The notes beneath the pieces were generated by a model. It worked only from the letters and a program-made list of their open reading frames with translations, was not told where the DNA came from and did not search any database. A stretch of 64,000 nucleotides of DNA from Candidatus Bathyarchaeota archaeon. Its GTDB lineage: Archaea > Thermoproteota > Bathyarchaeia > 40CM-2-53-6 > RBG-13-38-9. Made by a program: the position numbers and the translations under genes. Every line of letters begins with the position of its first letter. Within the stretch, counting starts at the first letter, position 1. Positions 1 to 64,000 of this stretch are shown here, piece after piece. Where the stretch lies: contig JAOZGX010000047.1 in the NCBI GenBank assembly GCA_026015185.1, positions 3,475 to 67,474 on the forward strand, read 5' to 3'.

Positions 1-362
1 TCTGTTTGACACCGATGATACCTTTGCAAAGATCAATTGGAAGAAAAAAGGCACTAGAGATGCTTATAACAGGAGAGCCGATAAGCGCAGTTGAGGCGGA
101 GAAATTAGGATTAATAAATAAATTAGTACCGAATGGAAAACATGTTGAAGCTGCTATTGACCTTGCACAGAAAATATCCGATAAAAGCAGGATTGCATAT
201 ACAATAGGTAAGCCTGCCTTTTACATGATGGGAGATATGGAGTATATTAAAGCACTGCATTATGCAAAAGATTTAATCTCACTGGCAATAACTGCTGAGG
301 ACGCGAAAGAGGGAATGAATGCTATCTTGGAAAAAAGACCTCCGGTATGGAAAAATCGATAA
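1..362 (+). CDS. Enoyl-CoA hydratase/crotonase family protein, C-terminal part (5' end outside window)
   Basis: The frame is open from the window edge. C-terminal crotonase-fold motifs are present (ALEMLITGEPISAVEAEKLGLINKLVP; EDAKEGMNAILEKRPPVW). Confidence 0.7.
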   Translation, partial: CLTPMIPLQRSIGRKKALEMLITGEPISAVEAEKLGLINKLVPNGKHVEAAIDLAQKISDKSRIAYTIGKPAFYMMGDMEYIKALHYAKDLISLAITAEDAKEGMNAILEKRPPVWKNR

Positions 363-371
363 AATTACTAA

Positions 372-1451
372 TTATATTTTATTTTTAATATACTCAGCTA
401 TATGTTCTCCAACTTGAGTGCAATTCAATTTCCCACTAAGCTCCATAGGCAATTGTGTACTCGATAGCATCTTCTCTATAGCCTTCTCTATTGCGATCGA
501 TGCCTTTAAGCAACTATTATCGCGGTAAGCCTCTGCCAAAAATTCAAACATGAGAGAGATGCTTCTAATCATCCCTATTGGATTGGCTTTCCCAGTTCCC
601 GCTATATCTGGAGCAGAACCATGAGTGGGTTCAAATAAACCTATTTTTTTCTCAGGATTCATATTTGTTCCAGCGGTCATACCTAGTCCCCCAGCTATTT
701 GTCCTGCTAAATCGCTAAGAAGATCGGCCAAAAGATTTGTTGAAACAATAGTATCGAATTCATGGGGCCTTCTTACGAGATGGGCAGTAAGAGCGTCCGC
801 ATAATAATTCTCAAATCTAATTTCAGGATATTCAGATGAAATGTCTTCAAAAGCTTTGGAGAACATTCCGTGACTTTTTCGAATAATATTTGCTTTATGT
901 GCACAAGCAACTATGCCTTTTCCGATCCCATTTTTCAATCTCCTCATTGCATAATTAAATGAGAAACGGGCTATGCGTTCACAGGTTTCTTGTGTGTATA
1001 CTCCGGTTACTGTCCATACCCCAGGAATGACCTCGTTCTCCATAGCCCTATATATTCCCTCTGAATTCTCCCTTATCACAACTAGGTTTATATCTGGTCT
1101 CAGAGCTGGTGGGCAAATGTTAGGATAGGATATCGCCGGTCTAATATTTACATAAAGTCCGAATCTTTTTCTGAAAGCTAAAAAAAGATCTCTTACACTT
1201 TCACCTACAGGTCCTTTTATACCTGCATCGCATTCTTGAAAGATCTTAATCGATTCTTCTGGAACTGCCGACCCTGTTTCTTTTTTAACCGCATCACCAG
1301 CGGGTGCAGCTCTATATTTGACATTAATATTATAAGCTTCTCCAATAGCACCAATGACTATTTTTGCAGCATTCATAATTTCTGGGCCGATCCCGTCACC
1401 CTGTATCTCGCAGATCTCATAAGTTTTACTTCCCATCTCTTTTCCTCCCAA
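372..1451 (-). CDS. Isocitrate/3-isopropylmalate dehydrogenase family (beta-decarboxylating dehydrogenase)
   Basis: 359 aa. N-terminal GDGIGPEI motif and the overall length and architecture fit the IDH/IMDH family. The true start may be the internal ATG (MGSKTY) at about 1436. Confidence 0.75.
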   Translation of the reverse strand: MGGKEMGSKTYEICEIQGDGIGPEIMNAAKIVIGAIGEAYNINVKYRAAPAGDAVKKETGSAVPEESIKIFQECDAGIKGPVGESVRDLFLAFRKRFGLYVNIRPAISYPNICPPALRPDINLVVIRENSEGIYRAMENEVIPGVWTVTGVYTQETCERIARFSFNYAMRRLKNGIGKGIVACAHKANIIRKSHGMFSKAFEDISSEYPEIRFENYYADALTAHLVRRPHEFDTIVSTNLLADLLSDLAGQIAGGLGMTAGTNMNPEKKIGLFEPTHGSAPDIAGTGKANPIGMIRSISLMFEFLAEAYRDNSCLKASIAIEKAIEKMLSSTQLPMELSGKLNCTQVGEHIAEYIKNKI

Positions 1452-1545
1452 TCTTCATCATGCTATTGATTACATTTTAGAATACCACCGATTTTGGATT
1501 CTTATTAAATTTTGTTGTTCTACAATTTACGCAAAAATATATAGA

Positions 1546-3270
1546 GTGTTAACCTTCTTATCATCTCAAACTGGGGTAGTAGATTTGGCAAGAAACAAGA
1601 TTGTCATAATTGGAGGTGTTGCTACAGGACCGAAAGCTGCAGCTAGAGCTAGAAGGATAGATCCTGATGCGGATATTACAATAATCGATAAGGGAGAGCT
1701 ATTTTCTTATGCAGGTTGTGGAATGCCGTTTTATATCGAGGGACTTATTGAAGATGTAAACGAATTGATGTGTACTCCTCTTGGAGTTGTTAGAGATGAA
1801 TCCTTTTTTAAAAATACTAAGAATGTGAAAGTACTTGGAAAGACAGAAGCTATAAAAATTAATAGAAATGCTAAAAAAATTACTGTTAAAAATTTGAAAA
1901 CAGATGAGATTCAAGATATTGAATATGATAAATTAATATTAGCCACAGGAGCTTATCCAGTAACTCCTCCAATCGAAGGTATAGATCTAGCAAGGGTTTA
2001 TCAACTTAATAATCTAAAAGACGCTCGGGCCATAAGGGAAACTCTTGAAAAAGGAGCAAATGAAATTGTAATAATCGGAGCAGGCTTGATTGGTTTTGAA
2101 ACTTGTGGAGCCTTTGTCTCTAGAGGCTGTAAAGTTACAATAGTAGAGATCTTAGATCAGATCTTGCCTGGTTTGCTGGATTCTACTATGGCTGCGTTAT
2201 TGACAAATTATCTGAAGGATAAGGGAGTAGAGGTATTGGTCTCTGAAAAAGTTACTAAAATTGAAGGTGACGAACAGGGCTATGTTAAGAAGGTCATAAC
2301 TGATAAAAATGAAATCAATGCGGATATGATCATAGTTGCAGTTGGAGTTAGACCAGAAGCCAAATTAGCAAAAGAGGCTGGAGTGAAGCTTGGAGATATG
2401 GGGGGCATATTAGTAAACGAATATCTTCAAACCAACGATCCAAATATCTATGCTGGTGGCGATTGTGTGGAAAATCTGAACCTCATTACAGGTATTAATT
2501 CTTATGTTCCGATGGGTTCTACTGCTAATAAACATGGTAGAGTGATCGGAGACAATATTACGGGTGGCAAAACAACTTTTCCAGGGATAACAGGAACCGT
2601 TGTTTTTAAAATCTTAGATTATAATATCGGCAAGACTGGACTTAATGAGAAACAGGCCATTGACCTTGGATATGAACCGATTACCTGCATAAGACCGTCT
2701 CCAGACTGTGCACATTATCATCCTAGCACTAAACCATTCATAATTAAACTGATAGTTGATCACAAGACTGGAAAAATTCTTGGTGGTCAAGGATTAGGTG
2801 CTGGTGAAGTAGTTAAACGTATAGATACCCTCGCTACAGCGATTAAATTCGGGGCTACGGTAAAAGATCTTGTTGATATAGATCTGGGATATGCTCCTCC
2901 TTATTCAACATCAATTGACGCAATTGCTCATGCAGCTAATATCATAAGAAATAAAATCGAGGGTTTAGCTAAAGGAATTTCACCAATTGAGCTAAAAGAG
3001 AAAATTGAACGAAATGATGATTTCATTTTATTAGATGTAAGAACTAAAAAAGAGATTGAAAAAAGGACATTTAAAGATAAGAGGGTCAATTGGATTCCTT
3101 TGGGATCGCTTCAAGATAAATTAAACCAACTGCCAAAAGGAAAGGAGATAATTATTTACTGCCAATCTAGTCTACGGGCATATGAAGCGCAACGGATCAT
3201 TGAAGGTAAAGGTTTTAAGGATGTCAAATTCTTAGATGGCGGACTTCTGGCATGGCCATATGATCTGTGA
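1546..3270 (+). CDS. CoA-disulfide reductase / NADH oxidase-type pyridine nucleotide-disulfide oxidoreductase with C-terminal rhodanese domain
   Basis: N-terminal FAD Rossmann fold (KIVIIGGVATGP), a second NAD fold (IVIIGAGLIGFE), and a C-terminal rhodanese with active-site Cys (IIIYCQSSLRA). GTG start. Confidence 0.75.
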   Translation: MLTFLSSQTGVVDLARNKIVIIGGVATGPKAAARARRIDPDADITIIDKGELFSYAGCGMPFYIEGLIEDVNELMCTPLGVVRDESFFKNTKNVKVLGKTEAIKINRNAKKITVKNLKTDEIQDIEYDKLILATGAYPVTPPIEGIDLARVYQLNNLKDARAIRETLEKGANEIVIIGAGLIGFETCGAFVSRGCKVTIVEILDQILPGLLDSTMAALLTNYLKDKGVEVLVSEKVTKIEGDEQGYVKKVITDKNEINADMIIVAVGVRPEAKLAKEAGVKLGDMGGILVNEYLQTNDPNIYAGGDCVENLNLITGINSYVPMGSTANKHGRVIGDNITGGKTTFPGITGTVVFKILDYNIGKTGLNEKQAIDLGYEPITCIRPSPDCAHYHPSTKPFIIKLIVDHKTGKILGGQGLGAGEVVKRIDTLATAIKFGATVKDLVDIDLGYAPPYSTSIDAIAHAANIIRNKIEGLAKGISPIELKEKIERNDDFILLDVRTKKEIEKRTFKDKRVNWIPLGSLQDKLNQLPKGKEIIIYCQSSLRAYEAQRIIEGKGFKDVKFLDGGLLAWPYDL

Positions 3271-3598
3271 TTATTATTTATTTTAAAATAATTTACTATC
3301 ACTAATTTGAGGCGGATATTTTAATGAAAAAAAATGAAGCGCAGTACATTGAAATCATTATTGGTTTATAGCGCGCGCATTAATTCATTGGCGGAGTAAA
3401 AAACTAGTATGGATTATGATATATCCGCCACCTATTCAAAAGCAAATACTTAACATTCTACCGTACTTACCATGGGTAATAAGCATAGTATTAATCTTAG
3501 ACTATATTCGTAAGATTATCAACAATAGGGGCAAGAAATAATTTAATAATAAAGACAAACACATCCCAATTTGATCGATCACTCTAGTAGTTGACTTT

Positions 3599-4633
3599 TT
3601 GTTGTCCTCAGATAGATTTTTTTTAGGTGGAAAAATAAGAGCAAAACCAACTGACTTCATTGTTGAAGAAGTATGGGAGAATCGTATATGCGACATAAAT
3701 TATCCATTTTTGAATAATTTTAGAACTTCATTAAATGCCAGAATTCATAAGAATCGTACATATCTGCATTTTACACTAGTAAAAAGCAATTGGGATACAA
3801 TTCGAGCTTTGAATTATATTGGAAGAAGAATTTTCTGTTCACTGAAACGTTTTGGAATTTCAGGTATGAAAGACAAGTGGGCACTTACTTCTCAAAGAGT
3901 CTCTCTATGGAAGGAAAAAATGGATACATTAGCGCATCTTAAGCTTCCAGATATGTTTCTCAAAGATTTTGAGTATAGAGATGATAGAATAACGTTGGGC
4001 AACTCTTCTGGAAATCAATTTACAATAACTATTCGAAATATTCCTAAAGATGATGAAGTGATCCTTCGAACATTAGGAAGTTTTGAAAAAGAAGTAAAAA
4101 CAAAAGGATTGCCAAACTTTTTTGGCCCTCAAAGATTGGGAGGGGATAATGCAGAAGTTGGAAGGGCAATTAAGAATGATGACCTTAAAGGTGCTGTTGA
4201 AATAATACTAAGAAAAATTCAACCCTTTATTAAAGATGGTCAATTTCAAAATATACCGAAAACATTCTGGTATGAGAAACGAGTGTTACAACACTTAACC
4301 GCATATCCTAATGATTTTGCTGGAGCTTTAAGGAAAATACCGAAGCGAATCTTAAGGCTTTATACACATGCGTATCAATCGAAAAATTTCAATGATATGC
4401 TTGCTACAGCTATTAAGAATAACAAAGTTCCGAAAAGCATAATCATTCCTGGATTTAATGTCTCAAAGATGCCAAATTTAAGTACTTTACACATTGAGCG
4501 AAAAAGCCATCTCTTAACTAAAGATTTCAAAGTATTAAGAATTGAAAATGGTATCGTAAAATTGAAATTCACATTGGGAAGTGGAGAATACGCTTCAACT
4601 CTGCTTTCTCATCTAGTAGTAAGTGATCGATAA
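3599..4633 (+). CDS. truD: tRNA pseudouridine(13) synthase TruD-like
   Basis: 344 aa. Contains a TruD-type catalytic motif GMKDKWA (GxKDxxA) and an FFGPQRLG motif. TTG start. Confidence 0.6.
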   Translation: MLSSDRFFLGGKIRAKPTDFIVEEVWENRICDINYPFLNNFRTSLNARIHKNRTYLHFTLVKSNWDTIRALNYIGRRIFCSLKRFGISGMKDKWALTSQRVSLWKEKMDTLAHLKLPDMFLKDFEYRDDRITLGNSSGNQFTITIRNIPKDDEVILRTLGSFEKEVKTKGLPNFFGPQRLGGDNAEVGRAIKNDDLKGAVEIILRKIQPFIKDGQFQNIPKTFWYEKRVLQHLTAYPNDFAGALRKIPKRILRLYTHAYQSKNFNDMLATAIKNNKVPKSIIIPGFNVSKMPNLSTLHIERKSHLLTKDFKVLRIENGIVKLKFTLGSGEYASTLLSHLVVSDR

Positions 4634-4650
4634 GCAAGAAAATTGCATAA

Positions 4651-5505
4651 CTAAGTTAGAGATTCTGTTCTTTTACCAAAATAAGGTAACTTGTCTGTAA
4701 GACCTGATCCTCTCGAAGTATAATGGTCTAATGTCTTTCTTCTATAGTCTCCAACTAAAACATCTAACCTTCCAATATCTATTTCTTTCATTTTATTTTT
4801 CCCTTTTGAAAGATACTCTATAGCTAATTCGAGCATCTCGTATCTTTCGATCCTCAATACGTTTATCAGATCGTTTTTATTTTCCTTTAGAAAATTTGAT
4901 AATTTTTCGTAATCCATAGGAACGCTTCTGTAACCAAAATCAATCCTCTTCCAAAGAGAATTCATCTCAAAAGTATCGATATCGATTCCAGTAGATAATT
5001 GATGGATGATATTTTTTGAAATTCTTCCATCATCAGGATCTGTAATATCCATCCCCATATCTACACCAATTTTATAGAAATGATCTGCAAATTTGTTCCA
5101 GTCGCGTAGTTTAACAGATTTTAGATTTCCTTCTCGATCAGTCTCCCTCCAGGAAAAGCTTTCATTACCAAAAGCCCATTCATATAAATATGCCTCATAC
5201 GAGTCATCTCCGACTCTACTGATCGAGCCTAAGGGCCTAGGGATGTGGGCCAGATTATAAACATGTTTTCTGTAAAAATAATCTTCTAATTTTTTAATAA
5301 TCATATGCCTAAGAAACATTTTATGACCGCTTTTTGGAGAGAGGTTATATTCTTCACGTAATGCAGTAACTGCTCCTTCTTGAGTGATAATTGTTCCACC
5401 TATGCCAGGAAATTTAGTTCTTAACTCAACTAGAACTCTAGCTTCACTACCAATACCACCTTCACATATGAATTCAATGATGCCTTCTTCGTTCCTTTTT
5501 ACCAT
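4651..5505 (-). CDS. Hypothetical protein
   Basis: 284-aa ORF in a dense coding context. No motif recognised by eye. Confidence 0.4.
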   Translation of the reverse strand: MVKRNEEGIIEFICEGGIGSEARVLVELRTKFPGIGGTIITQEGAVTALREEYNLSPKSGHKMFLRHMIIKKLEDYFYRKHVYNLAHIPRPLGSISRVGDDSYEAYLYEWAFGNESFSWRETDREGNLKSVKLRDWNKFADHFYKIGVDMGMDITDPDDGRISKNIIHQLSTGIDIDTFEMNSLWKRIDFGYRSVPMDYEKLSNFLKENKNDLINVLRIERYEMLELAIEYLSKGKNKMKEIDIGRLDVLVGDYRRKTLDHYTSRGSGLTDKLPYFGKRTESLT

Positions 5506-5588
5506 TAGTATCAGATTTTACTTAACTAAATCCCCAGCTATAAAATATTTGGCACGTTTTTCCTAGAAATATCAAGGCATAGAGAGTT

Positions 5589-5912
5589 TTATTCTGATCC
5601 AAATTCACGAATTATCTCTAATCTCATTGAAATAACTTCTAAAGTTAATTGACTTTTAAGTACTAAAGCAACTATCTTTCTTACTTTCGCACATTCATTT
5701 GCATACATTTTGGCTCTAGTGAAATCTTTGGTCATCTGAGAAGATACACATCGATCAAAGAGTTTTTCGTTATACTTTTGCATCTTCTTAAAAATGTTCT
5801 CTAATCTATTTTGTTGAATTTTCAAATCTTCTATGGAATCTAAGATCTTTTCTTTTGCGTGTTGAGAATCCCAATCATTCGATAACGAGTTCTTGATATT
5901 ATTAGATAGCAA
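5589..5912 (-). CDS. Truncated ESCRT-III/CdvB-like paralog (N-terminal half only)
   Basis: 107 aa. Aligns to the N-terminal helices of the CdvB gene at 25475-26143 (MLSNNIKN.. vs MPSNRIKN..; FDRCVSSQMTKDFTRAKMYANECAKVRK vs FDKCVSSQMTKDSARAAMYANECAEVRK). It stops right after REFG. Confidence 0.55.
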   Translation of the reverse strand: MLSNNIKNSLSNDWDSQHAKEKILDSIEDLKIQQNRLENIFKKMQKYNEKLFDRCVSSQMTKDFTRAKMYANECAKVRKIVALVLKSQLTLEVISMRLEIIREFGSE

Positions 5913-6087
5913 TTATTCCACAATTTTGTTTGTGCCCTAAATTGAAATATAAATAATAGAGTGATTTTGAATTATACGGAGAGTTAACTGAAAATATTAT
6001 TGAGTATAGTTTTGCATCAGTATACTTTAATTATCAAGTATAGAAATCATTTATTTAATTCTAGAAATTAGAAGGATCGTTAGAATT

Positions 6088-7098
6088 ATGAAAGCTATTC
6101 TGCTCGATAAACCTAGTAAAATAGAACAAAATCCCCTAAGATACGATAAGTGTGAGGATCCAGTTCCAAACGATGAAGAAGTGTTAATTAAAGTTCAAGC
6201 TTGTGGAGTTTGTAGATCGAATCTGAATGTTATTGAGGGTGTTTATAGCAAACTTGGGATCCCCTCAAAGTCCCCAATTATTCCAGGCCATGAGGTTGTT
6301 GGAACAATTGAAGAGATCGGATCAAATGTTGCTAACTTGGCTATAGGTGATAAAGTAGGAATGCAACCGCTATATTCTGCATGCGGTACTTGTGAATACT
6401 GTCTAAGCGGTCAAGAAATTCTTTGTCCTTCAAGATTGATTGTTGGAGAGACTGTGGATGGAGGGTATGCTGAATATATAAAGGGTAATGCTAATTTTGT
6501 CTATAAAATACCTGATAATCTTAAAGATCAAGAAGCTGCACCACTATTTTGCCCTGGAATAACTGCGTATAGGGCTGTAAAAAAAGCAGATCTAGCGATG
6601 AGTAAGAAAGTTGTAATATTTGGTATAGGAGGAGTTGGACATGTTGCAGTTCAGTTTGCTAAATTGACTGGTGCAAATGTTATCGCTGTGAGCAGAAATA
6701 AGAAAAATTTAGATCTGGCTTCAAAAGTTGGGGCTGATATTGTTCTTTCTCAAGATGAAAATCTCGTTTCTGAAATGAAGAAACTTGGTTATGCTGATTC
6801 TGCAATAGTTTTTGCTCCATCTCAAGAGGCGATAGATCGAGCGCAAAGAGTTACAAGACCTGGTGGAACTATTGTTCTTGGAGTAACTGGCGATATTAAT
6901 AATCTTGTGTTCTTTTTTGAAAAGACTATAAAAGGTACTGCCATAGGGACTAGACTAGATACCCGAGAAGTCCTAAAGATCGCTTCCGAAGATAAGATCA
7001 AGATTATTACAAAAGCATATCCTTTAGAAGATGCAAGTAATGTCCTCCTTAAACTCAAAAATGGGGAGATCGAGGGGAGAGCTGTATTAGTTCCTTAA
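6088..7098 (+). CDS. Zinc-dependent alcohol dehydrogenase (MDR family)
   Basis: GHEVVG catalytic Zn motif, a structural-Zn Cys cluster (CGTCEYCLSGQEILC) and an NAD fold (GIGGVGH). Confidence 0.8.
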   Translation: MKAILLDKPSKIEQNPLRYDKCEDPVPNDEEVLIKVQACGVCRSNLNVIEGVYSKLGIPSKSPIIPGHEVVGTIEEIGSNVANLAIGDKVGMQPLYSACGTCEYCLSGQEILCPSRLIVGETVDGGYAEYIKGNANFVYKIPDNLKDQEAAPLFCPGITAYRAVKKADLAMSKKVVIFGIGGVGHVAVQFAKLTGANVIAVSRNKKNLDLASKVGADIVLSQDENLVSEMKKLGYADSAIVFAPSQEAIDRAQRVTRPGGTIVLGVTGDINNLVFFFEKTIKGTAIGTRLDTREVLKIASEDKIKIITKAYPLEDASNVLLKLKNGEIEGRAVLVP

Positions 7099-7188
7099 AG
7101 GTTCAGCGAATATCTTGATGAAAGTATATTTATTTTAGCGGAATTACTGGGTCTCATAGATAAAATCAATTTTGATTTTATTTAATAG

Positions 7189-8529
7189 ATGTTGCTGAGA
7201 ATACTTGAAATGAAAAACTTAGATGAAAATCTTATCTCAAGGGCAAAGTCCATTTTAGAAAATAATTGGAGAGGAAGTTTTACAGTCCCTTCGCCAACCC
7301 TATACCCTCACCAATGGAGCTGGGATTCTGCTTTTATAGCTATAGGTTATTCTCACTATGCATTAGATTACGCTAAGAGTGAATTGAATAGCATTTTACA
7401 GGGTCAATGGGATAATGGCTTACTCCCTCATATAATTTTCAATCCCAAAGCCAAAGGATATTTCCCTGATTCTAAATATTGGAGGACAAACGAACACTCT
7501 CCAACCGGAACTCTTACTTCAGGAATAACGCAACCCCCTGTTCATGCAATAGCCGCTTTGAAATACTTCGATCATAGCCATGATAAAAAGACCATACAAA
7601 ATTGGTTCCCAAAATTGAAAAAATTCCATCAATATCTCTTAGAAAACCGCGATCCTGAGCATTCTGGATTTGTATCGATTTACCATCCATGGGAATCAGG
7701 GTTTGATAACTCGCCAAGATGGGATGAAGCTCTTGGTCGTATCAAACCGAAAGACCTTCCTGAATATAAGCGAAGCGATTTAAGTCACGTGGGAAGTGCA
7801 GAGGAGAGGCCAACAAAGAAAGATTATGATAGATATATTTACTTAACTGAAATTCTGAAAAAATTCAATTATGATGATAAGGAAATTTATAAAGAAATTC
7901 CTTTTAAGATAAAAGATGTTGTCTTCAACACGATCCTCTATGTTGCAAACAAAGCGTTATTTGAAATTTCAAAAATTTTAGGGAAAAACAGTAATGAAAT
8001 CTTAGAATGGATAGGACTCCAAGAGGATAATTTTCTTAATCAGTTTTGCCCTGATCCAAAAGATGGCCTTTTCTATGATTATGATGTGATAGCAAATCAA
8101 TTCGTTTTAAAAAGAACAGTTGCTGCTTTAATTCCAATTTATTCAGGTTTATTTGAAGATGCTATCATTGAAAATACAGTTGAGTGGCTAGAGCACTCCC
8201 ATTTCTGTGGTAATATTTCTGGAGAGAGATTTTGCAAGTATCCAGTTATCCCAAGTACAAGTCTTGATTCTCCACATTTTGCTCATATAACTTATTGGCG
8301 AGGACCAATATGGATAAATGCTAATTGGATGCTCTATCAAGGATTACGTAAATACAACTACAAGGAAAAAGCTGATCGTTTAAGGGAAGCCATATTAAAG
8401 CTGGTCATGGAGAATGGTTTCTATGAATATTTTGATCCACATGATGGGTCAGGTCATGGATCTAAAAATTTCTCATGGACCGCATCCTTGATTATTGATC
8501 TGCTCCATAAATGTGATTACACTAACTAG
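7189..8529 (+). CDS. Glycoside hydrolase, (alpha/alpha)6-barrel, GH63-like (possible alpha-glucosidase/trehalase-like)
   Basis: 446 aa. Motifs WSWDSAFIAIGY and YHPWESGFDNSPRWD resemble the GH63 / amylo-alpha-1,6-glucosidase catalytic region. Confidence 0.5.
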   Translation: MLLRILEMKNLDENLISRAKSILENNWRGSFTVPSPTLYPHQWSWDSAFIAIGYSHYALDYAKSELNSILQGQWDNGLLPHIIFNPKAKGYFPDSKYWRTNEHSPTGTLTSGITQPPVHAIAALKYFDHSHDKKTIQNWFPKLKKFHQYLLENRDPEHSGFVSIYHPWESGFDNSPRWDEALGRIKPKDLPEYKRSDLSHVGSAEERPTKKDYDRYIYLTEILKKFNYDDKEIYKEIPFKIKDVVFNTILYVANKALFEISKILGKNSNEILEWIGLQEDNFLNQFCPDPKDGLFYDYDVIANQFVLKRTVAALIPIYSGLFEDAIIENTVEWLEHSHFCGNISGERFCKYPVIPSTSLDSPHFAHITYWRGPIWINANWMLYQGLRKYNYKEKADRLREAILKLVMENGFYEYFDPHDGSGHGSKNFSWTASLIIDLLHKCDYTN

Positions 8530-8691
8530 TACGCTTAATAATTGCTTTTCAATCATCCCCCACATATTTTGACCCTTAATAATCACAATAGCAAAAGGTT
8601 TTTATCTTAATTTTCTTTGCTTACTCATAATTCATTCAAAATTGCAAATTTAAGAATAGAAATTGAAAAAAACGGAGGTAGTTTGAAAAAT

Positions 8692-10344
8692 ATGGCTTAT
8701 CTTGCAGGTCAACCTATAATAGTATTAAAGGAAGGGACCTCTAGAAGTAGTGGAAAAGACGCTAAGAGATCCAATATCATGGCAGCGAAAGTTATTGGTG
8801 AAGTCGTTAAAAGTACACTTGGCCCACGTGGCATGGATAAAATGCTTGTGGACAGTCTTGGAGATGTTACCGTTACCAATGACGGAGCTACAATATTAGA
8901 TGATATAGATGTACAGCATCCTGCTGCAAAGATGATGGTGGAAGTTGCCAAAACACAAGATGATGAGGTTGGTGATGGAACAACAACAGCTGTTGTAATA
9001 GCATCTGAATTATTGAAAAGAGCAGAAGAACTCCTGGACGATAAAATTCACCCGACAATCATTGTAAGTGGTTATAAGAAAGCTGGGGAAAAGGCGATGG
9101 AGGTATTGAATTCGATCGCTGTTCCAGTTGATTTAAAAGATAGAAATATTCTCAAAAAGGTAGCTATAACTTCTATGCATAGCAAGGGTGTTGGAGCAGC
9201 TCGAGAACATTTTGCAGAAATATCAATAGATGCTGTAAATCAAATAGTAGAAAAAGTTGGAGAAATTAACTCTGCTGATCTGGATAATATTCAGATCATA
9301 AAGAAAGAAGGTAAAAGCCTTCTCGATACAGAATTAGTAAAAGGCATGATAATCGACAAAGAAGTAGTTCATACAGGCATGCCAAAGAGTCTTGAGAATC
9401 CAAAGATAACCCTATTAGACTGTGCACTGGAGATTGAAAAAACAGAATTCAGTGCAGAGATAAGAATTAACGATCCAAATCAGATGAAGGCATTTCTCGA
9501 TGAAGAGACACAAATGATGAAGAGCATGGTTGATAAGATAAAAGCCTCTGGAGCAAATGTAGTTTTATGCCAAAAAGGTATAGATGACACAGTCCAACAC
9601 TTCTTAGCTAAAGAGGGCATAATGGCTATAAGAAGAATAAAGAAATCGGATATGGAGAAGCTCGCTAGAGCTACTGGTGCAAAAATTATAACTAATGTAG
9701 ATGATTTGACATCAAAGGATCTTGGAACTTCAGGTACCATAGAAGAGAAAAGGCTTGGAGACGATAAGATGGTATTCATAGAAGGGTGCAAAGATCCGAA
9801 ATCAGTCGCGATACTGATCAGAGCGGGATTGGAAAGGTTAGTAGATGAGGCTGAAAGAGCTTTGAATGATTCGCTATCAGTGCTTGCTGCTGTAGCAAGA
9901 GATCCAAGAATTGTGGCTGGCGGAGGAGCCGTTGAGATCGAAGTTTCGAAGAAGATAAAAGACTATGCTTCTAAAGTGGGCGGTAGAGAGCAAATGGCGA
10001 TTGAATCATTTGCTGGTGCTTTAGAAACTATACCTAGAACTCTTGCAGAGAACGCAGGTTTGGATCCAATAGACATAATGGTCAACCTAAAAGCAGCTCA
10101 TGAAAAGAAAGATGGCCTGTGGTTTGGCGTAGATGTTTTCAGTGGAAACAACAAAGATATGATGAAGAAGGGAGTTATTGAACCATTAAGAGTAAAGACA
10201 CAAGCTATAAAGTCAGCTGTCGAATCATGTTCTATGATCTTAAGAATAGATGATGTAATAGCTGCTGCAAGAGCGCCTCCAGGTCCGCCTGGTGGAATGC
10301 CTGGTGGAATGCCTGGTGGAATGCCCGGTATGCCCGAATATTAG
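8692..10344 (+). CDS. ths: Thermosome (group II chaperonin) subunit, paralog 1
   Basis: Group II chaperonin motifs ([23 protein letters not shown]-binding GDGTTT) and a C-terminal [12 protein letters not shown] tail. GGAGGT sits 12 nt upstream of the ATG at 8692. Confidence 0.9.
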
Positions 10345-10373
10345 ATGAATGCTAAAAAGGAGTGATAAGTTAA

Positions 10374-12041
10374 ATGTCTCAATCAGAAGTAATATCTGCT
10401 AATGTTGGTGGTCAACCCGTTCTAATACTAAAGGAGGGTACGCAAAGAAATACGGGCAAGGAAGCTCAGAAGAATAATATCATGGCAGCGAAAATTGTAT
10501 CCGAGTCGGTAAGATCTTCTCTTGGCCCAAAAGGCATGGATAAAATGCTTGTAGACAGCTTCGGTGATGTTACAGTAACTAATGACGGGGCAACAATTCT
10601 AAAAGAAATAGATGTGCAACATCCAGCTGCAAAGATGATGGTAGAAGTATCAAAGGCTCAAGATGATGAGGTTGGTGATGGAACTACAACGGCTGTAGTT
10701 CTTGCAGGTGAACTGCTCAGCAAAGCAGAGGATCTCATTGATAAGGAAATCCACCCAACGGTCATTGTCGATGGCTACCGCAAAGCATCAGAAAAAACAC
10801 TGGAGTTGTTAAAAGACATAAGTACAAAAGTTGATCCTGATGATAAGAATGTTCTAAAGAAAGTGGCCATTGTTTCTCAAATAAGTAAACTATTAGCCGA
10901 CCATGCTGACTTCATAGCAGATCTAACAGTAGGAGCTGTATTACATGTAGCTGAAAAAACTCCAGAAGGATATAAGGCAGATATTGAGGATATCAAGGTA
11001 GAGAAAAAAGCTGGGGAATCACTTACTGATACAAGATTGATTAAGGGAATTGTTTTGGACAAAGAAGTTGTCCATACAGGCATGCCAAAGAGATTGGAAA
11101 ATCCCAAGATCGCTCTACTTAATTGTCCATTAGAAGTTGAAAAAACTGAGTTCGATGCAAAGATAAATATTCAAAATCCTGATCAGATGAAGGCATTTCT
11201 AGATGAGGAAGAAAATCTACTCAAAGACATGGTTGAAAAATTATCTTCAAGTGGGGTCAATCTAGTAGTCTGTCAAAAAGGCATTGACGATATGGCACAA
11301 CATTACTTAGCAAAGAAAGGAATAGCTGCTGTGAGAAGAGCTAGTGAGAAAGATCTGGAGAAACTGGCTAGAGCTACTGGTACCAGAATAGTCACTAATG
11401 TTGATGATCTTAGCTCAAAGGATTTAGGAACAGCAGGACTATTCGAAGAGCGAAAGATCGGAGATGATAAGATGACATTCATAGAGGAGTGCAAGAGTCC
11501 TAGGGCAGTTACTATACTAATTCGTGGTGCAACTGAGAGGATAATAAACGAGGCTGAAAGGTCGATACACGATGCATTATGTGTAGTCAGGGATGTTGTA
11601 AGGGACCCAAGAATCGTAATCGGTGGAGGGGCTATCGAGGTCGAATTATCTGTCAATCTTGATGAGTGGGCTGAAAAAGAGTCAGGAAGAGAACAGCTTG
11701 CAATAAAGGCTTTCGCTGAATCCTTGGAAGCTATTCCCACTGTTTTAGCAGAGAACGCAGGTTTGGATCCAATAGACATAATGGTCAACCTAAGAGCTGC
11801 ACATGAGAAAGGCGAAAAATGGGCAGGAATCGATTTGTTTGAGGGAAAAATCAAGGATCTTTACAAAGAAGGTGTATATGAACCAGCCGTTGTGAAAGAA
11901 CAGATTGTCAAATCAGCTGGCGAAGCTGCAAATATGATCCTAAAGATTGATGATGTCATCGCATCCTCCAAGACTAGAGAAGGCCCAATGCCCCCTGGTG
12001 GAGGACCTCCAGGTGGAATGGGTGGAGAAGACCTAGAGTAG
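10374..12041 (+). CDS. ths: Thermosome (group II chaperonin) subunit, paralog 2
   Basis: Same family motifs as paralog 1 and a glycine-rich C-terminal tail. About 60% identical to paralog 1. Confidence 0.9.
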
Positions 12042-12049
12042 TAGAAACT

Positions 12050-12072
12050 ACTTATTTTCTTTTTTTTTGAAT
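12050..12072 (+). terminator. T-rich archaeal terminator-like tract after the thermosome genes
   Basis: cttattttctttttttttg lies immediately after the stop codon. Confidence 0.35.
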
Positions 12073-12124
12073 ATTTTCTAGATATTCTGGCATTAGCGAA
12101 AGCTTACAATTAGAAAATTCGATA

Positions 12125-12559
12125 CTATTCCACTAATAATTTTCCATCAGGAAGTATCAAAATCGATAGGGTTTTTGTTACTCTCTTTTTACTGATTTTA
12201 TCCCTGCCTTTAATCTTAATTCTATCCAACAATTCTACGCAATCGGTTCCTATCCTTATGTTGGCTTTATCAGCATTTTTTAGAATAATGTTAGCTATAT
12301 CGAGAACATGCGTTTTTGGTTTAATAAAAATTCTAATAGCCATCCCGAGATCTTTTAAAGCCTCAATAGTTTCTCTTGCACGATCAATATTTCTATGTGC
12401 CCTACTTTCAAGAATAGTGATATTCTCCCTACTAGTGCTTAGTTTTTTAGCCACTTCTTCTTGCGTAAGTCCTTTGTTTCTTAATTTTAATACTTGTATC
12501 TGACGGTCCGTCAATAATGTAATCGAATCTTTAGTCAAATCATAGATCGCCTTATTCAA
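12125..12559 (-). CDS. tfx: Tfx-family DNA-binding protein
   Basis: 144 aa. N-terminal sigma-70 region-4-like HTH (LTDRQIQVLKLRNKGLTQEEVAKKLSTSRENI) plus the C-terminal domain typical of archaeal Tfx. Confidence 0.6.
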   Translation of the reverse strand: MNKAIYDLTKDSITLLTDRQIQVLKLRNKGLTQEEVAKKLSTSRENITILESRAHRNIDRARETIEALKDLGMAIRIFIKPKTHVLDIANIILKNADKANIRIGTDCVELLDRIKIKGRDKISKKRVTKTLSILILPDGKLLVE

Positions 12560-13025
12560 CTAAGCATGGATTCATTTTATCTATGGATTATTTTGGATTA
12601 ATTTTGTTATTGCACATTTTATCTAATTTGTTAAGTAAGCAATAATATTTACTGATTTATAACTAGTAAGCAATTATTTATAATTTATCTTAAATGTTTC
12701 CTTCATATTAATTTAAACTAATAGAATTCAATCTAAAAATGATGAGTTTCACCAGAACATCTTTTAGTGAAAGATGTCGCCTACAACACTAACACTCAGC
12801 TTCACAGAGGTGCTTCGCCCCACTTTGCTGAGCTCTCTCAGAGGCAGGCATTTATTGGTGCTCAACATTTATTCGTAAATTCACATAGCGACAAAGATCT
12901 AAAATAAATATATGCTAAAAGTAATTTCTGCGAGATAAAAATCATATGTTTAACTTTATAGAAGAATTATTTCATAGAACGAATTTATATTCGTGACAAA
13001 TGTAATTTTTAGAAGGTGTTAGTGA

Positions 13026-14048
<1,023 letters not shown>

Positions 14049-14056
14049 TGATATGA

Positions 14057-15277
14057 TTGTCTGAGTTCCTAACCTTAGACGATGTTGATGTCAAAAAAAA
14101 GGTTGTATTATTAAGGGTTGACATAAACGTCCCATATGATCCTCAAACAGGTTCTATATCAGATAGTGAAAGGTTAAGAGCTCATGCAGAAACTGTGAGA
14201 GAATTATCAGATAAAAGCGGCAGAATAGTTGTTTTAGCTCATCAGGGAAGGAAAGGGGAGCAAGATTTTATTCACCTTAATCAACATGCTGATTTCTTAA
14301 GCAAGCATTCCAATAAAGAAATCAAATATGTTGAAGATGTGATTGGTAAAGCGGCAGTAGGTGGTATTAAGAATCTTAGAGAGGGAGAAGTTCTACTTTT
14401 AGATAATGTTAGGCTGCTCGATGATGAAACCATAGAAAAAAGTATTGAAGAACATGCCAATAGTAAACTAGTCTATACTCTCTCACCTTTGGCTGATGTA
14501 TTCGTTAATGATGCTTTCTCAGTAGCACATAGGGCTCATGCTTCAATAATTGGATTCACAGCTAGGTTGCCTTCATTTGCAGGAAGAGTAATGGAGCGAG
14601 AAATAAAATCCTGTGAAAAGGCGTTGAATCCTGAAAGGCCAAATGTATTCATCCTAGGTGGAGCAAAACCCAAGGATTATGTTAAAATTCTTGATCATAT
14701 GCTAAGTAAAGGGATTCTAACTGAAGTATTAACATGTGGTTTGTTAGGTCAACTTTTCTTATTAGCCAATGGTATAGATATAGGTCAAGCAAGTACTGAG
14801 GTTCTAAAGAAAAAAGGTGTATTTTATTTAATTGAGAAATTGAAGGATCTTTATACCGAATACGAGGAAAGAATTAAAATTCCATTAGATGTTGCTGAAG
14901 AAGTAAACGATGCAAGAGTTGAAAGGAAAATAAATGAGCTACCCTGTGAAGGACCTATAATGGATATAGGTAATAACACAATTGAAAAATATAAAGAGAT
15001 TCTAAAAAGTGCAAAAACCATAGTTGTAAAGGGCCCGGCAGGAGTATATGAAAAAAAGGGGTTTGGATTAGGGACTCGCAATTTATTAGACGAAATCAGC
15101 AAATCCAAAGGTTTTACGCTAATTGGTGGTGGTGACACTTCAGTAGCTGTTGCAAAGTTAGGTTTCAAATCTGATAATTTCTCATATGTCAGCATAGCTG
15201 GAGGTGCACTTATCACTTATTTATCAGGAAAAGATATGCCTGGTGTGAGGGCTCTAAAAGAGGTTGCAAAGCGTTAA
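14057..15277 (+). CDS. pgk: Phosphoglycerate kinase
   Basis: 406 aa with archaeal PGK architecture (RVDINVP, ILGGAKP-KD, GGGDT). TTG start directly after gap. Confidence 0.8.
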   Translation: MSEFLTLDDVDVKKKVVLLRVDINVPYDPQTGSISDSERLRAHAETVRELSDKSGRIVVLAHQGRKGEQDFIHLNQHADFLSKHSNKEIKYVEDVIGKAAVGGIKNLREGEVLLLDNVRLLDDETIEKSIEEHANSKLVYTLSPLADVFVNDAFSVAHRAHASIIGFTARLPSFAGRVMEREIKSCEKALNPERPNVFILGGAKPKDYVKILDHMLSKGILTEVLTCGLLGQLFLLANGIDIGQASTEVLKKKGVFYLIEKLKDLYTEYEERIKIPLDVAEEVNDARVERKINELPCEGPIMDIGNNTIEKYKEILKSAKTIVVKGPAGVYEKKGFGLGTRNLLDEISKSKGFTLIGGGDTSVAVAKLGFKSDNFSYVSIAGGALITYLSGKDMPGVRALKEVAKR

Positions 15278-15317
15278 ATCAAGTACCCAGATTTTCAAAC
15301 TAAAGGAAATGTAGAAG

Positions 15318-16403
15318 ATGGATCTTGAAAAAAGATTGAGTCAAATCACCAAGAATGTAAAAGAGATTGTGACTATTGAAGAGTTAAGAAAACTCATTGA
15401 AACAGAGAAACGCCCTAAAGCATACTGGGGATTTGAGTGCTCCGGCCTGATGCATTTAGGAATGGGGCTTGTATGTGGTAATAAGATCAGGAATTTAGTA
15501 GATGCAGATTTTGATTTCACTATTTTTCTAGCTGATTGGCATTCTTGGATTAACAATAAACTAGGAGGAGATATAGAGAATATTAGGATTTGCGGTGAGT
15601 ATTTCAAGCATTGCTTCACTGCAATTGGAATCCCACCTGATAAAGTAAATTATCTATGGGCCTCTGATTTGGTAAAAGGTTCTGACTATTGGGAGAAGGT
15701 AATAAAGATCGCCAAAGAGACATCTCTTCAAAGAGTATCAAGAGCATTACCTATAATGGGTAGGCAACTAAAGCAGGAGGATATCGAAGCTGCATCAATA
15801 TTCTATCCTTGTATGCAAGCAGCTGATATTTTTCAGATAGGTGTTGATGTTGCGTGTGCTGGTATGGATCAAAGAAAAGCACATATGCTAGCTAGAGATG
15901 TTGCCGAGAAATTAGGTTTTAAGAAAAGTATAAGCTTGCACACACCGCTCTTGATGGGTTTGTCTGATCCAAAAAAATCTAGTGAGGTTTATGATGAGGA
16001 TTCAGATTTAAGTAAGCAAATAACAACAAAGATGTCAAAAAGTATCCCTGGAAGCTCAATATATATTCATGATTCTCCAGAGGAGATAAAGAAAAAAATT
16101 CAAAATGCATACTGCCCACCCAAGCAAGTAGAAGAGAACCCTATGATTGAAATTATTAAATACATCATTCTTCCTGAAAGGACAGAATTCGAAGTTGTAA
16201 GACCTGAGAAATATGGTGGAAATATTAGCTTCACCAGTCTTGACGAAATAATAGAATTATATCGAAAGGAGGCTATTCATCCGCTCGATCTTAAGAATAG
16301 CGTGGCTGAAAGCCTCATAGAAATATTGAAAAGAGTCAGAGATTATTTTGAAAAGAATCCAGAGCCTTTAGAAGCCATGAATAAGATAGAAGTTACAAGA
16401 TAG
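15318..16403 (+). CDS. tyrS: Tyrosyl-tRNA synthetase (archaeal type)
   Basis: Class I HIGH-like motif (GLMHLGMG) and KMSKS (KMSKS present). The C-terminus is near-identical in pattern to M. jannaschii TyrRS (NPMIEI.KY...PEK.GG...LKN.VAE). Confidence 0.85.
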   Translation: MDLEKRLSQITKNVKEIVTIEELRKLIETEKRPKAYWGFECSGLMHLGMGLVCGNKIRNLVDADFDFTIFLADWHSWINNKLGGDIENIRICGEYFKHCFTAIGIPPDKVNYLWASDLVKGSDYWEKVIKIAKETSLQRVSRALPIMGRQLKQEDIEAASIFYPCMQAADIFQIGVDVACAGMDQRKAHMLARDVAEKLGFKKSISLHTPLLMGLSDPKKSSEVYDEDSDLSKQITTKMSKSIPGSSIYIHDSPEEIKKKIQNAYCPPKQVEENPMIEIIKYIILPERTEFEVVRPEKYGGNISFTSLDEIIELYRKEAIHPLDLKNSVAESLIEILKRVRDYFEKNPEPLEAMNKIEVTR

Positions 16404-16589
16404 AGTCGATCGACAACGACAAGTATTAAAAGAAAGCTAGAGAGAATAGAGAAAGTTCTAGATAAAATATCATCAAGTTCTGAGAGAGGCATCCCTATAA
16501 TAGTAGAAGGAAAAAAAGATGAATGTTCTTTAAGACGATTACAGATACAAGGCAAGATAATTTGCATTCAATCAACTAGGGAAAATCTG

Positions 16590-16829
16590 ATGGACTCGTT
16601 GAATGTTGTAAGGAATTTTAATGAAATACTAGTGTTAACTGATTTTGATCGTAAAGGAGAAGAACTAGCAAAATTTATAGAACAGGAACTCTCTTCCATG
16701 AGAATTAAGTCCAACTTTAGGATATGGAAAGAGTTGAAGGGGCTTACAAGCCATGATCTCAATGAAATTGAGGGGTTATCAAAATATGTTGAGAATCTTA
16801 GGCTTAAAATGAGAAATGAAGATAGATAA
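16590..16829 (+). CDS. Small Toprim-domain protein (N-terminus probably extends upstream to about 16425)
   Basis: A Toprim-like motif IPIIVEGKKDE plus DFDRKGEEL is encoded in frame. It lies partly upstream of the first ATG and in the same frame as tyrS. Confidence 0.45.
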   Translation: MDSLNVVRNFNEILVLTDFDRKGEELAKFIEQELSSMRIKSNFRIWKELKGLTSHDLNEIEGLSKYVENLRLKMRNEDR

Positions 16830-16847
16830 AATAGAGCGATATATGAT

Positions 16848-16965
16848 GGGCCGGTAGTTCAGCCCGGTATACCTTTAATACAAAGGGCCAAAGAACGTCC
16901 GGTTTGCAAGGTATTTTACCCAAAATGCCGGAAAGCCGCGGGTTCAAATCCCGCCCGGTCCACCA
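16848..16965 (+). tRNA. tRNA-Ala (UGC) with two intron-like insertions (D-arm ~23 nt; anticodon-loop region ~18 nt), CCA encoded
   Basis: Acceptor stem GGGCCGG/CCGGUCC with a G3:U70 pair. Anticodon stem UCCGG/CCGGA with loop UUUGCAA, and T-arm GCGGG-UUCAAAU-CCCGC. 118 nt against 77 nt mature. Confidence 0.8.
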
Positions 16966-17281
16966 TAAAAATTATCCGGACCCATTTTTCTAAAGATATC
17001 TAATAGAGTACATTATTCAAATTATAGCGCTCGCAAAATAACCATATACACATATAAATATCATGAACTTTAATGCATAATACAATTTGGTGTTTAAAAG
17101 GCTTAAAGATAATGTTTTATTGTTTAGTTAAGATTGAGAGAAAAGAATATTTAAGAGGAGTTTTGGATGGGCAAACAAAGAATGGTTAAGAAACCTAAAA
17201 AGAAAAAAGAGAAGGAAAATAAAGCCTAGTTGATGCCACTCGGTCAATCAAAATTATAGTTGTAGAAGATTTACTGCCAAA

Positions 17282-17893
17282 CTATTTTTTACTTTTTTGA
17301 CCTATTGGGCAAGCTTTCATGCATTCAAAACAATCATAGAAGATGCCTGAAGTTGTGGATTGCCAAATCCTCCAAAATGTGGGGTCCAAAAAATAATTTT
17401 TTAGATAATTGTCGATATCATTCGTATCCACTATTTTTTTTCTAAGACCAATCAAGCCAAGTATGCCGTATTTTATGTTCTCCTTAACGCATTTATTGAC
17501 ATCAACCCCATCATCGGTTATAGCATTAACTGGACATGCACTAGCACAAAACTTTTCACAACCTTTGCAAAGATTTTCATGATACTCTTCATCCTGCTCC
17601 AATTCAGCTGAAGTCAGAACTGTAGCTAACCTAACCTTGGTCCCTAAATTTGGAGTTACTAATAATCGGCAATACCCCAAGCAACCTAAGCCTGCCTTTG
17701 CTGCAAGATGTCTATGTGAAACATCACCGAAAAGACCTTTAGTTTCAATGCTCATTTCGACTGGGATATATGGTGAAAATGTTATTGCTTCATATCCTTT
17801 CTTTTCAAGAAATCTAACAAGCCTATAGGATATTTGACTTAATTCTTGCATTATACCATAGGTGTCGTATTGAAGTGGCCTGATATTTTTCAA
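17282..17893 (-). CDS. 4Fe-4S cluster protein (QueG/reductive-dehalogenase-like ferredoxin domain); N-terminus likely extends upstream
   Basis: CxxCxxxCP motifs (CKGCEKFCASACP; CFECMKACP). The open frame continues upstream to about 18040 with conserved-looking sequence and no canonical start. Confidence 0.45.
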   Translation of the reverse strand: MKNIRPLQYDTYGIMQELSQISYRLVRFLEKKGYEAITFSPYIPVEMSIETKGLFGDVSHRHLAAKAGLGCLGYCRLLVTPNLGTKVRLATVLTSAELEQDEEYHENLCKGCEKFCASACPVNAITDDGVDVNKCVKENIKYGILGLIGLRKKIVDTNDIDNYLKNYFLDPTFWRIWQSTTSGIFYDCFECMKACPIGQKSKK

Positions 17894-18249
17894 TCTGAAA
17901 GTACTATTTGAATGCTTACATCCAATTACTATGGCTTTATTGAATTGGTTAATATCTTTTTTATCTTCTATTTTATAATCAGAACTGCCGAAATCGCATA
18001 TACCAACTAAATTAGCGCCTGATTTCTCTGCGCATTCCTTTATCTGAGTGGATAATTTAAAAATTAATACACCTTCTGCTTATCATCAAATTCATTATCA
18101 TTAATTTTAATTCTATGGAATATATATCGGTATTCTCTTTTTTTTAGTTTGTATTATGTAATAAATCACAAAATTTTAGAGTAATAACCTACAATTAAGT
18201 GAAATTTTTAATTCTTTGCATTCTATTATGATAATTGGGCAACTAAACT

Positions 18250-19533
18250 TTGAAAGTGATCGCAGATTTTCATATACATTCTAGATATAGCCGTGCAACC
18301 AGTAAGAATATGGATCTAATTGAAATCTCACGTTTCTGCAAGATTAAAGGATTAAACCTAATCGGCACCGGAGATTTTACTCACCCCAAATGGCTAAGCG
18401 AATTGAGAGAAGGATTAACGGAAATTGATGGAAGCGGTTTGTATAGACTCTCACATAATGAGAAGGACCCCACGCTTTTCATGATAAGCGGAGAAGTTTG
18501 CACAATCTTTAACCGTAATGAAAAGAGCCATAGAATTCATCATGTAATCCTTGCACCAAGTTTAGATAATGCAGAACAAATATCTGATGCTCTTCAGAAA
18601 TATGGAGACCTTGATGTAGATGGAAGACCCTTCCTCAAGATGAATGCTGCTCATTTAGTTGAAATCATCTCAGAATTATCAAATCAAAATGTAATTTTTC
18701 CTGCTCATGCTTGGACTCCGTGGTATAGTGTCTTCGGCTCAATTTCAGGATTTGATTCTTTAGAAGACTGCTATGAAGATTTTTCACATAAGATTTTTGC
18801 ATTAGAAACTGGACTTTCTTCGGACCCGTTAATGAATTGGAGAGTAAGTGATTTAGATAATTTGGCTTTACTATCAAACTCAGATAGTCATTCAGCCTGG
18901 CCTTGGAGGATTGGTAGAGAGGCTAATGTCTTTGAACTGAATAAAATGACATATAATGATATAATTGATTCAATAAAAAGCAGAAATGATAATTTTCTTT
19001 TTACAATAGAGACTAATCCTGCCTATGGAAAATATCATTGGACAGGACACAGAAATTGTGGAATTTCTTTCCCTGCAAAAGATGCAATGTCTCGGGGCAA
19101 TGTTTGTCCCATATGTCGTAAAAAATTGACTAAAGGTGTTGAACAACGGGTTGAGGAAATGGCCGACCGAGAAATCGGTTATAAACCTTCAAATGCCAAA
19201 GACTTTTTCCATCTTCTTCCACTTTCAGAGATAATAGCATTTATACTTGGAAAGGAACAATTGGCCAGCCCTAAAATCTGGGAAGTATATAACTCTCTTA
19301 TTAAAAAATTCGATAATGAATATTCCGTACTTATTGATGCAAAAAAAGAGGGTATAACGATGGTTGCTGGAAAAGAAATTGCTGACACAATAATTGGGAT
19401 AAGAGAAGGGAGAATGAGAGTCGAGCCTGGTTATGATGGTGTTTATGGTAAACTCGAAAAAAAAGACAAATTAGACAGACAAAAAACAAAAGAAGTCAAG
19501 AAGATTACTAATCTTGATGATTATATTAACTAA
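18250..19533 (+). CDS. Endonuclease Q-like (PHP domain + C-terminal zinc ribbon)
   Basis: N-terminal DFHIHSRYSRATS PHP motif, as in Pyrococcus EndoQ, and a C-terminal CPICRKKL zinc ribbon. 427 aa. Confidence 0.6.
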   Translation: MKVIADFHIHSRYSRATSKNMDLIEISRFCKIKGLNLIGTGDFTHPKWLSELREGLTEIDGSGLYRLSHNEKDPTLFMISGEVCTIFNRNEKSHRIHHVILAPSLDNAEQISDALQKYGDLDVDGRPFLKMNAAHLVEIISELSNQNVIFPAHAWTPWYSVFGSISGFDSLEDCYEDFSHKIFALETGLSSDPLMNWRVSDLDNLALLSNSDSHSAWPWRIGREANVFELNKMTYNDIIDSIKSRNDNFLFTIETNPAYGKYHWTGHRNCGISFPAKDAMSRGNVCPICRKKLTKGVEQRVEEMADREIGYKPSNAKDFFHLLPLSEIIAFILGKEQLASPKIWEVYNSLIKKFDNEYSVLIDAKKEGITMVAGKEIADTIIGIREGRMRVEPGYDGVYGKLEKKDKLDRQKTKEVKKITNLDDYIN

Positions 19534-19544
19534 GGATATAGGAT

Positions 19545-20162
19545 CTATTCAAAATTCTGGTCCAGTTTCTTTTCTTCCGATTCTTTGATAATATCTTCTA
19601 CATCTTTTTTTTCTAGAAACAAAAAGTTCAGATTTTGTTCGATCGATTTTGATGCTTTTGTATATTTGCTACTCTCAATTTTTCCTTCTTTCTTTCCAGT
19701 TCTTATCTCTACTAAAAAGTTTGTTAATTCATTGATTTGTCTGTCTAATTCTTCTTGTCGTTGCTTCATGCTACTAATGAATTCATTATTCTGTCCCTTC
19801 AATGAATCTATCGATTGCTTCTGATTGGCTTTGAGATTTTCATAGATTTCTTTACTTACTTCTTCCTTCTCCAGCATTGCCTCCAGGGCATCCATTCTGC
19901 TTCGGAATGTATTGAGCTCTTTTATCATTTGTTCAGCCTGAATTTTCCATTCTGGTATGATTACTATCTCATCTTTATTCGTCATCATTTGCTCTGCGGA
20001 ATATTTGACTAATCTGCCTTCACTTTGATCTACCTTAATGGATTCTAATTCGCCATCAGAATTCTTTAAAATCGCCACAACTTGACCTAAATAACGTCCA
20101 TAGATGTCCCTAGTCTTTTTTCCAAAGAAATGTTTCATTTCAATATTAGAAAATGAAAACAT
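19545..20162 (-). CDS. cdvA: CdvA (PRC-barrel + coiled-coil cell-division protein)
   Basis: N-terminal PRC-barrel-like region (GRYLGQVVAI...IVIIPEW) followed by a long coiled coil and an acidic C-terminus. Adjacent to a cdvB. Confidence 0.7.
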   Translation of the reverse strand: MFSFSNIEMKHFFGKKTRDIYGRYLGQVVAILKNSDGELESIKVDQSEGRLVKYSAEQMMTNKDEIVIIPEWKIQAEQMIKELNTFRSRMDALEAMLEKEEVSKEIYENLKANQKQSIDSLKGQNNEFISSMKQRQEELDRQINELTNFLVEIRTGKKEGKIESSKYTKASKSIEQNLNFLFLEKKDVEDIIKESEEKKLDQNFE

Positions 20163-20200
20163 ACTTTCAACGACTGTTTATTTTATTTCCTAAAAGAGTA

Positions 20201-20818
20201 TCAGATTTTTGATTCCTTAGTAGGTATTGGTGGAATCTCTGGAAGCGTTTCCTTCATCTTCTGTTCAGCTACAGCCGTGGCTTCATCCAAGATTTTATTA
20301 CCTTCTTCTGTTGGAATTGATGTATCAACTGATTGATCAGTAGCATCTCCTATCTCTACAACCATATTTTGTAATGTTTCACCAATGTCTGATAATTCAT
20401 TAGAGATGTCAGGAAGAATGCTCACAAGCTGTGACTTGATTCCGTCAATTACGCTAAGAACAGATCCCATTAGATATGTGTACTCTCCAAAGTCTTTAAT
20501 CGTCTCCAGTCGTAATTTTACCTGTTCCAGAGCAAGTTGACTTTTTATTGTTGTCATCATAATTTTCCGTATTTCTGCACATTCGTTCGCATACATTGTA
20601 GCCATTTCATTTTTCTTTGATTGCAAAGCAGAAACACATTTCTTGTATAATTCTTTGTCTCTATTTTGTAATTGATATGATTTTCTCTCTAAATGCTTAA
20701 GTTGAACAGAAAGTCGATGGAGAGTCGAAGTAATCTTTCGTTTCATTGGGGTTGGATGTATAGCTTCCTTTATTCTTTCTGTAAATGATGGTTTTTTTCT
20801 AAACACTATTTTTCTCAA
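20201..20818 (-). CDS. cdvB: CdvB (ESCRT-III/Snf7 family) with proline-rich MIM2-like C-terminus
   Basis: Snf7 core (MYANECAEIRK.., LALEQVKLRLETIKDFGE) and a C-terminal LPEIPPIPT motif. Confidence 0.8.
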   Translation of the reverse strand: MRKIVFRKKPSFTERIKEAIHPTPMKRKITSTLHRLSVQLKHLERKSYQLQNRDKELYKKCVSALQSKKNEMATMYANECAEIRKIMMTTIKSQLALEQVKLRLETIKDFGEYTYLMGSVLSVIDGIKSQLVSILPDISNELSDIGETLQNMVVEIGDATDQSVDTSIPTEEGNKILDEATAVAEQKMKETLPEIPPIPTKESKI

Positions 20819-20828
20819 CTCTTTATTT

Positions 20829-21509
20829 TTATTTTATTTTTGGTGTTTCCAAAAATATTTCCTTATTTGCCATTTTAGCAATCTTAAGATTATTAGTGGT
20901 CAATAAGACCGTACGATCTCGTAAATGTTTAAGGCCTTTTAGAAATGGAATAAAGGTATTTATTGTTGGAGAATCAAGATTGGATACTGGCTCATCCAAG
21001 ATAAGAATTGGTGGATCCAAGATAAGTGCGCGAGCGATCTCAGTTTTTTTTCTTTCACCAGCACTGATTTCATTTGGTAGGAACTTGGATTTTTTTGATA
21101 TTCCAAAAAATTCCAGTAGCTCTTTAACTCGAGATTTCTGCTCAGAAAATGGAATCTTTTTTAGTAGCATTGGCAATTGGATGTTCTCATAAACAGTAAG
21201 ATCAGATATCAAAGTTGATGTTTGAAGAACTAATCCCATTTTTTCTAATCTTAGTCTTGTTATCTTTCTATCTCCAATTTTTGATAAATCTTGGCCAATA
21301 ACAGATATAACTCCCTCGCTCGGTTTTTCCAATCCTGTTAAAATATTTACTAGAGTAGTCTTTCCGGTTCCGCCCTCTCCAATAATTACAATAAAGTCTT
21401 TCTCATTTAAGCTGAAATTAAGACCATTAAAGAGACGCACAGCTAATCCATTCCTTTCGAACCTTTTATGCAGATTCTCAACATTGATCAGATATTCAAA
21501 ATCTTTCAT
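20829..21509 (-). CDS. ABC transporter ATP-binding protein, FtsE/LolD/MacB-like with degenerate motifs
   Basis: Walker A GEGGTGKTT and Walker B ILILDEP. The signature is the atypical SAGERKK, and an H-loop His is apparently absent (LLTTNN). Its stop overlaps the start of the downstream permease. Confidence 0.7.
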   Translation of the reverse strand: MKDFEYLINVENLHKRFERNGLAVRLFNGLNFSLNEKDFIVIIGEGGTGKTTLVNILTGLEKPSEGVISVIGQDLSKIGDRKITRLRLEKMGLVLQTSTLISDLTVYENIQLPMLLKKIPFSEQKSRVKELLEFFGISKKSKFLPNEISAGERKKTEIARALILDPPILILDEPVSNLDSPTINTFIPFLKGLKHLRDRTVLLTTNNLKIAKMANKEIFLETPKIK

Positions 21510-22000
21510 CGATTAAGCATCTCAGGAATATTCAATTTGGATATTTTTATCAGAGGGGATAGGCAACCAATTAAAGCTGAGATCATAACAAGAATCAATA
21601 CATCTATTATCAGCATCAATCTAGGTGCTACATTAAATAATATCATAAGAGCGATATTTCCGATAACAAATCCTATTATCGATCCTATTAAACCTATGAT
21701 TAGAGATTTGATAATAAAAAAGGTCCATAAAAAGAGCCTTTGGAATCCAATTGCACGAAAGATACTTATATCTCGGGTTCTTTGTGCAAATTCTGAATTC
21801 ATGCATAAGATAATCACACTTGTTATCAGCAATACAGCTGAAGCCATGAGAATATAATTTAATGATTGCATATTGAGCGTATTCAATTCTGTTGTAATCA
21901 CAATTAACAATACTATAGTACCTACATTCAATAATCCCAAAATTAGATTGGGAGATCGAATTTTGAATACCTGCCTAAAAATAAAAAGAAATGTGTTCAT
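21506..22000 (-). CDS. Minimal FtsX-like ABC permease domain (4 TM, no large extracytoplasmic domain)
   Basis: 164 aa. FtsX/MacB permease motif AQRTRDISIFRAIGF. Four predicted TM helices. Confidence 0.6.
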   Translation of the reverse strand: MNTFLFIFRQVFKIRSPNLILGLLNVGTIVLLIVITTELNTLNMQSLNYILMASAVLLITSVIILCMNSEFAQRTRDISIFRAIGFQRLFLWTFFIIKSLIIGLIGSIIGFVIGNIALMILFNVAPRLMLIIDVLILVMISALIGCLSPLIKISKLNIPEMLNR

Positions 22001-22007
22001 TTTATCA

Positions 22008-22490
22008 TCAACCCATACTGACGTCTTTAGTCAGTAATTTTAGGAAGTTTCCAGAATCTCTATTTCCATAGGTCTTTATGACAGGGGCAGTATATTCCAT
22101 CTTAACATTGAAGATTTTAAGTTTCGATATTGCCTCATTAATTTCAGCTTTATCTTTGCCTACTAGAAGAATTATGCTTTCAGGAGAGCCTAAAGAGCTT
22201 ATCACTTTCATTGTTTGAGGGATCGCCATAATTTTTTTGAGTATTTCTTCTCTCTCAGAGTTTGGTGGAAGAGTCAATCCTACATACATTTGTTCATTTA
22301 GGCCAAGTTTTTCAAAATCCAATTCCACAGTATAATCCTTAATTATTCCTTGCTTCTCCATTTTGTTTATTCTATATGCTACAACGTTTGGATGAAGGTT
22401 TAGTTTTTTGCCGATCTTAACAAGTGAGGTTTTAGAGTTCTCAATTAATTCAGACAAAATCTTTAAATCAATATAATCAATGAACTTCAT
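22008..22490 (-). CDS. Lrp/AsnC-family transcriptional regulator
   Basis: N-terminal HTH (DLKILSELIENSKTSLVKIGKKLNLHPNVVAYRI) plus a C-terminal RAM domain. 160 aa. Confidence 0.75.
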   Translation of the reverse strand: MKFIDYIDLKILSELIENSKTSLVKIGKKLNLHPNVVAYRINKMEKQGIIKDYTVELDFEKLGLNEQMYVGLTLPPNSEREEILKKIMAIPQTMKVISSLGSPESIILLVGKDKAEINEAISKLKIFNVKMEYTAPVIKTYGNRDSGNFLKLLTKDVSMG

Positions 22491-22505
22491 CTAATTACCC
22501 CCATA

Positions 22506-23645
22506 TTAAAGAGCTTTAAACTCCTCAAACCACTTCTCATAATGCCTGATAGTATTAGGAGAAATGCTTGGTTTTCTTCTCTTGAAAATTTCTGAGAAAT
22601 CATTCATGTCAATATATCTTGGAGCAGTATTCTTGTCTTCCGGATTGCCATTCTCAAATAGATCTCTTACCACTTTGATTTGAGCTGATTGAAAGATATC
22701 TCTTATATCGCTTCCAGAGTAGCCAGCAGTCATTTTTGAAAGTTCATTGAAATCAACATTGGGAGATATCTTAAGATTTTTTGAAAACAGCTTAAACATT
22801 TCTGATCTTGATATAGCATCAGGTAAAGGAACAAAGATCCTTTTCTGAAACCTTCTAATGAATGGGTGATCCAGTGCCCAAGGTTTATTGGTGGCACCTA
22901 TAACGTAAGAATGTGTAGATTGGTTTTTGTCCAAAATCCCGTCCATTTCTTTAAGAAATTGATTTCTCGCTCTAGCTTCGCCACCCACTTCACCAACACT
23001 ATATCTAACTAAAGAATCTATCTCATCAATGAAAATGATCGCTGGTTGATCATTAGTGCTTTTTTTCTTAGCATCTTTAAAAAGTTGTGCAACATTCTTT
23101 TCGGATTCACCAAGCCATTTTGACATTATTGAAGCTGCATCGACACAAAAGAAAGTTGCATCGATTTCGGTAGCAATAGCCGCAGCCAGTAATGTTTTTC
23201 CACAACCAGGAGGACCAAAAAACAATATACCTCCTGGCCACCCAAGTGGAAACAGATCAGGTCTTTTTGCAGGAAAAACTATTGATTCTTCTATAGCCTT
23301 TTTTGCTACTTTTAAATTAGCAATGTCGCTCCATCTAACGGAGGGCTTTTCGGTCAATACTAATTGATCAAATTTAGCTTTACCTTCATCAGAGGGTAAT
23401 AAAGTTGAGTCTTGACTTTCTGGTTGGCCACTTAAGGATTCAATCCTTTTTTTGTAAGACTCCACATGTTCCATGTATATTTTATTTTGAGGTGAATTCG
23501 GATATAGTGCACAAAGTTTCAGTAAAATTTCAATAGCCCTTTGAAATTTTGCAGTCGCTAATCCTCTGGAACCTTGTTGATCTAATTGAATAGCCTCTGA
23601 AGCATATTTGACAGCTAATTTTTCTAATTCTTCAGAAGCGGACAT
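22506..23645 (-). CDS. cdvC: CdvC / Vps4-like AAA+ ATPase with N-terminal MIT domain
   Basis: MIT-like helical N-terminus, Walker A GPPGCGKT, Walker B IIFIDEID and second region of homology. ATG at 23645 is preferred over the upstream GTG. Confidence 0.85.
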   Translation of the reverse strand: MSASEELEKLAVKYASEAIQLDQQGSRGLATAKFQRAIEILLKLCALYPNSPQNKIYMEHVESYKKRIESLSGQPESQDSTLLPSDEGKAKFDQLVLTEKPSVRWSDIANLKVAKKAIEESIVFPAKRPDLFPLGWPGGILFFGPPGCGKTLLAAAIATEIDATFFCVDAASIMSKWLGESEKNVAQLFKDAKKKSTNDQPAIIFIDEIDSLVRYSVGEVGGEARARNQFLKEMDGILDKNQSTHSYVIGATNKPWALDHPFIRRFQKRIFVPLPDAISRSEMFKLFSKNLKISPNVDFNELSKMTAGYSGSDIRDIFQSAQIKVVRDLFENGNPEDKNTAPRYIDMNDFSEIFKRRKPSISPNTIRHYEKWFEEFKAL

Positions 23646-23678
23646 AAACACCACAAGACCATTTTTTATTCAAGCTTA

Positions 23679-24233
23679 TTATTCGATTATCACTTTTCCT
23701 TCCTTTTTCAGGTAATCTACCGCTCTTTTCACATCCTCTGGAGTAACTTCTAACCAAGAGGCACATTCTGTAATGCTTAAATCACCTTTACGTTCTTTCA
23801 GATAATCATAAACTCGCTCATACAATGGCAATGCTTCTCCATCCGTTGTTAAAGCTACAGGTTCAGGTTTGTTTGACTCTTTGGAGAATGTTGGGAAATC
23901 TGGTATATCGGGGAATTGTTCTTTAATTCTCTGTTCAGCAAGTATATTTGATTCTTCTAAAACCTTTTTTGCTTCTTGATTTGCAGCAACTTCCTCAATA
24001 TTTCTTACCGATGGTACAGCTGCTTCGGTACTTAACTCGTTTAGCATAGAGTTGACATCTTCAATACCACTAGCCACTTCGGGAACAAAATCTGAAATCC
24101 TATTTTCAGTTTCTTTTAAAATGCTCATTACTGGGTTTAGATTTGTCAGAACGTCTTTAAATTCGGAAATCCTTTGAAGTCTAATAACAACCTTTTCTAA
24201 AGAAAGCTGACTACTTATTGCTAGTTTTACCAT
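23679..24233 (-). CDS. cdvB: CdvB paralog (ESCRT-III) with MIM2-like motif and C-terminal winged-helix-like domain; real N-terminus encoded upstream (to about 24446) without canonical start
   Basis: The annotated ORF starts mid-Snf7 domain. The upstream in-frame sequence encodes ...LKDKLSQVIYQLNDQ...AKIYANECAEIRK, contiguous with MVKLAISSQ. The C-terminus contains FPDIPDFP and LSITECASWLEVTPEDVKRAVDYLKKEG. Confidence 0.6.
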   Translation of the reverse strand: MVKLAISSQLSLEKVVIRLQRISEFKDVLTNLNPVMSILKETENRISDFVPEVASGIEDVNSMLNELSTEAAVPSVRNIEEVAANQEAKKVLEESNILAEQRIKEQFPDIPDFPTFSKESNKPEPVALTTDGEALPLYERVYDYLKERKGDLSITECASWLEVTPEDVKRAVDYLKKEGKVIIE

Positions 24234-24465
24234 TTTCCGTATTTCTGCACATTCATTCGCATAGATTTTTGCATGTGAAAAATCCTTAGTAACTTGAGCG
24301 CCTACACACTTTTGGAGGATTTCTTTGTCTCTTTGCTTAAGTTTTGATATAGAGTTTTCTAGGTTTTCTAATTGATCATTGAGCTGGTAAATTACCTGCG
24401 ATAATTTATCTTTAAGAGATTTAGAGGGGAGAATCTTTCCCTTTATCCTCTCGAGGATTGAAATC

Positions 24466-25458
24466 TCAAAAATCCTCCCTTATTTTAACTATAATTTTAT
24501 CTTTTGGTTCATCTGAAGTTGTTTGGGTTTCTTCTTCCTCAATGGTTGAAGAAGTCATGTCGTCTTTTGGTTCTTCTGAAGTGGCCTGGGTTTCTTCTTC
24601 ATCTATGGTTTCTTCTTTATCCGTGGTTTCTTCTTCTTCCTCTTCTTCTTCCTCTGTTGAAGTTACATCATCCTTTAATTCTTCGTCATCCGTGGTTTTT
24701 TCTTCATCCATGCTTGTAGAGGTCATGTATTCCTTTGATTCATCTAAAGTTGTTTGGGTTTCTTCTTCCTCAATGGTTGAAGAAGTCATGTCGTCTTTTG
24801 GTTCTTCTGAAGTGGCCTGGGTTTCTTCTTCCTCTGTTGTTGAAATAACTACCTTAGTTTCGTCAAAGCTAATAATTTCTTTAGAAATGTCATCAATCTT
24901 ATTTTTCTCTTTTAGTGCACTCTCAATATGCTTTTGGATGATTTCTTGACAAGGTTTGAATGTCACCTCGTCCATTTCTCCCGAATGAAATTGCATTTTA
25001 TTATTGGCAAAAATAATTTGAAGTTCATTTATTTTATTGATCAGATCTTCCTTTCTCTTTTCTGCTTTTTCTAAAATATTTTCACGCGACTCTTTTATTT
25101 TTGAAAATGAGCTTTCATAATTGCTTTTCAATGATTTATAGAATTCTTCACGTATTTCTCCAGATTTATAAAGTTCATCTAGTGCATTGATTCTCTTTCT
25201 CAAAGTATTAAGCTGTCTTAGTATCCCTTTTGCCTCTTTTTCCCATGGCGGCAGGCAAATAATTCGCCCTTGCTCAATAGCCACTTGATTTATAGGGTAC
25301 TCAATGAATTCGCCTTTTCCTGATAGTGTCTTAATGGATTCAGCTTTATTATTAGCATCTAACTCAAGATTAATTATCTTGCCTATTGTTCTTCCGTAGG
25401 CATCAAAAACAGACTCGCCTAAGTATTTCTTAATTTCTTCCAAATTTTTTTCCTCCAA
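24466..25458 (-). CDS. CdvA-like paralog with long acidic Thr/Glu-rich repetitive C-terminal tail
   Basis: N-terminal PRC-barrel-like region plus coiled coil, homologous to 19545-20162 (IICLPPWEKEAKGILRQLNTLRKRINALDE vs IVIIPEWKIQAEQMIKELNTFRSRMDALE). Then about 130 aa of TTEEEETQ(A/T)TS(E/D)EPKDDMTSS repeats. Confidence 0.6.
   Translation of the reverse strand: MEEKNLEEIKKYLGESVFDAYGRTIGKIINLELDANNKAESIKTLSGKGEFIEYPINQVAIEQGRIICLPPWEKEAKGILRQLNTLRKRINALDELYKSGEIREEFYKSLKSNYESSFSKIKESRENILEKAEKRKEDLINKINELQIIFANNKMQFHSGEMDEVTFKPCQEIIQKHIESALKEKNKIDDISKEIISFDETKVVISTTEEEETQATSEEPKDDMTSSTIEEEETQTTLDESKEYMTSTSMDEEKTTDDEELKDDVTSTEEEEEEEEETTDKEETIDEEETQATSEEPKDDMTSSTIEEEETQTTSDEPKDKIIVKIREDF
24500..24600. 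repeat. Direct repeat copy 1 (~100 bp, ~95% identical to 24731-24831) inside the CdvA-like tail coding region
   Basis: catctgaagttgtttgggtttcttcttcctcaatggttgaagaagtcatgtcgtcttttggttcttctgaagtggcctgggtttcttcttc recurs with 2-3 substitutions. Confidence 0.85.
24731..24831. repeat. Direct repeat copy 2
   Basis: See copy 1. This encodes the repeated peptide KDDMTSSTIEEEETQTT. Confidence 0.85.
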
Positions 25459-25474
25459 TTTTATTTTTTTAATA

Positions 25475-26143
25475 TCAGGTTTGTGATTGTTCTCTGGTTC
25501 TATAATCCGAGGCTTGAGTGGAATCTGATTCCATAGATGTAAAGTCTGGGAATTTCTCTTTCACTCTCTGCTCAGCCACTGTTTCAGCCTCGCCTAAAAT
25601 TTTGCTAGCTTCTGAGCTTGGTGCTTCTGTATTAATATCTTGACCAGTGGCTTCACCTATCTCAACTACCATACCATTGAGTGTCTCCCCAATATCATCA
25701 AGTTCATAGGACATTTCAGGCATTATACCACTGATTTGTGTCTTCACAGATCTCACGACTTCGGTAACAGGTCCCATTAAAGCAGCAAATTCTCCAAATT
25801 CACGAATTGTTTCTAATCTTAATGATACTTGTTCTAAGGCAAGTTGACTCCTAAGAGTTATTGCAGCCATCTTTCTTACTTCAGCACACTCATTAGCGTA
25901 CATGGCAGCTCGAGCAGAGTCTTTTGTCATTTGGGATGAGACACATTTATCAAATAATTCTCTGTCGTGTCGTTGCATCCTCATTACAGCATTTTCTAGC
26001 TTATTTTGTTGAGTTCGTAACCGGTAAATAGTTTTCGAAATTTTTTCCTTAAGACTCGGTTGCTGCTGTAGTATACCTGAGAATTTTATATTAACGGGTG
26101 GACTTTCATCTTTATCCCAGTTTTTTATCCTATTACTTGGCAA
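25475..26143 (-). CDS. cdvB: CdvB (ESCRT-III/Snf7 family)
   Basis: Snf7 core (MYANECAEVRKM, LALEQVSLRLETIREFGE) and a C-terminal FPDF motif. 222 aa. Confidence 0.8.
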   Translation of the reverse strand: MPSNRIKNWDKDESPPVNIKFSGILQQQPSLKEKISKTIYRLRTQQNKLENAVMRMQRHDRELFDKCVSSQMTKDSARAAMYANECAEVRKMAAITLRSQLALEQVSLRLETIREFGEFAALMGPVTEVVRSVKTQISGIMPEMSYELDDIGETLNGMVVEIGEATGQDINTEAPSSEASKILGEAETVAEQRVKEKFPDFTSMESDSTQASDYRTREQSQT

Positions 26144-26398
26144 TTTAATTCCTCAATTTGTGATTCTCATGAATAGTTTTTGATAAATACAAAAAATACG
26201 GCAGAATCCTTTAAGATTAATAAAAGGAATATGTAAAAAACTAAGAAAATAACTAGAAGATTTCTCATAATTTCGTCTTAAATAGACTAGCCTAAGTGTT
26301 GGTTGAAAAAGAGCCAGATTGTCTTATTCAATAATAAAACTTAAGTAAAACTCAAGTAGGCTATGAATCTTGAAAGAGTGCGTATTCAAGGAATGCAA

Positions 26399-26406
26399 GG
26401 AGGTGA
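26399..26406 (+). promoter_or_regulatory. Shine-Dalgarno-like GGAGGTGA upstream of alba
   Basis: GGAGGTGA lies 6 nt before the ATG at 26413. Confidence 0.5.
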
Positions 26407-26412
26407 AATTGC

Positions 26413-26751
26413 ATGTCTGAAAGTTCAAATGATACAGAGAAAGAGGCAGAAGTAGCACCAAAAGCAAGAACTCCTATCCCCCCAGACACCATACTAATAG
26501 GTAGCAAGCCAGTCATGGCCTATGCAACGGCTGTTATGATGCATTTCCATGGAGGTAGGAATACCTTAACTATTAAAGCCAGAGGTAGAGCCATTAGCAG
26601 AGCAGTCGATGTAGTCGAAGTTGTACGAAGGAGGTTCTTTGGAGGTAAATTAGCAGTCAAAGATGTACAAATTGGAACCCAAGCTCTAGGTGAGGGCGGA
26701 GACGTAAGGAACGTATCTACAATAGAAATCAAAGTGGAGAAAAAAGATTAA
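26413..26751 (+). CDS. albA: Alba DNA/RNA-binding chromatin protein
   Basis: 112 aa with Alba core (IGSKPVMAYATAVMMHFHGG..TIKARGRAISRAVDVVEVVRRRF). Confidence 0.85.
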   Translation: MSESSNDTEKEAEVAPKARTPIPPDTILIGSKPVMAYATAVMMHFHGGRNTLTIKARGRAISRAVDVVEVVRRRFFGGKLAVKDVQIGTQALGEGGDVRNVSTIEIKVEKKD

Positions 26752-26995
26752 ATCGAAAATATTTAATGCGAAGAATTTAACTCGTCGTTAATCGAAACTC
26801 CCATTTGAAATTTTTTTCCTTTATTTTTTCACTATTAAAAGCGCAGATCAAAGCTATTCTAACATCATAGGCTAATTCTGCATCTCTACTTGCACACTAT
26901 TCATTTTTTAACTCAGCGTGAGCGTTAAACTATAAATAAATGATGCCTACAGTCTTTACTAATTCAAATTTGCAGTTCAGGATGGTAAGAAACAA

Positions 26996-27991
26996 ATGCC
27001 AAAAAAAAAGGTTAAAGTAGCTGTTGCTGGGCTCGGATTCGTTGGTGGTCAAGCTCATGCTCCTGCATTCAAAAAAATTACAAATGCAGATTTAGTTGCT
27101 GTAATAGATGTGATAGAAGAAAGTGCACAAAAATTTGCTTCAAAATATAATATAAAATATTATTTGGATCATAATGAAGCGCTTAAAGATCCTGAGATCG
27201 ATGCTGTAGTAGTAGCTGTTCCCACTCCTTTTCACTTCCAGATAGTTACAGATTGTATAGCTAATGGTAAGCATGTACTTTGTGAAATGCCTTTAACGCC
27301 AACTGTAGATCAGTCTAAGAAATTAGGAAATGATGCAAAAAAGGCTGGAGTAATATTGATGCCTGATCTGAATTTTAGATTTACGCCAAACTATGTCAAA
27401 GCAAAAGAGTTAATCCTACAGGGAGCTATTGGAAATCCTATAACGATTAATTTCAGTGAATTTATTCCAGCAAAAGATTTGGCAAAACAATGGCCATCTG
27501 GATCATGGGCTTGGGATATTGAAAAAAGTGGAGGATACCCAGATTTTACACTTTCAGTCTGGTCTATTGATTTGGCAAGATGGATAACTGATGCTGAGAT
27601 TAATGATGTTGATTGGTTTTCAAATTATTCGCCGTTGGAAGGAATCGAAAATTATCGTGGATATAATACAACAGGCATTATAAAATTATCAAATGGAGCA
27701 GTCGGAACCTTGCATTACTGTGCAACGGTTGCATCAGGATTAGGAACTAGTAGATTGGAGATTTTTGGCGATAATACTAATGTTCTGGAGGCAAAATGGA
27801 ACAATCATCTAAAAATATCAGGAGCATCATCAGAATTAGAATGGAATTTCAAAGAAAAAGGTACTAGAGTCTGGGGTCACTATCAGATCGATTCGCATTT
27901 TGTGGATTGTATCCTGCAAAAAAAGAAACCGGAAGTAACAGTTGAGGATGCTGTTAAGGCGCAAACCATAGCTTCTAAAATGATAAAATAA
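26996..27991 (+). CDS. Gfo/Idh/MocA-family NAD(P)-dependent oxidoreductase
   Basis: N-terminal Rossmann fold VAVAGLGFVGGQAHAPA and the family architecture. 331 aa. Confidence 0.7.
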   Translation: MPKKKVKVAVAGLGFVGGQAHAPAFKKITNADLVAVIDVIEESAQKFASKYNIKYYLDHNEALKDPEIDAVVVAVPTPFHFQIVTDCIANGKHVLCEMPLTPTVDQSKKLGNDAKKAGVILMPDLNFRFTPNYVKAKELILQGAIGNPITINFSEFIPAKDLAKQWPSGSWAWDIEKSGGYPDFTLSVWSIDLARWITDAEINDVDWFSNYSPLEGIENYRGYNTTGIIKLSNGAVGTLHYCATVASGLGTSRLEIFGDNTNVLEAKWNNHLKISGASSELEWNFKEKGTRVWGHYQIDSHFVDCILQKKKPEVTVEDAVKAQTIASKMIK

Positions 27992-28014
27992 ATTAAAATT
28001 TTAAACACTAAGCG

Positions 28015-28554
28015 CTAGAAGATAGAGTATGACTTTCGAATGTCTTCTGGTGCCTCAATTACTTTGATTCCTTTCATGCCCTTCAATTTTTCTGTGTTCT
28101 CGATATCTATATCTCTCATAATGAGTGTTTTTTCTTCACCTGTAGGTAGTAGAGTAGTTGTTTTACCAGGTTTTTGATCTACTGGTAGAATTATTATTTC
28201 TATACCTCCCTTTTGAGCTTGAGCTACTGCATTAGTTATCAAAGTATCTGCTATTCCATGTACTATTTTTGCCACAGTATTTGCTGTCGCAGGAGCTACT
28301 AGTAAACTATTATACTTACCAACCTGCAAAGGTCCAGCAATAAATGGGCTATTTGCATTGTATTCGAATAACACTCTTTTAGATATCTTCTCAATGCGTT
28401 CGCTTAACTTATACCAATTTACAACCATCTTGGCAGCTTTGGATAGACAAGTTGTTATCTCTACTTTACCTGTATCAACCAATTTCTCTAATTCTTCAGT
28501 AACCTCTGGTAGTAAATCGCCGGAACCTGTTATTCCCCATACTATCTTTATCAT
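28015..28554 (-). CDS. Flavoprotein (HFCD/archaeoflavoprotein-like)
   Basis: 179 aa with a Rossmann-like flavoprotein fold (IVWGITGSGD...LVAPATANTVAKI), typical of the Flavoprotein family. Confidence 0.55.
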   Translation of the reverse strand: MIKIVWGITGSGDLLPEVTEELEKLVDTGKVEITTCLSKAAKMVVNWYKLSERIEKISKRVLFEYNANSPFIAGPLQVGKYNSLLVAPATANTVAKIVHGIADTLITNAVAQAQKGGIEIIILPVDQKPGKTTTLLPTGEEKTLIMRDIDIENTEKLKGMKGIKVIEAPEDIRKSYSIF

Positions 28555-28572
28555 TAAGAAGATCCCATTCCA

Positions 28573-29181
28573 TTAACTTTTCATTATTTCCAACATCTTG
28601 GCTAATCTATCGACCATTTTATAGATGCTTTTTAATCCTACTGAATCTTCTTTTGCACCTTCTACCATTTTGTCTTTTGACCAAATTGTGCCTCCCAAAT
28701 TCGCTCCAAAAGCGCCACCACCGACAGGTATCATTTCGTTTATTATAAAAAAATCCATTATTGTCTTAATAGAAGGTTCTTGACCTCCTACGCGATCGCC
28801 ACCAACGGCTATCGCACCTCCGATCTTATTCTTTAATATGCTAGGATTTTTTGCAGATATCGCCCTACAACGATCAAGAATAGTTTTTGTCTGTGCACTT
28901 AGATTTCCCTGATAAACGGGTGTACCGATTATCCATGCATTAGCATTCTCCATCATTGAATAAATTTTCGCAAGATCGTCTTTGAAAACACAGCCTTTCT
29001 TTGTTTTTACACAATGGTCACAATGAATACAAAATTTTACTTCCTTACCAGCTACTGTAAAATATTCCGTTCTTAAATTATGTTTGTCCTCTGCCCATTT
29101 CAAAGCAGCTTTTACCACAAAATCTGTGGAAGCTATACGAGGACTTCCACAAATGCCTAAAAGGAGCATCTTATTTTCCAT
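28573..29181 (-). CDS. Iron-sulfur flavoprotein (Isf) / NADPH-dependent FMN reductase family
   Basis: FMN-reductase fold (LLLGICGSPR) and a compact Cys motif (CIHCDHCVKTKKGC). Confidence 0.65.
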   Translation of the reverse strand: MENKMLLLGICGSPRIASTDFVVKAALKWAEDKHNLRTEYFTVAGKEVKFCIHCDHCVKTKKGCVFKDDLAKIYSMMENANAWIIGTPVYQGNLSAQTKTILDRCRAISAKNPSILKNKIGGAIAVGGDRVGGQEPSIKTIMDFFIINEMIPVGGGAFGANLGGTIWSKDKMVEGAKEDSVGLKSIYKMVDRLAKMLEIMKS

Positions 29182-29256
29182 AAAGAACTATTCCTTTTAT
29201 TTAGAACAAGTTCGACTATTATTTCAGATTACAAAATTTCCTATCTATCCATTACA

Positions 29257-31146
29257 CTAATTACCGTTTATCAATCTACCGTTGTTCTGGAGTTTTTCTT
29301 TGACTTCAGTTAGGTTAAGTTTCTCCAAATTACCAGTAGTCTGCCAACCAGTTTTAACATCCCATCCATGTAAACTATAATATTCATCAAGCATCCTATC
29401 GTAGGATACCTTATCTATTATGCAATCCTTTTTTGGCCCTGAGCGAATTGGTTCTTGCATAAATCTGGCAGGAGGATAATCATCTGAACGTTTAAAACCT
29501 GCATGTATCGTATTGAAAGCTTTTTCAACATTACGAACTCTTTGACCAACTAATATTAACTCACTCGTACTCAATGATACTCCTGTAGCTTTGGAGAATA
29601 AGGACGAAATATCCTCTGGTCCCAGCAAATCGCTATTGCTCCATACAGTCGCAAAATAGCAAATTCCCATCATATCTACAATTGCTTTGAATCTCTCAAA
29701 CCAAAAAACCTTTTCTGCTTTAGAATTTGGTGATGTAGGATCCCCTGCACCTGGGGTTTTATGAGATTGAAAAGCACCATCTAGATGGCCTCCACCTCTT
29801 GCAGCTGTTGAACACCCTAAAGCCCATCCTAGATCTGATCTCATTGCTTCAATCGAATCCTGTCCTTTAATATGCGAAATATAATTCTCAGATCCCTTGC
29901 CAATAATTTCGGATGCACGCTTTGAACCTTCAGCGAGAATTTTGCCAAAACCTTCCTTTTTGGCAATTTTGTTAAGCAATTCAGTTACTACTTCTGTATT
30001 TCCCCATTCTAACCTTAGACCGTTGGTATCATCTGTTCCAATTATACCTTTTTCAAATAGCTCAAAAGCCCATGATATTGGGGCTGAAGAGTTGTCAATA
30101 TCCAATCCGAGTTCAGTGCACAAAGCGTTTATTCTTATCAATGCCTCAGGATCATCGATGTCCAGTTTTCCAGTAAAGTCCCAATCCACATTTAATTGAA
30201 ATCCTTCGCTATGAAGCTTTTGATTATCTCCATATTCAATTCTGTATAAGTGGCTACAGTAGATAGGACAATTAAAACAAGCTAGCTTTCTTATCTCATA
30301 TTTTTCGTTCAATAGATCTTGCTTTACTTTTTCAGCTTTTTCTAAACTCAAAAAATCATCTTGAAAGTTTCTAACTCCCAAAAATCCAAGTTCGTTTGAA
30401 GCTGAAAGAAATGCTCTAGTCCCAAAAGTCCTTCTCATCTCAGTAGACTTGTTCTGATCAATTTTATACCAGACTCTATTGACTTCACTCATGAACTTTT
30501 CTGGTTCGGCTAATTCCACACCGCCTGTTCCTCTTATAGCTATGGCTTTGAGCTTCTTTGATCCCATTATTGCACCGATTCCACCTCGTCCTGCAGCACG
30601 ACCTCGGTCAGCAATTATACAAGCTGGTTTTGCCAGATTTTCACCAGCTATTCCAATTGAAGCCACTCTTAAATTTTTATCAGCCAGATCTTTTCTCAAT
30701 ATTTGTTCTGTTTCCCAAGTATTTTTTCCCCATAGATGCTTTGCATCCCTTATTTCAGCTTCTTCATCTTTGATTAAAATATACTTAGGACTCTTGGAGG
30801 CTCCCTCTATAATTATGAAATCAAAACCAGCGAATTTTAATTCTGGACCTATATGTCCACCACAATTAGACGATAACACCCCTCCTGTATACAGATTTTT
30901 TGTATCTATACTGGTTCTGCAAGAGGCAGGAGCCATTGTTCCAGTGAGTGGACCTGTACTAACAATCAATAAATTTTCAGGATGAAGGGGTGGAATTTTT
31001 GAACGCAAATGCCTGAAAAGCATCCACTGACCAACTCCTCTCCCACCAATATATTCCTTATTGATACTAGTAGAGGAATTGGTTTTTGTCTCGTTTTTGG
31101 TTAAATCTATTCTTAGAAATTTACCTATCCATCCATTGACTGCCAA
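29257..31146 (-). CDS. Aldehyde:ferredoxin oxidoreductase (tungsten-containing AOR family)
   Basis: 629 aa with AOR family N- and C-terminal domains (GRGVGQW, GGRGGIGAIMGSKKLKAI, CFNCPIYC). Confidence 0.8.
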   Translation of the reverse strand: MAVNGWIGKFLRIDLTKNETKTNSSTSINKEYIGGRGVGQWMLFRHLRSKIPPLHPENLLIVSTGPLTGTMAPASCRTSIDTKNLYTGGVLSSNCGGHIGPELKFAGFDFIIIEGASKSPKYILIKDEEAEIRDAKHLWGKNTWETEQILRKDLADKNLRVASIGIAGENLAKPACIIADRGRAAGRGGIGAIMGSKKLKAIAIRGTGGVELAEPEKFMSEVNRVWYKIDQNKSTEMRRTFGTRAFLSASNELGFLGVRNFQDDFLSLEKAEKVKQDLLNEKYEIRKLACFNCPIYCSHLYRIEYGDNQKLHSEGFQLNVDWDFTGKLDIDDPEALIRINALCTELGLDIDNSSAPISWAFELFEKGIIGTDDTNGLRLEWGNTEVVTELLNKIAKKEGFGKILAEGSKRASEIIGKGSENYISHIKGQDSIEAMRSDLGWALGCSTAARGGGHLDGAFQSHKTPGAGDPTSPNSKAEKVFWFERFKAIVDMMGICYFATVWSNSDLLGPEDISSLFSKATGVSLSTSELILVGQRVRNVEKAFNTIHAGFKRSDDYPPARFMQEPIRSGPKKDCIIDKVSYDRMLDEYYSLHGWDVKTGWQTTGNLEKLNLTEVKEKLQNNGRLINGN

Positions 31147-31157
31147 ATTTCCTCTCC

Positions 31158-31403
31158 TTATTCATTTTGCAAAACAAGAGCGCCGGCTGAGCAGTATTTA
31201 ATGCATAGAGGCTCATCTTTTCCTTTGCAAAGATTGCATTCATTATTTATTGAAATATCCATACCATTAGATTCCACATCAAAATAGACTTTGATTAGGG
31301 ATTTGCTTGGTTGATGGATTCCCAGTTTACCATATGAGCAAGCTATTTCACAAGATCTACAGCCAGTACAGACATCTTCCCTTATAGAGATTCTTTTTAT
31401 CAA
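31158..31403 (-). CDS. 4Fe-4S ferredoxin-domain protein, likely AOR-associated electron carrier
   Basis: 81 aa with CTGCRSCEIAC and CNLCKGKDEPLCIKYC motifs. Immediately upstream of the AOR on the same strand. Confidence 0.6.
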   Translation of the reverse strand: MIKRISIREDVCTGCRSCEIACSYGKLGIHQPSKSLIKVYFDVESNGMDISINNECNLCKGKDEPLCIKYCSAGALVLQNE

Positions 31404-31546
31404 ATTCAGCCCTCTCTTTTTTTTAGTATGAGCTAATAATTAAAGCGGTCATAGGTAATATTTTGATATGAGGGAGCACTATTTCTTTTTTTTATAATAT
31501 TTATATCTGTATTGAATTATAAGATTGAATAAACATTCCAACTTGG

Positions 31547-33097
31547 TTGATTTTAATGAGAATTATGAATAAGCTTATGAAAAAGGAATTTATCATAATA
31601 ACGTTTCTTATTCTATCATTAACCTTAATCATTGATTTCAAAGAGCTTAATGCACAACCGCCCTTACTAGTCTATGTTTCTACAAATAAAGCTGCATATT
31701 CTCCAGGTGAAGATGTCGTATTAAAAGTAGAGGTTAGGGAGACAGATGGAGTTACTAGAGTTTCAGGAGCTGATGTATGGATTGGTTTAGTTCCGCCACC
31801 TGGTCCTGCTATTGCTTTTCCTGCAGCAGAAATTGGAATTCAACCTGGTGATTATTTTTACACTTACAGTCTATCACCTAGTGAAGCATCAGGAACCTGG
31901 AGCGTCTCTGCTCAAGCCTCAAAAATGGGCTTTTCAGATGGAAGTGACTCAACCTCTTTTCAAGTTGTCGGCGGCGGTCCACCGACATATGTAACAGACT
32001 GGAAGATTTATGGTCCGGGAGTCTCACCACCTAATCCAACTACTGAGGACTTTGTAAAATGTTTCGCTTGGATCGAGATAAAAAGCACGATAAATCCATT
32101 GCCACAACAAGTGGATGTAATATGTATAGTTGATGGAATGCCTGTAGGGGGCGGTTCAATAGAGATAAATTCCATAAACGCTTGGCAAGTTTATACCCCG
32201 GTTAAGAAATATTCACCAGGCCTACACACAGGTACTTGGATCGTTGATCCTGATATGAAAGCGGATAATACTGATAGATCAGATAATGAAGTAAATTTCC
32301 AATTTACTGTAGCACCACCTGCACCTGGATTCGACTTTACATTTACTACTTCCACTCATAGCCAAACTGTACCAGCTGGGGAAAATGCATTATATGTAAT
32401 CACTGCAGAACATATTAGCGGACCTCCAGAGTCCATAAATCTACATGCTGAGGGAATTCCACCAGGTGCTTCGCATACACTAATACCAAATGCGGGAACC
32501 CCAACCTTTAGCACTACTTTAACTATTCAAACTACCGAACATGTATCCATAGGGACTTTTCCTATAACTATCATAGGTGAAGGAGCAGGAGTATCAAAAA
32601 CCTTAAGCGTTACACTGATTATTGAAAGCTCTGAAGAATCTGATTTTGAATTATCTGTTGTTCCAACAGAGCAATCAGCTACACATCAACAATCGATCAA
32701 CTTCATGGTCTCTGTAATTGGACAAGGTGGTTTTAATTCCGAAGTGAATTTAGCAGTTTCTGGAGTCCCATCAGGAATTCAAACTTCATTTACTCCCACA
32801 AGTGGAGTGACAGATCTATCATCTACTCTAAGACTGGATATAACAAAAGCAGTTGAACCTGGAGTCTATGCGTTGACGATATATGCATCTGGTGGTGGTA
32901 TAACTAAATCAACTATGATAGAACTTGAGGTTCAGAAAGCGCCTTTAACTGAAACTCCCCCTTCAATAACTCCAACTGATGGAGTATCATCGATTTGGAA
33001 TTTACTAGCCGGACAAAACTATCTGATAATACTTCTAATGGCTGTGATTATAATCCTAGCAGTAGCTTTACTTTTGAAGGGTCGCAAACAAGAATAA
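31547..33097 (+). CDS. Cell-surface protein with N-terminal signal/TM, Ig-like/CARDB-like repeats and C-terminal TM anchor
   Basis: N-terminal hydrophobic segment and Thr/Ser/Pro-rich beta-rich body. The C-terminus has a hydrophobic helix plus basic tail (LIILLMAVIIILAVALLLKGRKQE). Confidence 0.5.
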   Translation: MILMRIMNKLMKKEFIIITFLILSLTLIIDFKELNAQPPLLVYVSTNKAAYSPGEDVVLKVEVRETDGVTRVSGADVWIGLVPPPGPAIAFPAAEIGIQPGDYFYTYSLSPSEASGTWSVSAQASKMGFSDGSDSTSFQVVGGGPPTYVTDWKIYGPGVSPPNPTTEDFVKCFAWIEIKSTINPLPQQVDVICIVDGMPVGGGSIEINSINAWQVYTPVKKYSPGLHTGTWIVDPDMKADNTDRSDNEVNFQFTVAPPAPGFDFTFTTSTHSQTVPAGENALYVITAEHISGPPESINLHAEGIPPGASHTLIPNAGTPTFSTTLTIQTTEHVSIGTFPITIIGEGAGVSKTLSVTLIIESSEESDFELSVVPTEQSATHQQSINFMVSVIGQGGFNSEVNLAVSGVPSGIQTSFTPTSGVTDLSSTLRLDITKAVEPGVYALTIYASGGGITKSTMIELEVQKAPLTETPPSITPTDGVSSIWNLLAGQNYLIILLMAVIIILAVALLLKGRKQE

Positions 33098-33186
33098 ATA
33101 CGAATTACAAGTTAATCTGGTGGATAAATCAACAATTAGATATTAACTACCTGACATAACTCCAATATTTTTTATTTTACAGATTC

Positions 33187-34593
33187 TTAATTTGAGCTAT
33201 TTTCAGGTAAGACTTTACCAGGATTGAGTATGTTTTTTGGATCGAATATTTTTTTGATTGCCTTCATAAGTTCTATCTCTTCTTGACTTAAGCTGTAATG
33301 GAGATCATTAATCTTCTGGATTCCAATACCGTGTTCTGCCGTTATCGCACCGTTTAAACTCCTTCCAGCTTCAAAAATTTCTTTTTTAATCTGTTCATAT
33401 TTTTGCCTCCAATCATCGCCAAGACCTTTTTTCATTATGTGCACGTGCACATTTCCATCACCAGCATGTCCATAAACTGGAAGATTTACCTTGTTTTTTG
33501 AGGAGGTAATTTTAACTTTCTCTACAAATTCAGCTATTTTGCTAGGAGGAACAGCAACATCAAACAGATCTATCATCTCTGGCTTTAATCCTTCATATAG
33601 ATTGCTTCTGATTCGCATTATCACGTCCTGTTCTTTTTTCTTGTCAGCAAGCAATACATCCTTTGCTCCATTCTCTTCTCCGACTGCAGCTATTTTTTCG
33701 CATACTGAATAAAGCTCATCTTTTTCATTCCCTACAACTACAACCATCAAAAAAGCTTGGCCTTTGGCAGGCCAGACCTCCCCTAACATTTTCTCAGTAG
33801 GGGTTATACCCTCTCTCTCAACATATTCCAACCCCAGTGGTATTTCACCAGTTCTTAGAAGTTTGGGCACAGTTGATATTGCACTATTAACATCCTCATA
33901 TTCCATAAGTAGAATCATCATTTCTTTTGGTTTGGGAAGTAGCCTTAAGGTCACTTTTGTAAATATTGCAAGAGTTCCCTCACTTCCTATCAGAAGCTGA
34001 AGGAGGTTATAACCAGTATTATCTTTGAGTAATTTTCCTGATAGATTGACTATTTTTCCTGTAGGTAACACAACTTCAGCGCCTTTAACAAAATTCCTCA
34101 TAACTCCATATTTGACCGTCCTCACTCCTCCAGCGTTAGTTGCGATAGCGGCACCTATATGTGCGCTCTCATCACCAGGATGAGGGGGGAAGAATAGATC
34201 TATATCTTCTAACGCTTCATAGATCTTCATAAGTGGAACCCCAGATTCTACAGTCATCATCAGATCATTTTCATCGATCTCAATGATCTTATCCAATCTA
34301 TCCAAGCTAAGAACAATTCCACCCTTTATTGGAACTGCTCCTCCACTAAGCCCTGTACCAGCTCCTCTAGGAGTAACAGGGACAAGGTTCTCATAAGCCA
34401 GCTTGAGTACTTTTGCAACTTCTTCGCTGTTTCCAGGCTTCAATACTATATCTGGCATTTGGGTTATTGCAACGTATGTAGCGGTTTCATCATGTGAAAA
34501 ATCTTCTAATTCCGAGCCTTTTTCAATAATATTCTCTTTACCTACAATTTGTCTGAGATTTTCAAGTAGTTTGGGAGTTATCTTGCCATACAA
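33187..34593 (-). CDS. FAD-linked oxidase (GlcD / D-lactate dehydrogenase family)
   Basis: 468 aa with an FAD-binding PCMH domain (PRGAGTGLSGGAVP). Confidence 0.75.
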   Translation of the reverse strand: MYGKITPKLLENLRQIVGKENIIEKGSELEDFSHDETATYVAITQMPDIVLKPGNSEEVAKVLKLAYENLVPVTPRGAGTGLSGGAVPIKGGIVLSLDRLDKIIEIDENDLMMTVESGVPLMKIYEALEDIDLFFPPHPGDESAHIGAAIATNAGGVRTVKYGVMRNFVKGAEVVLPTGKIVNLSGKLLKDNTGYNLLQLLIGSEGTLAIFTKVTLRLLPKPKEMMILLMEYEDVNSAISTVPKLLRTGEIPLGLEYVEREGITPTEKMLGEVWPAKGQAFLMVVVVGNEKDELYSVCEKIAAVGEENGAKDVLLADKKKEQDVIMRIRSNLYEGLKPEMIDLFDVAVPPSKIAEFVEKVKITSSKNKVNLPVYGHAGDGNVHVHIMKKGLGDDWRQKYEQIKKEIFEAGRSLNGAITAEHGIGIQKINDLHYSLSQEEIELMKAIKKIFDPKNILNPGKVLPENSSN

Positions 34594-34851
34594 GTCGCAA
34601 CCAACACCTCAATTGACTTATACGTAATGCAGAAAGTTAGATTTTAAGGATTCTTTCTCTTATATAGATCGCTTGCTTGAATGTTTATAAATAATCTAGC
34701 TGACAGTGATAGTTATGTTGAACGGAGAACTCGTTAAAAGTATTACCTCTGATGGAATTGAAGCGCCCGCGCTTTCAAAAATAATATACTCTTAGATTAA
34801 TCAGCTAATTCTATAAAGAATAGAACTTATGCTTGCCAAGTTGTGCTGACT

Positions 34852-35637
34852 ATGGATATTATTGTTTGTATAAAACAAGTACCGGAAACTACAGAAGTAA
34901 AGATCGATCCTGAAACAAAGACTTTGGTCAGAGAAGGTGTCCCATCAGAAATCAATCTTTTAGATTTGCATGCGATAGAAGAGAGCCTTAGAATTCGAGA
35001 AAAATTTGGTGGCAAAGTTATTGTAATAAGTATGGGTCCACCTCAAGCAGAGGAGGCCATTAGGGATGCTTTGGCAATGGGTTGTGATGATGGATTATTG
35101 ATTAGCGATAATGCTTTTGCTGGTTCTGACACCCTAGCAACATGGTATGCATTAGCACTAGGAATAAAAAAGATTGGTTATTATGATTTGGTCATATGTG
35201 GAATGAAAACTACTGATGGTGATACTGGTCAAGTTGGCCCTGGATTAGCCCAAGGACTTGGGATAGCCCACGTTGCTTATGTCAGCAAAATTGAGGAGAT
35301 ATCTGAAAGCCACATAGTTGTAAATAAGATGGTTGAGGATGGTACTGAAGTTATAAAATGTCCATTGCCTTGCCTTTTAACTGTGTTGAAAGGGATAAAC
35401 GAACCAAGACTTCCTTCTTTAAAATTGAAGATTAAAGCAAGAAAATTTCCAATAAAGACTTGGGGTCCAAAAGAACTTAGCGGAGAGTTATCCAGATATG
35501 GTTTAGATGGATCACCTACCCAGGTTGTGGAAGTTTTCAATCCTGAACCTCCTGAGAAAGGGGAGATGATTAGTGGGACACCGCAAGTTCAAGCAGATAA
35601 ACTCTTCAACAAATTAAAAAGCCTTAAGATTTTATAG
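34852..35637 (+). CDS. etfB: Electron transfer flavoprotein beta subunit (FixA-like)
   Basis: MDIIVCIKQVPE start, typical of ETF-beta. An upstream GTG at 34843 is also possible. Confidence 0.8.
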   Translation: MDIIVCIKQVPETTEVKIDPETKTLVREGVPSEINLLDLHAIEESLRIREKFGGKVIVISMGPPQAEEAIRDALAMGCDDGLLISDNAFAGSDTLATWYALALGIKKIGYYDLVICGMKTTDGDTGQVGPGLAQGLGIAHVAYVSKIEEISESHIVVNKMVEDGTEVIKCPLPCLLTVLKGINEPRLPSLKLKIKARKFPIKTWGPKELSGELSRYGLDGSPTQVVEVFNPEPPEKGEMISGTPQVQADKLFNKLKSLKIL

Positions 35638-35648
35638 AGTGGTCTATA

Positions 35649-36836
35649 TTGGCGGAGATCAAGCTAAACAAAAACAAGTGCAATAAATGTAAAATCTGCG
35701 TTGATGCCTGTCCATTTGGTTGTGTCATCTTAGATGACCAATATCCTAGATTCGTAGATTGTCGGTTTTGTGGAATATGTGTTACTAGATGCCCAACTAA
35801 TGCAATTACAATATTTAAGAAAGAAGAAGTCAGTGCCGATTTAACTTCATATAAAGGGATTATGATATTCGCTGAACAAAGACACGGGAAGATCTCTCCA
35901 GTGGTCTATGAGCTCATAGGAAAAGGTGCTGAGCTTGCAAAAAAACTAGGTGAGCCCTTAAAAGCTGTGTTTTTAGGTAATGAGATTATGGATGAAGCGG
36001 AAGAATTAATTCGATATGGAGTAGAAGAAGTATACTTGTATCAAAACCCAAAATTAGAAGTTTTCAAGGATGATTCATATAGTCAAATAATTTCTGATCT
36101 AGTTCAAGAAGTAAAACCAAGCATAGTATTGATGGGGGCAACATCGATTGGAAGATCCCTTGCGCCGAGGATTTCAGCAATATTAAGAACAGGATTAACA
36201 GCGGATTGTACTGGACTCGAGATTGATGAAGATGGTAATCTAATTCAGATTAGACCTGCTTTTGGTGGAAATGTGATGGCAAAAATACTGTGTACTAACA
36301 ATCGACCTCAGATGGCCACCGTAAGATACAAAGTCATGAAAAAGGCTGAGCTAAAACCGTCTTCAAAAGGAAATGTAAAGGAGATGGTTTTTGATATAGG
36401 GAACATCATAAACAGAACAGAAGTTATTGATTTCAAGAAAATGGATAGCAGAGTTTCCATTGTTGAAGCCGATATTATAGTTTCTGGTGGTAAAGGTTTA
36501 GGTGGGCCCGATGGATTTGAATCGCTAAGAGAATTAGCATCTCTTCTAGGAGGGGGTGTTGGGGCAAGTAGATCGGCTGTTGATGAAGGTTGGATTGATT
36601 ATTCGCATCAGGTTGGTTTAAGTGGAAGAACTGTAAGACCGAAAATCTATATAGCATGCGGTATATCAGGTTCAGTTCAACATTTAGCTGGCATGCAAAC
36701 ATCAGAAACAATCATAGCAATCAATAATGATCCTAATGCTCCAATATTCAAAGTCGCTACATATGGAATTGTCGGGGATTTGTATGAAGTAATACCTGAG
36801 TTGATTAAAAAAATCAAAACTGCTAGAAAAGTTTAA
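35649..36836 (+). CDS. etfA: Electron transfer flavoprotein alpha subunit with N-terminal ferredoxin domain (FixB-like)
   Basis: N-terminal 2x CxxCxxC..CP, then ETF-alpha FAD domain (IVSGGKGLG...GLSGRTVRPKIYIACGISGSVQHLAG). Confidence 0.85.
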   Translation: MAEIKLNKNKCNKCKICVDACPFGCVILDDQYPRFVDCRFCGICVTRCPTNAITIFKKEEVSADLTSYKGIMIFAEQRHGKISPVVYELIGKGAELAKKLGEPLKAVFLGNEIMDEAEELIRYGVEEVYLYQNPKLEVFKDDSYSQIISDLVQEVKPSIVLMGATSIGRSLAPRISAILRTGLTADCTGLEIDEDGNLIQIRPAFGGNVMAKILCTNNRPQMATVRYKVMKKAELKPSSKGNVKEMVFDIGNIINRTEVIDFKKMDSRVSIVEADIIVSGGKGLGGPDGFESLRELASLLGGGVGASRSAVDEGWIDYSHQVGLSGRTVRPKIYIACGISGSVQHLAGMQTSETIIAINNDPNAPIFKVATYGIVGDLYEVIPELIKKIKTARKV

Positions 36837-37000
36837 TTGGAATTAGCCCGCGCTTGTTTATATTAGAAAGGTATATAAACTTCAATGAAATATTTTCAAA
36901 AAATGAATCGTTTTAAACCGTTTATTCAAATGACTTAGCCATTTTAATATATATCATGAGGTAACACCATTATAGAATTTCAATCTAAGGAGACTGACCT

Positions 37001-38356
37001 TTGAGTTCTGAAGCTATAAGATCGATTTTTGAGCCAAATTCAATTGCAATAGTTGGAGCATCAAGAAACCGAGAAAAAGTTGGCTATTTAATTCTTGAAA
37101 ATTTACTTAAGAGTGGTTTTAAAGGTAAACTATATCCGATTAACCCAAAAGTCGATGAAATTCTAGGTCTAAGGACATACCCCTCAATCGGGGATGTGAT
37201 AGAAGATATTGATCTTGTGGTCATTGCTATACCAGCAACAATTGTACCAAATATATTAAAGGAATGCGGAAAGAAAGGGATTAAATCTGCCATTGTAATT
37301 TCAGGGGGTTTTCGTGAAACAGGAAAAGAAGGAGAAGAACTAGAGAAATCAATAATTAAAATCATAAATCAAACAGGAATCCGTTTAGTCGGTCCTAACT
37401 GCATTGGTGTAGACAATCCCTATATCGGTATGTCAATGTGGATCGGTGTCAAAAAGAAAGGGCCAATATCAATAGTATCTCAGAGTGGTCTCGTGGGAAC
37501 CGCTTTCCAATGCTGGGCAGAAAAGGAAGGTATCGGAATTAGCAAATGTATATCACTAGGAAACCAAGTTGACGTTAATGAAATTGACATCTCAAGATAT
37601 TTTGAAGAAGACCCCAACACAAAAACCATCGTAATGTATCTTGAGGGCACTCATAATGGAAGGAAATTCATGAGAGTGGCTTCGGAAGTATCAAAAAAGA
37701 AACCCATCATAGCTTTAAAAGGAGGTCGAACTGAAAAAGGCATCAGGGCAGCAAGATCTCACACGAGATCCCTCTCTGGAAAAAGTGAGATCTTCGAGAC
37801 AGCAATAAAGCAATCCGGTATTCTTAGTGCAAATACCCTCGAGGAACTCTATATCTATGCAAAAGCGCTATCATTTTTACCTTTACCTAAAGGTCGAAAA
37901 GTACTCATCATAACATCATCCGGAGGCGCGGGAATTATGGCTGCCGATACAGTTGATAGACTTAATTTAGAACTACCTGCCATCTCAGAGAATGTTGAAA
38001 AACGTCTTCGACAAAAATTACCTAGCTACTGTGTATTTGACAATCCATTCGATGTGACCACTACCAGAGTAGAATCATTTCAGCTAGTGATGCAGGAAAA
38101 TCTTGAAGATGAAAATATTGATGCGTTTCTACCTATCTTTGCGGATCCTCTCCCCCGTGCAGCTGAAGCTGTAAAAAGCATTACAGAAAAAACTGACAAA
38201 CCAATTGTAGTTTGTTATGTTGGTGGTGGTAAAATCGAAGACATCGAAAAAGAAAAGATGCATAAAACAGGGATTCCTGTATTTTCAACCCCTGAAAAAG
38301 CCGTAACCGCTTTGTATGCATTAGTAAGATATCATGAACTTCAAAGCGCGCACTAA
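37001..38356 (+). CDS. ADP-forming acyl-CoA synthetase alpha subunit (CoA-binding/succinyl-CoA synthetase-like)
   Basis: CoA-binding Rossmann fold (SIAIVGASRNREKVGY) and a ligase-CoA domain with phosphohistidine region (SRSHTRSLSG). Confidence 0.7.
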   Translation: MSSEAIRSIFEPNSIAIVGASRNREKVGYLILENLLKSGFKGKLYPINPKVDEILGLRTYPSIGDVIEDIDLVVIAIPATIVPNILKECGKKGIKSAIVISGGFRETGKEGEELEKSIIKIINQTGIRLVGPNCIGVDNPYIGMSMWIGVKKKGPISIVSQSGLVGTAFQCWAEKEGIGISKCISLGNQVDVNEIDISRYFEEDPNTKTIVMYLEGTHNGRKFMRVASEVSKKKPIIALKGGRTEKGIRAARSHTRSLSGKSEIFETAIKQSGILSANTLEELYIYAKALSFLPLPKGRKVLIITSSGGAGIMAADTVDRLNLELPAISENVEKRLRQKLPSYCVFDNPFDVTTTRVESFQLVMQENLEDENIDAFLPIFADPLPRAAEAVKSITEKTDKPIVVCYVGGGKIEDIEKEKMHKTGIPVFSTPEKAVTALYALVRYHELQSAH

Positions 38357-39579
38357 AATTTGGATTTAATCATTTCTGATTGAATTTCCATATAATCTTT
38401 CAGATGTCTAGTAATTAGAAAATTCTTTTTTACATATTCTCTTCCTTGTAATCCTAGGACATTTGCAAGATCACGTTTCTTTAAGAGTTGAACAATTCTA
38501 TCCGCCGCTTCTCTAATATCACTAACCAGAAAGCCCGTTATGCCATCTATCACTTGAAGAGGTATTCCACCTACTTTTGTGCCTACGACTGGAGTTCCTT
38601 TCCAGAGAGCCTCAGTAACCGTTAAGCCAAAACCTTCTCTGATAGATTTCTGAATCACAACATCAGAAGCTCTTTGAAAGGAATTAACTTCTAAATCGTC
38701 AAGGTTTAATAGCATGTGCACATCTTCGACTTCCTCAGCTTTTCTTGATGTTTTTTCAAACCATTCCTGACCTTCTGGATCATCATAAGCCATGTTGCCA
38801 ATTAAAATGAGTTGAGTATCAGGTACCTTCATTTTTACTAATTTATAGGATTCAATTACGCCTAGAGGATCCTTCCAATAATCAAATCGTGATATTTGAG
38901 AAATTATTGGTTTTTCAGGGTCTATATCAAATTTCTGAAGTGTTTTATGAATAGTCTCCGGGGGCAAGGATTTGTTCTTATCTGAAAGTGGATCAATGGA
39001 TGGGGGTACCAAATATATTCTTTTTTTACTGACGTCTTTGTGGACATATTTATCTAATGAAAAAATAAGTGCGTCATATTTAGTGATGATTTGTTTGATA
39101 AAATTCCAGTAAACTAAATTTGCATTAGTTAGATCGATATGACACCGCCAAAGGATTTGTTTATTATCTTTTAACATCTCTATTATCGGTGCTGGTTGTG
39201 GGTCGTGGACGACTAGCAAATCCGAGCCCAAGTCTGTTGTATCGGCGAATTCCCTGTTGTATCTAAAGTATATATCCTTCATAGGTTCGGTTAATGGTAA
39301 ATCCATCCCCTGAAGAGCATTGTGAAAACTTTTTGTTACCTCAAAAAATTCAGGGGCCCCTTTAATAACTTGCCACCTCATATCCAATCCAATAGAGCTG
39401 GCTAAAGGAATTAAATTCTGTAAAATCTCTGCAACTCCACCACCAATCTTTGTAGAATTGATGTGAATTATAGATGTTCCCTTTAAACGCTCAGCTAATT
39501 CTACGATCCCATTTACTGAGTCTTGTCCTATAATATCGGCGTATTGCTCTATTGATTTATTTTCAGCCAACCGAACCAC
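38353..39579 (-). CDS. Glycosyltransferase family 4, TreT-like (putative trehalose glycosyltransferring synthase)
   Basis: 408 aa. GT-B fold, with a C-terminal GT4 region ending EGFGLTVTEALWKGTPVV. Divergent from the otsA/otsB fusion. Confidence 0.5.
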   Translation of the reverse strand: MVRLAENKSIEQYADIIGQDSVNGIVELAERLKGTSIIHINSTKIGGGVAEILQNLIPLASSIGLDMRWQVIKGAPEFFEVTKSFHNALQGMDLPLTEPMKDIYFRYNREFADTTDLGSDLLVVHDPQPAPIIEMLKDNKQILWRCHIDLTNANLVYWNFIKQIITKYDALIFSLDKYVHKDVSKKRIYLVPPSIDPLSDKNKSLPPETIHKTLQKFDIDPEKPIISQISRFDYWKDPLGVIESYKLVKMKVPDTQLILIGNMAYDDPEGQEWFEKTSRKAEEVEDVHMLLNLDDLEVNSFQRASDVVIQKSIREGFGLTVTEALWKGTPVVGTKVGGIPLQVIDGITGFLVSDIREAADRIVQLLKKRDLANVLGLQGREYVKKNFLITRHLKDYMEIQSEMIKSKF

Positions 39580-39773
39580 ATTCCTCTATTTATCTAAAAT
39601 TTTCTAGGCATTATTCTCAAAGCAATTGATTTTTCAATATTGAGCGGTTTTGCCTCAATATATTTTTATTGATTTCAAAAGAAGCTTAATCAAGGGTCCA
39701 TGGAAATTCATATAACAATTATCATCTTATTATTCCATAGATGACTTAATGGTTGCTAAATTAGGTTAATAAT

Positions 39774-41954
39774 ATGTCTCGTTTGCTGACGATTTCAAAT
39801 AGATTACCATTCAATATTGTAAGAAAAAAAGATACAATAAGATTTCAAAAAAGCATAGGTGGATTAGCAACTGGCTTAGGTTCATTTTATAAATCAAATC
39901 AGAGCTTCTGGATAGGATGGCCAGGAATAGCATTAGAAGAGATAAATCAGAAAGAACTTGAAAAGATTAAGAAAGGGTTGGCCTCTAAGAATTGTTATCC
40001 TGTTTTCCTATCTCGAAATGATATTTCGAATTATTATCAAGGCTTTTGTAACAAGACCATATGGCCTTTGTTTTCATATTTTCCTCAATATACAATTTAT
40101 GAAGAAAAATTTTGGAAATCTTACAAGGATGTAAATGAAGCTTTTTGTGATGCGGTAATTCAAGTTCTAAAAAAGGACGATATAATCTGGGTCCATGATT
40201 ATCAATTGATGTTACTGCCAAGATTGTTGAGAGAGAAGCTTCCCGATGCTACAATTGGATTTTTTCTTCACATTCCCTTTCCATCATCTGAATTATTCCG
40301 TCTACTGCCATGGCGCGAGGAAATAATTGAAGGTCTTTTAGGAGCAGATCTTATTGGATTTCATACCTACGATTATGTAAGACATTTTCTGAATAGTCTA
40401 CGTTTTATTTCGGGTTATGATTCAACTTTTGGTCAGATAAACATTGGAAATAGAATAATAAAAGCAGATATCTTTCCAATGGGGATAGAATACAACCGAT
40501 TTGCGAGTGCTACTAAGAATCCCAAAGTGCAAAAGGAGATTAGAAAATTCAAAAGAAAACTTGGTGATCGTAAAATAATTCTTTCGATGGATAGGTTAGA
40601 TTATACAAAAGGCCTATCACAAAGATTAAAATCATTTGATTATTTCTTAGCAGAGAATCCTGAGTTTATAGAGAAGGCAACTCTAATTCTTGTTGCTTCT
40701 CCTTCAAGAATGGATGTAGATCAATATAAGCTGATGAAAAAAGAGATAGACGAGATCGTTGGAAGAATTAATGGAAAATACGGCACTATGGGATGGGTGC
40801 CAATTTGGTATATTAATCGATATTTAGATGGTGATTCTGTCTCTGCTCTGTATAGTATTGCAGATGTCGCTCTTGTAACTCCACTAAGAGATGGAATGAA
40901 CCTAATATCGAAGGAATTCATAGCCACAAAAACAAATGGTCTAGGAGTTTTAATATTAAGTGGAATGGCAGGAGCTGCAAAAGAACTAGGAGAAGCAATT
41001 ATAGTAAATCCAAACAATATTGAATCTATTGCTTCAGCACTTGTAGACGCGTTAAAGATGTCAAAAAGCGAGCAAATTGCACGAAATAGAACGATGCAAA
41101 AAAGACTTCGACGTTATAATATTGAACGATGGGCAAAGGATTTCATTGAAGGTCTTAAGTCTATCAAGAAGACTCAAAGAGAATTAACCTCAAAGAGACT
41201 TACTTCCAACAGTATGAAGCAAATAGTAGATGATTATAAAAGAAGCAAAGATAGACTGTTTTTGTTAGATTACGATGGTACCTTAGTCTCGTTTACAAGT
41301 AAACCGACCAAAATTAAACCAGATAGAGAATTATCAGGATTGCTTAAGGGACTCATTAGTGAGTCGAATAATGAAGTCATAATTGTAAGTGGACGAGATA
41401 AAAATTCTCTAGGAAAAGGGTTCAAGAAATTAGATGTAAATCTAATAGCGGAACATGGTGTCTGGATCAAGTGTAAAAAAAGCTCGTGGGAAATAATTGA
41501 ACCTTTGAGAGATGATTGGAAAGAAGAAATACATCCATTACTGGAATTATATGTTGACAGAACGCCTGGCTCTCTTATTGAAGAGAAAGATTATTCTCTT
41601 GTTTGGCATTATCGAAAAGCAGATCCTGAACTAGCATCAGTTAGAGCAAGAGAGCTTAGAGATGATTTATTACATTTAACTTCAAATCTTGATGTTGGAG
41701 TATTAGAAGGAAGTAAGGTTATAGAAGTCAAGAATTTAAATGCAAACAAAGGACAGGCCGCAGCTCGTTTTATTTCAAAAAAGAAATGGGATTTTATATT
41801 AGCTATTGGTGATGATCAAACGGACGAAGATGTATTCGCTGCTCTTCCAGACACAGCTTATTCCATTAAGGTAAGATTAGGTCCTTCGCAAGCCAAATAC
41901 ACAATTGAGTCTCCTGAAGATGTGAGGCATTTATTAAAGGAATTAATATCCTAA
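39774..41954 (+). CDS. Bifunctional trehalose-6-phosphate synthase (GT20, OtsA) / trehalose-6-phosphate phosphatase (HAD, OtsB)
   Basis: N-terminal GT20 domain (RLLTISNRLPF, WVHDYQLMLLP, GFFLHIPFPS). C-terminal HAD domain (LFLLDYDGTL, AIGDDQTDEDVF). Confidence 0.85.
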   Translation: MSRLLTISNRLPFNIVRKKDTIRFQKSIGGLATGLGSFYKSNQSFWIGWPGIALEEINQKELEKIKKGLASKNCYPVFLSRNDISNYYQGFCNKTIWPLFSYFPQYTIYEEKFWKSYKDVNEAFCDAVIQVLKKDDIIWVHDYQLMLLPRLLREKLPDATIGFFLHIPFPSSELFRLLPWREEIIEGLLGADLIGFHTYDYVRHFLNSLRFISGYDSTFGQINIGNRIIKADIFPMGIEYNRFASATKNPKVQKEIRKFKRKLGDRKIILSMDRLDYTKGLSQRLKSFDYFLAENPEFIEKATLILVASPSRMDVDQYKLMKKEIDEIVGRINGKYGTMGWVPIWYINRYLDGDSVSALYSIADVALVTPLRDGMNLISKEFIATKTNGLGVLILSGMAGAAKELGEAIIVNPNNIESIASALVDALKMSKSEQIARNRTMQKRLRRYNIERWAKDFIEGLKSIKKTQRELTSKRLTSNSMKQIVDDYKRSKDRLFLLDYDGTLVSFTSKPTKIKPDRELSGLLKGLISESNNEVIIVSGRDKNSLGKGFKKLDVNLIAEHGVWIKCKKSSWEIIEPLRDDWKEEIHPLLELYVDRTPGSLIEEKDYSLVWHYRKADPELASVRARELRDDLLHLTSNLDVGVLEGSKVIEVKNLNANKGQAAARFISKKKWDFILAIGDDQTDEDVFAALPDTAYSIKVRLGPSQAKYTIESPEDVRHLLKELIS

Positions 41955-41966
41955 GAATGGCACCCA

Positions 41967-42596
41967 CTATTTTGATTTCTTCTGGCTAACCAATTTATCC
42001 AAATAATCATGGAAGAAGAACCAAATAGCAAATACTCCTATAGTTATCCCCAACCCTAATGATAATCCTTTTTGAAGTTCCTGTTGTGTCAAGGGACTGA
42101 GACTAGCCAAATCAAATATCATCATTGTTATCAGAATGAGGAGAATAAACATAATATAACCTCTCATTCTGGTTTGAACAGTCACTTTTCCAATAAGTAT
42201 GTTAAACAAGAAGAAAATTATGAGTATAATAAATAAATCACTAAGGATACGACTGGAATATTGAAAAGCTTCTTTGACTATTGACAATTGTTGAAGTTCT
42301 AAGAAGTAGTTAGCTAATCCGAAAAGAGCAATAAGCACAATACCTACATCGATAAGTAGAATTATTAAATTATTTAGAGAGAATGGAAGTTCAATCTTCC
42401 CTATTTTCTTTAACATGCCATCTAGATCTACTAGCTTCAGAATTCTACTGAATAGACTATTTACAAGTCTGATTATAAGGAATGTAATGATAAGAACGAT
42501 TAATACCAAAATTATCTTTGGCAAAAAAGCTATGATATCATATGCTATTTCCTGCAATGCTTCTTTAAGAAAGTCAAATGGGGTTTCTTGACTCAT
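41967..42596 (-). CDS. Hypothetical membrane protein
   Basis: 209 aa with several hydrophobic helices. Confidence 0.4.
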   Translation of the reverse strand: MSQETPFDFLKEALQEIAYDIIAFLPKIILVLIVLIITFLIIRLVNSLFSRILKLVDLDGMLKKIGKIELPFSLNNLIILLIDVGIVLIALFGLANYFLELQQLSIVKEAFQYSSRILSDLFIILIIFFLFNILIGKVTVQTRMRGYIMFILLILITMMIFDLASLSPLTQQELQKGLSLGLGITIGVFAIWFFFHDYLDKLVSQKKSK

Positions 42597-42635
42597 ATAA
42601 AGAAAGAATGGTAACTTGTGTATAAAATGATTTTG

Positions 42636-43964
42636 CTAGAAGACCATAAGGAATAAGATTCTGTAAATGACATAAAGGAATAACAAGACTAGAGAAAAGC
42701 CAACTAATCTCAAAGTCAACATAATAGTATCTTTTGATAGCTCAACTGAGATATTGTATCCCATGATACTTTTATCATAAAGAGTGAATGAATAGGTTCT
42801 TGCAACTTGTTCAGGTAAAATCGCTACCTCAGGTATGGTCGTTGAAGCGAGTATGAATGCAATCAATTTTATTCCAAAAACGAACAGGAATAAAAGGAAA
42901 TATTCCTCTTTTATGAAGATGCCTATCGGTGCTACCAATATATTCGCAATACACAAGATAACCGCCATTAAAATGCTCGGTTTGATTGCACCAAGCCATT
43001 TCTTGTAACCTGCAAATAAGAAACTTGCTATGAAGTTCGAACCAGTGAAAGTAAATGATGAAATTGCAGAAAGCATTGGATGGATTAATGCGATAGGAGT
43101 GGCCAAAGCCAATATCGGCGTCACAGAGTCCAAACCTACATTGTATCTTAAAGCCTTGAAGGACCATCCCTTACATAAAAGGGATGCCAAGATGCTTGTT
43201 AGAGTAATAACAAGGTTCATTGCCACAGCCAAATAATCTGGACCTTTCAAATGATCCATAACATAAGGAATCCAAACCATATATAGCAGGTTTCCACCCG
43301 CTAGCATGGCAACCATATAAGCAGAAGTAGAAAATAATTTCTCAGGATGTTCAATACTCTTAGGAATCTCTATACTCTCAAGATGCGATAAGTTCATCAA
43401 TGAAATTGTTGAAGTAGCCATTAAACCAATCGCCACGCCCAGCAGATATATATAGAAAAATTTTGTCTCAGGAGGCAGAAATGCTAAAAGAATAATAGCA
43501 ATAACGTAACCTAAAATACTTGATACGCCAAGAGTTGCTGTTCGTTTAGCTGTAACGTCTTTTATTTCTTTCTCTGAAAATGATCCAAAAATTGCAAGGT
43601 TCATAAAAGCTGTTGTCGGTGTAGCAGCGGCCACAGAGTAGATTAATGCAATCACGAAATAATTTTGGGTGAGTGGAATGAAAATAAAGAAAATCCGATC
43701 CAATCCATGATTAAGGATAAAGTTGGCTCTGATCTTTGTAATAAGAAATTGGGGATACTTGTAAAATAGAATGTGAGTAATCAGCTTGATTATTGCTGAA
43801 ACTCCAACAACAACTGATATGCCTTCAACGCCTGCTCCTATAGAAACGATATAAACAAAGAGTAAACCTGTTGTTAAAGCTGAAGATACGCCATAAAATA
43901 ATGCTTCTATCACTAGTAAGAATTTCAACCTAGTATTATGCACTATCGCCTTTGTACTATTCAT
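42636..43964 (-). CDS. MFS-type transporter-like polytopic membrane protein
   Basis: 442 aa with about 12 predicted TM helices. Confidence 0.5.
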   Translation of the reverse strand: MNSTKAIVHNTRLKFLLVIEALFYGVSSALTTGLLFVYIVSIGAGVEGISVVVGVSAIIKLITHILFYKYPQFLITKIRANFILNHGLDRIFFIFIPLTQNYFVIALIYSVAAATPTTAFMNLAIFGSFSEKEIKDVTAKRTATLGVSSILGYVIAIILLAFLPPETKFFYIYLLGVAIGLMATSTISLMNLSHLESIEIPKSIEHPEKLFSTSAYMVAMLAGGNLLYMVWIPYVMDHLKGPDYLAVAMNLVITLTSILASLLCKGWSFKALRYNVGLDSVTPILALATPIALIHPMLSAISSFTFTGSNFIASFLFAGYKKWLGAIKPSILMAVILCIANILVAPIGIFIKEEYFLLFLFVFGIKLIAFILASTTIPEVAILPEQVARTYSFTLYDKSIMGYNISVELSKDTIMLTLRLVGFSLVLLFLYVIYRILFLMVF

Positions 43965-43985
43965 CTTAAACGCAAGCTTTGGCTT

Positions 43986-44696
43986 CTAATCAACTAGTTT
44001 AAAATAAATTCTGCGATTATTCTTGCCTTTATTCTCTGCCTTTATCATCTCTATAACGCCTATTTCCTTTAAATTCTTGACATGAGTGCCTGCATCAGCT
44101 TGCTTATCAAATCCTTCGATCTCCACTATCCTTAAAGAGGAAACATTAGGTGGCAAAGCCTTTGCTAGTTTAACAACTCCGGGTATTTTCATTGCCTCTT
44201 CTCTAGGCAATTCATACCAGCTAACTGGGATATCCTGTTTAAAGAGTTCATTGGCTTTATGAATATAATTTCCTAAAGCTTCACGATCGAATTTTTCAAT
44301 GCTAAAATCAAACCTGATTTTATCAACTTCCAACTGGTTGCCAGTTATCAATGCTCCTGTTTCATTCATTAATATGGTTGCTAAAGTATGAGCAGCCGTA
44401 TGACTACGCATTAGCTTATATCTGCGCTCCCAATCTAATTCACAATGAACTTTATCTCCTGCTTTTAATCCAGGTCGATCTACTTCATGTGAAATATCCC
44501 CACTGAATTTCCCAACATAAACTACGTTATAGTTTTCGCTTCCACTAATTATCTTGCCAGTATCCCAAGGTTGACCTCCACCTTTTGGATGAAAGATAGT
44601 CTGATCTAATACTACGTATTTATCATCCTTAACAGAAAGAATTGTTGCATCGTATTCTTTGAGGTAACTATCCTGTAAATAAAGTGCTTTAGACAT
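43986..44696 (-). CDS. AlaX-M-type alanyl-tRNA editing protein
   Basis: HTAAHTL zinc-binding motif of the Ala/Thr-tRNA synthetase editing domain. 236 aa. Confidence 0.75.
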   Translation of the reverse strand: MSKALYLQDSYLKEYDATILSVKDDKYVVLDQTIFHPKGGGQPWDTGKIISGSENYNVVYVGKFSGDISHEVDRPGLKAGDKVHCELDWERRYKLMRSHTAAHTLATILMNETGALITGNQLEVDKIRFDFSIEKFDREALGNYIHKANELFKQDIPVSWYELPREEAMKIPGVVKLAKALPPNVSSLRIVEIEGFDKQADAGTHVKNLKEIGVIEMIKAENKGKNNRRIYFKLVD

Positions 44697-44813
44697 AACT
44701 CAATATAATTACACAAAAAGCAATAAGAATTTAATGTGTGGTAGAATCTGAATTAAATTTAATATATAACAAAGTTATGATCTGTAGCATACAAAAAATT
44801 TGGTGATTTAATT

Positions 44814-45308
44814 ATGAAAACAGATGATAATCTTAAAGCTGCTTTTGCAGGAGAGTCGCAAGCTAATAGAAAGTATACAGCTTTTGCCATAAAGGCAGAG
44901 CAAGAAGGATTTTCTCAGGTTGCAAAGCTGTTCAAAGCTGCAGCTGATGCAGAGACTGTGCACGCACTTAATCATTTAAGGACCTTAAAGGAAGTCGGAT
45001 CTACTATTGAAAATCTTAAAGTGGCTAAAGAGGGGGAAACGCATGAGTTCAAGGAAATGTATCCAGATTTTATTAAAAATGCGGAAGAAGAGAATCGTGC
45101 TGATGCTAAATTAACATTTAGTTATGCGAACAAAGTTGAAGAAGTGCATGCACAATTATATCAAGAAGCTACAGAAGCTGTTGAGTCGGGTAAAGATTTG
45201 CCTGATTCTGATTTATTCGTATGTCAGACTTGTGGTTACACGGCAAAAGAAGCCCCAGACGTATGCCCAGTATGCAGCTCACCTAAAGAACGGTTCAAGA
45301 AAATCTAA
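44814..45308 (+). CDS. Rubrerythrin with C-terminal rubredoxin-like domain
   Basis: Diiron ferritin-like motifs (ESQANRKY; ETHEFKEMY) and C-terminal CQTCGY...CPVCSSP. Confidence 0.85.
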   Translation: MKTDDNLKAAFAGESQANRKYTAFAIKAEQEGFSQVAKLFKAAADAETVHALNHLRTLKEVGSTIENLKVAKEGETHEFKEMYPDFIKNAEEENRADAKLTFSYANKVEEVHAQLYQEATEAVESGKDLPDSDLFVCQTCGYTAKEAPDVCPVCSSPKERFKKI

Positions 45309-45358
45309 AATTAACCCTCCCTTTTTATTGTGAAAATTCAAAAGTATGGTGTGAATTT

Positions 45359-46060
45359 ATGCCGGTTTTTGAAGCAGAATTATTGGAAACCATTCCTAGA
45401 ACAGATAACATCTCAAGTTTCAGATTTAGCAACCCAGTAAATCTTCAATTTGAAGCAGGTCAATATTTTATAATTACAATTAAAGAAGGAGATAATACGC
45501 TAGTTCATCATTTCTCATTTTCCAACAGCCCAACTGAGGTGGGCTATCTGGAATTCACAACTAGATTAAGGGATTCTGAATTCAAAAATGCATTAAAAAG
45601 ATTGAAAAAAGGCGATACTGTTAAATTGAATGGTCCATTTGGTGAATTTTTACTTAAGGCTGATGCGGAAAAGATCAGTATGGTTTCTGGAGGCATTGGG
45701 ATAACCCCCTTTAGAAGCATGATCAAATATTGCACAGATAATCATCTTAAAACAAAAATCACACTCCTGTATGGCAATCGTTCAGAGGCAGATATCGCAT
45801 TCAAAGACGAACTTGATATTATGCAGAAAGACAATTCAAATTTAAAGGTAGTTCATACTCTATCAGAAGCTGATGAAGGTTGGAGTGGGTATAAAGGTCA
45901 TATTGATGAATCAATGATAAAAAAAGAGATTCCAGATTATGCTGACAATATTTTTTATTGTAGTGGACCTCCAGGTATGGTCAAAGCTATGGGAGATCTT
46001 ATCCTCAACGTAGGTGTCAACAAAGATAATATAATAAAAGAAAATTTCTCTGGTTATTAA
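45359..46060 (+). CDS. FAD/NAD(P)-binding oxidoreductase (ferredoxin-NADP reductase-like)
   Basis: FNR-like beta-barrel followed by a Rossmann fold (ISMVSGGIGITP; FYCSGPPGMV). Confidence 0.7.
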   Translation: MPVFEAELLETIPRTDNISSFRFSNPVNLQFEAGQYFIITIKEGDNTLVHHFSFSNSPTEVGYLEFTTRLRDSEFKNALKRLKKGDTVKLNGPFGEFLLKADAEKISMVSGGIGITPFRSMIKYCTDNHLKTKITLLYGNRSEADIAFKDELDIMQKDNSNLKVVHTLSEADEGWSGYKGHIDESMIKKEIPDYADNIFYCSGPPGMVKAMGDLILNVGVNKDNIIKENFSGY

Positions 46061-46097
46061 CACAATCTTGTTTCATATTAATAGAGTGCTATAAGAA

Positions 46098-47153
46098 TTG
46101 AATGAAGATACTGTTTTTACCTTCGGTGGTTTCCATCCCGATTTCGCTGAGGAGATAGAGTATTTTAGGAAATGTAAAGTCTATAGTCTGCAAATTGAGG
46201 CAAATCTTGCTTGTCCTCAAGGTTGTCTCTACTGTTATGCTTCATCCACTGATAAGCCCATGAAAGAATTACCAGCGGAGGATATCATCAAGGTCATTGA
46301 TTCCGCTGCAAAGATGGATATCCGGATGATCGACTGGTTGGGTGGTGATCCACTTCTTAGAAGTGATTGGTATGAGCTAATGAGTTACGCAAAGAGCAAG
46401 AATTTAAAGAACACCGTCTGGACAAGCGGCATACCTTTAGAGAATATAGAGGTGGCTAAGAAGGCGGTAGAAGTGACGGAGGGCGGTTTCATCTCTGTTC
46501 ATCTTGATAGCTTAGATGAGGGGATCTATAGAAAACTACATACTGGAGATCCTAAAAGAAAGATAGCGTCTATCTTGAAAGGGGTGGATAATGTACAATC
46601 TCTCGGAAAAAATCCAGACCAAATGATCAATTGCATTACCTTTACAAAATTAGTATCAGAAGATGTTGATAGAACGATAAAGTATTTTTATGATAAAAAG
46701 GGAATGCGAACCTGCTTAACGCAAATGTGTATGGAAGGCCTGGCTGAAGAACACTCTGATTGGGAACCTACTATTAATGACGTTAAAATGGCTTGCAAGG
46801 CTAGAGATAATATAAACTACCCTGACTCAAAACTGTCGATGGGCAGTATGGATACAAACAAATTCTATTGTGGAGGCATGATCTGCGTAACTGTCGATGG
46901 AGAAGTTACTCCTTGCTCTGTCATTAGAAAAGGTTTTGGAAATATCAAGACAACTCCACTAGAATATATAGTGGAAAAACACAAGAACGAATTGCTTTTC
47001 GCCCATTTGAGAGATACAAAGAACTTGCCAGGGAATTGTAGTAGTTGCGAGCATAATTCAGTTTGTTGGGGTTGTAGAGCAACAGCGTATATTGAGACAG
47101 GAGATCTCTTCGCAGAAGATCCCAAATGCTATATAAATCCCAAAAATAAATAA
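46098..47153 (+). CDS. Radical SAM enzyme with C-terminal SPASM/twitch Cys-rich domain
   Basis: CPQGCLYCY (CxxxCxxC) radical SAM cluster. C-terminal Cys cluster FYCGGMICV...TPCS...CSSCEHNSVCWGCRA. Confidence 0.7.
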   Translation: MNEDTVFTFGGFHPDFAEEIEYFRKCKVYSLQIEANLACPQGCLYCYASSTDKPMKELPAEDIIKVIDSAAKMDIRMIDWLGGDPLLRSDWYELMSYAKSKNLKNTVWTSGIPLENIEVAKKAVEVTEGGFISVHLDSLDEGIYRKLHTGDPKRKIASILKGVDNVQSLGKNPDQMINCITFTKLVSEDVDRTIKYFYDKKGMRTCLTQMCMEGLAEEHSDWEPTINDVKMACKARDNINYPDSKLSMGSMDTNKFYCGGMICVTVDGEVTPCSVIRKGFGNIKTTPLEYIVEKHKNELLFAHLRDTKNLPGNCSSCEHNSVCWGCRATAYIETGDLFAEDPKCYINPKNK

Positions 47154-47177
47154 CATAAGTTTAGGGCGAACTTTTTA

Positions 47178-47984
47178 TTGAATATTGAAAAGGGTAAAAA
47201 ACTTGATTTTACAATCTCTGATGTTAACGAGGTCTATGACGGTCCTGTTGGAATTCTTTGGGAAATGTTGATGGGAGAACAGATCCATGTAGGTGGAGAG
47301 AAAGAAACCGATATTCTTGCTGAAAAGGCACAAATAACTAAAGAAAAGACTGTTTTAGATGTCTGTAGTGCTTTAGGAGGTCCAGCTAGACATTTAACAA
47401 AAAAATACGGCTGTAAAATCACAGGATTAGATGCAACAACAACTATGACAAATGAAGCTATTAAAAGAACAGAAAAGGCGGGTTTAGCTGATCTTATTAA
47501 TTATAAGTTAGGTAATGCCTTGGATATGCCATTTAAGGCAAACTCGTTTGATATAGTCTGGGGTCAAGATGCTTGGTGCTACATAACCGATAAGGACAGA
47601 CTGATAAGCGAAGCCCATAGAGTTATTAAACCCAATGGAATCATCGCCTTCACAGACTGGCTCCAAGTAGGTAACATGACGGATAAAGAATGGGATGATC
47701 TTAATAGTTTCATGGCATTCCCATACATGGAAACCTTAGATGGATATGAACAAATATTGAAGAAAACCGGATTTGAAGTCATTGAGAAAGAGGACTTGAG
47801 TGAAGATTTCGCCAAACATTGCCACATTTACCAAGATATGCTTAGAACCGAATTAAAAGATGGGATATTACAAAAATATGGGGAAGATATGTTCAAGATT
47901 GCTGATGGTGGATTAAATCTTTGGGTAAAAGCAGCTGACGAGGGAAAAGTTGGACGTGGAAGGTTAATAGGCAAAAAATTATAA
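47178..47984 (+). CDS. Class I SAM-dependent methyltransferase
   Basis: Motif I VLDVCSALGGPARHL and a post-I acidic residue (GLDAT). Confidence 0.7.
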   Translation: MNIEKGKKLDFTISDVNEVYDGPVGILWEMLMGEQIHVGGEKETDILAEKAQITKEKTVLDVCSALGGPARHLTKKYGCKITGLDATTTMTNEAIKRTEKAGLADLINYKLGNALDMPFKANSFDIVWGQDAWCYITDKDRLISEAHRVIKPNGIIAFTDWLQVGNMTDKEWDDLNSFMAFPYMETLDGYEQILKKTGFEVIEKEDLSEDFAKHCHIYQDMLRTELKDGILQKYGEDMFKIADGGLNLWVKAADEGKVGRGRLIGKKL

Positions 47985-48017
47985 AATACTATTCACAAAA
48001 GCATAAGTTGATCGTTA

Positions 48018-48668
48018 ATGAAGTGGGAAAGATTAACAAATGTTGGTTCAGGAATTCTACTAATAGGAATCGTATGGCTAATATTCTGGTTGACCGTTGC
48101 ATTTCAATTATTTGAAAATGATCCACGCTGGGGGCATAACTTTGCTATTCCCTTAATCTTCATAACAATTGGATTAGCTTATCATTTCAACAAAATATCT
48201 TGTCAATTGGTTTCTGTGTTTTCTTCCTTCCTAACAGTACCAATATTTCTAGCTTTCATTGCGTGGGATACAGGGACCATTATAGCAGTTGTGTTATTAT
48301 TATTGACAATAATTCTATATCTGATAGAGGGGAAGAGAAAAGTGCAAATCATAAATCCAAAACCGATGCTAAGGATTTGGCTAAAAATACACCCATTGAA
48401 TTTTGCTTATTTTGGTCTTTTACACATGCCTTTGTTATTTTTCCTTGTAAGATGGTTCAACCCTGATCCTTTCCTCATATATTTGCCTGTAGAGCATGAA
48501 CCTTCAACAAGCATCTTTAATTTTATGTTGTTGATACTAACGCCATTAGCCATAATGGAGCGATATGTCAACAAAATAGGGAGATTTGAGGTTTCGAAAA
48601 TTGGTTTCTTTTGGACAATACTAATGATAATTTTGCCACTGATCTCAATAGGTATTCTAGGGCATTGA
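48018..48668 (+). CDS. Membrane protein of uncharacterised family (paralog of the C-terminal domain of 50845-52029)
   Basis: 216 aa with about 6 TM. Shares motifs DPRWGHNFA, LIEGKRK, WLKIHPL and LLHMP with the fusion protein on the opposite strand. Confidence 0.55.
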   Translation: MKWERLTNVGSGILLIGIVWLIFWLTVAFQLFENDPRWGHNFAIPLIFITIGLAYHFNKISCQLVSVFSSFLTVPIFLAFIAWDTGTIIAVVLLLLTIILYLIEGKRKVQIINPKPMLRIWLKIHPLNFAYFGLLHMPLLFFLVRWFNPDPFLIYLPVEHEPSTSIFNFMLLILTPLAIMERYVNKIGRFEVSKIGFFWTILMIILPLISIGILGH

Positions 48669-48741
48669 TATCTTGATAGTTCTAGAATCTTTTAATTACC
48701 AGAATAAATCAAAAAAGATAGAATGTGCATAGTAATTTATT

Positions 48742-50154
48742 ATGAATCTCAAACTAAGACCTTCCAAATCTATTTCCAAGATAACAATGCTACAAAAACA
48801 TAAATCCAAATTATTTCTTTTCTTTTTATCAGGTTTTTTTCAACTTCTTATCTACTATAATTTATTTACAATAGGAAATCTCGGCGAAAACATCACGTTA
48901 TTTCTTAGAAACTATATCTTATTGTTTGTAATCTATTTTTTGACTCTATTTTCTTGTATGAAGAATGGATTAGCAAAGAGTTACTTCTCAAGATACTTGG
49001 CTTTGATGTTCTTATTTTCTATTTTATTTAGAAGCCTTATGGTGATCTCTGATGTGTCACTCAGCACAGACATTTTAAGATACCTATGGGATGGAATGCT
49101 TCTAAACAATGGAATAGATCCGTATGAATATATTCCACTATCATCAGAACTTGATAGGTTTAAGGATGTTGAATTCTATCAAGCTTACGACCATAAAGGC
49201 GAATTTACTCCTTACCCTCCATTCTCTCAACTATTCTTCACAATAAGCTACTTGATATTCAATGCAAGTATTACAGGAATGAAGTCCTTACTATCCGTCT
49301 TCGATTTTCTTAACGGCATTTTAATAATACTACTTATTTTGAAAATTAGAGGCGATACTCTTCAAGCTTTTCAAGGTGCTTTAATTTATTTATGGAATCC
49401 TCTTGTAATAATAGAATTTTCACATAGTGGGCATATAGATGCGTTAGCGATATTTCTGACTCTTCTCAGCCTTTACTTTCTTTCTAATTTATCTGTTATC
49501 AACTCATCAGTTCTGATCTTGCTAAGTACCTTAACTAAATGGTTCTCTTTACTTTTCACTCCACTCTATCTCAAATACTTTTTCAAAAATAGCATAAGAT
49601 CCTCTATTTTGACTATTGCATCAATATCTTTTACTTTTTCAATGTTAGTAATACCATTCTATCTTAATTCTAGATTCAATTTTGTAATGGGAATGATTTA
49701 TTTCATAAAGAACTGGAGGTTTGAGTCTTTTCTATCAAGACTCATAACAATTTTTCTTCAGCTAGATACCCCAGAAGAGACATACATAGCGAAATTAACT
49801 TCCTATCTTATTTTCTTAACATCTTATTTTTTCATTCTCTATAAATCAAAATTATATCAAGTATCGAATGTGATAGAATATTCAATTTTAACCCTACTAA
49901 CATTCTACTTTATAACTCCATCCATATTTCCTTGGTACATGCCTTGGATATTGGCTTTGTTTTCAATTTTGAAGGTCGATAGGAGAACTTGGCTTACTAT
50001 TTTTCTATCGGGAATTTCAGTAATAAGCTATATAATGGAGTTTTATCCGCTTTCGGAGTTTGAATTTTGGTTCGCATATATACTATGGTTCATTCCAATA
50101 GTTGGAATCTATTTCCTACATACATCTGAATTGATTAAACAAGGGGATAAATAA
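48742..50154 (+). CDS. Polytopic membrane protein, GT-C-fold glycosyltransferase-like (DUF2029/GT87-like)
   Basis: 470 aa with more than 10 TM. The size and topology are typical of GT-C mannosyltransferase-like proteins. No firm motif. Confidence 0.4.
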   Translation: MNLKLRPSKSISKITMLQKHKSKLFLFFLSGFFQLLIYYNLFTIGNLGENITLFLRNYILLFVIYFLTLFSCMKNGLAKSYFSRYLALMFLFSILFRSLMVISDVSLSTDILRYLWDGMLLNNGIDPYEYIPLSSELDRFKDVEFYQAYDHKGEFTPYPPFSQLFFTISYLIFNASITGMKSLLSVFDFLNGILIILLILKIRGDTLQAFQGALIYLWNPLVIIEFSHSGHIDALAIFLTLLSLYFLSNLSVINSSVLILLSTLTKWFSLLFTPLYLKYFFKNSIRSSILTIASISFTFSMLVIPFYLNSRFNFVMGMIYFIKNWRFESFLSRLITIFLQLDTPEETYIAKLTSYLIFLTSYFFILYKSKLYQVSNVIEYSILTLLTFYFITPSIFPWYMPWILALFSILKVDRRTWLTIFLSGISVISYIMEFYPLSEFEFWFAYILWFIPIVGIYFLHTSELIKQGDK

Positions 50155-50239
50155 TCATTATATAAAGGCTGATATAACTAGCGAAATTATATTGTCTTTA
50201 TTTCTCATATTTCATTAATAGATCTTTAAGAATCATTGA

Positions 50240-50830
50240 GTGTATGTTATGCATCGACTTAGGCAAATATTATTAAAATCCCCTTGGATTATTTATTTTC
50301 CACTTTGGGCTTTATGGATAGTTCTTAATTTCACTGGCCCTGGGGCTTGGATTGGTCCAACAGTTCTAAAGCAACTTGTTTTAGGGCCAAGAACAGATTT
50401 GAATGTTATCTTTCCGATTACTTGGATAAGTGCTGTCGTATCTTTTATCTTTATAATTTATTTTCTTAGGAATCGGACTTCATTTTTTAATTCGTTGGCC
50501 ATATCTGCAGCATCTCAACTTGGAGCTACTTTCTTATTTGAATTCATCTTTAGTATTATCGCACTTTGTATTCATGATCATCCTATTTTAGAAGGAAATC
50601 CTTACTACATAGTGATCGGTCTATCATGGCTTGTCATGCCGATATGTGGAATAAGTTTCTGGTCATGGAATCAGCATCTTCAGGTATCAATAGGATTATT
50701 TGTATTGGGATTTTTGGTATGGTCGTTTATCGGATTTCCGATTTTGAAGGGGATAGATAGCATAGTATTAAACTATCTTACCAAGATTGCCTCATTTTAT
50801 ATAATTACGAGTTTGTACATTTCGGAATGA
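50240..50830 (+). CDS. Hypothetical membrane protein
   Basis: 196 aa with about 5 TM. Confidence 0.4.
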   Translation: MYVMHRLRQILLKSPWIIYFPLWALWIVLNFTGPGAWIGPTVLKQLVLGPRTDLNVIFPITWISAVVSFIFIIYFLRNRTSFFNSLAISAASQLGATFLFEFIFSIIALCIHDHPILEGNPYYIVIGLSWLVMPICGISFWSWNQHLQVSIGLFVLGFLVWSFIGFPILKGIDSIVLNYLTKIASFYIITSLYISE

Positions 50831-50844
50831 TGCTCATTTGAAGG

Positions 50845-52029
50845 CTACACTTCACAGACCGGCGCTCGCTTATATGCCCATAGAGAGATCAATAGAATTG
50901 CAATTGTTACAGCAAGTGGCAATCCGTATATGTTCCAAGCACTTGATGACATACCAAGTAATAGAATGCCTAGGATAGTGATCATTAAAGCCCACCAGTA
51001 AGCGAGTTTTGAAACCCTCAATTTTCTTCTAAAAGATCCTCTCAATCTTTCAGCCATACCAAAAAGACCAAATGGAATTATCAGAATATTGAATAATGCA
51101 GTACCCCAATGCATAGGATCCCAAGGTGGTTCGGGTGGAAGATTCACTTCCATAGGTTCACCAAAGAAAGCTCTAGATACCCAATAGATAAAGGGCATGT
51201 GTAATAGAAATAGAAAAGCAAGGGTTAAGAAGTGAATTTTGAGCCAATTTCGCCAGCGATGATGTGAAAATAGAAGCTCTTGCTTTCTGCCCTTTTCAAT
51301 TAGAATTAAAACAGCCATAATTATTAATAATATTAATGCTACGTATGTGCTTTGAATTCCAGATATCGCACCTGCCTCAGTTGGAATGATCAAAAAAGCC
51401 GAAAGTGCAGCTACAAGACTTGAGGATAATTTTTTCGCTTTGTATGCAACACCAATAGTAATTAGAATAATAGGGAAAGCGAAGTTATGTGCCCATCTGG
51501 GATCTGAAAGATAAGATGATAAATGTGGAAATAGCCACAAATATAGCCAGAACATTCCCATGAGGATTAGACCCGCACCAATATCAGTGAATCTCTTTAT
51601 TTTTAAGGCAACAGTTCTTGGAGGATTTAGGATCTCACACAACCTTTCATGGTGACCTTCCTCATCTGTATATATTTTTTGTAAAAGTTTCTTTATTCGC
51701 TCTTCTCCCTCTTCGTCCGCTATCTTGATGTATTTCTCAAGACGCCTCATGGCTTCAGCTTCGACATCTATATCTCTTTTTATAAGTTCTTCACGGGTCT
51801 TTCCAGCAGGTTTTAATTTTTTAGGAACTGTAGTAGGCACACCACCAAGACGAGCCACTTCTCTGGAACACCATTCAATGTGAGACATCTCTTCCATTGA
51901 GAAGTCTTCCATTAAATCGATCATCAGAGGATCATCAGTTAGGTAAGCGTGCTGTTGGTACTCTGCTACAGCTGCAAGCTCCACTGCAACAAGATCATTT
52001 AAAAATGTAATAAGTCTAGATTTGCCCAT
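50845..52029 (-). CDS. Ferritin-like/rubrerythrin-like diiron domain fused to a 6-TM membrane domain
   Basis: N-terminal four-helix-bundle-like region with E...ExxH-type carboxylate/His motifs (EMSHIEW; EEGHHERL). The C-terminal half is homologous to the ORF at 48018-48668. Confidence 0.5.
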   Translation of the reverse strand: MGKSRLITFLNDLVAVELAAVAEYQQHAYLTDDPLMIDLMEDFSMEEMSHIEWCSREVARLGGVPTTVPKKLKPAGKTREELIKRDIDVEAEAMRRLEKYIKIADEEGEERIKKLLQKIYTDEEGHHERLCEILNPPRTVALKIKRFTDIGAGLILMGMFWLYLWLFPHLSSYLSDPRWAHNFAFPIILITIGVAYKAKKLSSSLVAALSAFLIIPTEAGAISGIQSTYVALILLIIMAVLILIEKGRKQELLFSHHRWRNWLKIHFLTLAFLFLLHMPFIYWVSRAFFGEPMEVNLPPEPPWDPMHWGTALFNILIIPFGLFGMAERLRGSFRRKLRVSKLAYWWALMITILGILLLGMSSSAWNIYGLPLAVTIAILLISLWAYKRAPVCEV

Positions 52030-52098
52030 TGATAACGCCTTCAATTAACCAAACTATGAAATAGTCAGCTAAAAAATTTGATATTTTAATTATATATA

Positions 52099-53367
52099 TT
52101 ATTTGGCATATTTCTTGCTATCCTTTACCAATTTTATGATATATGTCCATCCCAAAACCTGCCAGGGTATCATTATTAGAAATTTTAACAACAATCTTGG
52201 GAATTTCACAATTCTATCCAATTCTCTTATAAAAGTCAATGGACGCGAAGAAATTAGGAAGAACATTTGGAAAGGGCTTGTATTTATGATCGAAAATATT
52301 GATGGCAAAATCCACGCCAGAGAGATTATCTTCCAATTCTTATCATAAACTAAAGTTGGGAGAATTATTAACGGAATTAAGAGAATAATATTCTGCTCAG
52401 AGACCCAACTTCTTGTTAGAATTGTAATGAAGATAATTGAAGAAGCCCATCTAAAAAGATCAATTCTATTTTCCAACTTTGTTTTTGACAACCCATAATA
52501 TAGAAAAACAAGTGCTGGAATCCATAGGTAACCCAGAAATTCTAATTCAGGAGGAAGTTTTTCCATGCCAGACAATAGATCAAAAATATTGAAGAAAGTA
52601 AAACATCCAGCTCTAATGAAATGGAAATCCAAATTACTAATTATAATGTTTAGATCCCAATCGAATATTCTAAAGGGTAGATAAGATAAACTGATAAAAG
52701 CCACTACAAAGGTTAAAAAAAATTTAATACTGCTTGAGGATTCATGATTTCTTTTTAGAAATATTAGATACATTGGAAAAAGTAAAAGCGGGATTATCTT
52801 CAAAGAAGTTGCAAGGGCAATAAGTAAAGATGATTTGATCCATTTACAATACAGTAAATAATCTATCGCCAAAATCACCAGCATGATAACAACGGAATCG
52901 AATTGCCCCCAGACAGCAGAGATATAGATGAAATAAGGATTAAAAAGAAAGAAGTGAAAAATCCTGTTCGAATTTATTTTATCTATACCTTCTTGATTGG
53001 CAATCTTTTCCATTATGAAAGCTAGTCCTATGTTGGCTAATATTCCAGGAATCTTTACTGCCAGATTATATACGAATATGTTGCTTGTGGATTTGTAGAC
53101 AATGAGATACACTAAGCCTAGAAATAGTCCCCAAGGAGGAGGGTATCCTAATCCAGGAAGGATTTCAAAGAATCCTTGATGATCGAAAATTGGACTTGTA
53201 GAAAATAATCCATAAGGTGCATTTCCGTTTGCAACAATATATCCACTTGTTAGGAAAATGCCCATATCGTATTGATGTCCTAAGAACAATCCTAAAATGC
53301 ATTGAATAATAAAACTGAATAGAACAAGAAAGAATCTTTTCCTATTAAATATCAACTTATTCGCCAT
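52099..53367 (-). CDS. Polytopic membrane protein, GT-C-fold glycosyltransferase-like
   Basis: 422 aa with about 11 TM. Compositionally and topologically similar to 48742-50154. Confidence 0.4.
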   Translation of the reverse strand: MANKLIFNRKRFFLVLFSFIIQCILGLFLGHQYDMGIFLTSGYIVANGNAPYGLFSTSPIFDHQGFFEILPGLGYPPPWGLFLGLVYLIVYKSTSNIFVYNLAVKIPGILANIGLAFIMEKIANQEGIDKINSNRIFHFFLFNPYFIYISAVWGQFDSVVIMLVILAIDYLLYCKWIKSSLLIALATSLKIIPLLLFPMYLIFLKRNHESSSSIKFFLTFVVAFISLSYLPFRIFDWDLNIIISNLDFHFIRAGCFTFFNIFDLLSGMEKLPPELEFLGYLWIPALVFLYYGLSKTKLENRIDLFRWASSIIFITILTRSWVSEQNIILLIPLIILPTLVYDKNWKIISLAWILPSIFSIINTSPFQMFFLISSRPLTFIRELDRIVKFPRLLLKFLIMIPWQVLGWTYIIKLVKDSKKYAK

Positions 53368-53382
53368 TCAGTTCTGCTATAA

Positions 53383-54744
53383 TTATCTTAAGACTCTGAA
53401 TATTTTATCAGTAAACCAATTAAACGGCTGCCCGAATATTTTGTAACCAGATCGTCCAAGATATTTCACAATCCTAAATTGCACAGCTGCTTTGATAATC
53501 GCAAATTTCAGTTTAGATTCAGAAAATTCTGAATCAAATTCCAATCTTTGATTGATAAGCCTTATTCCATGTGATTTTTTACTTTTCAAGGTATTCTTTA
53601 CCTTCATATGAAGACCGGTCCCTGGAATGGGATATGGAAGAGTGAAGGATACGTAATCTAAAGGAAGAGAAATTGCAAAGTCTATTGTATCAAGAATCGT
53701 CTCATTGCTTTCACCAGGATAACCTAAAATGAAAAAAGCCCCAGTCTCGATGCCAGCTGAACTAGCGGCGTTTATACCTTCTCTAGCTGTCTGAATTTCT
53801 ATATCTTTTTTCATAATCGTTTTTAAAATCTTATCATTCCCGGACTCAAGTCCAAAGTATATCCTTTGACAGCCAGCTTTCTTCATATGGTGAGCCATCT
53901 CCGCATCAAAGGTGTCTGCTCTAGATAAGCACTGCCATCTTATATCTAGATTTTGAGAAATTATCTCTTTACAGATTTCAATCACTCGCTCTTTTGAGAT
54001 AGTAAAACAATCATCTGCAAACCAGATCACATCATATCCTAATTTCTTGATCGAAACCATTTCCTCGACTATATTTTTAGGAGACCGAAGTCGTACAGTA
54101 TCGCCAAAAATCGGTTTGCTGCAAAAATCACAGTTATATGGGCAACCTCTAGTTGATATCATAGATGTCATTTTGTGACCAAAATATCTTTCATAGTAAT
54201 TCTGGTATGATTCATTATCAAAGAGTTCTCTAGCAGGTGAAGGAATTGAATCAATATCTTTGATAATAGAACTTTGCCTATTGTAATGGATTTTACCTTT
54301 ATCATTATATGCTATTCCAATAGTCTTCCGAAAATCTTTAGAATTGAAATAATTCATCGTTAGCTCTAGCATAATCTTTTCACCTTCTCCAATTATGACA
54401 GCATCAAAATCCTTTAGAAAATTTGAGGGTTCAATCGTAGGGAGTGGTCCTCCAACGACCAACAGACCAGTCATGTCCCTAACACTTTTTGCTAGAGATA
54501 TGCTTTCTTTTTCAATAGAATACATGGAATAGAATCCAATTATCTGTGGCTCTGATTTTTTGATCTCATTTAACACATCTACTTCAGTCTTAAAAGTACA
54601 ATCTATTATTCTTACCGTAAAATTTTCTTGCTTCAAAGTCGAAGCAATATATCCTAGTCCCAAAGGCGGAAATCTAAAAGGAGAATTATTCCATCTCTTC
54701 TTAAAGATAGGATTAACAAGAAGAACATCTACCAATAGATTCAC
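53383..54744 (-). CDS. B12-binding-domain radical SAM protein (class B)
   Basis: N-terminal cobalamin-binding Rossmann-like domain (PPLGLGYIASTLKQENFTVRIIDC). Radical SAM cluster TRGCPYNCDFC. Confidence 0.75.
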   Translation of the reverse strand: MNLLVDVLLVNPIFKKRWNNSPFRFPPLGLGYIASTLKQENFTVRIIDCTFKTEVDVLNEIKKSEPQIIGFYSMYSIEKESISLAKSVRDMTGLLVVGGPLPTIEPSNFLKDFDAVIIGEGEKIMLELTMNYFNSKDFRKTIGIAYNDKGKIHYNRQSSIIKDIDSIPSPARELFDNESYQNYYERYFGHKMTSMISTRGCPYNCDFCSKPIFGDTVRLRSPKNIVEEMVSIKKLGYDVIWFADDCFTISKERVIEICKEIISQNLDIRWQCLSRADTFDAEMAHHMKKAGCQRIYFGLESGNDKILKTIMKKDIEIQTAREGINAASSAGIETGAFFILGYPGESNETILDTIDFAISLPLDYVSFTLPYPIPGTGLHMKVKNTLKSKKSHGIRLINQRLEFDSEFSESKLKFAIIKAAVQFRIVKYLGRSGYKIFGQPFNWFTDKIFRVLR

Positions 54745-55589
54745 CTTTTGAGATGAATGTTATATGTGAAACATTCAATTCTTTTTGGGATCGAATAACA
54801 AAAACCAGACCAATTTAAACGTGGTCTAAGAGATTCACGTCCTCTAAATAGAACCGTTCCAGGAATTTCTTCAAGGCAAAACTTGACATTTGCCGCAATA
54901 TTTGATAAACATGCTTTTTTCGACTTAACTTCCTGCCATACTCCAATTTCGTCGTTTGTTAGAGTCTTTCCTTCTTCTTCATAAATATTAAAGTCAGAGG
55001 ATTGTTCATTAAAGATCAATATTTTTTGAATTTTTTTATCAATCAAGCCAGTAGAATCTACACTGATTTTTAATTGATCACCAATCAGTGAATAAACAAT
55101 TCTGATTTGACCCTTAGTTTCAATTTTTTGATGTGATAATCTTACACCAATTAATGATTGAATCCTAATAAGGGCATTCAGTAATGGTCTAGCTTTTTTG
55201 TTTTCTCTATATATTTTCGTTAACTTAGGTAGTAAAGTACCATAGAACCGATTATCTACATAGAATTTGCCTTTCCAATTTCTTCTTAAAATAGTATCAA
55301 TTTCAAAATTTTTCACTAAAGCGTCATTTTTTTTTGATATGCTTGCTGTGGAGGAGAAAATAACATCATTAGGATATTCTATAGCAACTGAACCGAATCC
55401 GATACCTTCACCACTTAGAGATCGATCCCTAAAATAGAGTTCAAGACCCTTTTGCAATCCCGATGAATCCCCAATATTGAAATGGTTCATATCAAATAAT
55501 TTCAATGAGATCTCACCATCAAGAATTAGGGATTTTTTTTCGAGTTTTTCGTAAGAAGTTTGATTGAGAGATCGATTTTTAACATTCAT
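54741..55589 (-). CDS. Hypothetical protein, translationally coupled to the B12-rSAM gene
   Basis: 282-aa ORF. Its stop overlaps the rSAM start by 4 nt. Confidence 0.4.
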   Translation of the reverse strand: MNVKNRSLNQTSYEKLEKKSLILDGEISLKLFDMNHFNIGDSSGLQKGLELYFRDRSLSGEGIGFGSVAIEYPNDVIFSSTASISKKNDALVKNFEIDTILRRNWKGKFYVDNRFYGTLLPKLTKIYRENKKARPLLNALIRIQSLIGVRLSHQKIETKGQIRIVYSLIGDQLKISVDSTGLIDKKIQKILIFNEQSSDFNIYEEEGKTLTNDEIGVWQEVKSKKACLSNIAANVKFCLEEIPGTVLFRGRESLRPRLNWSGFCYSIPKRIECFTYNIHLKR

Positions 55590-55747
55590 TACGATTTAAT
55601 GCATCCCTATATTTTCCTTATTAATGCTTACAAATCTAGTAAAAAATTTATTGATTCGCAATCCTATTCATAAGAAGTCTTATTAAAATTATTTTAGGAG
55701 AAATTTCAGTTATTCTTTTTGAAACCATTCTTTTATATTTTATAAAA

Positions 55748-56206
55748 TTGCAATTATTTCGAGGGGTTTTAAAAAATATGTCTTCTTCAGTCCTGGTTAG
55801 AGATTTAATGAGCAGAAATGTGAAAACCGTAAGACCTGATTCCAAGCTAAGAGAAGTTATTGAGAAGATGGTTAAATTTCATATTGGATCTATTATAGTT
55901 GTTCAAGGCGATAAGCCCATTGGTATCATTACAGAAAGGGATACTTTAAAATGTCTAACTGAGTCCCGTTTTGATTTAGAAGTCGCAGAAGCTAAGGATA
56001 TCATGTCAGGTCCTTTAGTTACAATAACAGAGGATGAGGATATAGAGCAGGCTTCCAGACTTATGATTAGAAATAATATCAAGAAGTTGCCCGTAGTTAT
56101 GGAAGGTAAGTTAGTAGGGATAGTCACTTCTTCAGACATAGTCAGAGGAACAGACCTGCTAACAGATACTCTTAAAGACATTTATAAAATCGGCAGAGAT
56201 GATTAA
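55748..56206 (+). CDS. CBS-domain pair protein
   Basis: Two CBS motifs (VVQGDKPIGIITERD; VVMEGKLVGIVTSSD). Confidence 0.8.
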   Translation: MQLFRGVLKNMSSSVLVRDLMSRNVKTVRPDSKLREVIEKMVKFHIGSIIVVQGDKPIGIITERDTLKCLTESRFDLEVAEAKDIMSGPLVTITEDEDIEQASRLMIRNNIKKLPVVMEGKLVGIVTSSDIVRGTDLLTDTLKDIYKIGRDD

Positions 56207-56452
56207 GAAATTTATCTCATGCTAAAGCAAAAAAAACTTTTAATATAAATTATTGAAAATAATTTTGAAATTATTTAGGTTTAAACTTTCCACAATAATA
56301 ATCCTTTTTTACTTTTTGCTTAATCAAAGAACAATTCAAGACCCCTTTTTTACTCCTCAAATATGCACAATTTTTACAGATCTTTTCCACGTCCATTCAT
56401 GTTCACCAAATTAATTTTTGTTATATTAATTATCTAACTATATCAAACTTTT

Positions 56453-56878
56453 TTAGGTTAATTTTTTAGAATGCAATCCTAATTTTTTTTCAATCCATGC
56501 TAACTTTAAAGTCATGTATGAAATCGCTGCAACAATTATTGCAGCTGAATAGAAGCCAATGCCAACTGCCATTCCTATTGAAGATGCTACCCATAAAGTT
56601 GCAGCAGTTGTGATTCCTGTAACCCTATCTCTAGTTTGAATGATAGTCCCAGCTCCAATAAAGCCTACACCAGCCACTATATAGGCCGCTATTCTAGATG
56701 GATCGGATCCTGGAAAAGCATAGAAAGAAAGGATTGTAAATTGAGCAGAACCTATCGAAACCAATATATGGGTTCTAAGGCCGGCTGGTTTGTCCCCTCT
56801 TTCTCTCTCAAGACCTATTAATGCACCCAATAGAAGAGCCAGAAATAATCTGATAATTAATTCAAATTCTGAGATCAT
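56453..56878 (-). CDS. MgtC/SapB-family membrane protein
   Basis: 141 aa with MgtC N-terminal domain signature (LLGALIGLERE...GLRTH). Confidence 0.7.
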   Translation of the reverse strand: MISEFELIIRLFLALLLGALIGLERERGDKPAGLRTHILVSIGSAQFTILSFYAFPGSDPSRIAAYIVAGVGFIGAGTIIQTRDRVTGITTAATLWVASSIGMAVGIGFYSAAIIVAAISYMTLKLAWIEKKLGLHSKKLT

Positions 56879-56936
56879 GATTAGTTATTTATTAGCGATT
56901 TAGTTTATAAAATCGTGGGCATGCAATAGTATTGCA

Positions 56937-57653
56937 CTAAATCATTCGTTTATTCTTAATCAAATACCCAATTATTAACAAAGAGAAATGAACTAATGTC
57001 GCATCTAGTCCCAATATGAACATGCTATTTTTAAATGTGGTAAGCGTCACATTAATCGACTCTAATTCAATCGCTATTGCTCTAATAATTACTGAAAAGG
57101 ATTTGAGAGAATTTCTAATGAAGTCAATAATCTTCACTCCCATACGAGTGACATCATCAATCTCGTCGACAGTTTTGAAAATATCATCAAGACTGAGGCT
57201 TTGGCTTTCAAAAGCTTGGGACAACTCCTTCAGATCCATCGCTGCATTACTAAGTGTGGTGGCAAAATCCTCTGATATCAATAACAGTATTGGTGAGCCG
57301 GATGCTTGAGTTAATTGTTCTGATGCCCTCTCTATATCAATAGACAATCTTGAGAGCGCTATTGATGATTCATTCAAGGTAAAAAATACATTGGTAAATT
57401 TATCTTCAAAATCAATAGCTGATCTTCTTAAATCATCAAGTTGAGAGTATGTTTCATTCATTGAGTTTTCTACAATTCTCAGTTCATTAACAACAGTTCT
57501 CAAAGTAGATTCCGTCTGTCCAAGGCTAAACATATAATATGAGCCTACTATTGGCCAAATTATTGTTCCTAATAAACCAAAAACAATCAGAAATAGAGGA
57601 AATATTCTTTTAGGAGTTATCTTTCGATTTTTCAATTTTGATTTATTTGTCAT
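56937..57653 (-). CDS. Hypothetical membrane-anchored coiled-coil protein
   Basis: N- and C-terminal TM helices flank a predicted helical domain. Confidence 0.35.
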   Translation of the reverse strand: MTNKSKLKNRKITPKRIFPLFLIVFGLLGTIIWPIVGSYYMFSLGQTESTLRTVVNELRIVENSMNETYSQLDDLRRSAIDFEDKFTNVFFTLNESSIALSRLSIDIERASEQLTQASGSPILLLISEDFATTLSNAAMDLKELSQAFESQSLSLDDIFKTVDEIDDVTRMGVKIIDFIRNSLKSFSVIIRAIAIELESINVTLTTFKNSMFILGLDATLVHFSLLIIGYLIKNKRMI

Positions 57654-57833
57654 AATAAAAACCTAGCTTGACTTGAATTATAAGAATATGAGGTCTATTT
57701 AATTGAATTTGTAAGCTTAGTATGCTTAAATATAACTGTGTTATATTTTTTTCTCCAGTATTATTTTTAATTTATCTTGTTATTTTTATAATTTAAAGTT
57801 TCAAATATCATAACAGTATCGGAGGTGAAAAGA

Positions 57834-57956
57834 TTGGCTAAAAAAGGAGACAAGTACAAATGCGATACATGTGGAATTGTGGTAGTTATTGATGAAGATT
57901 GTGGCTGTGCTGAATGTGATTTAGTTTGCTGTCAAGGATCGATGGAGAAGTGTTAG
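57834..57956 (+). CDS. Desulforedoxin-like small metal-binding protein (40 aa), not in supplied ORF track
   Basis: TTG start 8 nt after GGAGGTG. The peptide is (M)AKKGDKYKCDTCGIVVVIDEDCGCAECDLVCCQGSMEKC. Compare D. gigas desulforedoxin [33 protein letters not shown]. Confidence 0.6.
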   Translation: MAKKGDKYKCDTCGIVVVIDEDCGCAECDLVCCQGSMEKC

Positions 57957-58071
57957 TCTTATATTAAACTGAAATACAAAGAATTTTTCTTAAATCTTTT
58001 TTATACTGCAGAGATAGATCCGTTCTAATGATGTTCATATGGAGGGCAAGACCTTATTCGGGGGTTAATTC

Positions 58072-59283
58072 ATGGAAATCTCAGCTGACATATTATCTCT
58101 TGGCGTGATTTTATTAGGTATTTTAATAGCGCCAATGATTTCGACTAAAATAAAAATTCCCGTACTTATCGTTGAGGTAATTTATGGCATAATTATTGGC
58201 AAGTCTTTTCTAAACATAGTAACTGAGATCGAATGGCTTAGATTTTTCTCTTTTTTTGGTCTTGTTTACCTACTATTCCTTGCTGGATTGGAGATAGAAT
58301 TTGAAGAAATTCGGAGATCTATAATTCCTGTCATAGCTTTGGCTACAGGCTCGCTGGTTGTACCTTTTACTTTTGGCTACTTACTGGCCAGGGTTATTCA
58401 AATCAATCCAATCTTTCTCGGAGTAATTTTATGTACTACTTCCTTAGGTGTTGTACTCCCTATCACCAAATCATTAAGACAATACAAGTCACTCCAAATC
58501 CTTCTAGGGGCTACTGTGCTTGTGGATCTTGTAAGTATGTTTCTTCTTGTACTTACTTTTGAGACTTTTGTAGGATCACTGACATATTCTTATCTCTTAT
58601 CAATATCGTTCTTTCTTGCTATGTTTATACTTCCATTAATTATTGGTAGACTAGGTATTGGATCTAAAATATGGAATTGGTCTTTGAAAAGATCTCACTT
58701 TCAATTTGAGTTAAGATTTTGTTTGGGTTTAATAGCTATATTTGCAGTATTAGCTGAACTTGTTGGAGTACATGCGATATTAGGAGCTTTTTTAGCGGGG
58801 CTAATAATATCAGAATTGACTGATAGGGGTAGCGATTTAGAAGAAAAGCTACTTGGAATTGGTTACGGATTTTTTGTTCCATTTTTCTTTATCTTAGTAG
58901 GAATAAACACAAATATACCTCAAATATTTGGAAGCATGGGCGGCTTGTTTATATTGGTTTCAATTATTTTTGTAGGTATCTTCAGCAAAGTAATAGGTGT
59001 TGGAATTGTATCAAAAATCTTGGGATTCTCTTCGCGAGAAAGTCTAGCTTTAGGGTTTATACAAAGTGCTAGACTCAGTCTTGTGTTAGCTGGCATCGAA
59101 ATAGGAAGAAGTATAGGTTTAATTGACATGGCAATGTATTCAATATTCGTTATTTTCGCAATAGTGAGTGTATTAATTGCACCTTCTATTGGAGTGAGTC
59201 TATTAAGAAAGAGATTAGAAATTGTAAAATCAGTAAGCATACCAGAAGAATTTTGGGAACCATATCACGAAGACTTGATATGA
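58072..59283 (+). CDS. Cation:proton antiporter (CPA/ Na+-H+ exchanger family)
   Basis: 403 aa with about 12 TM, showing the Na_H_Exchanger family pattern. Confidence 0.65.
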   Translation: MEISADILSLGVILLGILIAPMISTKIKIPVLIVEVIYGIIIGKSFLNIVTEIEWLRFFSFFGLVYLLFLAGLEIEFEEIRRSIIPVIALATGSLVVPFTFGYLLARVIQINPIFLGVILCTTSLGVVLPITKSLRQYKSLQILLGATVLVDLVSMFLLVLTFETFVGSLTYSYLLSISFFLAMFILPLIIGRLGIGSKIWNWSLKRSHFQFELRFCLGLIAIFAVLAELVGVHAILGAFLAGLIISELTDRGSDLEEKLLGIGYGFFVPFFFILVGINTNIPQIFGSMGGLFILVSIIFVGIFSKVIGVGIVSKILGFSSRESLALGFIQSARLSLVLAGIEIGRSIGLIDMAMYSIFVIFAIVSVLIAPSIGVSLLRKRLEIVKSVSIPEEFWEPYHEDLI

Positions 59284-59294
59284 CCAATAACCAG

Positions 59295-61442
59295 CTAATA
59301 TAACTCAATTACATCCTTTATTCTGAAGCATAAGGTTCCTTGCTCATGATATAATTTCCCTCTCGCCTTGAACCTTGAATTTTTCTTCATTAACTTAGCA
59401 GGTCCTTCAAAATCATGAGATGCTACTCTCGCTCTCCATTTATCATTTATCCATACTACAGCTCTACCAGGATAAACTTTCTCAACACGCACATCATACA
59501 CGTCTTTTATATATTCTGATTTATTCGATGGTTTTTTAATGGATTTTACTACGAAATAATCTGAACTTTCTTTTGTTATCTTATCCATTTCCTCAAGTTT
59601 CTCTACTGCTGCCTTTACTATATCAGCCGACAATCCTTCTTCTTCAATTAAATCCTGAATCCTTAGACCCTTACCTCCGTGTTTCAAAGCTTTCATATAG
59701 ATTCGACGAGCGGTTTTGTCTGCGTCTCTTATGAAATCCTTCACTTTATCCTGTTCGGATTTAAAAAGATGGGATTCTGTTTGAGTTATTTCTGCTTCCT
59801 GTTTTATATCTTTCAATTCTTCATCTGAAATAAGTACTTTCTCAAGCTTGGGACCTGGACGAAACATAGAATCCAATTCTTGGTTAAGTGAACCAACAAT
59901 GTTATTCATTTTACCAACTTTACGTTTACTAGCGTAGAGGTAAACCATGTCGTAGGTATCCTTTGTTGCCAATATCAAAGCCTTTCCAGCAACTTTCCTG
60001 CCAGTTCTTCCTTTTCTTTGAATATATCTGATCTCGCTTGGAATTGGCTCATAGAATATAACCAGGTCAACACTGGGTATATCCAATCCCTCCTCCGCAA
60101 TGCATGTGGCTACGAGAACATTTGTATCACCTTCCCTGAAATCCTCGATCAATTTGGCTTGTTCTTTTTGCCTTAATCCACGGTCGCCAGCTTTGTTGGC
60201 TTGGCCTACAAATCTCTCGACGGAGACATTGGTTATTGATTTTAAACGATCCACTAAATACGAAGCGGTATCCCTATACTGAGTAAATACAATTACCTTA
60301 GAATCTTTTTTCTTGAGTTGGTTTTCCACTTCTTGATTTAATAATTCTATCTTGGGATGATCAAGAGTCTCTTTTTCATTTAGAAGTTTAACAAGCTTAC
60401 CATATCTATCGTCTTTGATAATTGATTTGTAACTTTTCTTTTTCTCGCTCTCTGATTCAATCCTATCTAAAAATAGTTTTGCTGTAACAATTCCTTGTGT
60501 TTCAAGTAACTCAAGAGAGTGAGAAAGAGTCAAAGCAGCAGATTGAACTACAATAGCACTATATATTGGTCCCTTCTTCTCATTTGGAACTATTTTTAGT
60601 TGATGACGAAGTTTTTCACCGATTTCTAATAATTCTCGCCTGGAAATATAATCGGGCCTTTTATAGATAAATCCCATTTTTACAAGCCATTTATTCTTCT
60701 CAGACAGCATTTCCCTTATTATTTTTGAAGCTTTTTTGAATTCATCGGGTAGATCAATGTATTTCCAATCAACTTTTACAGGATTGATATAAGGGGAAAC
60801 ATCCTCGTCCTCTTCTGATCGATGCTCAACTTGTTCAATATATAGAGCTTTACAGATTTCTTCGATCCTCTTCTTTTCAGCCCCTGGACTTGCAGTCATT
60901 CCAAGTATCGTTGGCCAACTAGATTGCTCCACGTACTTTTTAGCCACAAGTGTATAAGCGTAGTCCTTTCTAGCTCGATGACATTCATCAAAAACTAGGA
61001 GGCTAAAATCTTTGAGTGTTAAGATATTATTCTCTAAATCGTTCTTAACAACTTGAGGAGTTGCAAAGATTACTTTAGCATCCCCTTCCCAAATTTTTTT
61101 CCTATATATGCTAGGAATCTTCCCGGTTAATGCGATTGCATCTTTATCACGAAGAGTTAGGAAATTCATGAAGCTGTCCTTATGCTGCATGACAAGCGGC
61201 CTAGTAGGGGCCATAACTAGAATCCTTGTATTTTTATAATTATAGAGAAAGTGGGCTGCAACTATAGCTGATATAATTGTCTTGCCTAATGCTGTTGGAA
61301 GTACAACTAAGGTATTCTTATGAATGGCTTTTTCTGCAATTACCTTTTGATACTGGCGAGCCTCAATTCGATTAGGCCATATCAAAGGTTTTTCAATATA
61401 TTTCTTTTCTAAAAAACCTTGAAGGCCCATAATTAAATTCAC
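59295..61442 (-). CDS. Superfamily-2 DECH-box helicase of the Hef/FANCM/RIG-I-like family (no ERCC4 nuclease domain)
   Basis: Motif I TALGKT, motif II DECH, motif VI QRKGRTGR. The C-terminal ~150 aa lack the ERK nuclease signature. Confidence 0.7.
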   Translation of the reverse strand: MNLIMGLQGFLEKKYIEKPLIWPNRIEARQYQKVIAEKAIHKNTLVVLPTALGKTIISAIVAAHFLYNYKNTRILVMAPTRPLVMQHKDSFMNFLTLRDKDAIALTGKIPSIYRKKIWEGDAKVIFATPQVVKNDLENNILTLKDFSLLVFDECHRARKDYAYTLVAKKYVEQSSWPTILGMTASPGAEKKRIEEICKALYIEQVEHRSEEDEDVSPYINPVKVDWKYIDLPDEFKKASKIIREMLSEKNKWLVKMGFIYKRPDYISRRELLEIGEKLRHQLKIVPNEKKGPIYSAIVVQSAALTLSHSLELLETQGIVTAKLFLDRIESESEKKKSYKSIIKDDRYGKLVKLLNEKETLDHPKIELLNQEVENQLKKKDSKVIVFTQYRDTASYLVDRLKSITNVSVERFVGQANKAGDRGLRQKEQAKLIEDFREGDTNVLVATCIAEEGLDIPSVDLVIFYEPIPSEIRYIQRKGRTGRKVAGKALILATKDTYDMVYLYASKRKVGKMNNIVGSLNQELDSMFRPGPKLEKVLISDEELKDIKQEAEITQTESHLFKSEQDKVKDFIRDADKTARRIYMKALKHGGKGLRIQDLIEEEGLSADIVKAAVEKLEEMDKITKESSDYFVVKSIKKPSNKSEYIKDVYDVRVEKVYPGRAVVWINDKWRARVASHDFEGPAKLMKKNSRFKARGKLYHEQGTLCFRIKDVIELY

Positions 61443-61568
61443 TTTTAGGATCCATAAGATCTTTCTTACTTTTAATAAAAATCTCCTAAATCTTGCTTAT
61501 GCTAAATAAAGTGTCTTAACTGTAATTATTTTAAACCCTGTTTCAAAAGGAAATTAAAAAAAGGTTTT

Positions 61569-62423
61569 TTATTTCATTTTTAGTTTTGTCAAATTTTTAT
61601 ACTCTTCTTCTTTCATATGGATGCAATGTTTATCTTCAGGGAACTTGCCATCCTTCACTTCTTTTCTGTAAGATTCGAAAGCATTTAACATAGAGTCATG
61701 CAAGTTGGCCCAATTCTTGGCAAAACTTGGTGTTAATCCAAGTCCTAAACCTAGAATATCACAAACATTAAGCCCAATCCCATCGCAGTGTGGACCCGAA
61801 CCCCAGCTAAGAGTCGGAATAGATAATCTTTCCGTGATTATTTTAGCTGATTCTGTTGTTGCAAATTCTATTACTATCGCAAAAGCTCCACTTTTCTCAA
61901 GTTCAATAGCATCTTCTAAGATTTTTCTAGCATTCTGTGCGGTTCTACCTTGGACTCTATATCCACCTGAAAGTGATGCGGATTGAGGGGTTAATCCAAT
62001 ATGTCCAACTAAAGGTATCCCAGCTTCACTTATCGCTTTTACTTTGTCGCAGACTTCTTTACCTCCTTCAAGTTTAACAGCATCCACCCCAGCTTCTTTC
62101 ATAAAGCGAGCGACATTTTGAAGTGCTTGCTCGTCACTTATTTGATAAGACATAAAGGGCATATCGCCCATTACTAATGGGTGTTTAGCACCCCTTACCA
62201 CAGCCTTACAAGCTATAATCATTTCATCCATTGAGACGGGGATGGTGTTGTTGTAACCCAAACCCGTCATTCCTACACTACCATCACCGACTAGAACCAT
62301 ATCAGCTCCAGCCATTTCTGCAAAAGCTGCAGTTGGATAATCATGAAGACTTATCGCGACTATTTTCTCACCTTTCTTCTTCATTTCCATTAAATCACGG
62401 ATAGTAACTTTCTTTCTCTCCAA
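61569..62423 (-). CDS. panB: 3-methyl-2-oxobutanoate hydroxymethyltransferase (ketopantoate hydroxymethyltransferase)
   Basis: 284 aa with PanB motifs (VTIRDL, TAYD, VGDS, LKLEGG). Confidence 0.8.
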   Translation of the reverse strand: MERKKVTIRDLMEMKKKGEKIVAISLHDYPTAAFAEMAGADMVLVGDGSVGMTGLGYNNTIPVSMDEMIIACKAVVRGAKHPLVMGDMPFMSYQISDEQALQNVARFMKEAGVDAVKLEGGKEVCDKVKAISEAGIPLVGHIGLTPQSASLSGGYRVQGRTAQNARKILEDAIELEKSGAFAIVIEFATTESAKIITERLSIPTLSWGSGPHCDGIGLNVCDILGLGLGLTPSFAKNWANLHDSMLNAFESYRKEVKDGKFPEDKHCIHMKEEEYKNLTKLKMK

Positions 62424-62493
62424 AAAATCACTCCCATTAATAGGAATCTATTTTAAATCATATAAATGGCTGCACCTATCTCAATCGATAAAG

Positions 62494-63468
62494 CTAGGTT
62501 TTCTTCCTCTTGACAACTTCTTTAGCTGCTTTGGCTATATCAATTTTGGTAAGGTTATATTCCGCCTTTAATTCTTCAATCGATCCTGTTTGGCCGAATC
62601 TGTCTCTCGCACCGATTCTTTGCAACGGCACCAAGACATTCTCTGTTACAACCTCTGCAACGATTCCACCTAGACCACCAAGAATATTACTGTCCTCCAC
62701 TGTGACTATCGCCCCTGTTTCTAGAGCAGCCTCCTTTATGGCTTTTCCATCGGCTGGTTTGAGTGTATGCATATTGATGACTCTGGCATCGATTCCATCC
62801 TTAGATAGAAGATCGGCTGCCTCAAGGGCTTCTAAAACCATTATTCCGGTAGAAAAAATAGTCAGATCGCTTCCTTCCTTTAATTTGACAGCTTTCCCTA
62901 TCTGGAATGTATAATCCTCATTATAGATAACGGGTAACTCTGGCTGAGCTATCCTGATAGCAACAGGACCATCATATTCTACTGCTGCTTTTGAAGTTTT
63001 TTTGGCTTCAACAGCATCAGCAGGGGAGACCAATACCAAGTCTGGAACGGTACGAAGAGAAGCTATGTCTTCAATCATCTGATGTGATGCACCCATAAAC
63101 CCCCAAAGCATTCCACTATTACAGAGTACTATTTTTACATTGAGCTTATCGAAAGCTAATTGCCTAATTTGATTATATCCCCTTCCGATAGCAAAAATAT
63201 TATGACAGTGGGTAAAAGGTATCTTACCTCCGGCCGCCAAACCACCAGCTACAGTAATCATATTTCCTTCTGCTATTCCTAGATTGAGCAGCCTATGAGG
63301 ATATTTATCTTTGAAATACTTTCCTGCTTCATCTTGTGGAAAATCAGCATAAAGAGTGACCACATCTCTATTCTCTTCTGCCAACTCTATCAAAGCTTCA
63401 TTATGCCCAGTATACATCATCTTCATTTCTCCTGGTTGATCTCTAAGATATTTTTCGCTCATCCACAT
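62494..63468 (-). CDS. Transketolase, C-terminal subunit (split archaeal transketolase)
   Basis: Pyrimidine-binding and C-terminal domains of TK (GIAEGNMITVAGGLAAGG). Confidence 0.8.
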   Translation of the reverse strand: MWMSEKYLRDQPGEMKMMYTGHNEALIELAEENRDVVTLYADFPQDEAGKYFKDKYPHRLLNLGIAEGNMITVAGGLAAGGKIPFTHCHNIFAIGRGYNQIRQLAFDKLNVKIVLCNSGMLWGFMGASHQMIEDIASLRTVPDLVLVSPADAVEAKKTSKAAVEYDGPVAIRIAQPELPVIYNEDYTFQIGKAVKLKEGSDLTIFSTGIMVLEALEAADLLSKDGIDARVINMHTLKPADGKAIKEAALETGAIVTVEDSNILGGLGGIVAEVVTENVLVPLQRIGARDRFGQTGSIEELKAEYNLTKIDIAKAAKEVVKRKKT

Positions 63469-63478
63469 TTCACTCAGT

Positions 63479-64000
63479 TTATTTTAATACCTCCATAGCT
63501 TCAGAATACATATCATCAGTGATTTTTGTAAAGTGTAATCTACGCTCCTCAAAAGAAGGGACGCCTTTACCCTTGATTGTATGCGCTATTATAGCAGTTG
63601 GCTTGTCAGGAGTTTTATTTGCTTCATTTAAAGCATCAATTATTTGAGCCATGTCATGCCCATCAATATCTATTACATGCCAGGAAAAATTTCTCCATTT
63701 CTCTGTAAATGGTTCCAATCTCATTATATCAACCACTTTGCCAGTGGATTGGTAATCATTTCTATCGATAATTGCAGTTAGATTGCCCAACTCAAAATGA
63801 GATGCAGTAAGAGCTGCTTCCCATACTTGCCCTTCGTCACACTCACCATCACCAAGTATACAATAAACATTGAATTCTTGGCCGTCAAGACTTTTACCAG
63901 GCCTGTCTATTTTGGTAGCAAGAGCTTCACCAACAGCAAAAGACAATCCAGTACCAAGAGAACCACCTGAATATTCTACTCCTGGTGTTGTGGTTTGACT
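63479..64000 (-). CDS. Transketolase, N-terminal (TPP-binding) subunit, partial (N-terminus beyond window end)
   Basis: TPP-binding motifs GDGECDEGQVWEA and HTIKGKG. The frame is open to the window edge. Confidence 0.8.
   Translation of the reverse strand, partial: SQTTTPGVEYSGGSLGTGLSFAVGEALATKIDRPGKSLDGQEFNVYCILGDGECDEGQVWEAALTASHFELGNLTAIIDRNDYQSTGKVVDIMRLEPFTEKWRNFSWHVIDIDGHDMAQIIDALNEANKTPDKPTAIIAHTIKGKGVPSFEERRLHFTKITDDMYSEAMEVLK

Follow-up and report, generated by a model that had tools for sequence, protein, structure and literature searches.

The window, by which we mean the whole 64,000-nucleotide stretch of Candidatus Bathyarchaeota DNA analyzed here, contains three genes whose reading frames extend far upstream of any canonical start codon. 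They encode a Toprim mini-protein, a QueG/RdhA-like 4Fe-4S protein (hereafter the Fe-S protein), and the ESCRT-III homolog CdvB. A six-frame stop-to-stop scan found ATG, GTG, and TTG absent for 62 (Toprim), 62 (Fe-S), and 82 (CdvB) codons after the upstream in-frame stop, making these three the outliers among the window's real genes for the length of a start-less leader. A tRNA in the window was found by Rfam, and none by ARAGORN. A search of genome contigs with the neighboring PHP-domain protein returned only distant relatives (at most 57% identity) and no synteny. The three open frames are as follows.

16404-16829, plus strand: Toprim open frame; first canonical codon, ATG at 16590
17282-18079, minus strand: Fe-S protein open frame; first canonical codon, TTG at 17893
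23679-24479, minus strand: CdvB open frame; first canonical codon, ATG at 24233

Three conserved leaders lack a canonical start codon

A sequence-only reading of this DNA had proposed that conserved N-terminal sequence lies upstream of the first canonical codon in all three genes, and the six-frame scan, the family models, and the orthologs agree with it; all three leaders are covered by family models and orthologs. The translations likewise bear out IPIIVEGKKDE ahead of the first Toprim ATG, ECAEKSGANLVGICDFGSSDYK in the Fe-S leader, and the N-terminal helix of CdvB in the CdvB leader, and the Toprim frame does run back to the tyrS TAG (16401-16403), with which it is in frame. Some details had to be corrected: the Fe-S frame, thought to end at about 18040, is open to 18079; the CdvB frame extends to 24479 rather than 24489; and the Toprim leader, said to offer only ATT and ATA as starts, contains ACG and ATC too.

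Canonical start codons make up 4.75% of all codons in the window's genes, and the probability of encountering none in 54-76 codons is 0.02-0.07 per gene. Chance does not explain the three start-less leaders. Nor is there a general change of start-codon rules: in the ten window genes with the next-longest leaders (11-41 codons), NCBIfam model coordinates revealed no hidden near-cognate starts, and canonical starts fit all ten. The share of affected genes in the window is about 3 of 58. Between relatives, amino acid identity is similar in the leaders and downstream of them, and many of the nucleotide changes are synonymous. By this comparison, the regions upstream of the first ATG, GTG, or TTG were shown to be protein-coding and under purifying selection.

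Candidate start codons of the Toprim, Fe-S, and cdvB genes

The features of the Toprim gene are listed below.

16401-16403, plus strand: tyrS TAG stop, in frame with Toprim and 21 nt upstream of the ATT
16416-16418, plus strand: ACG, alternative start candidate, aligned with the ATG of L019
16425-16427, plus strand: ATT, favored start codon, aligned with an ortholog ATG
16425-16829, plus strand: Toprim mini-protein gene (PRK04017/RNase M5-like), 134 aa if ATT 16425 is the start

In public annotation, the Toprim protein is 79 aa long, starting from ATG 16590, and the same 79-aa call recurs in at least 11 cluster members. The PRK04017 NCBIfam models begin at residues 7-12 of the open frame (51-92 bits, under their cut-offs), and the Pfam Toprim match covers residues 32-100 (27.7 bits; cut-off 23.1). 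Both the conserved Glu and the DxD motifs of the domain are present and conserved (VEGKKDE and LTDFD). Compared with relative L017, the leader is 65% and the remainder 67% identical, with 18 synonymous and 19 non-synonymous changes. ATT 16425 aligns exactly with the ATG of P0106/L105 (IKRKLERI versus MEKKLERI) and is kept in L015, L022, L017, L018, and L019; L017 has an in-frame TGA four codons ahead of it. No Shine-Dalgarno (SD) match of at least 5 nt was found at the Toprim candidates, and only GATC followed by 4 nt precedes the ACG.

For the Fe-S gene, the candidate start lies close to an SD-like motif.

17282-18064, minus strand: QueG/RdhA-like 4Fe-4S protein gene, 260 aa if ATT 18064 is the start
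18062-18064, minus strand: ATT, proposed start codon, near the orthologs' starts
18070-18074, minus strand: AGGTG SD-like motif, 5 nt upstream of the ATT

Public calls give this protein 189 or 203 aa, the latter from TTG 17893. Its orthologs P0112-P0114 and P0117-P0119 begin at most one to three residues from ATT 18064, and the leader is 40-49% identical to that of the 57%-identity orthologs. In L021, an in-frame TGA stands directly before the homologous ATT, and from there it takes 24 codons to reach a canonical one; in L020 and L106, a GTG or ATG occurs one to three codons upstream of it. From residue 39 of the open frame onward, the protein matches a reductive-dehalogenase (RDH) model, and it retains the conserved 4Fe-4S Cys motifs. 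There was no full-length, above-cut-off match to the QueG or reductive-dehalogenase families (TIGR00276, 44 bits against a cut-off of 200; TIGR02486, 36 against 160), and the Fer4 Pfam matches fell under their gathering scores. Judged by its motifs and partial matches, the protein is related to QueG/reductive-dehalogenase-like proteins and lies outside the cut-offs of the family models.

The cdvB gene has two closely spaced ATT candidates, here ATT#1 and ATT#2, on either side of the cdvA stop.

23679-24473, minus strand: cdvB, encoding an ESCRT-III protein with a winged helix at its C-terminus; 264 aa if ATT 24473 is the start, 261 aa if ATT 24464 is
24390-24392, minus strand: ATT used as the cdvB start by NCBI (MCW4032623.1; 237 aa, MYQLND...)
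24462-24464, minus strand: ATT#2, second start candidate, beginning 2 nt past the cdvA stop
24466-24468, minus strand: cdvA TGA stop, between ATT#1 and ATT#2
24471-24473, minus strand: ATT#1, first start candidate, overlapping the last cdvA codons (GATTTTTGA)
24474-24478, minus strand: GGAGG SD motif, inside the cdvA 3' end

With cdvA (24466-25458) upstream and a gene for a Vps4-like AAA ATPase (22506-23654) downstream, the gene sits in a cdvA-cdvB-vps4 context. Publicly, CdvB is 184 aa (JGI/Logan) or 237 aa (NCBI record) long. Matches to the Snf7/CdvB models begin between residues 6 and 30 of the open frame; Pfam Snf7 covers residues 30-193 with 29.0 bits (cut-off 27.3). The NCBIfam CdvB equivalog scores 144.6 bits, under its cut-off of 370, and the CdvB of the window is thus a divergent member. 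Against six relatives, identity is 56-79% in the leader and 58-65% in the rest.

About 80 CdvB orthologs align from their first residues, and ATT#1 corresponds codon for codon to the GTG, ATG, or TTG start in most of 80 Bathyarchaeia loci, three codons before an F/I-S-I anchor. The GGAGG directly abuts ATT#1 (0-nt spacing). Its 9-nt distance from ATT#2 reproduces the geometry at Alba, the gene with the best SD in the window (GGAGGTGA + 6 nt + ATG), and the motif is kept in all relatives of the window clade (L012-16, L022, L023, and L102-104). In three more loci, an ATT or ATC homologous to ATT#2 is the sole possible start (TAA-ACT-ATT in L067 and L071, TAA-ACC-ATC in L084), with an in-frame TAA two codons and a GGAGG 8 nt upstream; L043 has GGAGG + 9 nt + ATT. 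L104 has ATA at position #2 and ATT at #1, where the ATT is constrained by cdvA coding. Ortholog alignment thus favors ATT#1, SD geometry together with L067, L071, L084, and L043 favors ATT#2, and overall these sequence features put ATT#2 slightly ahead.

SD motifs support two of the three proposed starts

With an SD consensus derived from the window's own genes rather than from the 3' end of the organism's 16S rRNA, we searched each of the 58 window genes for near-cognate codons in frame that are preceded, at an aligned spacing of 12-16, by an SD match of 5 nt or longer. The only new start candidates were the Fe-S ATT 18064 and the cdvB ATT 24464; the one further match, an ATT, sits immediately next to the ATG of the gene at 44814. 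At both new candidates, the SD match is spaced as in the window's best ribosome-binding sites. Among the other window genes, 6 of 55 have a match of at least 5 nt at equal spacing.

Taken together, the candidate ATTs (Toprim 16425, Fe-S 18064, and CdvB 24473 or 24464) lie at, or at most one to three codons from, the ATG or GTG starts of orthologs. Initiation at AUU is supported by leaders conserved as protein with an ATT aligned to orthologs' ATG or GTG, by in-frame stops just upstream of the ATT in relatives, which leave no canonical option, and by SD motifs correctly spaced for two of the three genes. Relatives L012-16, L022, L021, L017, and L104 have no canonical codon before the conserved N-terminus either. 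From this comparative evidence, all three genes are very probably intact and full length, each most likely beginning at a near-cognate, non-canonical initiation codon.

Alternative explanations for the missing start codons

Errors of sequencing or assembly that deleted canonical starts or shifted frames locally are possible in metagenome-assembled genomes (MAGs), and the low-coverage relative L018 (1.18x) has an in-frame TAG inside its Toprim leader. However, the start regions are identical or only a few substitutions apart in L015, L016, and L022 (near-identical strains assembled independently, from other samples and pipelines), independent assemblies at 89-98% protein identity show the same arrangement, and in relatives at 57-69% identity (L012-14, L017, L021, L023, and L102-104) the same ATT is present and a canonical start is likewise absent. 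These comparisons effectively refute an error, to which we give next to no chance; where the sequence-only reading had left the choice between AUA/AUU initiation and systematic errors, AUU initiation has gained support and errors have dropped out. It is also highly unlikely that the proteins begin at the annotated internal ATG or TTG with the upstream frame untranslated, although most copies are called that way by NCBI, JGI, ENA, and Logan. An internal start would drop the catalytic Glu motif (IVEGKKDE) from Toprim, helix 1 and further ESCRT-III core from CdvB, and about 60 conserved N-terminal residues from the Fe-S protein. The amino acid sequences of the leaders are conserved, many of the substitutions in them are synonymous, and relatives keep the frame open apart from the TAG in L018. 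Decaying pseudogenes that have lost their start codons would look similar in one respect: two nonsense mutations have made a pseudogene of the Fe-S gene in the sister population L022, so relaxed selection on this gene is real, and fragments are called in several other assemblies. Yet all three window frames are intact over 134-264 codons, cdvB sits in a conserved cdvA-cdvB-vps4 cluster and differs from that of L022 by few non-synonymous changes (8 versus 28 synonymous), and relatives at 57-69% protein identity share the ATT arrangement with intact frames. By this last comparison the arrangement is ancient, and we rejected decay, a very improbable account of the three genes.

Recoding in place of new initiation would take the form of read-through of the tyrS TAG, a +1 frameshift from cdvA into cdvB, or a frameshift from an upstream ORF into the Fe-S frame. 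Toprim is indeed in frame with tyrS in the window, the end of cdvA (AGG GAG GAU UUU UGA G), in which GGGAGG precedes UUU UGA by 2 nt, looks like the shift site of bacterial prfB, and an out-of-frame ATG lies 21 nt 5' of the Fe-S ATT. None of this holds across relatives, and the read-through and frameshift models were rejected on that account as most improbable: tyrS and Toprim are in different frames in L017, with a TGA between them; the cdvA-cdvB site reads UUU UGA in the window, L015, L022, L102, and L104 but UUC UGA in L012-14, L023, and L103; most Bathyarchaeia cdvB genes have their own GTG or ATG at the aligned position, with the cdvA end upstream; and to enter the Fe-S frame from the upstream ATG, a ribosome would have to shift by +1 in the window and by -1 in L021. 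A different matter is which near-cognate codon is used. That Toprim starts at ACG 16416, or cdvB at NCBI's ATT 24392, is possible but rather unlikely. At the position of the L019 ATG, the window, L015, L022, L017, and L018 (three lineages) all have this ACG, although it is the rarest Thr codon here, and L018 and L019 have GGGTG + 6 nt + A[C/T]G in common. Against it, the ATG of L105 aligns with ATT 16425 and not with the ACG, and upstream of Toprim the window and L022 differ only in the two codons between ACG and ATT, where both changes would be non-synonymous, whereas the next 25 codons are conserved. These alignments favor the ATT and keep ACG 16416 as a live alternative. ATT 24392 was picked for cdvB by NCBI's PGAP, but the preceding 24-27 residues are conserved in about 80 orthologs, which places this start probably too far downstream.

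Near-cognate starts in other Bathyarchaeia

The proposed AUU initiation at the three window genes has counterparts elsewhere in the lineage: homologous starts in other Bathyarchaeia are CTG, ATT, and ATC, with ATA and ACG in single contigs only. For the alpha subunit of 2-oxoacid:ferredoxin oxidoreductase, a stop is followed by a few codons (one in 9 of 12 loci) and then by CTG in 12 of 12 loci; position 2 of TIGR03710 aligns with residue 8, and the first canonical codon comes 22-113 codons in. Alba has GAGGAGGTGA + 6 nt + CTG in three loci and ATG, GTG, or TTG in the other loci and the window, and a CdvB1/B2 paralog has GGGGTGA + 6 nt + CTG. ATT and ATC starts occur in clades of 30-40% G+C and CTG starts in clades of about 50% G+C; across these clades, the choice of near-cognate codon follows genome G+C content.

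A strict SD-anchored screen of about 1,100 ORFs from the fetched loci (SD match of at least 6 nt) gave six in-frame matches versus zero in out-of-frame controls, a signal that is real, but the screen is too insensitive to estimate prevalence. An all-versus-all screen for start-less conserved N-termini returned mostly antisense shadow ORFs and stop-interrupted gene fragments that call for filtering and manual reading, and for this reason we give no family-wide frequency. Our literature search found no report on non-canonical starts in Bathyarchaeota.

Discussion

Near-cognate initiation is a known mechanism, of which the three genes are new, predicted examples that are unusually frequent here. 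In model bacteria, near-cognate starts number a handful per genome, and about 3 AUU-type starts among 58 genes, or three genes per 64 kb, is far above that. We propose that the Fe-S gene would start at AUU 18064, cdvB at AUU 24464 or 24473, and Toprim at AUU 16425 or, alternatively, ACG 16416, with the initiator tRNA reading the near-cognate codon as Met. SD pairing would place the ribosome on the weak codon (AGGTG + 5 nt for Fe-S; GGAGG + 9 nt for cdvB), and coupling to a terminating ribosome may also help the two closely following genes, cdvB and Toprim.

Translational coupling occurs at overlapping or adjacent gene pairs in prokaryotic operons. The window has comparable layouts: the two cdvB ATTs flank the cdvA stop, and the Toprim ATT follows the tyrS stop at a distance of 21 nt; from this arrangement, coupling of cdvB to cdvA is plausible. 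Coupling cannot account for all three genes, since the Fe-S gene is preceded by an intergenic region of its own.

NCBI translation table 11 permits the alternative starts ATT, ATC, ATA, and CTG, and PGAP uses them occasionally. It has already given an ATT start to the cdvB of this MAG (MCW4032623.1, 237 aa), but the downstream one at 24392; its calls for Toprim (79 aa) and the Fe-S protein (203 aa) still begin at canonical codons and are truncated.

The closest precedent in bacteria is infC (IF3), which has an AUU start codon and is autoregulated through initiation fidelity (PMC4705826). As predicted for the window genes, a conserved near-cognate AUU starts an otherwise normal gene, and in infC the weak codon ties expression to the stringency of start-codon selection. 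Unlike infC, the window genes belong to an archaeal host in which eukaryote-type aIF1 rather than IF3 polices the codon, they are unrelated to initiation factors, and an autoregulatory logic is not evident. In Deinococcus deserti, N-terminal proteomics identified non-canonical starts at dnaA (ATC) and rpsL (CTG) in addition to infC (PMC2830850). There, too, several conserved housekeeping genes have ATC, CTG, or ATT starts that standard callers mis-annotate, and the pattern was detected via comparison of conserved N-termini; D. deserti is a bacterium with experimental proof, whereas the window genes are known from sequence comparison. In vitro, Sulfolobus solfataricus aIF1 discriminates against AUU in initiation complexes (PMC4705826; PMC6237735), and efficient archaeal AUU initiation is thus not a given. 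Initiation at the window genes would pass through the same step, in which the pairing of Met-tRNAi with the P-site codon is checked in a 30S complex positioned by the SD. In contrast to the S. solfataricus result, these genes imply enough acceptance of AUU (and of CUG in relatives) for essential proteins to be expressed.

As the sequence-only reading had anticipated, there are consequences for gene calling: NCBI, JGI, ENA, and Logan all list shortened forms of the three proteins, as does essentially every public gene call. Gene callers restricted to ATG, GTG, and TTG cut these proteins short, and standard calls lack their first 55-80 residues. Family assignment, structure prediction, and metabolic or cell-biological inference for this uncultured group consequently rest on damaged sequences. 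The same issue affects the oxoacid oxidoreductase alpha subunit, Alba, and CdvB paralogs in other Bathyarchaeia. In addition, the cell-division gene cdvB would be under a weak, fidelity-sensitive start codon.

We raise tentatively, as a real possibility that still falls short of probable, that start-codon stringency is relaxed across the Bathyarchaeia, with SD-positioned CUG, AUU, AUC, and possibly AUA or ACG serving as regular starts in several percent of genes. If so, core genes such as cdvB, Alba, and the oxoacid:ferredoxin oxidoreductase alpha subunit would be included, the start codon used would drift with genome G+C content, and a sizeable share of public Bathyarchaeia proteins would be N-terminally truncated. 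It would also point to a lineage-specific change in the aIF1, initiator-tRNA, or 30S checkpoint in a relative of the eukaryote-like TACK archaea. Should the frequency seen in the window hold genome-wide, Bathyarchaeia would be a natural system for studying how near-cognate codons are tolerated in archaeal, eukaryote-like initiation.

Three window genes have long leaders without a canonical start codon

We scanned the window stop-to-stop in six frames and counted leader codons, i.e., in-frame codons from the upstream stop to the first ATG, GTG, or TTG. Three genes, encoding a PRK04017-like Toprim mini-protein, a QueG/RdhA-like Fe-S protein, and the ESCRT-III homolog CdvB, were outliers among real genes.

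16404-16829, plus strand: Toprim open frame; 62 start-less codons, first canonical codon ATG 16590
17282-18079, minus strand: Fe-S open frame; 62 start-less codons, first canonical codon TTG 17893
23679-24479, minus strand: CdvB open frame; 82 start-less codons, first canonical codon ATG 24233

In all three genes, Pfam and NCBIfam models begin well before the first canonical codon: the Toprim domain begins at residue 32 and PRK04017 models at residues 7-12 of the Toprim frame, Snf7/CdvB models begin at residues 6-30 of the CdvB frame, and a reductive-dehalogenase (RDH) model matches the Fe-S frame from residue 39. Frame scan and family models thus confirm what a sequence-only reading had noticed, a conserved N-terminus upstream of the first canonical codon in three genes. 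The peptides it quoted occur in the three translations, while its coordinates were slightly off (the Fe-S frame is open to 18079, not about 18040, and the CdvB frame to 24479, not 24489). Because canonical start-type codons make up only 4.75% of all codons in window genes, the probability of meeting none over 54-76 codons is 0.02-0.07 per gene. NCBIfam model coordinates are compatible with canonical starts in each of the ten other window genes with the longest leaders (11-41 codons), so about 3 of 58 window genes would be affected; further, shorter truncations may exist where a canonical codon closely trails a near-cognate start.

Exact-sequence look-ups identified the MAG record that holds the window (locus tags beginning NWF08_).

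Public records of the three genes and neighboring tyrS
tyrS: MCW4032613.1
Toprim gene: MCW4032614.1, annotated as a 79-aa hypothetical protein
Fe-S gene: MCW4032615.1, annotated as a 203-aa hypothetical protein
cdvB: MCW4032623.1, annotated as a 237-aa Snf7 family protein

The N-terminus of MCW4032623.1, MYQLND, maps to an ATT at 24392-24390 (minus strand); hence, the NCBI pipeline has already resorted to a non-canonical ATT for cdvB. This codon sits 24-27 codons inside the conserved N-terminus, and those residues are removed. JGI, ENA, and Logan calls of close relatives are cut at internal canonical codons.

The leaders are conserved as coding sequence

The start regions of all three genes are identical to those of the window, or differ by few substitutions, in near-identical, independently assembled strains (loci L015 and L016 from two JGI samples, and L022 from a third). 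The arrangement is also kept in divergent relatives, at 59-69% identity for cdvB (L012-14, L023, and L102-104), 56-67% for Toprim (L017-L019), and 57% for Fe-S (L021). Amino-acid identity of the leaders equals or approaches that of the remaining protein, and synonymous changes are plentiful.

Amino-acid identity of leader and remainder
Toprim versus L017: leader 65% (18 synonymous, 19 non-synonymous changes), remainder 67%
cdvB versus six relatives: leader 56-79%, remainder 58-65%
Fe-S versus L020 / L021: leader 49% / 40%, remainder 60% / 62%

Judged by these substitution patterns, the leaders of all three genes are translated. The sequence-only reading had offered AUU/AUA initiation or systematic sequence errors as explanations and had proposed comparison with orthologs. 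The orthologs share the leader and start at or near the ATT of the window, which supports AUU initiation; agreement among the independent assemblies and divergent relatives effectively rejects sequencing error.

Other routes into the leaders fare similarly. Read-through from tyrS into Toprim fails because the two genes are out of frame with each other in L017. A +1 shift of the prfB type, carrying ribosomes from cdvA into cdvB at GGGAGG-AU-UUU-UGA, fails because the slippery UUU is not kept, being UUC in L012-14, L023, and L103; most orthologs also begin at a canonical codon of their own. Entry into the Fe-S frame by frameshifting from an upstream ATG would require, in the window, a shift opposite in direction to that in L021, making this route unlikely as well. 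Pseudogenization is a real issue for the Fe-S gene only, whose homolog in the sister population L022 (91% nucleotide identity; L022:6538-7335) carries two nonsense mutations, TCA to TAA and TGG to TAG. Truncated products matching these mutations are present in several other assemblies, and the gene appears dispensable and under loss in some strains. However, the ATT arrangement is common to an intact 57%-identity ortholog and is therefore old, which makes decay an unlikely source of it.

Candidate AUU start codons

Most of 80 orthologous Bathyarchaeia cdvB loci have a GTG, ATG, or TTG start exactly three codons before a conserved F/I-S-I motif. Two window codons are candidates.

24473-24471, minus strand: ATT#1, at the position of the ortholog GTG/ATG/TTG
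24464-24462, minus strand: ATT#2, first codon of the F/I-S-I motif

The cdvA stop (24468-24466, minus strand) falls between them. A GGAGG (24478-24474, minus strand) abuts ATT#1 and lies 9 nt before ATT#2, which is also the geometry of the strongest ribosome-binding site in the window, that of Alba (GGAGGTGA + 6 nt + ATG). The ATT#2 homolog is the only possible start in three other clades. In L067 and L071 the sequence is TAA-ACT-ATT and GGAGG precedes it by 8 nt; L084 shows this arrangement with ATC replacing ATT, and L043 has GGAGG + 9 nt + ATT. We slightly favor 24464 (ATT#2) over 24473 (ATT#1) as the probable cdvB start.

Another clade (L039, L040, L052, and L082) has ATC at the cdvB anchor. 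Three single contigs of an otherwise ATG-bearing clade, L027, L038, and L025, have ATA, ACG, and GTA starts, respectively; flanking codons in this clade of ~13 closely related contigs vary at most at synonymous third positions. Of these, GTA does not qualify as a single-step near-cognate. Distances among the clades with non-canonical cdvB starts are as large as those separating them from canonical-start clades.

The adjacent cdvA (24466-25458, minus strand) has a long acidic, repetitive C-terminal region with repeated EEEETQ[AT]TS[ED]EPKD motifs, which differs in length between the window and L015/L016. In addition to cdvA-cdvB-vps4, the window contains another CdvA-like/Snf7 pair and a paralog resembling CdvB1/B2 (19545-20818 and 25475-26143, minus strand), and this gene order recurs in L012, L015, and L103.

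For the Fe-S gene, the ATT at 18064-18062 (minus strand) lies 1-3 residues from the N-terminus of every ortholog, with AGGTG 5 nt upstream. The homologous ATT in L021 directly follows an in-frame TGA (L021:115-123), so under the standard code the frame opens at that ATT. The ENA gene call (P0112, MWIF...) translates this TGA to Trp, probably through use of a code-4 gene model on a short, AT-rich contig. In L020 and L106, GTG or ATG closely precedes the equivalent ATT.

For Toprim, the favored candidate ATT 16425 is kept in all relatives and in alignment falls precisely on the ATG of L105 (45% identity; IKRKLERI versus MEKKLERI); L017 has an in-frame TGA four codons upstream. The rival candidate, ACG 16416, shows no variation across three lineages and aligns to the L019 ATG, and GGGTG + 6 nt + A[C/T]G is common to L018 and L019.

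Downstream, at 16848-16962 (plus strand), lies a tRNA gene (Rfam, 49.5 bits) missed by ARAGORN. By eye, it is tRNA-Ala(UGC) with a G3:U70 identity pair, an encoded CCA end, and two introns, one in the D-loop and one at the canonical 37/38 site. A 20-codon ORF (17167-17229, plus strand) encodes a very basic peptide (MGKQRMVKKPKKKKEKENKA) and has GAGGAG 6 nt upstream. L015 and L022 keep this ORF, one synonymous substitution aside, and it may represent a genuine small protein.

We searched the leaders of all 58 window genes for near-cognate codons that are in frame and have a Shine-Dalgarno match of 5 nt or more to GGAGGTGATC (aligned spacing 12-16). Only Fe-S ATT 18064, cdvB ATT 24464, and an ATT immediately next to the ATG of the 44814 gene were recovered; neither Toprim candidate had such a match. 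A match of this length at the same spacing occurs in 6 of the 55 other window genes.

Putative near-cognate starts in other gene families of Bathyarchaeia

An all-versus-all comparison across open frames of the collected loci revealed further families. In all 12 loci of the 2-oxoacid:ferredoxin oxidoreductase alpha subunit (L041, L047, L053, L060, L063, L070, L079, L085, L088, L089, L090, and L093), CTG follows a stop after a few codons (a single codon in 9 of 12). Position 2 of TIGR03710 aligns to residue 8, and the first canonical codon lies 22-113 codons downstream. The pattern resembles a conserved CUG start, and AAGGT + 7 nt usually comes before the codon. Alba in L051, L053, and L085 has a perfect GAGGAGGTGA + 6 nt and then CTG, where other loci and the window (26413-26751) have ATG, GTG, or TTG; thus, each of the four NTG codons is represented at a single homologous start position. 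The CdvB1/B2 paralog of L050 has GGGGTGA + 6 nt + CTG. G+C is 30-40% in clades with ATT/ATC starts and about 50% in those with CTG starts.

Discussion

Taken together, these comparisons support AUU as the probable initiation codon of all three genes, with ACG 16416 as the alternative for Toprim. Bacterial infC has an AUU start (PMC4705826), and N-terminal proteomics in Deinococcus placed dnaA at ATC and rpsL at CTG (PMC2830850). In vitro, AUU is discriminated against by aIF1 in Sulfolobus solfataricus (PMC4705826; PMC6237735). Our literature search found no report of non-canonical starts in Bathyarchaeota. Near-cognate initiation is a known mechanism, of which the present genes are new cases; what is unusual here is how dense and how conserved these starts are, and that they fall in core genes within one archaeal lineage.

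Follow-up and report, generated by a model that had tools for sequence, protein, structure and literature searches.

The minus strand of the window, a 64,000-nt stretch of Candidatus Bathyarchaeota DNA, carries at 19545-26143 nine tightly packed genes that we interpret, with a probability of about 75%, as one cdv cell-division operon built in two layers, with an AUU start codon for its winged-helix (wH) cdvB. An earlier note had described a consolidated, expanded Cdv locus on one strand here, and this description holds: all nine ORFs were recovered in their places and no gap exceeds 38 nt. From cdvB_1 to cdvA_s the intergenic gaps measure 16, 1, 24-33, 15, 7, -4 (an overlap), 10 and 38 nt, no terminator-like site was found on the minus strand within the operon, and the sole sizeable non-coding stretch is the upstream intergenic region, presumed to contain the promoter. 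Beyond cdvA_s lies a convergent gene of the PHP/TIGR00375 family (18250-19533). The nine genes probably form a single co-transcribed operon, with the following elements in operon order:

26144-26412, strand not applicable: intergenic region of 269 nt between cdvB_1 and a divergent Alba gene
25475-26143, minus: cdvB_1, CdvB1/B2-type ESCRT-III of 222 aa without wH, operon gene 1
24466-25458, minus: cdvA_L, CdvA of 330 aa with PRC barrel, CdvA coiled-coil hairpin, Glu/Thr/Asp-rich repeat tail and C-terminal strand-like peptide
23679-24464, minus: cdvB_wH, full-length CdvB of 261 aa, inferred ATT start at 24464
22506-23645, minus: cdvC, Vps4-type AAA+ ATPase, 379 aa from its ATG
22008-22490, minus: lrp, Lrp/AsnC-family transcription regulator of 160 aa, adjoining cdvC
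21506-22000, minus: mini-ftsX, FtsX-domain permease of 164 aa with four predicted TM helices
20829-21509, minus: abc, type VII ABC ATPase (LolD/MacB/FtsE kind), 226 aa
20201-20818, minus: cdvB_3, second CdvB1/B2-type ESCRT-III, 205 aa
19545-20162, minus: cdvA_s, short CdvA paralog of 205 aa, last gene of the operon

Pfam and NCBIfam profile searches of each ORF upheld the CdvA-, CdvB-, CdvC- and Lrp-type identities proposed earlier; none of the genes reaches the NCBIfam Cdv equivalog cutoffs, which appear to be tuned to crenarchaeal sequences.

The core genes

In CdvC-anchored loci from 80 GTDB species representatives of Bathyarchaeia, a cdvB-cdvA-cdvB(wH)-cdvC cluster is present nearly throughout, and in nearly all of them the leading position is held by an ortholog of cdvB_1. 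The product of this gene matches the NCBIfam CdvB1/B2 model (E 1.1e-62) and Pfam Snf7 (24.3 bits) and, as judged by alignment, ends in a MIM2-like motif, EKFPDF. CdvA_L scores 65.9 bits against Pfam CdvA (cutoff 30) and 25.4 bits against the PRC barrel, and matches the CdvA of PDB entry 9s9g at E 7.5e-19. Two features stand out in its C-terminal part:

24499-24843, minus: acidic low-complexity repeat of CdvA_L, 115 residues with 37 E, 25 T and 14 D
24469-24504, minus: C-terminal peptide of CdvA_L, KDKIIVKIREDF, with a conserved h-V-h-h-h-V-K/R-E pattern

The acidic region is encoded by tandem repeats of 18 and 63 nt and, in the ortholog alignment, is confined to the window and its closest relative, locus L002. 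In about 65 loci, by contrast, the in-locus CdvA ends in the pattern of the terminal peptide, which CdvA_s lacks. In Sulfolobus, CdvA binds the wH domain of CdvB through an ESCRT-III-binding (E3B) strand, and by analogy KDKIIVKIREDF is probably an E3B strand through which CdvA_L would bind the wH domain of CdvB_wH, encoded by the following gene. CdvC is covered over its full length by the NCBIfam CdvC model (E 9.5e-154), comprises MIT, AAA, AAA_lid_3 and Vps4_C domains, and is identical to MCW4032622.1 (100%); a GTG is present 9 nt upstream of the ATG of its gene, at 23654.

A further, truncated CdvB that had been spotted near 5.6 kb is real but detached, 17 kb from the operon:

5589-5912, minus: half-size CdvB paralog of 107 aa, α1-α2 hairpin only

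It is 51% identical to CdvB_1 residues 1-117 and aligns to positions 19-119 of the 212 in the NCBIfam CdvB1/B2 model (E 4.9e-20); its remainder was not found in the other frames.

The added genes

Downstream of cdvC, the lrp product shows HTH_24 and HTH_AsnC-type matches, stays below cutoff in the NCBIfam LysM, AsnC and Lrp models, and is kept after cdvC throughout the upper clade of the CdvC tree. Mini-FtsX, whose gene overlaps abc by 4 nt, matches Pfam FtsX at 45.1 bits, with YtrF, MacB and LolE as its best PDB matches, each of them weak; since TM1 and TM2 are spaced by only about 8 residues, it lacks an extracytoplasmic domain. Its AlphaFold2 model is unusable (pLDDT 48.7). Among 1.84 billion proteins the family comprises 2 representative clusters below 1e-30, beyond which only generic FtsX domains follow, and it is almost confined to the cdv context. 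The companion ATPase (ABC_tran, 108 bits) retains Walker A, Q-loop and the Walker B glutamate and belongs by sequence with the type VII nucleotide-binding domains (LolD at E 3e-39, YtrE, MJ0796, MacB, and FtsE at E ~3e-29). Its signature reads ISAGE in place of LSGGQ and is degenerate in all orthologs, and the H-loop histidine is replaced (TTNN), with 'llttnnl' standing opposite 'lvvthdl' in the LolD alignment; the residue is missing from 12 of 12 aligned orthologs.

The designation of this pair as FtsE/FtsX-like is therefore borne out at the superfamily level and goes no further: the equivalog cutoffs were failed for FtsE (155.6 against 264.85), LolD (180.1 against 307.75) and FtsX (15.9 against 250), and with the extracytoplasmic domain and H-loop histidine also gone, a bacterial FtsEX identity is rejected. 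With no domain outside the cell and its catalytic site degenerate, the module is less likely to be a transporter than a membrane switch or anchor controlled by ATP.

The two remaining genes encode a second CdvB/CdvA pair. CdvB_3 matches NCBIfam CdvB1/B2 at E 1.5e-52, is 52% identical to CdvB_1 and carries the MIM2-like motif ETLPEIPPIP. CdvA_s, named 'CdvA-like protein' by NCBI (MCW4032617.1), scores 44.6 bits against Pfam CdvA (cutoff 30), aligns through residues 9-194 to positions 7-191 of NCBIfam CdvA and is 26% identical to CdvA_L over 8-194; it consists of barrel region and coiled coil, without the linker and the E3B-like tail, and the C-termini of its orthologs show no conservation.

Whether all of these additions serve division can be weighed from their context. 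Lrp and the ABC pair could be passengers, for instance a small peptide- or lipid-export or resistance module with its regulator, leaving division to the six Cdv genes. We regard this as unlikely, if far from negligible: the ATPase's best matches, LolD, YtrE, BceA and MacB, are exporters or resistance modules, JGI labels the homologs 'ABC-type antimicrobial peptide transport system permease', Lrp-type regulators commonly lie beside transporters, and type VII ABC pairs adjoining a regulator mostly serve export or resistance, which counts against our main reading. Yet the position between cdvC and cdvB_3 has been kept across a clade in which the ATPase has diverged to 35% identity, and the ABC pair strictly co-occurs with cdvA_s despite their different insertion points, the two being jointly present or jointly absent wherever the contig permits a call; the mini-ABC family is almost absent elsewhere, and the loss of both extracytoplasmic domain and H-loop histidine makes an ordinary exporter improbable. 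We infer a division role for the accessory module.

It is rather doubtful, too, that the added genes constitute a second ESCRT machine that serves another purpose than division, such as the budding of extracellular vesicles or the repair of membranes, and that shares CdvC with the division core. In Sulfolobales, ESCRT-III paralogs are also active in vesicle formation (cited in PMC11188069), CdvA_s has no tail of the kind that would recruit wH-CdvB and so cannot simply duplicate CdvA_L, and related lineages do without the added genes, which are hence dispensable for division as such. Against this, they sit in the same tightly packed, terminator-free operon, CdvB_3 is a close paralog of the core CdvB_1 with the same MIM2 motif, and the sequences show no sign of cargo recognition.

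A probable non-canonical start for cdvB_wH

The identity of the ORF singled out earlier as CdvB-wH stands, but not its listed extent of 184 aa (23679-24233, from ATG 24233). The frame is open to 24479, and when read as 261 aa the protein is a complete Snf7/CdvB: an ESCRT-III core (α1-α5) is followed by a disordered linker, in which FPDIPDFP is MIM2-like, and at the C-terminus by a domain of three helices, of the wH type. Pfam Snf7 matches at 29.1 bits over 25-188, NCBIfam CdvB aligns to 19-259 of 260, and the AlphaFold2 model (pLDDT 80.7) retrieves CdvB2 and CdvB as top Foldseek matches. The MIM2-like motifs of the CdvBs align with 'llpdlphp' of S. islandicus CdvB. The 5' part spans 82 codons without ATG, GTG or TTG, yet it encodes α1 and half of α2. 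It is preceded by a ribosome-binding signal:

24474-24479, minus: GGGAGG, Shine-Dalgarno-like, 9 nt ahead of ATT 24464

The spacer between this motif and the ATT contains the stop codon of cdvA_L (TGA, 24466-24468). Comparable Shine-Dalgarno (SD) motifs precede 4 of 71 window ORFs, the one ahead of cdvB_wH being the only strong one in the operon and the sole case combined with a non-canonical ATH start. Across loci, a 5-mer SD lies 6-10 nt from the homologous start in 59 of 75. Because the homologous codon behind the SD is ATC, ATT or ATA in 47 of the 75 and ATG, GTG or TTG in others, a non-canonical start is likely, and translation of cdvB_wH most likely begins at AUU (ATT 24464). Which ATT is used is uncertain: the NCBI annotation (PGAP) also chose an ATT, but 24 codons further in, and one relative (P0276) has an in-frame ATG upstream of the cdvB_wH start, overlapping cdvA.

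That cdvB_wH is instead a 5'-truncated or decaying gene of 184 aa, or that +1 frameshifting or read-through at TTT-TGA joins its product to CdvA, strikes us as highly improbable. Automatic ORF and gene calls do give 184 aa, cdvB lies in the +1 frame with respect to cdvA in the window, and AGGGAGG-AT-TTT-TGA-G resembles the prfB (RF2) frameshift site with its SD, slippery TTT and stop. However, ATG 24233 is preceded by 77 codons for a conserved α1/α2, modelled with pLDDT above 90, and no single recoding event fits the junction, because across loci all three frame relations occur, from a 125-nt overlap to a separation of 56 nt, and additional stops frequently lie within the interval. Two features are invariant: the SD, and a codon in frame that is ATH, ATG, GTG or TTG.

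Distribution and comparison with known systems

The full nine-gene order recurs in at least 13 GTDB species representatives besides the window, whose CdvC proteins are 61-78% identical to that of the window, including independent contigs at 70-78% CdvC identity (it is also seen in loci L004, L006, L007, L010-L012, L014-L016 and L018). Since the same order is kept across many independent assemblies, chance and mis-assembly are ruled out; the window stems from a metagenome-assembled genome, but the idea of a singular, possibly chimeric super-cluster is refuted by the identical order of over 10 independent assemblies, produced in different studies. In a neighbor-joining tree of CdvC, a quick distance tree that carries no support values, the states are nested from core only through +Lrp and +Lrp-cdvB_3 to the full set, which is monophyletic, suggesting that Lrp was added first, then cdvB_3, and then the ABC pair with cdvA_s, all in one clade.

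These data recast the earlier view of an unusual architecture set against Thaumarchaeota. The appropriate reference frame is Bathyarchaeia, where cdvB-cdvA-cdvB(wH)-cdvC is the rule, and the order, far from singular, is widespread in public genomes; what survives of its novelty is that no paper describing the nine-gene operon was found in the literature searched. Likewise, the second CdvA within the operon is confirmed, whereas extra CdvA paralogs as such are not new: additional CdvA-like proteins with unstructured Glu-rich sequence are already reported from Bathyarchaea (Makarova et al. 2024, PMC11188069 / PMC10936438). That study concerns the same phylum-level system but places the extra CdvA outside the cdv locus, where ours is tail-less and inside the extended operon, and it finds the Glu-rich sequence on the additional proteins, where ours forms a tail on the in-locus CdvA; its text and the available supplements (PMC11188069) mention neither FtsX, LolD nor a cdv-linked Lrp.

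As in Sulfolobales, the locus combines a CdvA containing a PRC barrel and a coiled coil, a CdvB that bears both wH and MIM2, a MIT-AAA Vps4, wH-less CdvB1/B2-type paralogs and CdvA-CdvB-CdvC adjacency. The cdvABC operon, reportedly described in 2008 by Lindas and by Samson, differs in that the Sulfolobales paralogs CdvB1/B2/B3 are unlinked to it, while here extra ESCRT-III genes lie inside the operon, with a B1/B2-type gene in front (B-A-B(wH)-C) and a second CdvA, a regulator, an ABC pair and a non-canonical cdvB start besides. Reference structures of Sulfolobales Cdv proteins are 9s9g, 9s9j and 9s97. The Thaumarchaeal (Nitrosopumilus-type) system shares CdvA, several CdvB paralogs and a CdvC of the same TACK Vps4 clade, but its genes are dispersed rather than clustered; no wH is fused to its CdvBs, and the gene ahead of cdvC encodes another coiled-coil partner, arCOG08707 (PMC11188069). 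With type VII ABC systems (FtsEX, LolCDE, MacB, YtrEF and the archaeal MJ0796) the ABC pair shares the ATPase family, the FtsX-domain TM2-TM4 region and the cytoplasmic coupling segment, and its association with a division machine recalls FtsEX; it differs in the 164-aa permease without a Sabre/Porter extracytoplasmic domain, in its altered ATPase motifs, and in its ESCRT rather than FtsZ partnership.

A proposed two-layer division apparatus

To our knowledge, cell division has never been observed in Bathyarchaeia, and the roles below are assigned by homology with Sulfolobales. In the proposed two-layer operon, the first layer would be the cdvB_1-cdvA_L-cdvB_wH-cdvC core of nearly all sampled Bathyarchaeia: CdvA_L would bind the membrane through PRC barrel and coiled coil and offer its C-terminal strand to the winged helix of CdvB_wH, which would template the ring; the wH-less CdvB paralogs would form the constricting polymer, and CdvC/Vps4 would bind the proline-rich MIM2 motifs of all three CdvBs and take the polymers apart. 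The AUU start beside the cdvA_L stop may hold down the amount of CdvB_wH, tie its production to that of its partner CdvA_L, or do both. Archaeal aIF1 discriminates against non-canonical starts (PMC6237735). The weak, autoregulatory AUU start of bacterial infC (IF3) offers a parallel in its conserved near-cognate codon (AUH here) and in that dosage presumably matters, but it belongs to another domain of life with other initiation factors, so that the likeness is functional only, with no feedback loop known here.

The second layer, lrp-mini-ftsX-abc-cdvB_3-cdvA_s, would have been added stepwise in one clade and may bring in a dedicated regulator and another way of targeting the membrane, in which the tail-less CdvA and a further constricting ESCRT-III would cooperate with the minimal type VII ABC module. 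The nine-gene locus is a clade-conserved variant of the Cdv system and not unique to one genome: in a whole sub-lineage of Bathyarchaeia the cdv operon has gained a regulator, a reduced membrane ABC ATPase and another CdvB/CdvA pair.

Results and Discussion

Operon architecture and gene identities

From 26143 down to 19545, the minus strand of the window carries nine consecutive ORFs (ORF listing of 17-29 kb), separated in transcription order by 16, 1, 24-33, 15, 7, -4, 10 and 38 nt. Families were assigned by profile searches against Pfam and NCBIfam, with gene annotation of the window covering ORFs up to 42.6 kb, and the ORF list and profile matches bear out the nine identities and coordinates that an earlier note had read from the sequence.

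Genes of the Cdv operon in transcription order, and a detached CdvB gene (coordinates, strand, product)
25475-26143, minus: cdvB_1, NCBIfam CdvB1/B2 type (E 1.1e-62)
24466-25458, minus: cdvA_L (long CdvA), PRC barrel, CdvA coiled coil and a 115-residue Glu/Thr/Asp-rich repeat tail
23679-24464 (frame open to 24479), minus: cdvB_wH, CdvB with winged helix (wH)
22506-23645, minus: cdvC, MIT, AAA and Vps4_C domains (NCBIfam CdvC, 1e-153)
22008-22490, minus: lrp, Lrp/AsnC regulator (HTH profiles)
21506-22000, minus: mini-FtsX, 164 aa, FtsX domain (Pfam FtsX)
20829-21509, minus: ABC ATPase (ABC_tran)
20201-20818, minus: cdvB_3, 52% identical to cdvB_1
19545-20162, minus: cdvA_s (short CdvA), 26% identical to cdvA_L
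5589-5912, minus: half CdvB, 107 aa, a1-a2 hairpin only, 17 kb from the operon

The long CdvA scores above cutoff for both Pfam CdvA (65.9 bits) and PRC (25.4 bits) and matches the PDB CdvA entry 9s9g at E 7.5e-19, so that the PRC barrel and coiled-coil hairpin of the Cdv system are both present; its short paralog reaches 44.6 bits against Pfam CdvA and its alignment to the NCBIfam CdvA model spans 9-194, with no significant Pfam PRC match. The CdvB proteins carry the ESCRT-III (Snf7) fold: at a Pfam Snf7 cutoff of 27.3, cdvB_3 (30.2 bits) and cdvB_wH (29.1 bits) lie above and cdvB_1 (24.3 bits) below, and matches to NCBIfam CdvB1/B2 range from 1e-45 to 1e-63. CdvC is above cutoff for AAA and Vps4_C and just under it for MIT (27.8 bits, cutoff 30). 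A (K/R)E-x-FP-[ED]-[IL]-P motif closes the ESCRT-III core in all three CdvB paralog families and lines up with the MIM2 region of S. islandicus CdvB (cdvB_wH 'eqfpdipdf' with 'ellpdlphp'); a MIM2 motif in CdvB and a MIT domain in CdvC, as in other Cdv systems, are both present. The regulator scores above cutoff for HTH_AsnC-type (39 bits) and HTH_24 (47 bits), while its C-terminal domain gives only full-length NCBIfam LysM/AsnC alignments below cutoff. Although their alignments to the NCBIfam models are full length and the top matches, all Cdv genes miss the equivalog cutoffs (CdvA 77-88 bits vs. 350; CdvB 116-144 vs. 370; CdvB1/B2 85-211 vs. 350; CdvC 512 vs. 650), and these models appear to be tuned to crenarchaeal sequences.

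In Sulfolobus, the ESCRT-III-binding strand (E3B) of CdvA binds the CdvB winged helix. A strand-like C-terminal peptide is conserved in the in-locus CdvA of essentially all loci we compared (IIVKIREDF in the window; VLVLHVRET, IVIVRMEP and, in a distant clade, PPVVVYVKE[IV]GKAGI elsewhere), and by analogy it is probably an E3B strand that binds the winged helix of the CdvB encoded directly downstream. The cdvA_s orthologs have neither linker nor C-terminal strand-like peptide and would require a partner other than the CdvB winged helix. The Glu/Thr/Asp-rich tail of cdvA_L (24499-24843, minus strand) is built of 18- and 63-nt tandem repeats and occurs only in the window and in its closest relative, locus L002; the other orthologs feature a short Pro-rich linker in its place. 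A survey of archaeal ESCRT systems reports, for Bathyarchaea, additional CdvA-like proteins that bear Glu-rich tails and are encoded away from the cdv locus (PMC11188069 / PMC10936438); in contrast to those out-of-locus paralogs of Makarova et al., the tail here sits on the in-locus cdvA_L.

The detached CdvB that the earlier note had placed at 5.6 kb is genuine, albeit only half a protein (51% identical to cdvB_1 residues 1-117), and could be either the remnant of a gene or an ESCRT-III consisting of the hairpin alone. The gene downstream of it (4651-5505; 284-aa product) has no family match in the profile searches.

The operon is flanked by ordinary chromosomal genes, among them those for Alba, two thermosome subunits, GAPDH, PGK, TruD, a TyrRS/TrpRS-type synthetase, AOR, ETF and trehalose genes. 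A PHP-like gene of the TIGR00375/MJ0043_C family (18250-19533, plus strand) is convergent and the Alba gene (26413-26751, plus strand) divergent to it; among the CdvC-anchored loci of GTDB species representatives (handles L001-L082), the former recurs in L001-L007, L021 and L064 and the latter in L002, L006, L010, L014-L016 and L021. The two thermosome (Cpn60/TCP-1) subunit genes adjoin each other at 8617-12041 (plus strand), ~8 kb from the operon. Rfam places a 115-nt tRNA at 16848-16962 (plus strand; 49.5 bits) that is absent from the ARAGORN output and is probably an intron-containing archaeal tRNA. A scan for sigma-70 promoters and terminators, whose bacterial models are uninformative for an archaeon, found no terminator-like site on the minus strand inside the operon. 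A defence-system reading was dropped, as PADLOC returned only generic P-loop and HTH similarity.

Synteny across Bathyarchaeia

MCW4032622.1, encoded in a MAG labelled 'Candidatus Bathyarchaeota archaeon', matches the window's CdvC at 100% identity, and in that MAG NCBI names the neighbours of cdvC 'CdvA-like protein', 'Snf7 family protein' and 'ATP-binding cassette domain-containing protein'. Since the close CdvC homologs, like the source organism, are all Bathyarchaeia, Thaumarchaeota, against which the locus had been set in the earlier note, is not the relevant comparison group. We draw on an exact-protein look-up of two homologs and on a GTDB scan that queried a single genome for each species using a CdvC alignment and yielded 80 loci, nearly all with Bathyarchaeota/Bathyarchaeia record labels; these were annotated by tblastn with the window proteins. 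The two relatives, whose CdvC proteins are 71% and 77% identical, display the identical order Snf7-CdvA-CdvB-CdvC-HTH-FtsX-ABC-Snf7-CdvA, followed by a convergent PHP/MJ0043_C gene.

Nearly all of the 80 loci contain cdvB-cdvA-cdvB-cdvC, and, placed on a CdvC tree built by neighbour joining, the genes that follow cdvC form nested states. The core cluster alone characterizes a large clade; in the sister clade Lrp joins it (L009, L023, L070); the next state is Lrp-cdvB_3 (L019, L021, L025, L064); and Lrp-FtsX-ABC-cdvB_3-cdvA_s marks one monophyletic subclade, comprising the window, L003, L004, L005, L007, L010, L011, L012, L014, L015 and L018 and also taking in the contig-truncated L006, L008, L013 and L016. 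This nesting argues that the nine-gene order is a clade trait common to at least 13 species-level genomes and built up by stepwise accretion, in which the ABC pair was inserted between lrp and cdvB_3 and cdvA_s was appended behind cdvB_3. The architecture, which the earlier note had called unusual, is hence not singular to the window genome and is a variant of the known Cdv system; it is nonetheless undescribed in the literature searched, where, within incomplete coverage, we found no prior account of the nine-gene operon or of a cdv-linked ABC/FtsX pair in Bathyarchaeia. The text and searched supplements of PMC11188069 / PMC10936438 make no mention of FtsX, LolD or a cdv-linked Lrp.

Start codon of the winged-helix CdvB gene

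The third gene had been recognized as a winged-helix-bearing CdvB, an identity that stands, but the mechanical ORF call of 184 aa from the ATG at 24233 is here amended to 261 aa from 24464. The longer product is a complete ESCRT-III protein, with Pfam Snf7 over residues 25-188 and an alignment to positions 19-259 of 260 of the NCBIfam CdvB model. Its AF2 model (pLDDT 80.7) comprises the core helices a1-a5, a disordered linker and a confident C-terminal three-helix domain (residues 214-255) as expected of a winged-helix CdvB, and its top Foldseek matches are CdvB2 filaments and S. islandicus CdvB (E 1e-10); a sequence search with cdvB_wH did not retrieve the winged-helix structure 2XVC.

No ATG, GTG or TTG occurs in the 82 codons that separate the ATG at 24233 from the stop before it, yet these encode a1 and half of a2, and in many relatives the first canonical start of the winged-helix-bearing cdvB likewise lies 20-118 codons into the open frame. 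When the loci are aligned on helix a1, a common GGAGG-type motif appears, and 6-10 nt beyond it lies an in-frame codon, 10-16 codons before the a1 anchor column. In 47 of 75 Bathyarchaeia loci this candidate start is ATC, ATT or ATA, and in 12 others the corresponding position, likewise preceded by a comparable motif, holds a canonical ATG, GTG or TTG, as illustrated by L044 ('gcg gag gga aaa aaa ATC aaa') vs. L053 ('gcg gag gga aaa aaa ATG aga'). In the window, GGGAGG (24479-24474) is followed by ATTTTTGAG and then ATT (24464), with the cdvA_L TGA falling within this Shine-Dalgarno-to-ATT spacer. Among the 71 window ORFs of at least 100 aa, a 5-mer Shine-Dalgarno of any kind precedes four, and cdvB_wH alone combines a Shine-Dalgarno with a non-canonical start.

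Together, these patterns suggest that cdvB_wH uses an AUU/AUC/AUA start, and because it apparently does so, this key cdvB gene is routinely truncated in databases: the NCBI call MCW4032623.1 begins MYQLND at another ATT 24 codons further in, and the JGI, Logan and ENA calls of winged-helix-bearing cdvB are cut to 182-189 aa. Archaeal aIF1 disfavours non-canonical starts (PMC6237735), and the ATT start should therefore be weak and factor-sensitive. A prfB-like +1 frameshift producing a CdvA-CdvB fusion, which the window sequence had suggested, was rejected: across loci the cdvA stop occurs in each of the three possible frames relative to cdvB, anywhere from a 125 nt overlap to a 56 nt separation and often with intervening stops, which excludes read-through or frameshift fusion as a general mechanism. 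The start bears on annotation and on ESCRT-III phylogenies, and it makes cdvB_wH a rare archaeal candidate for regulated non-canonical initiation.

The ABC pair

The mini-FtsX and ABC genes overlap by 4 nt and set an FtsX-domain transmembrane bundle (Pfam FtsX 45.1 bits, cutoff 25.5) beside an ABC_tran ATPase (108.3 bits), the arrangement typical of type VII systems. The ATPase is nearest to LolD, YtrE, MJ0796, BceA, MacB and FtsE, all of the type VII family, and is closer to LolD (E 3e-39 in PDB searches) than to FtsE (~3e-29); it scores 155.6 bits against the FtsE model TIGR02673, below the cutoff of 264.85, and higher, at 180.1 bits, against the LolD model, whose equivalog cutoff it also fails to reach. 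Walker A (GEGGTGKT), the Q-loop and Walker B-Glu (ILILDEP) are kept, with the signature ISAGE in the window and LSLGE, LSFGE, LSSGE or LSAGQ in orthologs from loci L001-L018, whereas none of the 12 orthologs keeps the H-loop His, whose place is taken by N, S, A or L (TTNN, TTNS, ATNS, TTAL or TTAV opposite LolD VTHD). The catalytic motif set of a competent ABC ATPase is thus incomplete, and the loss of the H-loop His and the degenerate signature, with Walker A/B and Q-loop retained, suggest that the protein acts as a switch upon binding ATP and not as a fast hydrolase.

An extracytoplasmic domain is a defining feature of FtsX, MacB and LolC. The mini-FtsX protein (orthologs 155-170 aa) has four hydrophobic helices with only ~8 residues between the first two, so that such a domain is absent; its score against FtsX_actino is 15.9 (cutoff 250). 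Searched exhaustively with a profile, 1.84 billion representatives yielded two clusters below 1e-30 and then only generic FtsX domains (E at least 3e-10), a word-indexed search gave only five matches, and the AF2 model (pLDDT 48.7) was left out of the fold search. Unlike bacterial FtsEX, the pair has neither a large extracytoplasmic domain nor an FtsE ortholog; FtsEX orthology was rejected on equivalog cutoffs and domain content, and the pair is a narrow, fast-evolving and stripped-down type VII module.

Interpretation

On the observed gene identities and motif states and the nested synteny, the locus is best read as a conserved operon for Cdv division (cdvB_1-cdvA_L-cdvB_wH-cdvC) that carries a lineage-specific accessory layer (lrp, mini-FtsX, ABC ATPase, cdvB_3 and cdvA_s). 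We propose that the accessory layer may act in division, where the degenerate ABC module would, under ATP control, anchor or switch CdvA_s and CdvB_3 at the membrane, Lrp would control the operon, and the AUU start would limit or couple CdvB_wH synthesis. The ABC pair lies between lrp and cdvB_3 and cdvA_s after cdvB_3, and the pair and cdvA_s are always both present or both absent. An alternative in which the ABC pair and Lrp are passengers unrelated to division has a lower but appreciable probability. That the accessory layer, with its own CdvB and CdvA, is an ESCRT machine for a non-division role is only slightly less probable than the passenger alternative.

Returning to a division operon with an accessory layer, its fullest form, to which we assign a probability of roughly one in three, holds that a minimal type VII ABC module, with no extracytoplasmic domain and a degenerate ATPase, was gained together with a tail-less CdvA and wired into the Cdv machine as an archaeal, ESCRT-based counterpart of FtsEX-divisome coupling, the dosage of the ring-templating CdvB being set class-wide by a conserved AUH codon behind a strong Shine-Dalgarno.

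Concluding Remarks

To our knowledge, Cdv/ESCRT division is understood almost solely from Sulfolobales. Bathyarchaeia rank with the most abundant archaea of sediments and can barely be cultured. The locus offers a clade-conserved parts list of how an ESCRT division operon grows by stepwise accretion. Three of its components, the Lrp regulator embedded in it, the ABC membrane module and the second CdvA, become candidate partners for ESCRT-III in archaea.

Follow-up and report, generated by a model that had tools for sequence, protein, structure and literature searches.

What does a two-gene ABC module do inside an operon for the archaeal ESCRT-III machinery? The window analysed here, a stretch of 64,000 nucleotides from a Candidatus Bathyarchaeota archaeon, raises this question by placing a short FtsX-domain membrane protein (here called the TM protein) together with an ATPase of the ABC type among cdv genes. 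Membrane tethering and regulation of archaeal ESCRT-III (CdvB) polymers are only partly understood, and we know of no membrane adaptor other than CdvA and of no integral-membrane or nucleotide-switch partner besides Vps4/CdvC. An ABC module in the cdv operon is a concrete candidate for an ESCRT-III partner, and one open to reconstitution. For type VII ABC systems it amounts to a natural experiment, in which the NBD, coupling helix and four-helix bundle have been kept and the working domain deleted, and which lets one ask what a bare four-helix bundle can do.

The only prior notice of this arrangement that we found is one sentence in Text S2.2 of a 2024 mSystems paper (PMC11237479), which very probably concerns the same arrangement. 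It does not assign the TM protein to FtsX/MacB and is silent on the lost outer domain, the altered motifs, the Lrp gene, the confinement to a part of the Bathyarchaeia and the ABC-less sister architecture.

Gene order in the window

Nine genes follow one another in the order cdvB1-cdvA1-cdvB(wH)-cdvC-lrp-TM-ABC-cdvB2-cdvA2 (Table 1). Within the pair the permease comes first and the ATPase second; as a preliminary description of the locus had stated, the two share a 4-nt overlap (ATGA, read in the sequence), and both ORFs are intact. The same description placed the pair between cdvB and cdvC, which holds on the downstream side, where cdvB2 starts 10 nt after the ATPase gene, but not upstream, where the immediate neighbor is the Lrp/AsnC gene and cdvC lies one gene further. 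The successive junctions cdvC-lrp, lrp-TM, TM-ABC, ABC-cdvB2 and cdvB2-cdvA2 measure 15, 7, -4, 10 and 38 nt in the window, 15, -29, -4, 10 and 9 nt in the related locus L013, and 22, 22, -1, -17 and 27 nt in locus L001. Judged by this spacing (-29 to +38 nt), the pair is predicted to be co-transcribed with the nine-gene cdv operon.

Table 1. Genes of the cdv block and sequence features of the ABC pair, in coordinates of the window.
Feature	Position	Strand	Remarks
CdvB1	25475-26143	-	First gene of the block; NCBIfam CdvB1/B2 1.1e-62
CdvA1	24466-25458	-	PRC barrel, CdvA coiled coil and acidic Thr/Glu-rich repeat tail
CdvB with C-terminal wH domain	23679-24464	-	About 261 aa only with the ATT start at 24464
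CdvC/Vps4	22506-23654	-	MIT, AAA and Vps4_C; NCBIfam CdvC 9.5e-154
Lrp/AsnC-family wHTH protein	22008-22490	-	HTH_24 and HTH_AsnC matches
FtsX-domain membrane (TM) protein	21506-22000	-	164 aa; ECD-less type VII ABC transmembrane subunit
TM protein helices			AF2 model: N-terminal amphipathic helix 2-11; TM1 16-38; TM2 45-73; TM3 88-122; TM4 130-154
TM1-TM2 extracytoplasmic loop	21869-21886	-	Residues 39-44; model secondary structure
Coupling-helix region	21740-21781	-	Residues 74-87, RTRDISIFRAIGFQ; helix 75-84 in the model
Conserved cytoplasmic C-terminal tail	21509-21538	-	Residues 155-164, KLNIPEMLNR
ABC ATPase	20829-21509	-	226 aa; LolD/MacB/FtsE-type NBD group
Walker A	21354-21380	-	Residues 44-52, GEGGTGKTT; K50
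ABC signature, non-canonical	21045-21068	-	I148-S149-A150-G151-E152-R-K-K155
Walker B	20988-21008	-	Residues 168-174, ILILDEP; D172 and catalytic Glu173 kept
H-loop position	20892-20894	-	Asn206 instead of His; gap-free alignment to LolD
CdvB2, ESCRT-III/Snf7 paralogue without wH	20201-20818	-	Snf7 4e-7; NCBIfam CdvB1/B2 1.5e-52
CdvA2, short CdvA paralogue without acidic tail	19545-20162	-	205 aa; CdvA coiled coil 1.8e-11; NCBIfam CdvA 1.3e-21

Family assignment and fold

The pair had been described as a minimal ABC module of the MacB/FtsX (type VII) kind, and the profile searches bear this out: the ORFs are exactly as reported, Pfam ABC_tran recognizes the ATPase (6e-31), and PF02687, the FtsX C-terminal domain, recognizes the TM protein with 45.1 bits (E 1.2e-11), where its gathering score is 25.5; neither match is due to chance. 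The narrower label "FtsE/FtsX-like" is sound at the level of the superfamily but does not extend to FtsEX orthology. Against NCBIfam, the ATPase scores higher with LolD (4e-53, 180.1 bits, below the cutoff of 307.75) than with the FtsE equivalog TIGR02673 (1e-45, 155.6 bits, below the cutoff of 264.85), and neither protein of the pair reaches any NCBIfam equivalog cutoff. Among the FtsX equivalogs only FtsX_actino matches the TM protein (15.9 bits; cutoff 250), and the LolE/LolCE equivalogs give 17-20 bits against cutoffs of 362-540. In PDB sequences the ATPase finds LolD first (3e-39), followed by YtrE, MJ0796, BceA and MacB, with FtsE at about 3e-29. As neither the equivalog scores nor the PDB ranking support it, FtsEX orthology is rejected.

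The nearest solved relatives of the TM protein are HrtB, LolE and YtrF, with HrtB closest by sequence. Its single-chain AF2 model (pLDDT 79, pTM 0.70) is a four-helix bundle of the MacB/LolE/HrtB/FtsX type, for which Foldseek returned the transmembrane domains of LolE, YtrF, HrtB, FtsX, MacB and BceB as top matches, all with probability 1.00; the best size-matched structure is the HrtB transmembrane bundle (7w7c_B, TMq 0.71). HrtB is also the closest compact match, and HrtBA, like other type VII systems whose outer domain is small, pulls hydrophobic substrates out of the membrane, a point against a role other than transport. Like type VII ABC systems in general, the pair has a PF02687 domain, a four-TM bundle with a coupling helix between TM2 and TM3, and an adjacent NBD of the LolD/MacB/FtsE group; what it lacks is the large extracytoplasmic domain (Porter, with or without Sabre/X-lobe) between TM1 and TM2. 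The two genes thus encode a type VII ABC module of the MacB/FtsX fold that is stripped down and specific to one lineage, and that presumably assembles as a (TM)2(NBD)2 complex.

That a heme exporter provides both the closest solved sequence and the best size-matched structure, and that source annotations call the TM protein an antimicrobial-peptide or lipoprotein-release permease, favors an explanation of the pair as a small exporter acting on its own, or as a membrane "extractor", comparable to HrtBA or YbbAP. Such a complex would move a hydrophobic or lipid-like substrate through a lateral gate of the bundle dimer; the Lrp/AsnC protein may regulate it, and its position among cdv genes would reflect insertion followed by inheritance, or the usefulness of lipid handling in membrane remodelling, without any contact with Cdv proteins. 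We consider an exporter of this kind possible, though rather unlikely, and return to it where the evidence bears on it.

Conservation of the membrane protein

The extracytoplasmic domain is absent from every member of the family. The TM1-TM2 loop is about 6-10 residues long throughout, the equivalent segment counting 9-11 residues in the non-redundant members, and is the least conserved region of the protein (0.31). All homologues of the TM protein are 145-171 aa long, including 28 word-indexed homologues of 155-171 aa. The family is also rare: an exhaustive hmmsearch of 1.84 billion representatives with its profile found about a dozen full-length clusters (145-168 aa), below which the scores drop sharply to ordinary FtsX/MacB permeases of 400-900 aa, about 2,900 of which the profile retrieves, over TM2-TM4 only. 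The concern, raised in the preliminary description, that the permease might be part of a larger gene was not borne out by these 28 and more homologues; with the homologues uniform in length and matching the family profile end to end, a truncated or split permease is ruled out. Another 168-aa ECD-less FtsX protein (P0095), beside an Fe-ADH-like gene, appears to represent a separate lineage.

In the family alignment, conservation of the TM protein is centred on two elements predicted to contact the NBD from the cytoplasmic side. The coupling-helix region, which contains the RTRDISIFRAIG motif (R74-G85), is the most conserved part (0.73), with R76, D77 and G85 invariant; in HrtB and Spr0694-0695 its counterpart in the alignment is the motif ER.REIG..(K/R)A.GA. 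The C-terminal tail reaches the same value (0.73), with N157, I158, E160 and L162 conserved. The TM helices stand at 0.46-0.48 and the outer loops at 0.31 and 0.43; conservation in these parts is limited to L31, position 60 and G110, and no conserved polar or charged residue was found in TM helices or outer loops of the family alignment. Both this and the complete loss of the outer domain argue against an exporter.

Altered motifs of the ATPase

Walker A and Walker B are present as previously reported, and so are the SAGERKK signature and the loss of the H-loop histidine: in a gap-free alignment with Escherichia coli LolD, "llTTNNlkiak" lies opposite "lvvTHDlqlak". Both deviations recur in all orthologues. 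The signature of the clade follows the pattern [IL]S[ALFV]GE[RAIL][KR][KR], against LSGG[QE].QR in outgroups, and the H-loop reads T-N in all of about 20 distinct clade members, against T-H in 11 of 11 outgroups; the ATPases of loci L020, L023 and L037 have T-N as well. Since the consensus of LolD/MacB-type ATPases is LSGGE(R/Q)QR, the true deviations of the signature are the change of the first Gly to Ala and of QR to KK, the change of Q to E being normal for this family. Outside the clade, the next-best ATPases are at most 37% identical and carry canonical motifs. Within it, K50, the Q-loop Q96, D172, E173, the D-loop N177-L-D179 (VSNLD) and Ser149 and Gly151 of the signature are invariant.

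On this alignment, the odd signature and the H-loop Asn are family traits and not decay; local motif decay is ruled out by the recurrence of the same deviations throughout the clade-wide motif table. The shortness of the permease, the off-consensus motifs and the fast evolution of the TM protein (homologues are 23-47% identical to the window protein) could otherwise have been read as a decaying remnant or annotation artefact, a truncated permease with a crippled ATPase and no function. Yet the ORFs are intact and uniform in length, both the coupling helix and the 4-nt overlap have been preserved, and even orthologues with identities as low as 41% (ATPase) and about 17-25% (TM) share the same fixed deviations. 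The sequence conservation effectively refutes decay, which we regard as extremely improbable.

HlyB and MalK mutants in which the H-loop His is replaced by Ala are nearly inactive. This would favor an ATPase that binds ATP and is essentially non-hydrolytic, making the complex a static or slow ATP-dependent scaffold that marks the membrane for Cdv assembly, as would the fact that both composite sites of a homodimer would carry an altered signature and no H-loop His, changes which mark the degenerate, long-ATP-holding sites of heterodimeric ABC proteins (PMC7756269). Degenerate sites, however, usually lose the catalytic Glu along with the His, and in ABCC1 a change of the H-loop His to Asn or Gln at the consensus site kept wild-type-like transport (PMC7756269). 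With His to Asn tolerated in ABCC1, and with Walker A Lys50, Q96, the Walker B Asp-Glu including Glu173, the D-loop, Ser149 and the second Gly of the signature (Gly151) all invariant, the phrase "possibly non-hydrolytic" in the preliminary description went further than the sequence allows, and a non-hydrolytic scaffold seems to us improbable. The complete catalytic core is compatible with an ordinary transport cycle and, together with the ABCC1 precedent, counts in favor of an exporter.

Distribution and genomic context

About 20 distinct orthologues of the ATPase (41-100% identity) were recovered. The roughly 25 loci with readable context have the pair in the same position of the cdv operon every time, and all are from Bathyarchaeota MAGs where named. 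Gene order is identical in every locus that is long enough (L001-L019, L023, L037 and L060), with L020 and L059 partial and consistent, and the block is kept despite differing flanks in the window, L004/L006/L011, L001 and L013. Among all contexts recovered, no orthologue of the pair lies outside a cdv operon. The preliminary description had named orthologues with canonical motifs and no cdv linkage as evidence that would count against it; the motifs proved fixed and all readable contexts cdv. A scan of the genome collection with a subgroup TM alignment as a single narrow pattern returned four loci, all Bathyarchaeota, a scan that under-samples taxonomic breadth. The homologue P0044, labelled "[Eubacterium] cellulosolvens", is probably from a mis-binned archaeal contig.

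Because a single archaeal class supplies all the loci, and synteny extends to some housekeeping neighbors, part of the conserved order must be attributed to inheritance. Sampling loci through CdvB alone recovered 14 bathyarchaeal cdvC-lrp-cdvB2 loci without the ABC pair, as well as basic cdvB-A-B-C loci without it in more distant lineages. Since a sister group within the Bathyarchaeia thus has cdvC-lrp-cdvB2 without the pair, the module is an optional accessory and not a core Cdv component. The link to cdv genes that the preliminary description proposed holds in every readable context; its suggestion of a general component of Cdv division fails on the 14 ABC-less loci. The main text of a 2024 ESCRT survey (PMC11188069) makes no mention of the module and does not report it in Sulfolobales or Thaumarchaeota.

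CdvA2 occurs only in ABC-bearing loci, and an HMM search downstream of cdvB2 in ABC-less loci found no CdvA2. An unrelated MJ0043_C-like neighbor, however, shows the same co-variation with TM-ABC (18/18 versus 0), and trees support one or few gain/loss events of the module (CdvC bootstrap 59-71%), so that the co-variation of TM-ABC and CdvA2 is not independent evidence and has been downgraded as an indication of function.

Lrp-type regulators commonly adjoin transporters, and this, like the optional presence of the module within the Bathyarchaeia, would suit an exporter. But lrp does not belong to the pair alone: while every ABC-bearing locus with a contig that extends far enough has it, it also stays between cdvC and cdvB2 in the 14 loci where the pair is missing. 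The confinement of the pair to the cdv operon and its overlaps of the translational-coupling type with upstream lrp and downstream cdvB2 in several lineages further argue against an autonomous transporter.

A possible role at the membrane

From these sequence and context data, the pair is more likely an optional aid to the Cdv machinery than an ordinary transporter; its absence from the 14 cdvC-lrp-cdvB2 loci, where the cdv cluster dispenses with it, counts against such a helper role. We suggest the following scenario. ATP binding would close the NBD dimer, and the coupling helix would pass this closure on to the bundle of four helices, much as it does elsewhere among type VII systems. Given that the module has no outer domain, and that no polar site facing outward or lying within the membrane is conserved, its useful output is probably cytoplasmic or membrane-proximal. 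The complex could serve as a membrane platform, gated by ATP, for recruiting, anchoring or timing the assembly of CdvB2, perhaps also of CdvA2, with a logic resembling that of FtsEX engaging FtsZ and FtsA, without orthology. The altered signature and H-loop would probably adjust how long the dimer stays in its ATP-bound state, and a loss of hydrolysis would not be required.

That a type VII module within the cdv operon of some Bathyarchaeia serves CdvB2, and perhaps CdvA2, as an ATP-gated platform is a tentative proposal, to which we give a little less than an even chance. A stricter form, in which the ECD-less complex is a dedicated ATP-gated adaptor or regulator for CdvB2/CdvA2, a convergent counterpart of FtsEX with mechanotransmission inverted to the cytoplasmic or membrane face, is more doubtful still; if true, it would give a prokaryotic ESCRT-III system its first known partner that is both integral to the membrane and driven by nucleotide. 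As the hosts are uncultured, and the module occurs in only a part of one class, with close relatives that do without it, it says little about Cdv division in general. Bathyarchaeia also encode FtsZ homologues (PMC9723716), so that a division role of Cdv in these organisms is itself unproven.

Comparison with known systems

Like bacterial FtsEX, the pair consists of a four-TM FtsX-domain permease and a LolD/FtsE-type NBD encoded by two genes with a genetic tie to a division machinery. FtsEX itself is a transducer and not a transporter, and its cytoplasmic side engages cytoskeletal division proteins. Unlike FtsEX, the pair has no Porter/X-lobe extracytoplasmic domain, and hence no means of activating EnvC or a hydrolase; archaea have no peptidoglycan. 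It further differs in its permease-first gene order, in its non-canonical H-loop and signature, and in the neighboring machinery, which is ESCRT-III/CdvA instead of FtsZ/FtsA. There is precedent for type VII ABC systems that work as mechanotransducers instead of transporters, FtsEX in division among them (PMC5985334, PMC11627006).

HrtBA (the heme exporter), YtrEF, LolCDE and MacB, which among solved systems are nearest in both sequence and fold, have in common with the pair the coupling-helix motif (E/R)x(R/K)(E/D)I(G/A/S)(I/V)(L/F)xAxG and the C-terminal tail motif. In contrast to the pair, they carry a substantial TM1-TM2 extracytoplasmic domain, canonical LSGG(E/Q) and an H-loop His, and none is linked to ESCRT-III genes. 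Where the pair has a short loop between TM1 and TM2, MacB, FtsX, LolC and HrtB have an extracytoplasmic domain of 100-200 aa, and every topology class in a review of the type VII family has such a domain (PMC5985334). The natural replacement of the H-loop His and signature, kept by selection, recalls the degenerate sites of TAP1/2, CFTR, ABCC1 and Pdr5; those proteins combine one degenerate with one consensus site and have usually lost the catalytic Glu, whereas in the pair both sites of the presumed homodimer are altered and the Glu is kept.

A further parallel, drawn by gene linkage alone, is found in bacterial operons that combine PspA/Snf7 with the ATPase and permease of an ABC system (Ravi et al., 2024), where a gene of the ESCRT-III superfamily is likewise linked to such a system. 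Those operons, unlike the one described here, include solute-binding and OmpA-domain proteins and have been interpreted as transport-linked. Set side by side, the PspA/Snf7-ABC operons and the cdv-ABC pair suggest, by analogy, a recurring association between membrane-remodelling proteins and ABC systems.

Gene pair and its neighbors

Both reading frames of the preliminary description are present exactly, and their 4-nt overlap is visible as an ATGA shared by the two; an NCBI entry 100% identical to the ATPase is labeled "Candidatus Bathyarchaeota archaeon". The surrounding cdv (archaeal ESCRT) genes are more numerous than noted before and all lie on the minus strand, in the 5' to 3' order CdvB1, CdvA1, wH-bearing CdvB, CdvC/Vps4, Lrp/AsnC, small membrane protein, ATPase, CdvB2, CdvA2. 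The pair had been placed between cdvB and cdvC; cdvB2 does follow directly downstream, but the immediate upstream neighbor is lrp, with cdvC one gene further. Gaps from cdvC through cdvA2 are 15, 7, -4, 10 and 38 nt, so small that internal promoters have no obvious room.

Features of the cdv region and nearby elements in the window
Feature	Position	Strand	Length	Remarks
tRNA	16848-16962	+	115 nt	Rfam 49.5 bits; no ARAGORN call; probably an intron-containing archaeal tRNA
MJ0043_C-like	18250-19533		427 aa	divergently transcribed
CdvA2	19545-20162	-		short CdvA paralogue
CdvB2	20201-20818	-
ATPase	20829-21509	-	226 aa	Pfam ABC_tran, 6e-31
Small membrane protein	21506-22000	-	164 aa	PF02687 (FtsX-like permease C-terminal domain), 1.2e-11; 45 bits, gathering score 25.5
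Lrp/AsnC-family wHTH protein	22008-22490	-
CdvC/Vps4	22506-23654	-
wH-bearing CdvB	23679-about 24464	-		conserved N-terminus 24233-24464
CdvA1	24466-25458	-		PRC barrel, coiled coil, long acidic repeat tail (24466-24950)
Antisense Ser-rich ORF	24458-24949	+	163 aa	rejected: artefact of the CdvA1 tail repeat
CdvB1	25475-26143	-

The conserved N-terminal ~77 residues of the wH-bearing CdvB lack an ATG, GTG or TTG start, the frame being open up to an ATT at 24464 that lies 9 nt past a GGAGG and just beyond the stop codon of cdvA1. In one homologous locus (L001:232-462) the N-terminus is likewise "ISIL..." with no standard start, and another, L004, has TTG; the probable explanation is that an AUU start is conserved or that translation is tightly coupled to cdvA, and gene callers shorten the protein to 182-184 aa. 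The CdvA1 tail is long and Thr/Glu/Asp-rich, with degenerate 18- and 63-nt repeats, and ends ...IIVKIREDF. Its position inside the cdv locus runs contrary to the 2024 ESCRT survey, which has the Glu-rich CdvA-like proteins of Bathyarchaea encoded outside it (PMC11188069).

A permease domain without extracytoplasmic domain

The small membrane protein carries RTRDISIFRAIG and, as originally described, is an FtsX-like domain with no room for an extracytoplasmic domain (ECD). It is not a piece of a larger gene, as the family is uniformly 145-171 aa long with end-to-end profile matches. A word-indexed search with an alignment of diverse members gave 28 homologues, all of 155-171 aa. When 1.84 billion representative proteins were searched exhaustively with the profile, about a dozen clusters (145-168 aa) matched end to end; after a steep fall in score came some 2,900 ordinary permeases of the FtsX/MacB type, 400-900 aa long, that match only profile positions of about 40-162, i.e., TM2-TM4. 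One family member, P0044, is labeled "[Eubacterium] cellulosolvens" in NCBI, probably because its contig contaminates a bacterial assembly or was mis-binned into it. A second ECD-less FtsX-domain lineage (P0095, 168 aa; L021/L022) has a different context: its gene adjoins an Fe-alcohol-dehydrogenase-like gene and is itself followed by an ABC ATPase. Since this lineage appears to be separate, ECD loss in type VII permeases may have occurred more than once.

In the AlphaFold model (pLDDT 79, pTM 0.70), an amphipathic helix at the N-terminus precedes TM1 (16-38), which a loop of six residues joins to TM2 (45-73); a short coupling helix (75-84) then leads to TM3 and TM4. A Foldseek search of the PDB gave hits almost exclusively to transmembrane domains of type VII ABC systems (LolE, YtrF, HrtB, FtsX, MacB, BceB), with the HrtB bundle as the best size-matched hit (TMq 0.71, TMt 0.73); HrtB is also the closest solved relative by sequence profile. 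Conservation peaks on the cytoplasmic side, in the region of the coupling helix (74-87; R76, D77, F81, A83, G85) and in the C-terminal tail (155-164), where the mean top-residue frequency is 0.73 in each, against 0.46-0.48 in the TM helices and 0.31 and 0.43 in the outer loops. Because the coupling helix is the NBD-contacting element in solved type VII systems, selection appears to act on the cytoplasmic, NBD-facing side rather than on an outward-facing or intramembrane binding site. The main alternative to a role in Cdv function, which we consider less likely, is that the pair works autonomously, in the manner of HrtBA/YbbAP, to extract or export a hydrophobic or lipid substrate and merely rides in the operon.

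ATPase motifs

Motifs were read from a gap-free alignment to E. coli LolD and a comparison over 17-37 sequences: Walker A GEGGTGKTT (K50), Q-loop Q96, signature I-S149-A150-G151-E152-R-K-K, Walker B ILILD172-E173-P and D-loop VSNLD. The H-loop histidine of LolD and all other solved relatives is indeed missing, its place being taken by Asn206 ("llTTNNlkiak" against "lvvTHDlqlak"). The degeneracy of the signature had been slightly overstated: the first Gly is changed and QR is replaced by KK, but a Glu in fifth place is usual for the LolD/MacB subgroup, whose signature is ordinarily LSGGE(R/Q)QR.

The same deviations recur throughout a compact clade (P0006-P0019 at 44-100% identity, members from loci down to 41%), in which all ~20 distinct ATPases have [IL]-S-[ALFV]-G-E-x-[KR]-[KR], T-N at the H-loop and, near the C-terminus, the pattern A-[ND]-[KR]-E-I-x-L-x-x-P, which is specific to the clade. 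Members found later carry SAGEIRK and ATN (L020), SFGEAKK and TTN (L023), and SVGERRK and ATN (L037). Outgroup ATPases, the next-best database matches at <=37% identity, have T-H in 11/11 and LSGG[QE] in 10, with LSVGE in the remaining one. The clade shows no variation in the Walker A Lys, the Q-loop Gln, the Walker B Asp-Glu or the D-loop, nor in the Ser and second Gly of the signature. Given this clade-wide fixation alongside invariant remaining motifs, we take the deviations to be maintained by selection in a catalytic site that is otherwise intact; the same fixation and the uniform family length exclude decay or artefact.

In degenerate ABC sites, loss of the H-loop His usually goes with loss of the catalytic Glu (PMC7756269), which the window ATPase and its clade keep despite the missing His. 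His-to-Asn and His-to-Gln mutants of the ABCC1 consensus site retain wild-type-like transport (PMC7756269). From the motif changes altered ATPase kinetics are plausible, and loss of hydrolysis is not established. A variant in which the pair is a non-hydrolytic scaffold derives from the motif reading, its literature backing is not firm, and we consider it improbable.

Conserved linkage and optional presence

Contexts were reached through ATPase orthologues, small membrane protein orthologues, a genome-collection scan and the most divergent family members. Every readable one is a cdv operon with the same gene order around the pair (complete in L001-L019, L023, L037 and L060; partial but consistent in L020 and L059), and orthologues with canonical motifs away from cdv genes were not among them. 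In L004 the membrane protein gene is uncalled in the annotation, but its ORF is present (L004:9528-10004). All lineages have closely spaced or overlapping genes at these junctions (e.g., lrp/membrane protein -29 nt in L013, ATPase/cdvB2 -17 nt in L001), and named organisms with the block are all Bathyarchaeota/Bathyarchaeia MAGs. The block is kept although flanking genes vary between MAGs: in the window it is bordered at one end by oxidoreductases and AFOR and at the other by a Fer4 protein, tRNA, aminoacyl-tRNA synthetase, PGK, GAPDH and thermosome, and by APS kinase/AdoHcyase and ProRS/S26e/ThrRS, CDC48, or glycosyltransferases elsewhere.

As the first loci were all reached via the ABC genes, metagenome loci were also sampled through CdvB2 alone. 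Two of these (L023, L037) had the full nine-gene block, 14 had ...cdvB(wH)-cdvC-lrp-cdvB2 with lrp abutting cdvB2 and the pair absent, and more distant ones had cdvB-cdvA-cdvB(wH)-cdvC only. Since the 14 loci retain lrp, the Lrp gene is the constant cdvC-cdvB2 partner in Bathyarchaeia and the ABC pair is optional. This Lrp/AsnC gene (wHTH and RAM-type; also in L024-L036, L043 and L046) often overlaps or abuts its neighbors and goes unmentioned in the main text of the 2024 ESCRT survey. Its product could regulate the operon or serve as a structural partner with a wH domain.

With a sensitive HMM, genes of the CdvA2 type were detected in ABC-bearing loci only; in ABC-less loci the cluster stops at cdvB2 and unrelated genes follow. 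As a functional signal this co-variation is weakened by the unrelated, divergently transcribed MJ0043_C-like gene, which follows the identical pattern (18/18 ABC-bearing, 0 ABC-less), and by NJ trees in which the two architectures are roughly sister groups with bootstraps of only 59-71%; one gain or one loss with a breakpoint after cdvB2 would suffice. Every ABC-bearing locus of sufficient length contains both CdvA2, which lacks the acidic tail, and the MJ0043_C-like gene. The MJ0043_C-like protein carries HxH at its N-terminus and CPICRKK as a zinc-ribbon-like motif, and is apparently split into ~133-aa pieces in the P0031 subgroup (L009, L013-L016, L018, L019).

Possible function and relation to known systems

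Among readable contexts, then, only the cdv operon encodes this type VII ABC module, which lacks an ECD, has a conserved interface for NBD-TMD coupling and carries non-canonical catalytic motifs that are fixed across its clade. ATP-driven NBD closure would act on a bare four-helix bundle, and because there is no outer domain to move and no conserved outward site, the productive output would most likely be cytoplasmic or membrane-proximal. We tentatively suggest a platform, gated by ATP, for the assembly of CdvB2 (and CdvA2), which it would recruit, anchor or time. Bathyarchaeia also encode FtsZ homologues (PMC9723716), so their Cdv proteins may serve either cell division or other membrane remodelling.

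The sole prior notice found is one sentence in the main text and Text S2.2 of Ravi et al. 2024 (PMC11237479); the module is absent from the main text of the 2024 ESCRT survey, and other literature searches yielded no further notice. On the sequence evidence we regard it as real, conserved, essentially undescribed, lineage-restricted and optional, with a putative functional link to Cdv.

The label FtsE/FtsX-like holds at the superfamily level: domain, fold and NBD type place the pair in the type VII ABC superfamily, but it fails the equivalog tests for FtsE and FtsX, as well as for LolD and LolCE. It also lacks the superfamily hallmark, the ECD, which lies between TM1 and TM2 in all topology classes drawn for the MacB family (PMC5985334), whereas the small membrane proteins have none. 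For the proposed platform, the functional analogue would be the cytoplasmic face of FtsEX.
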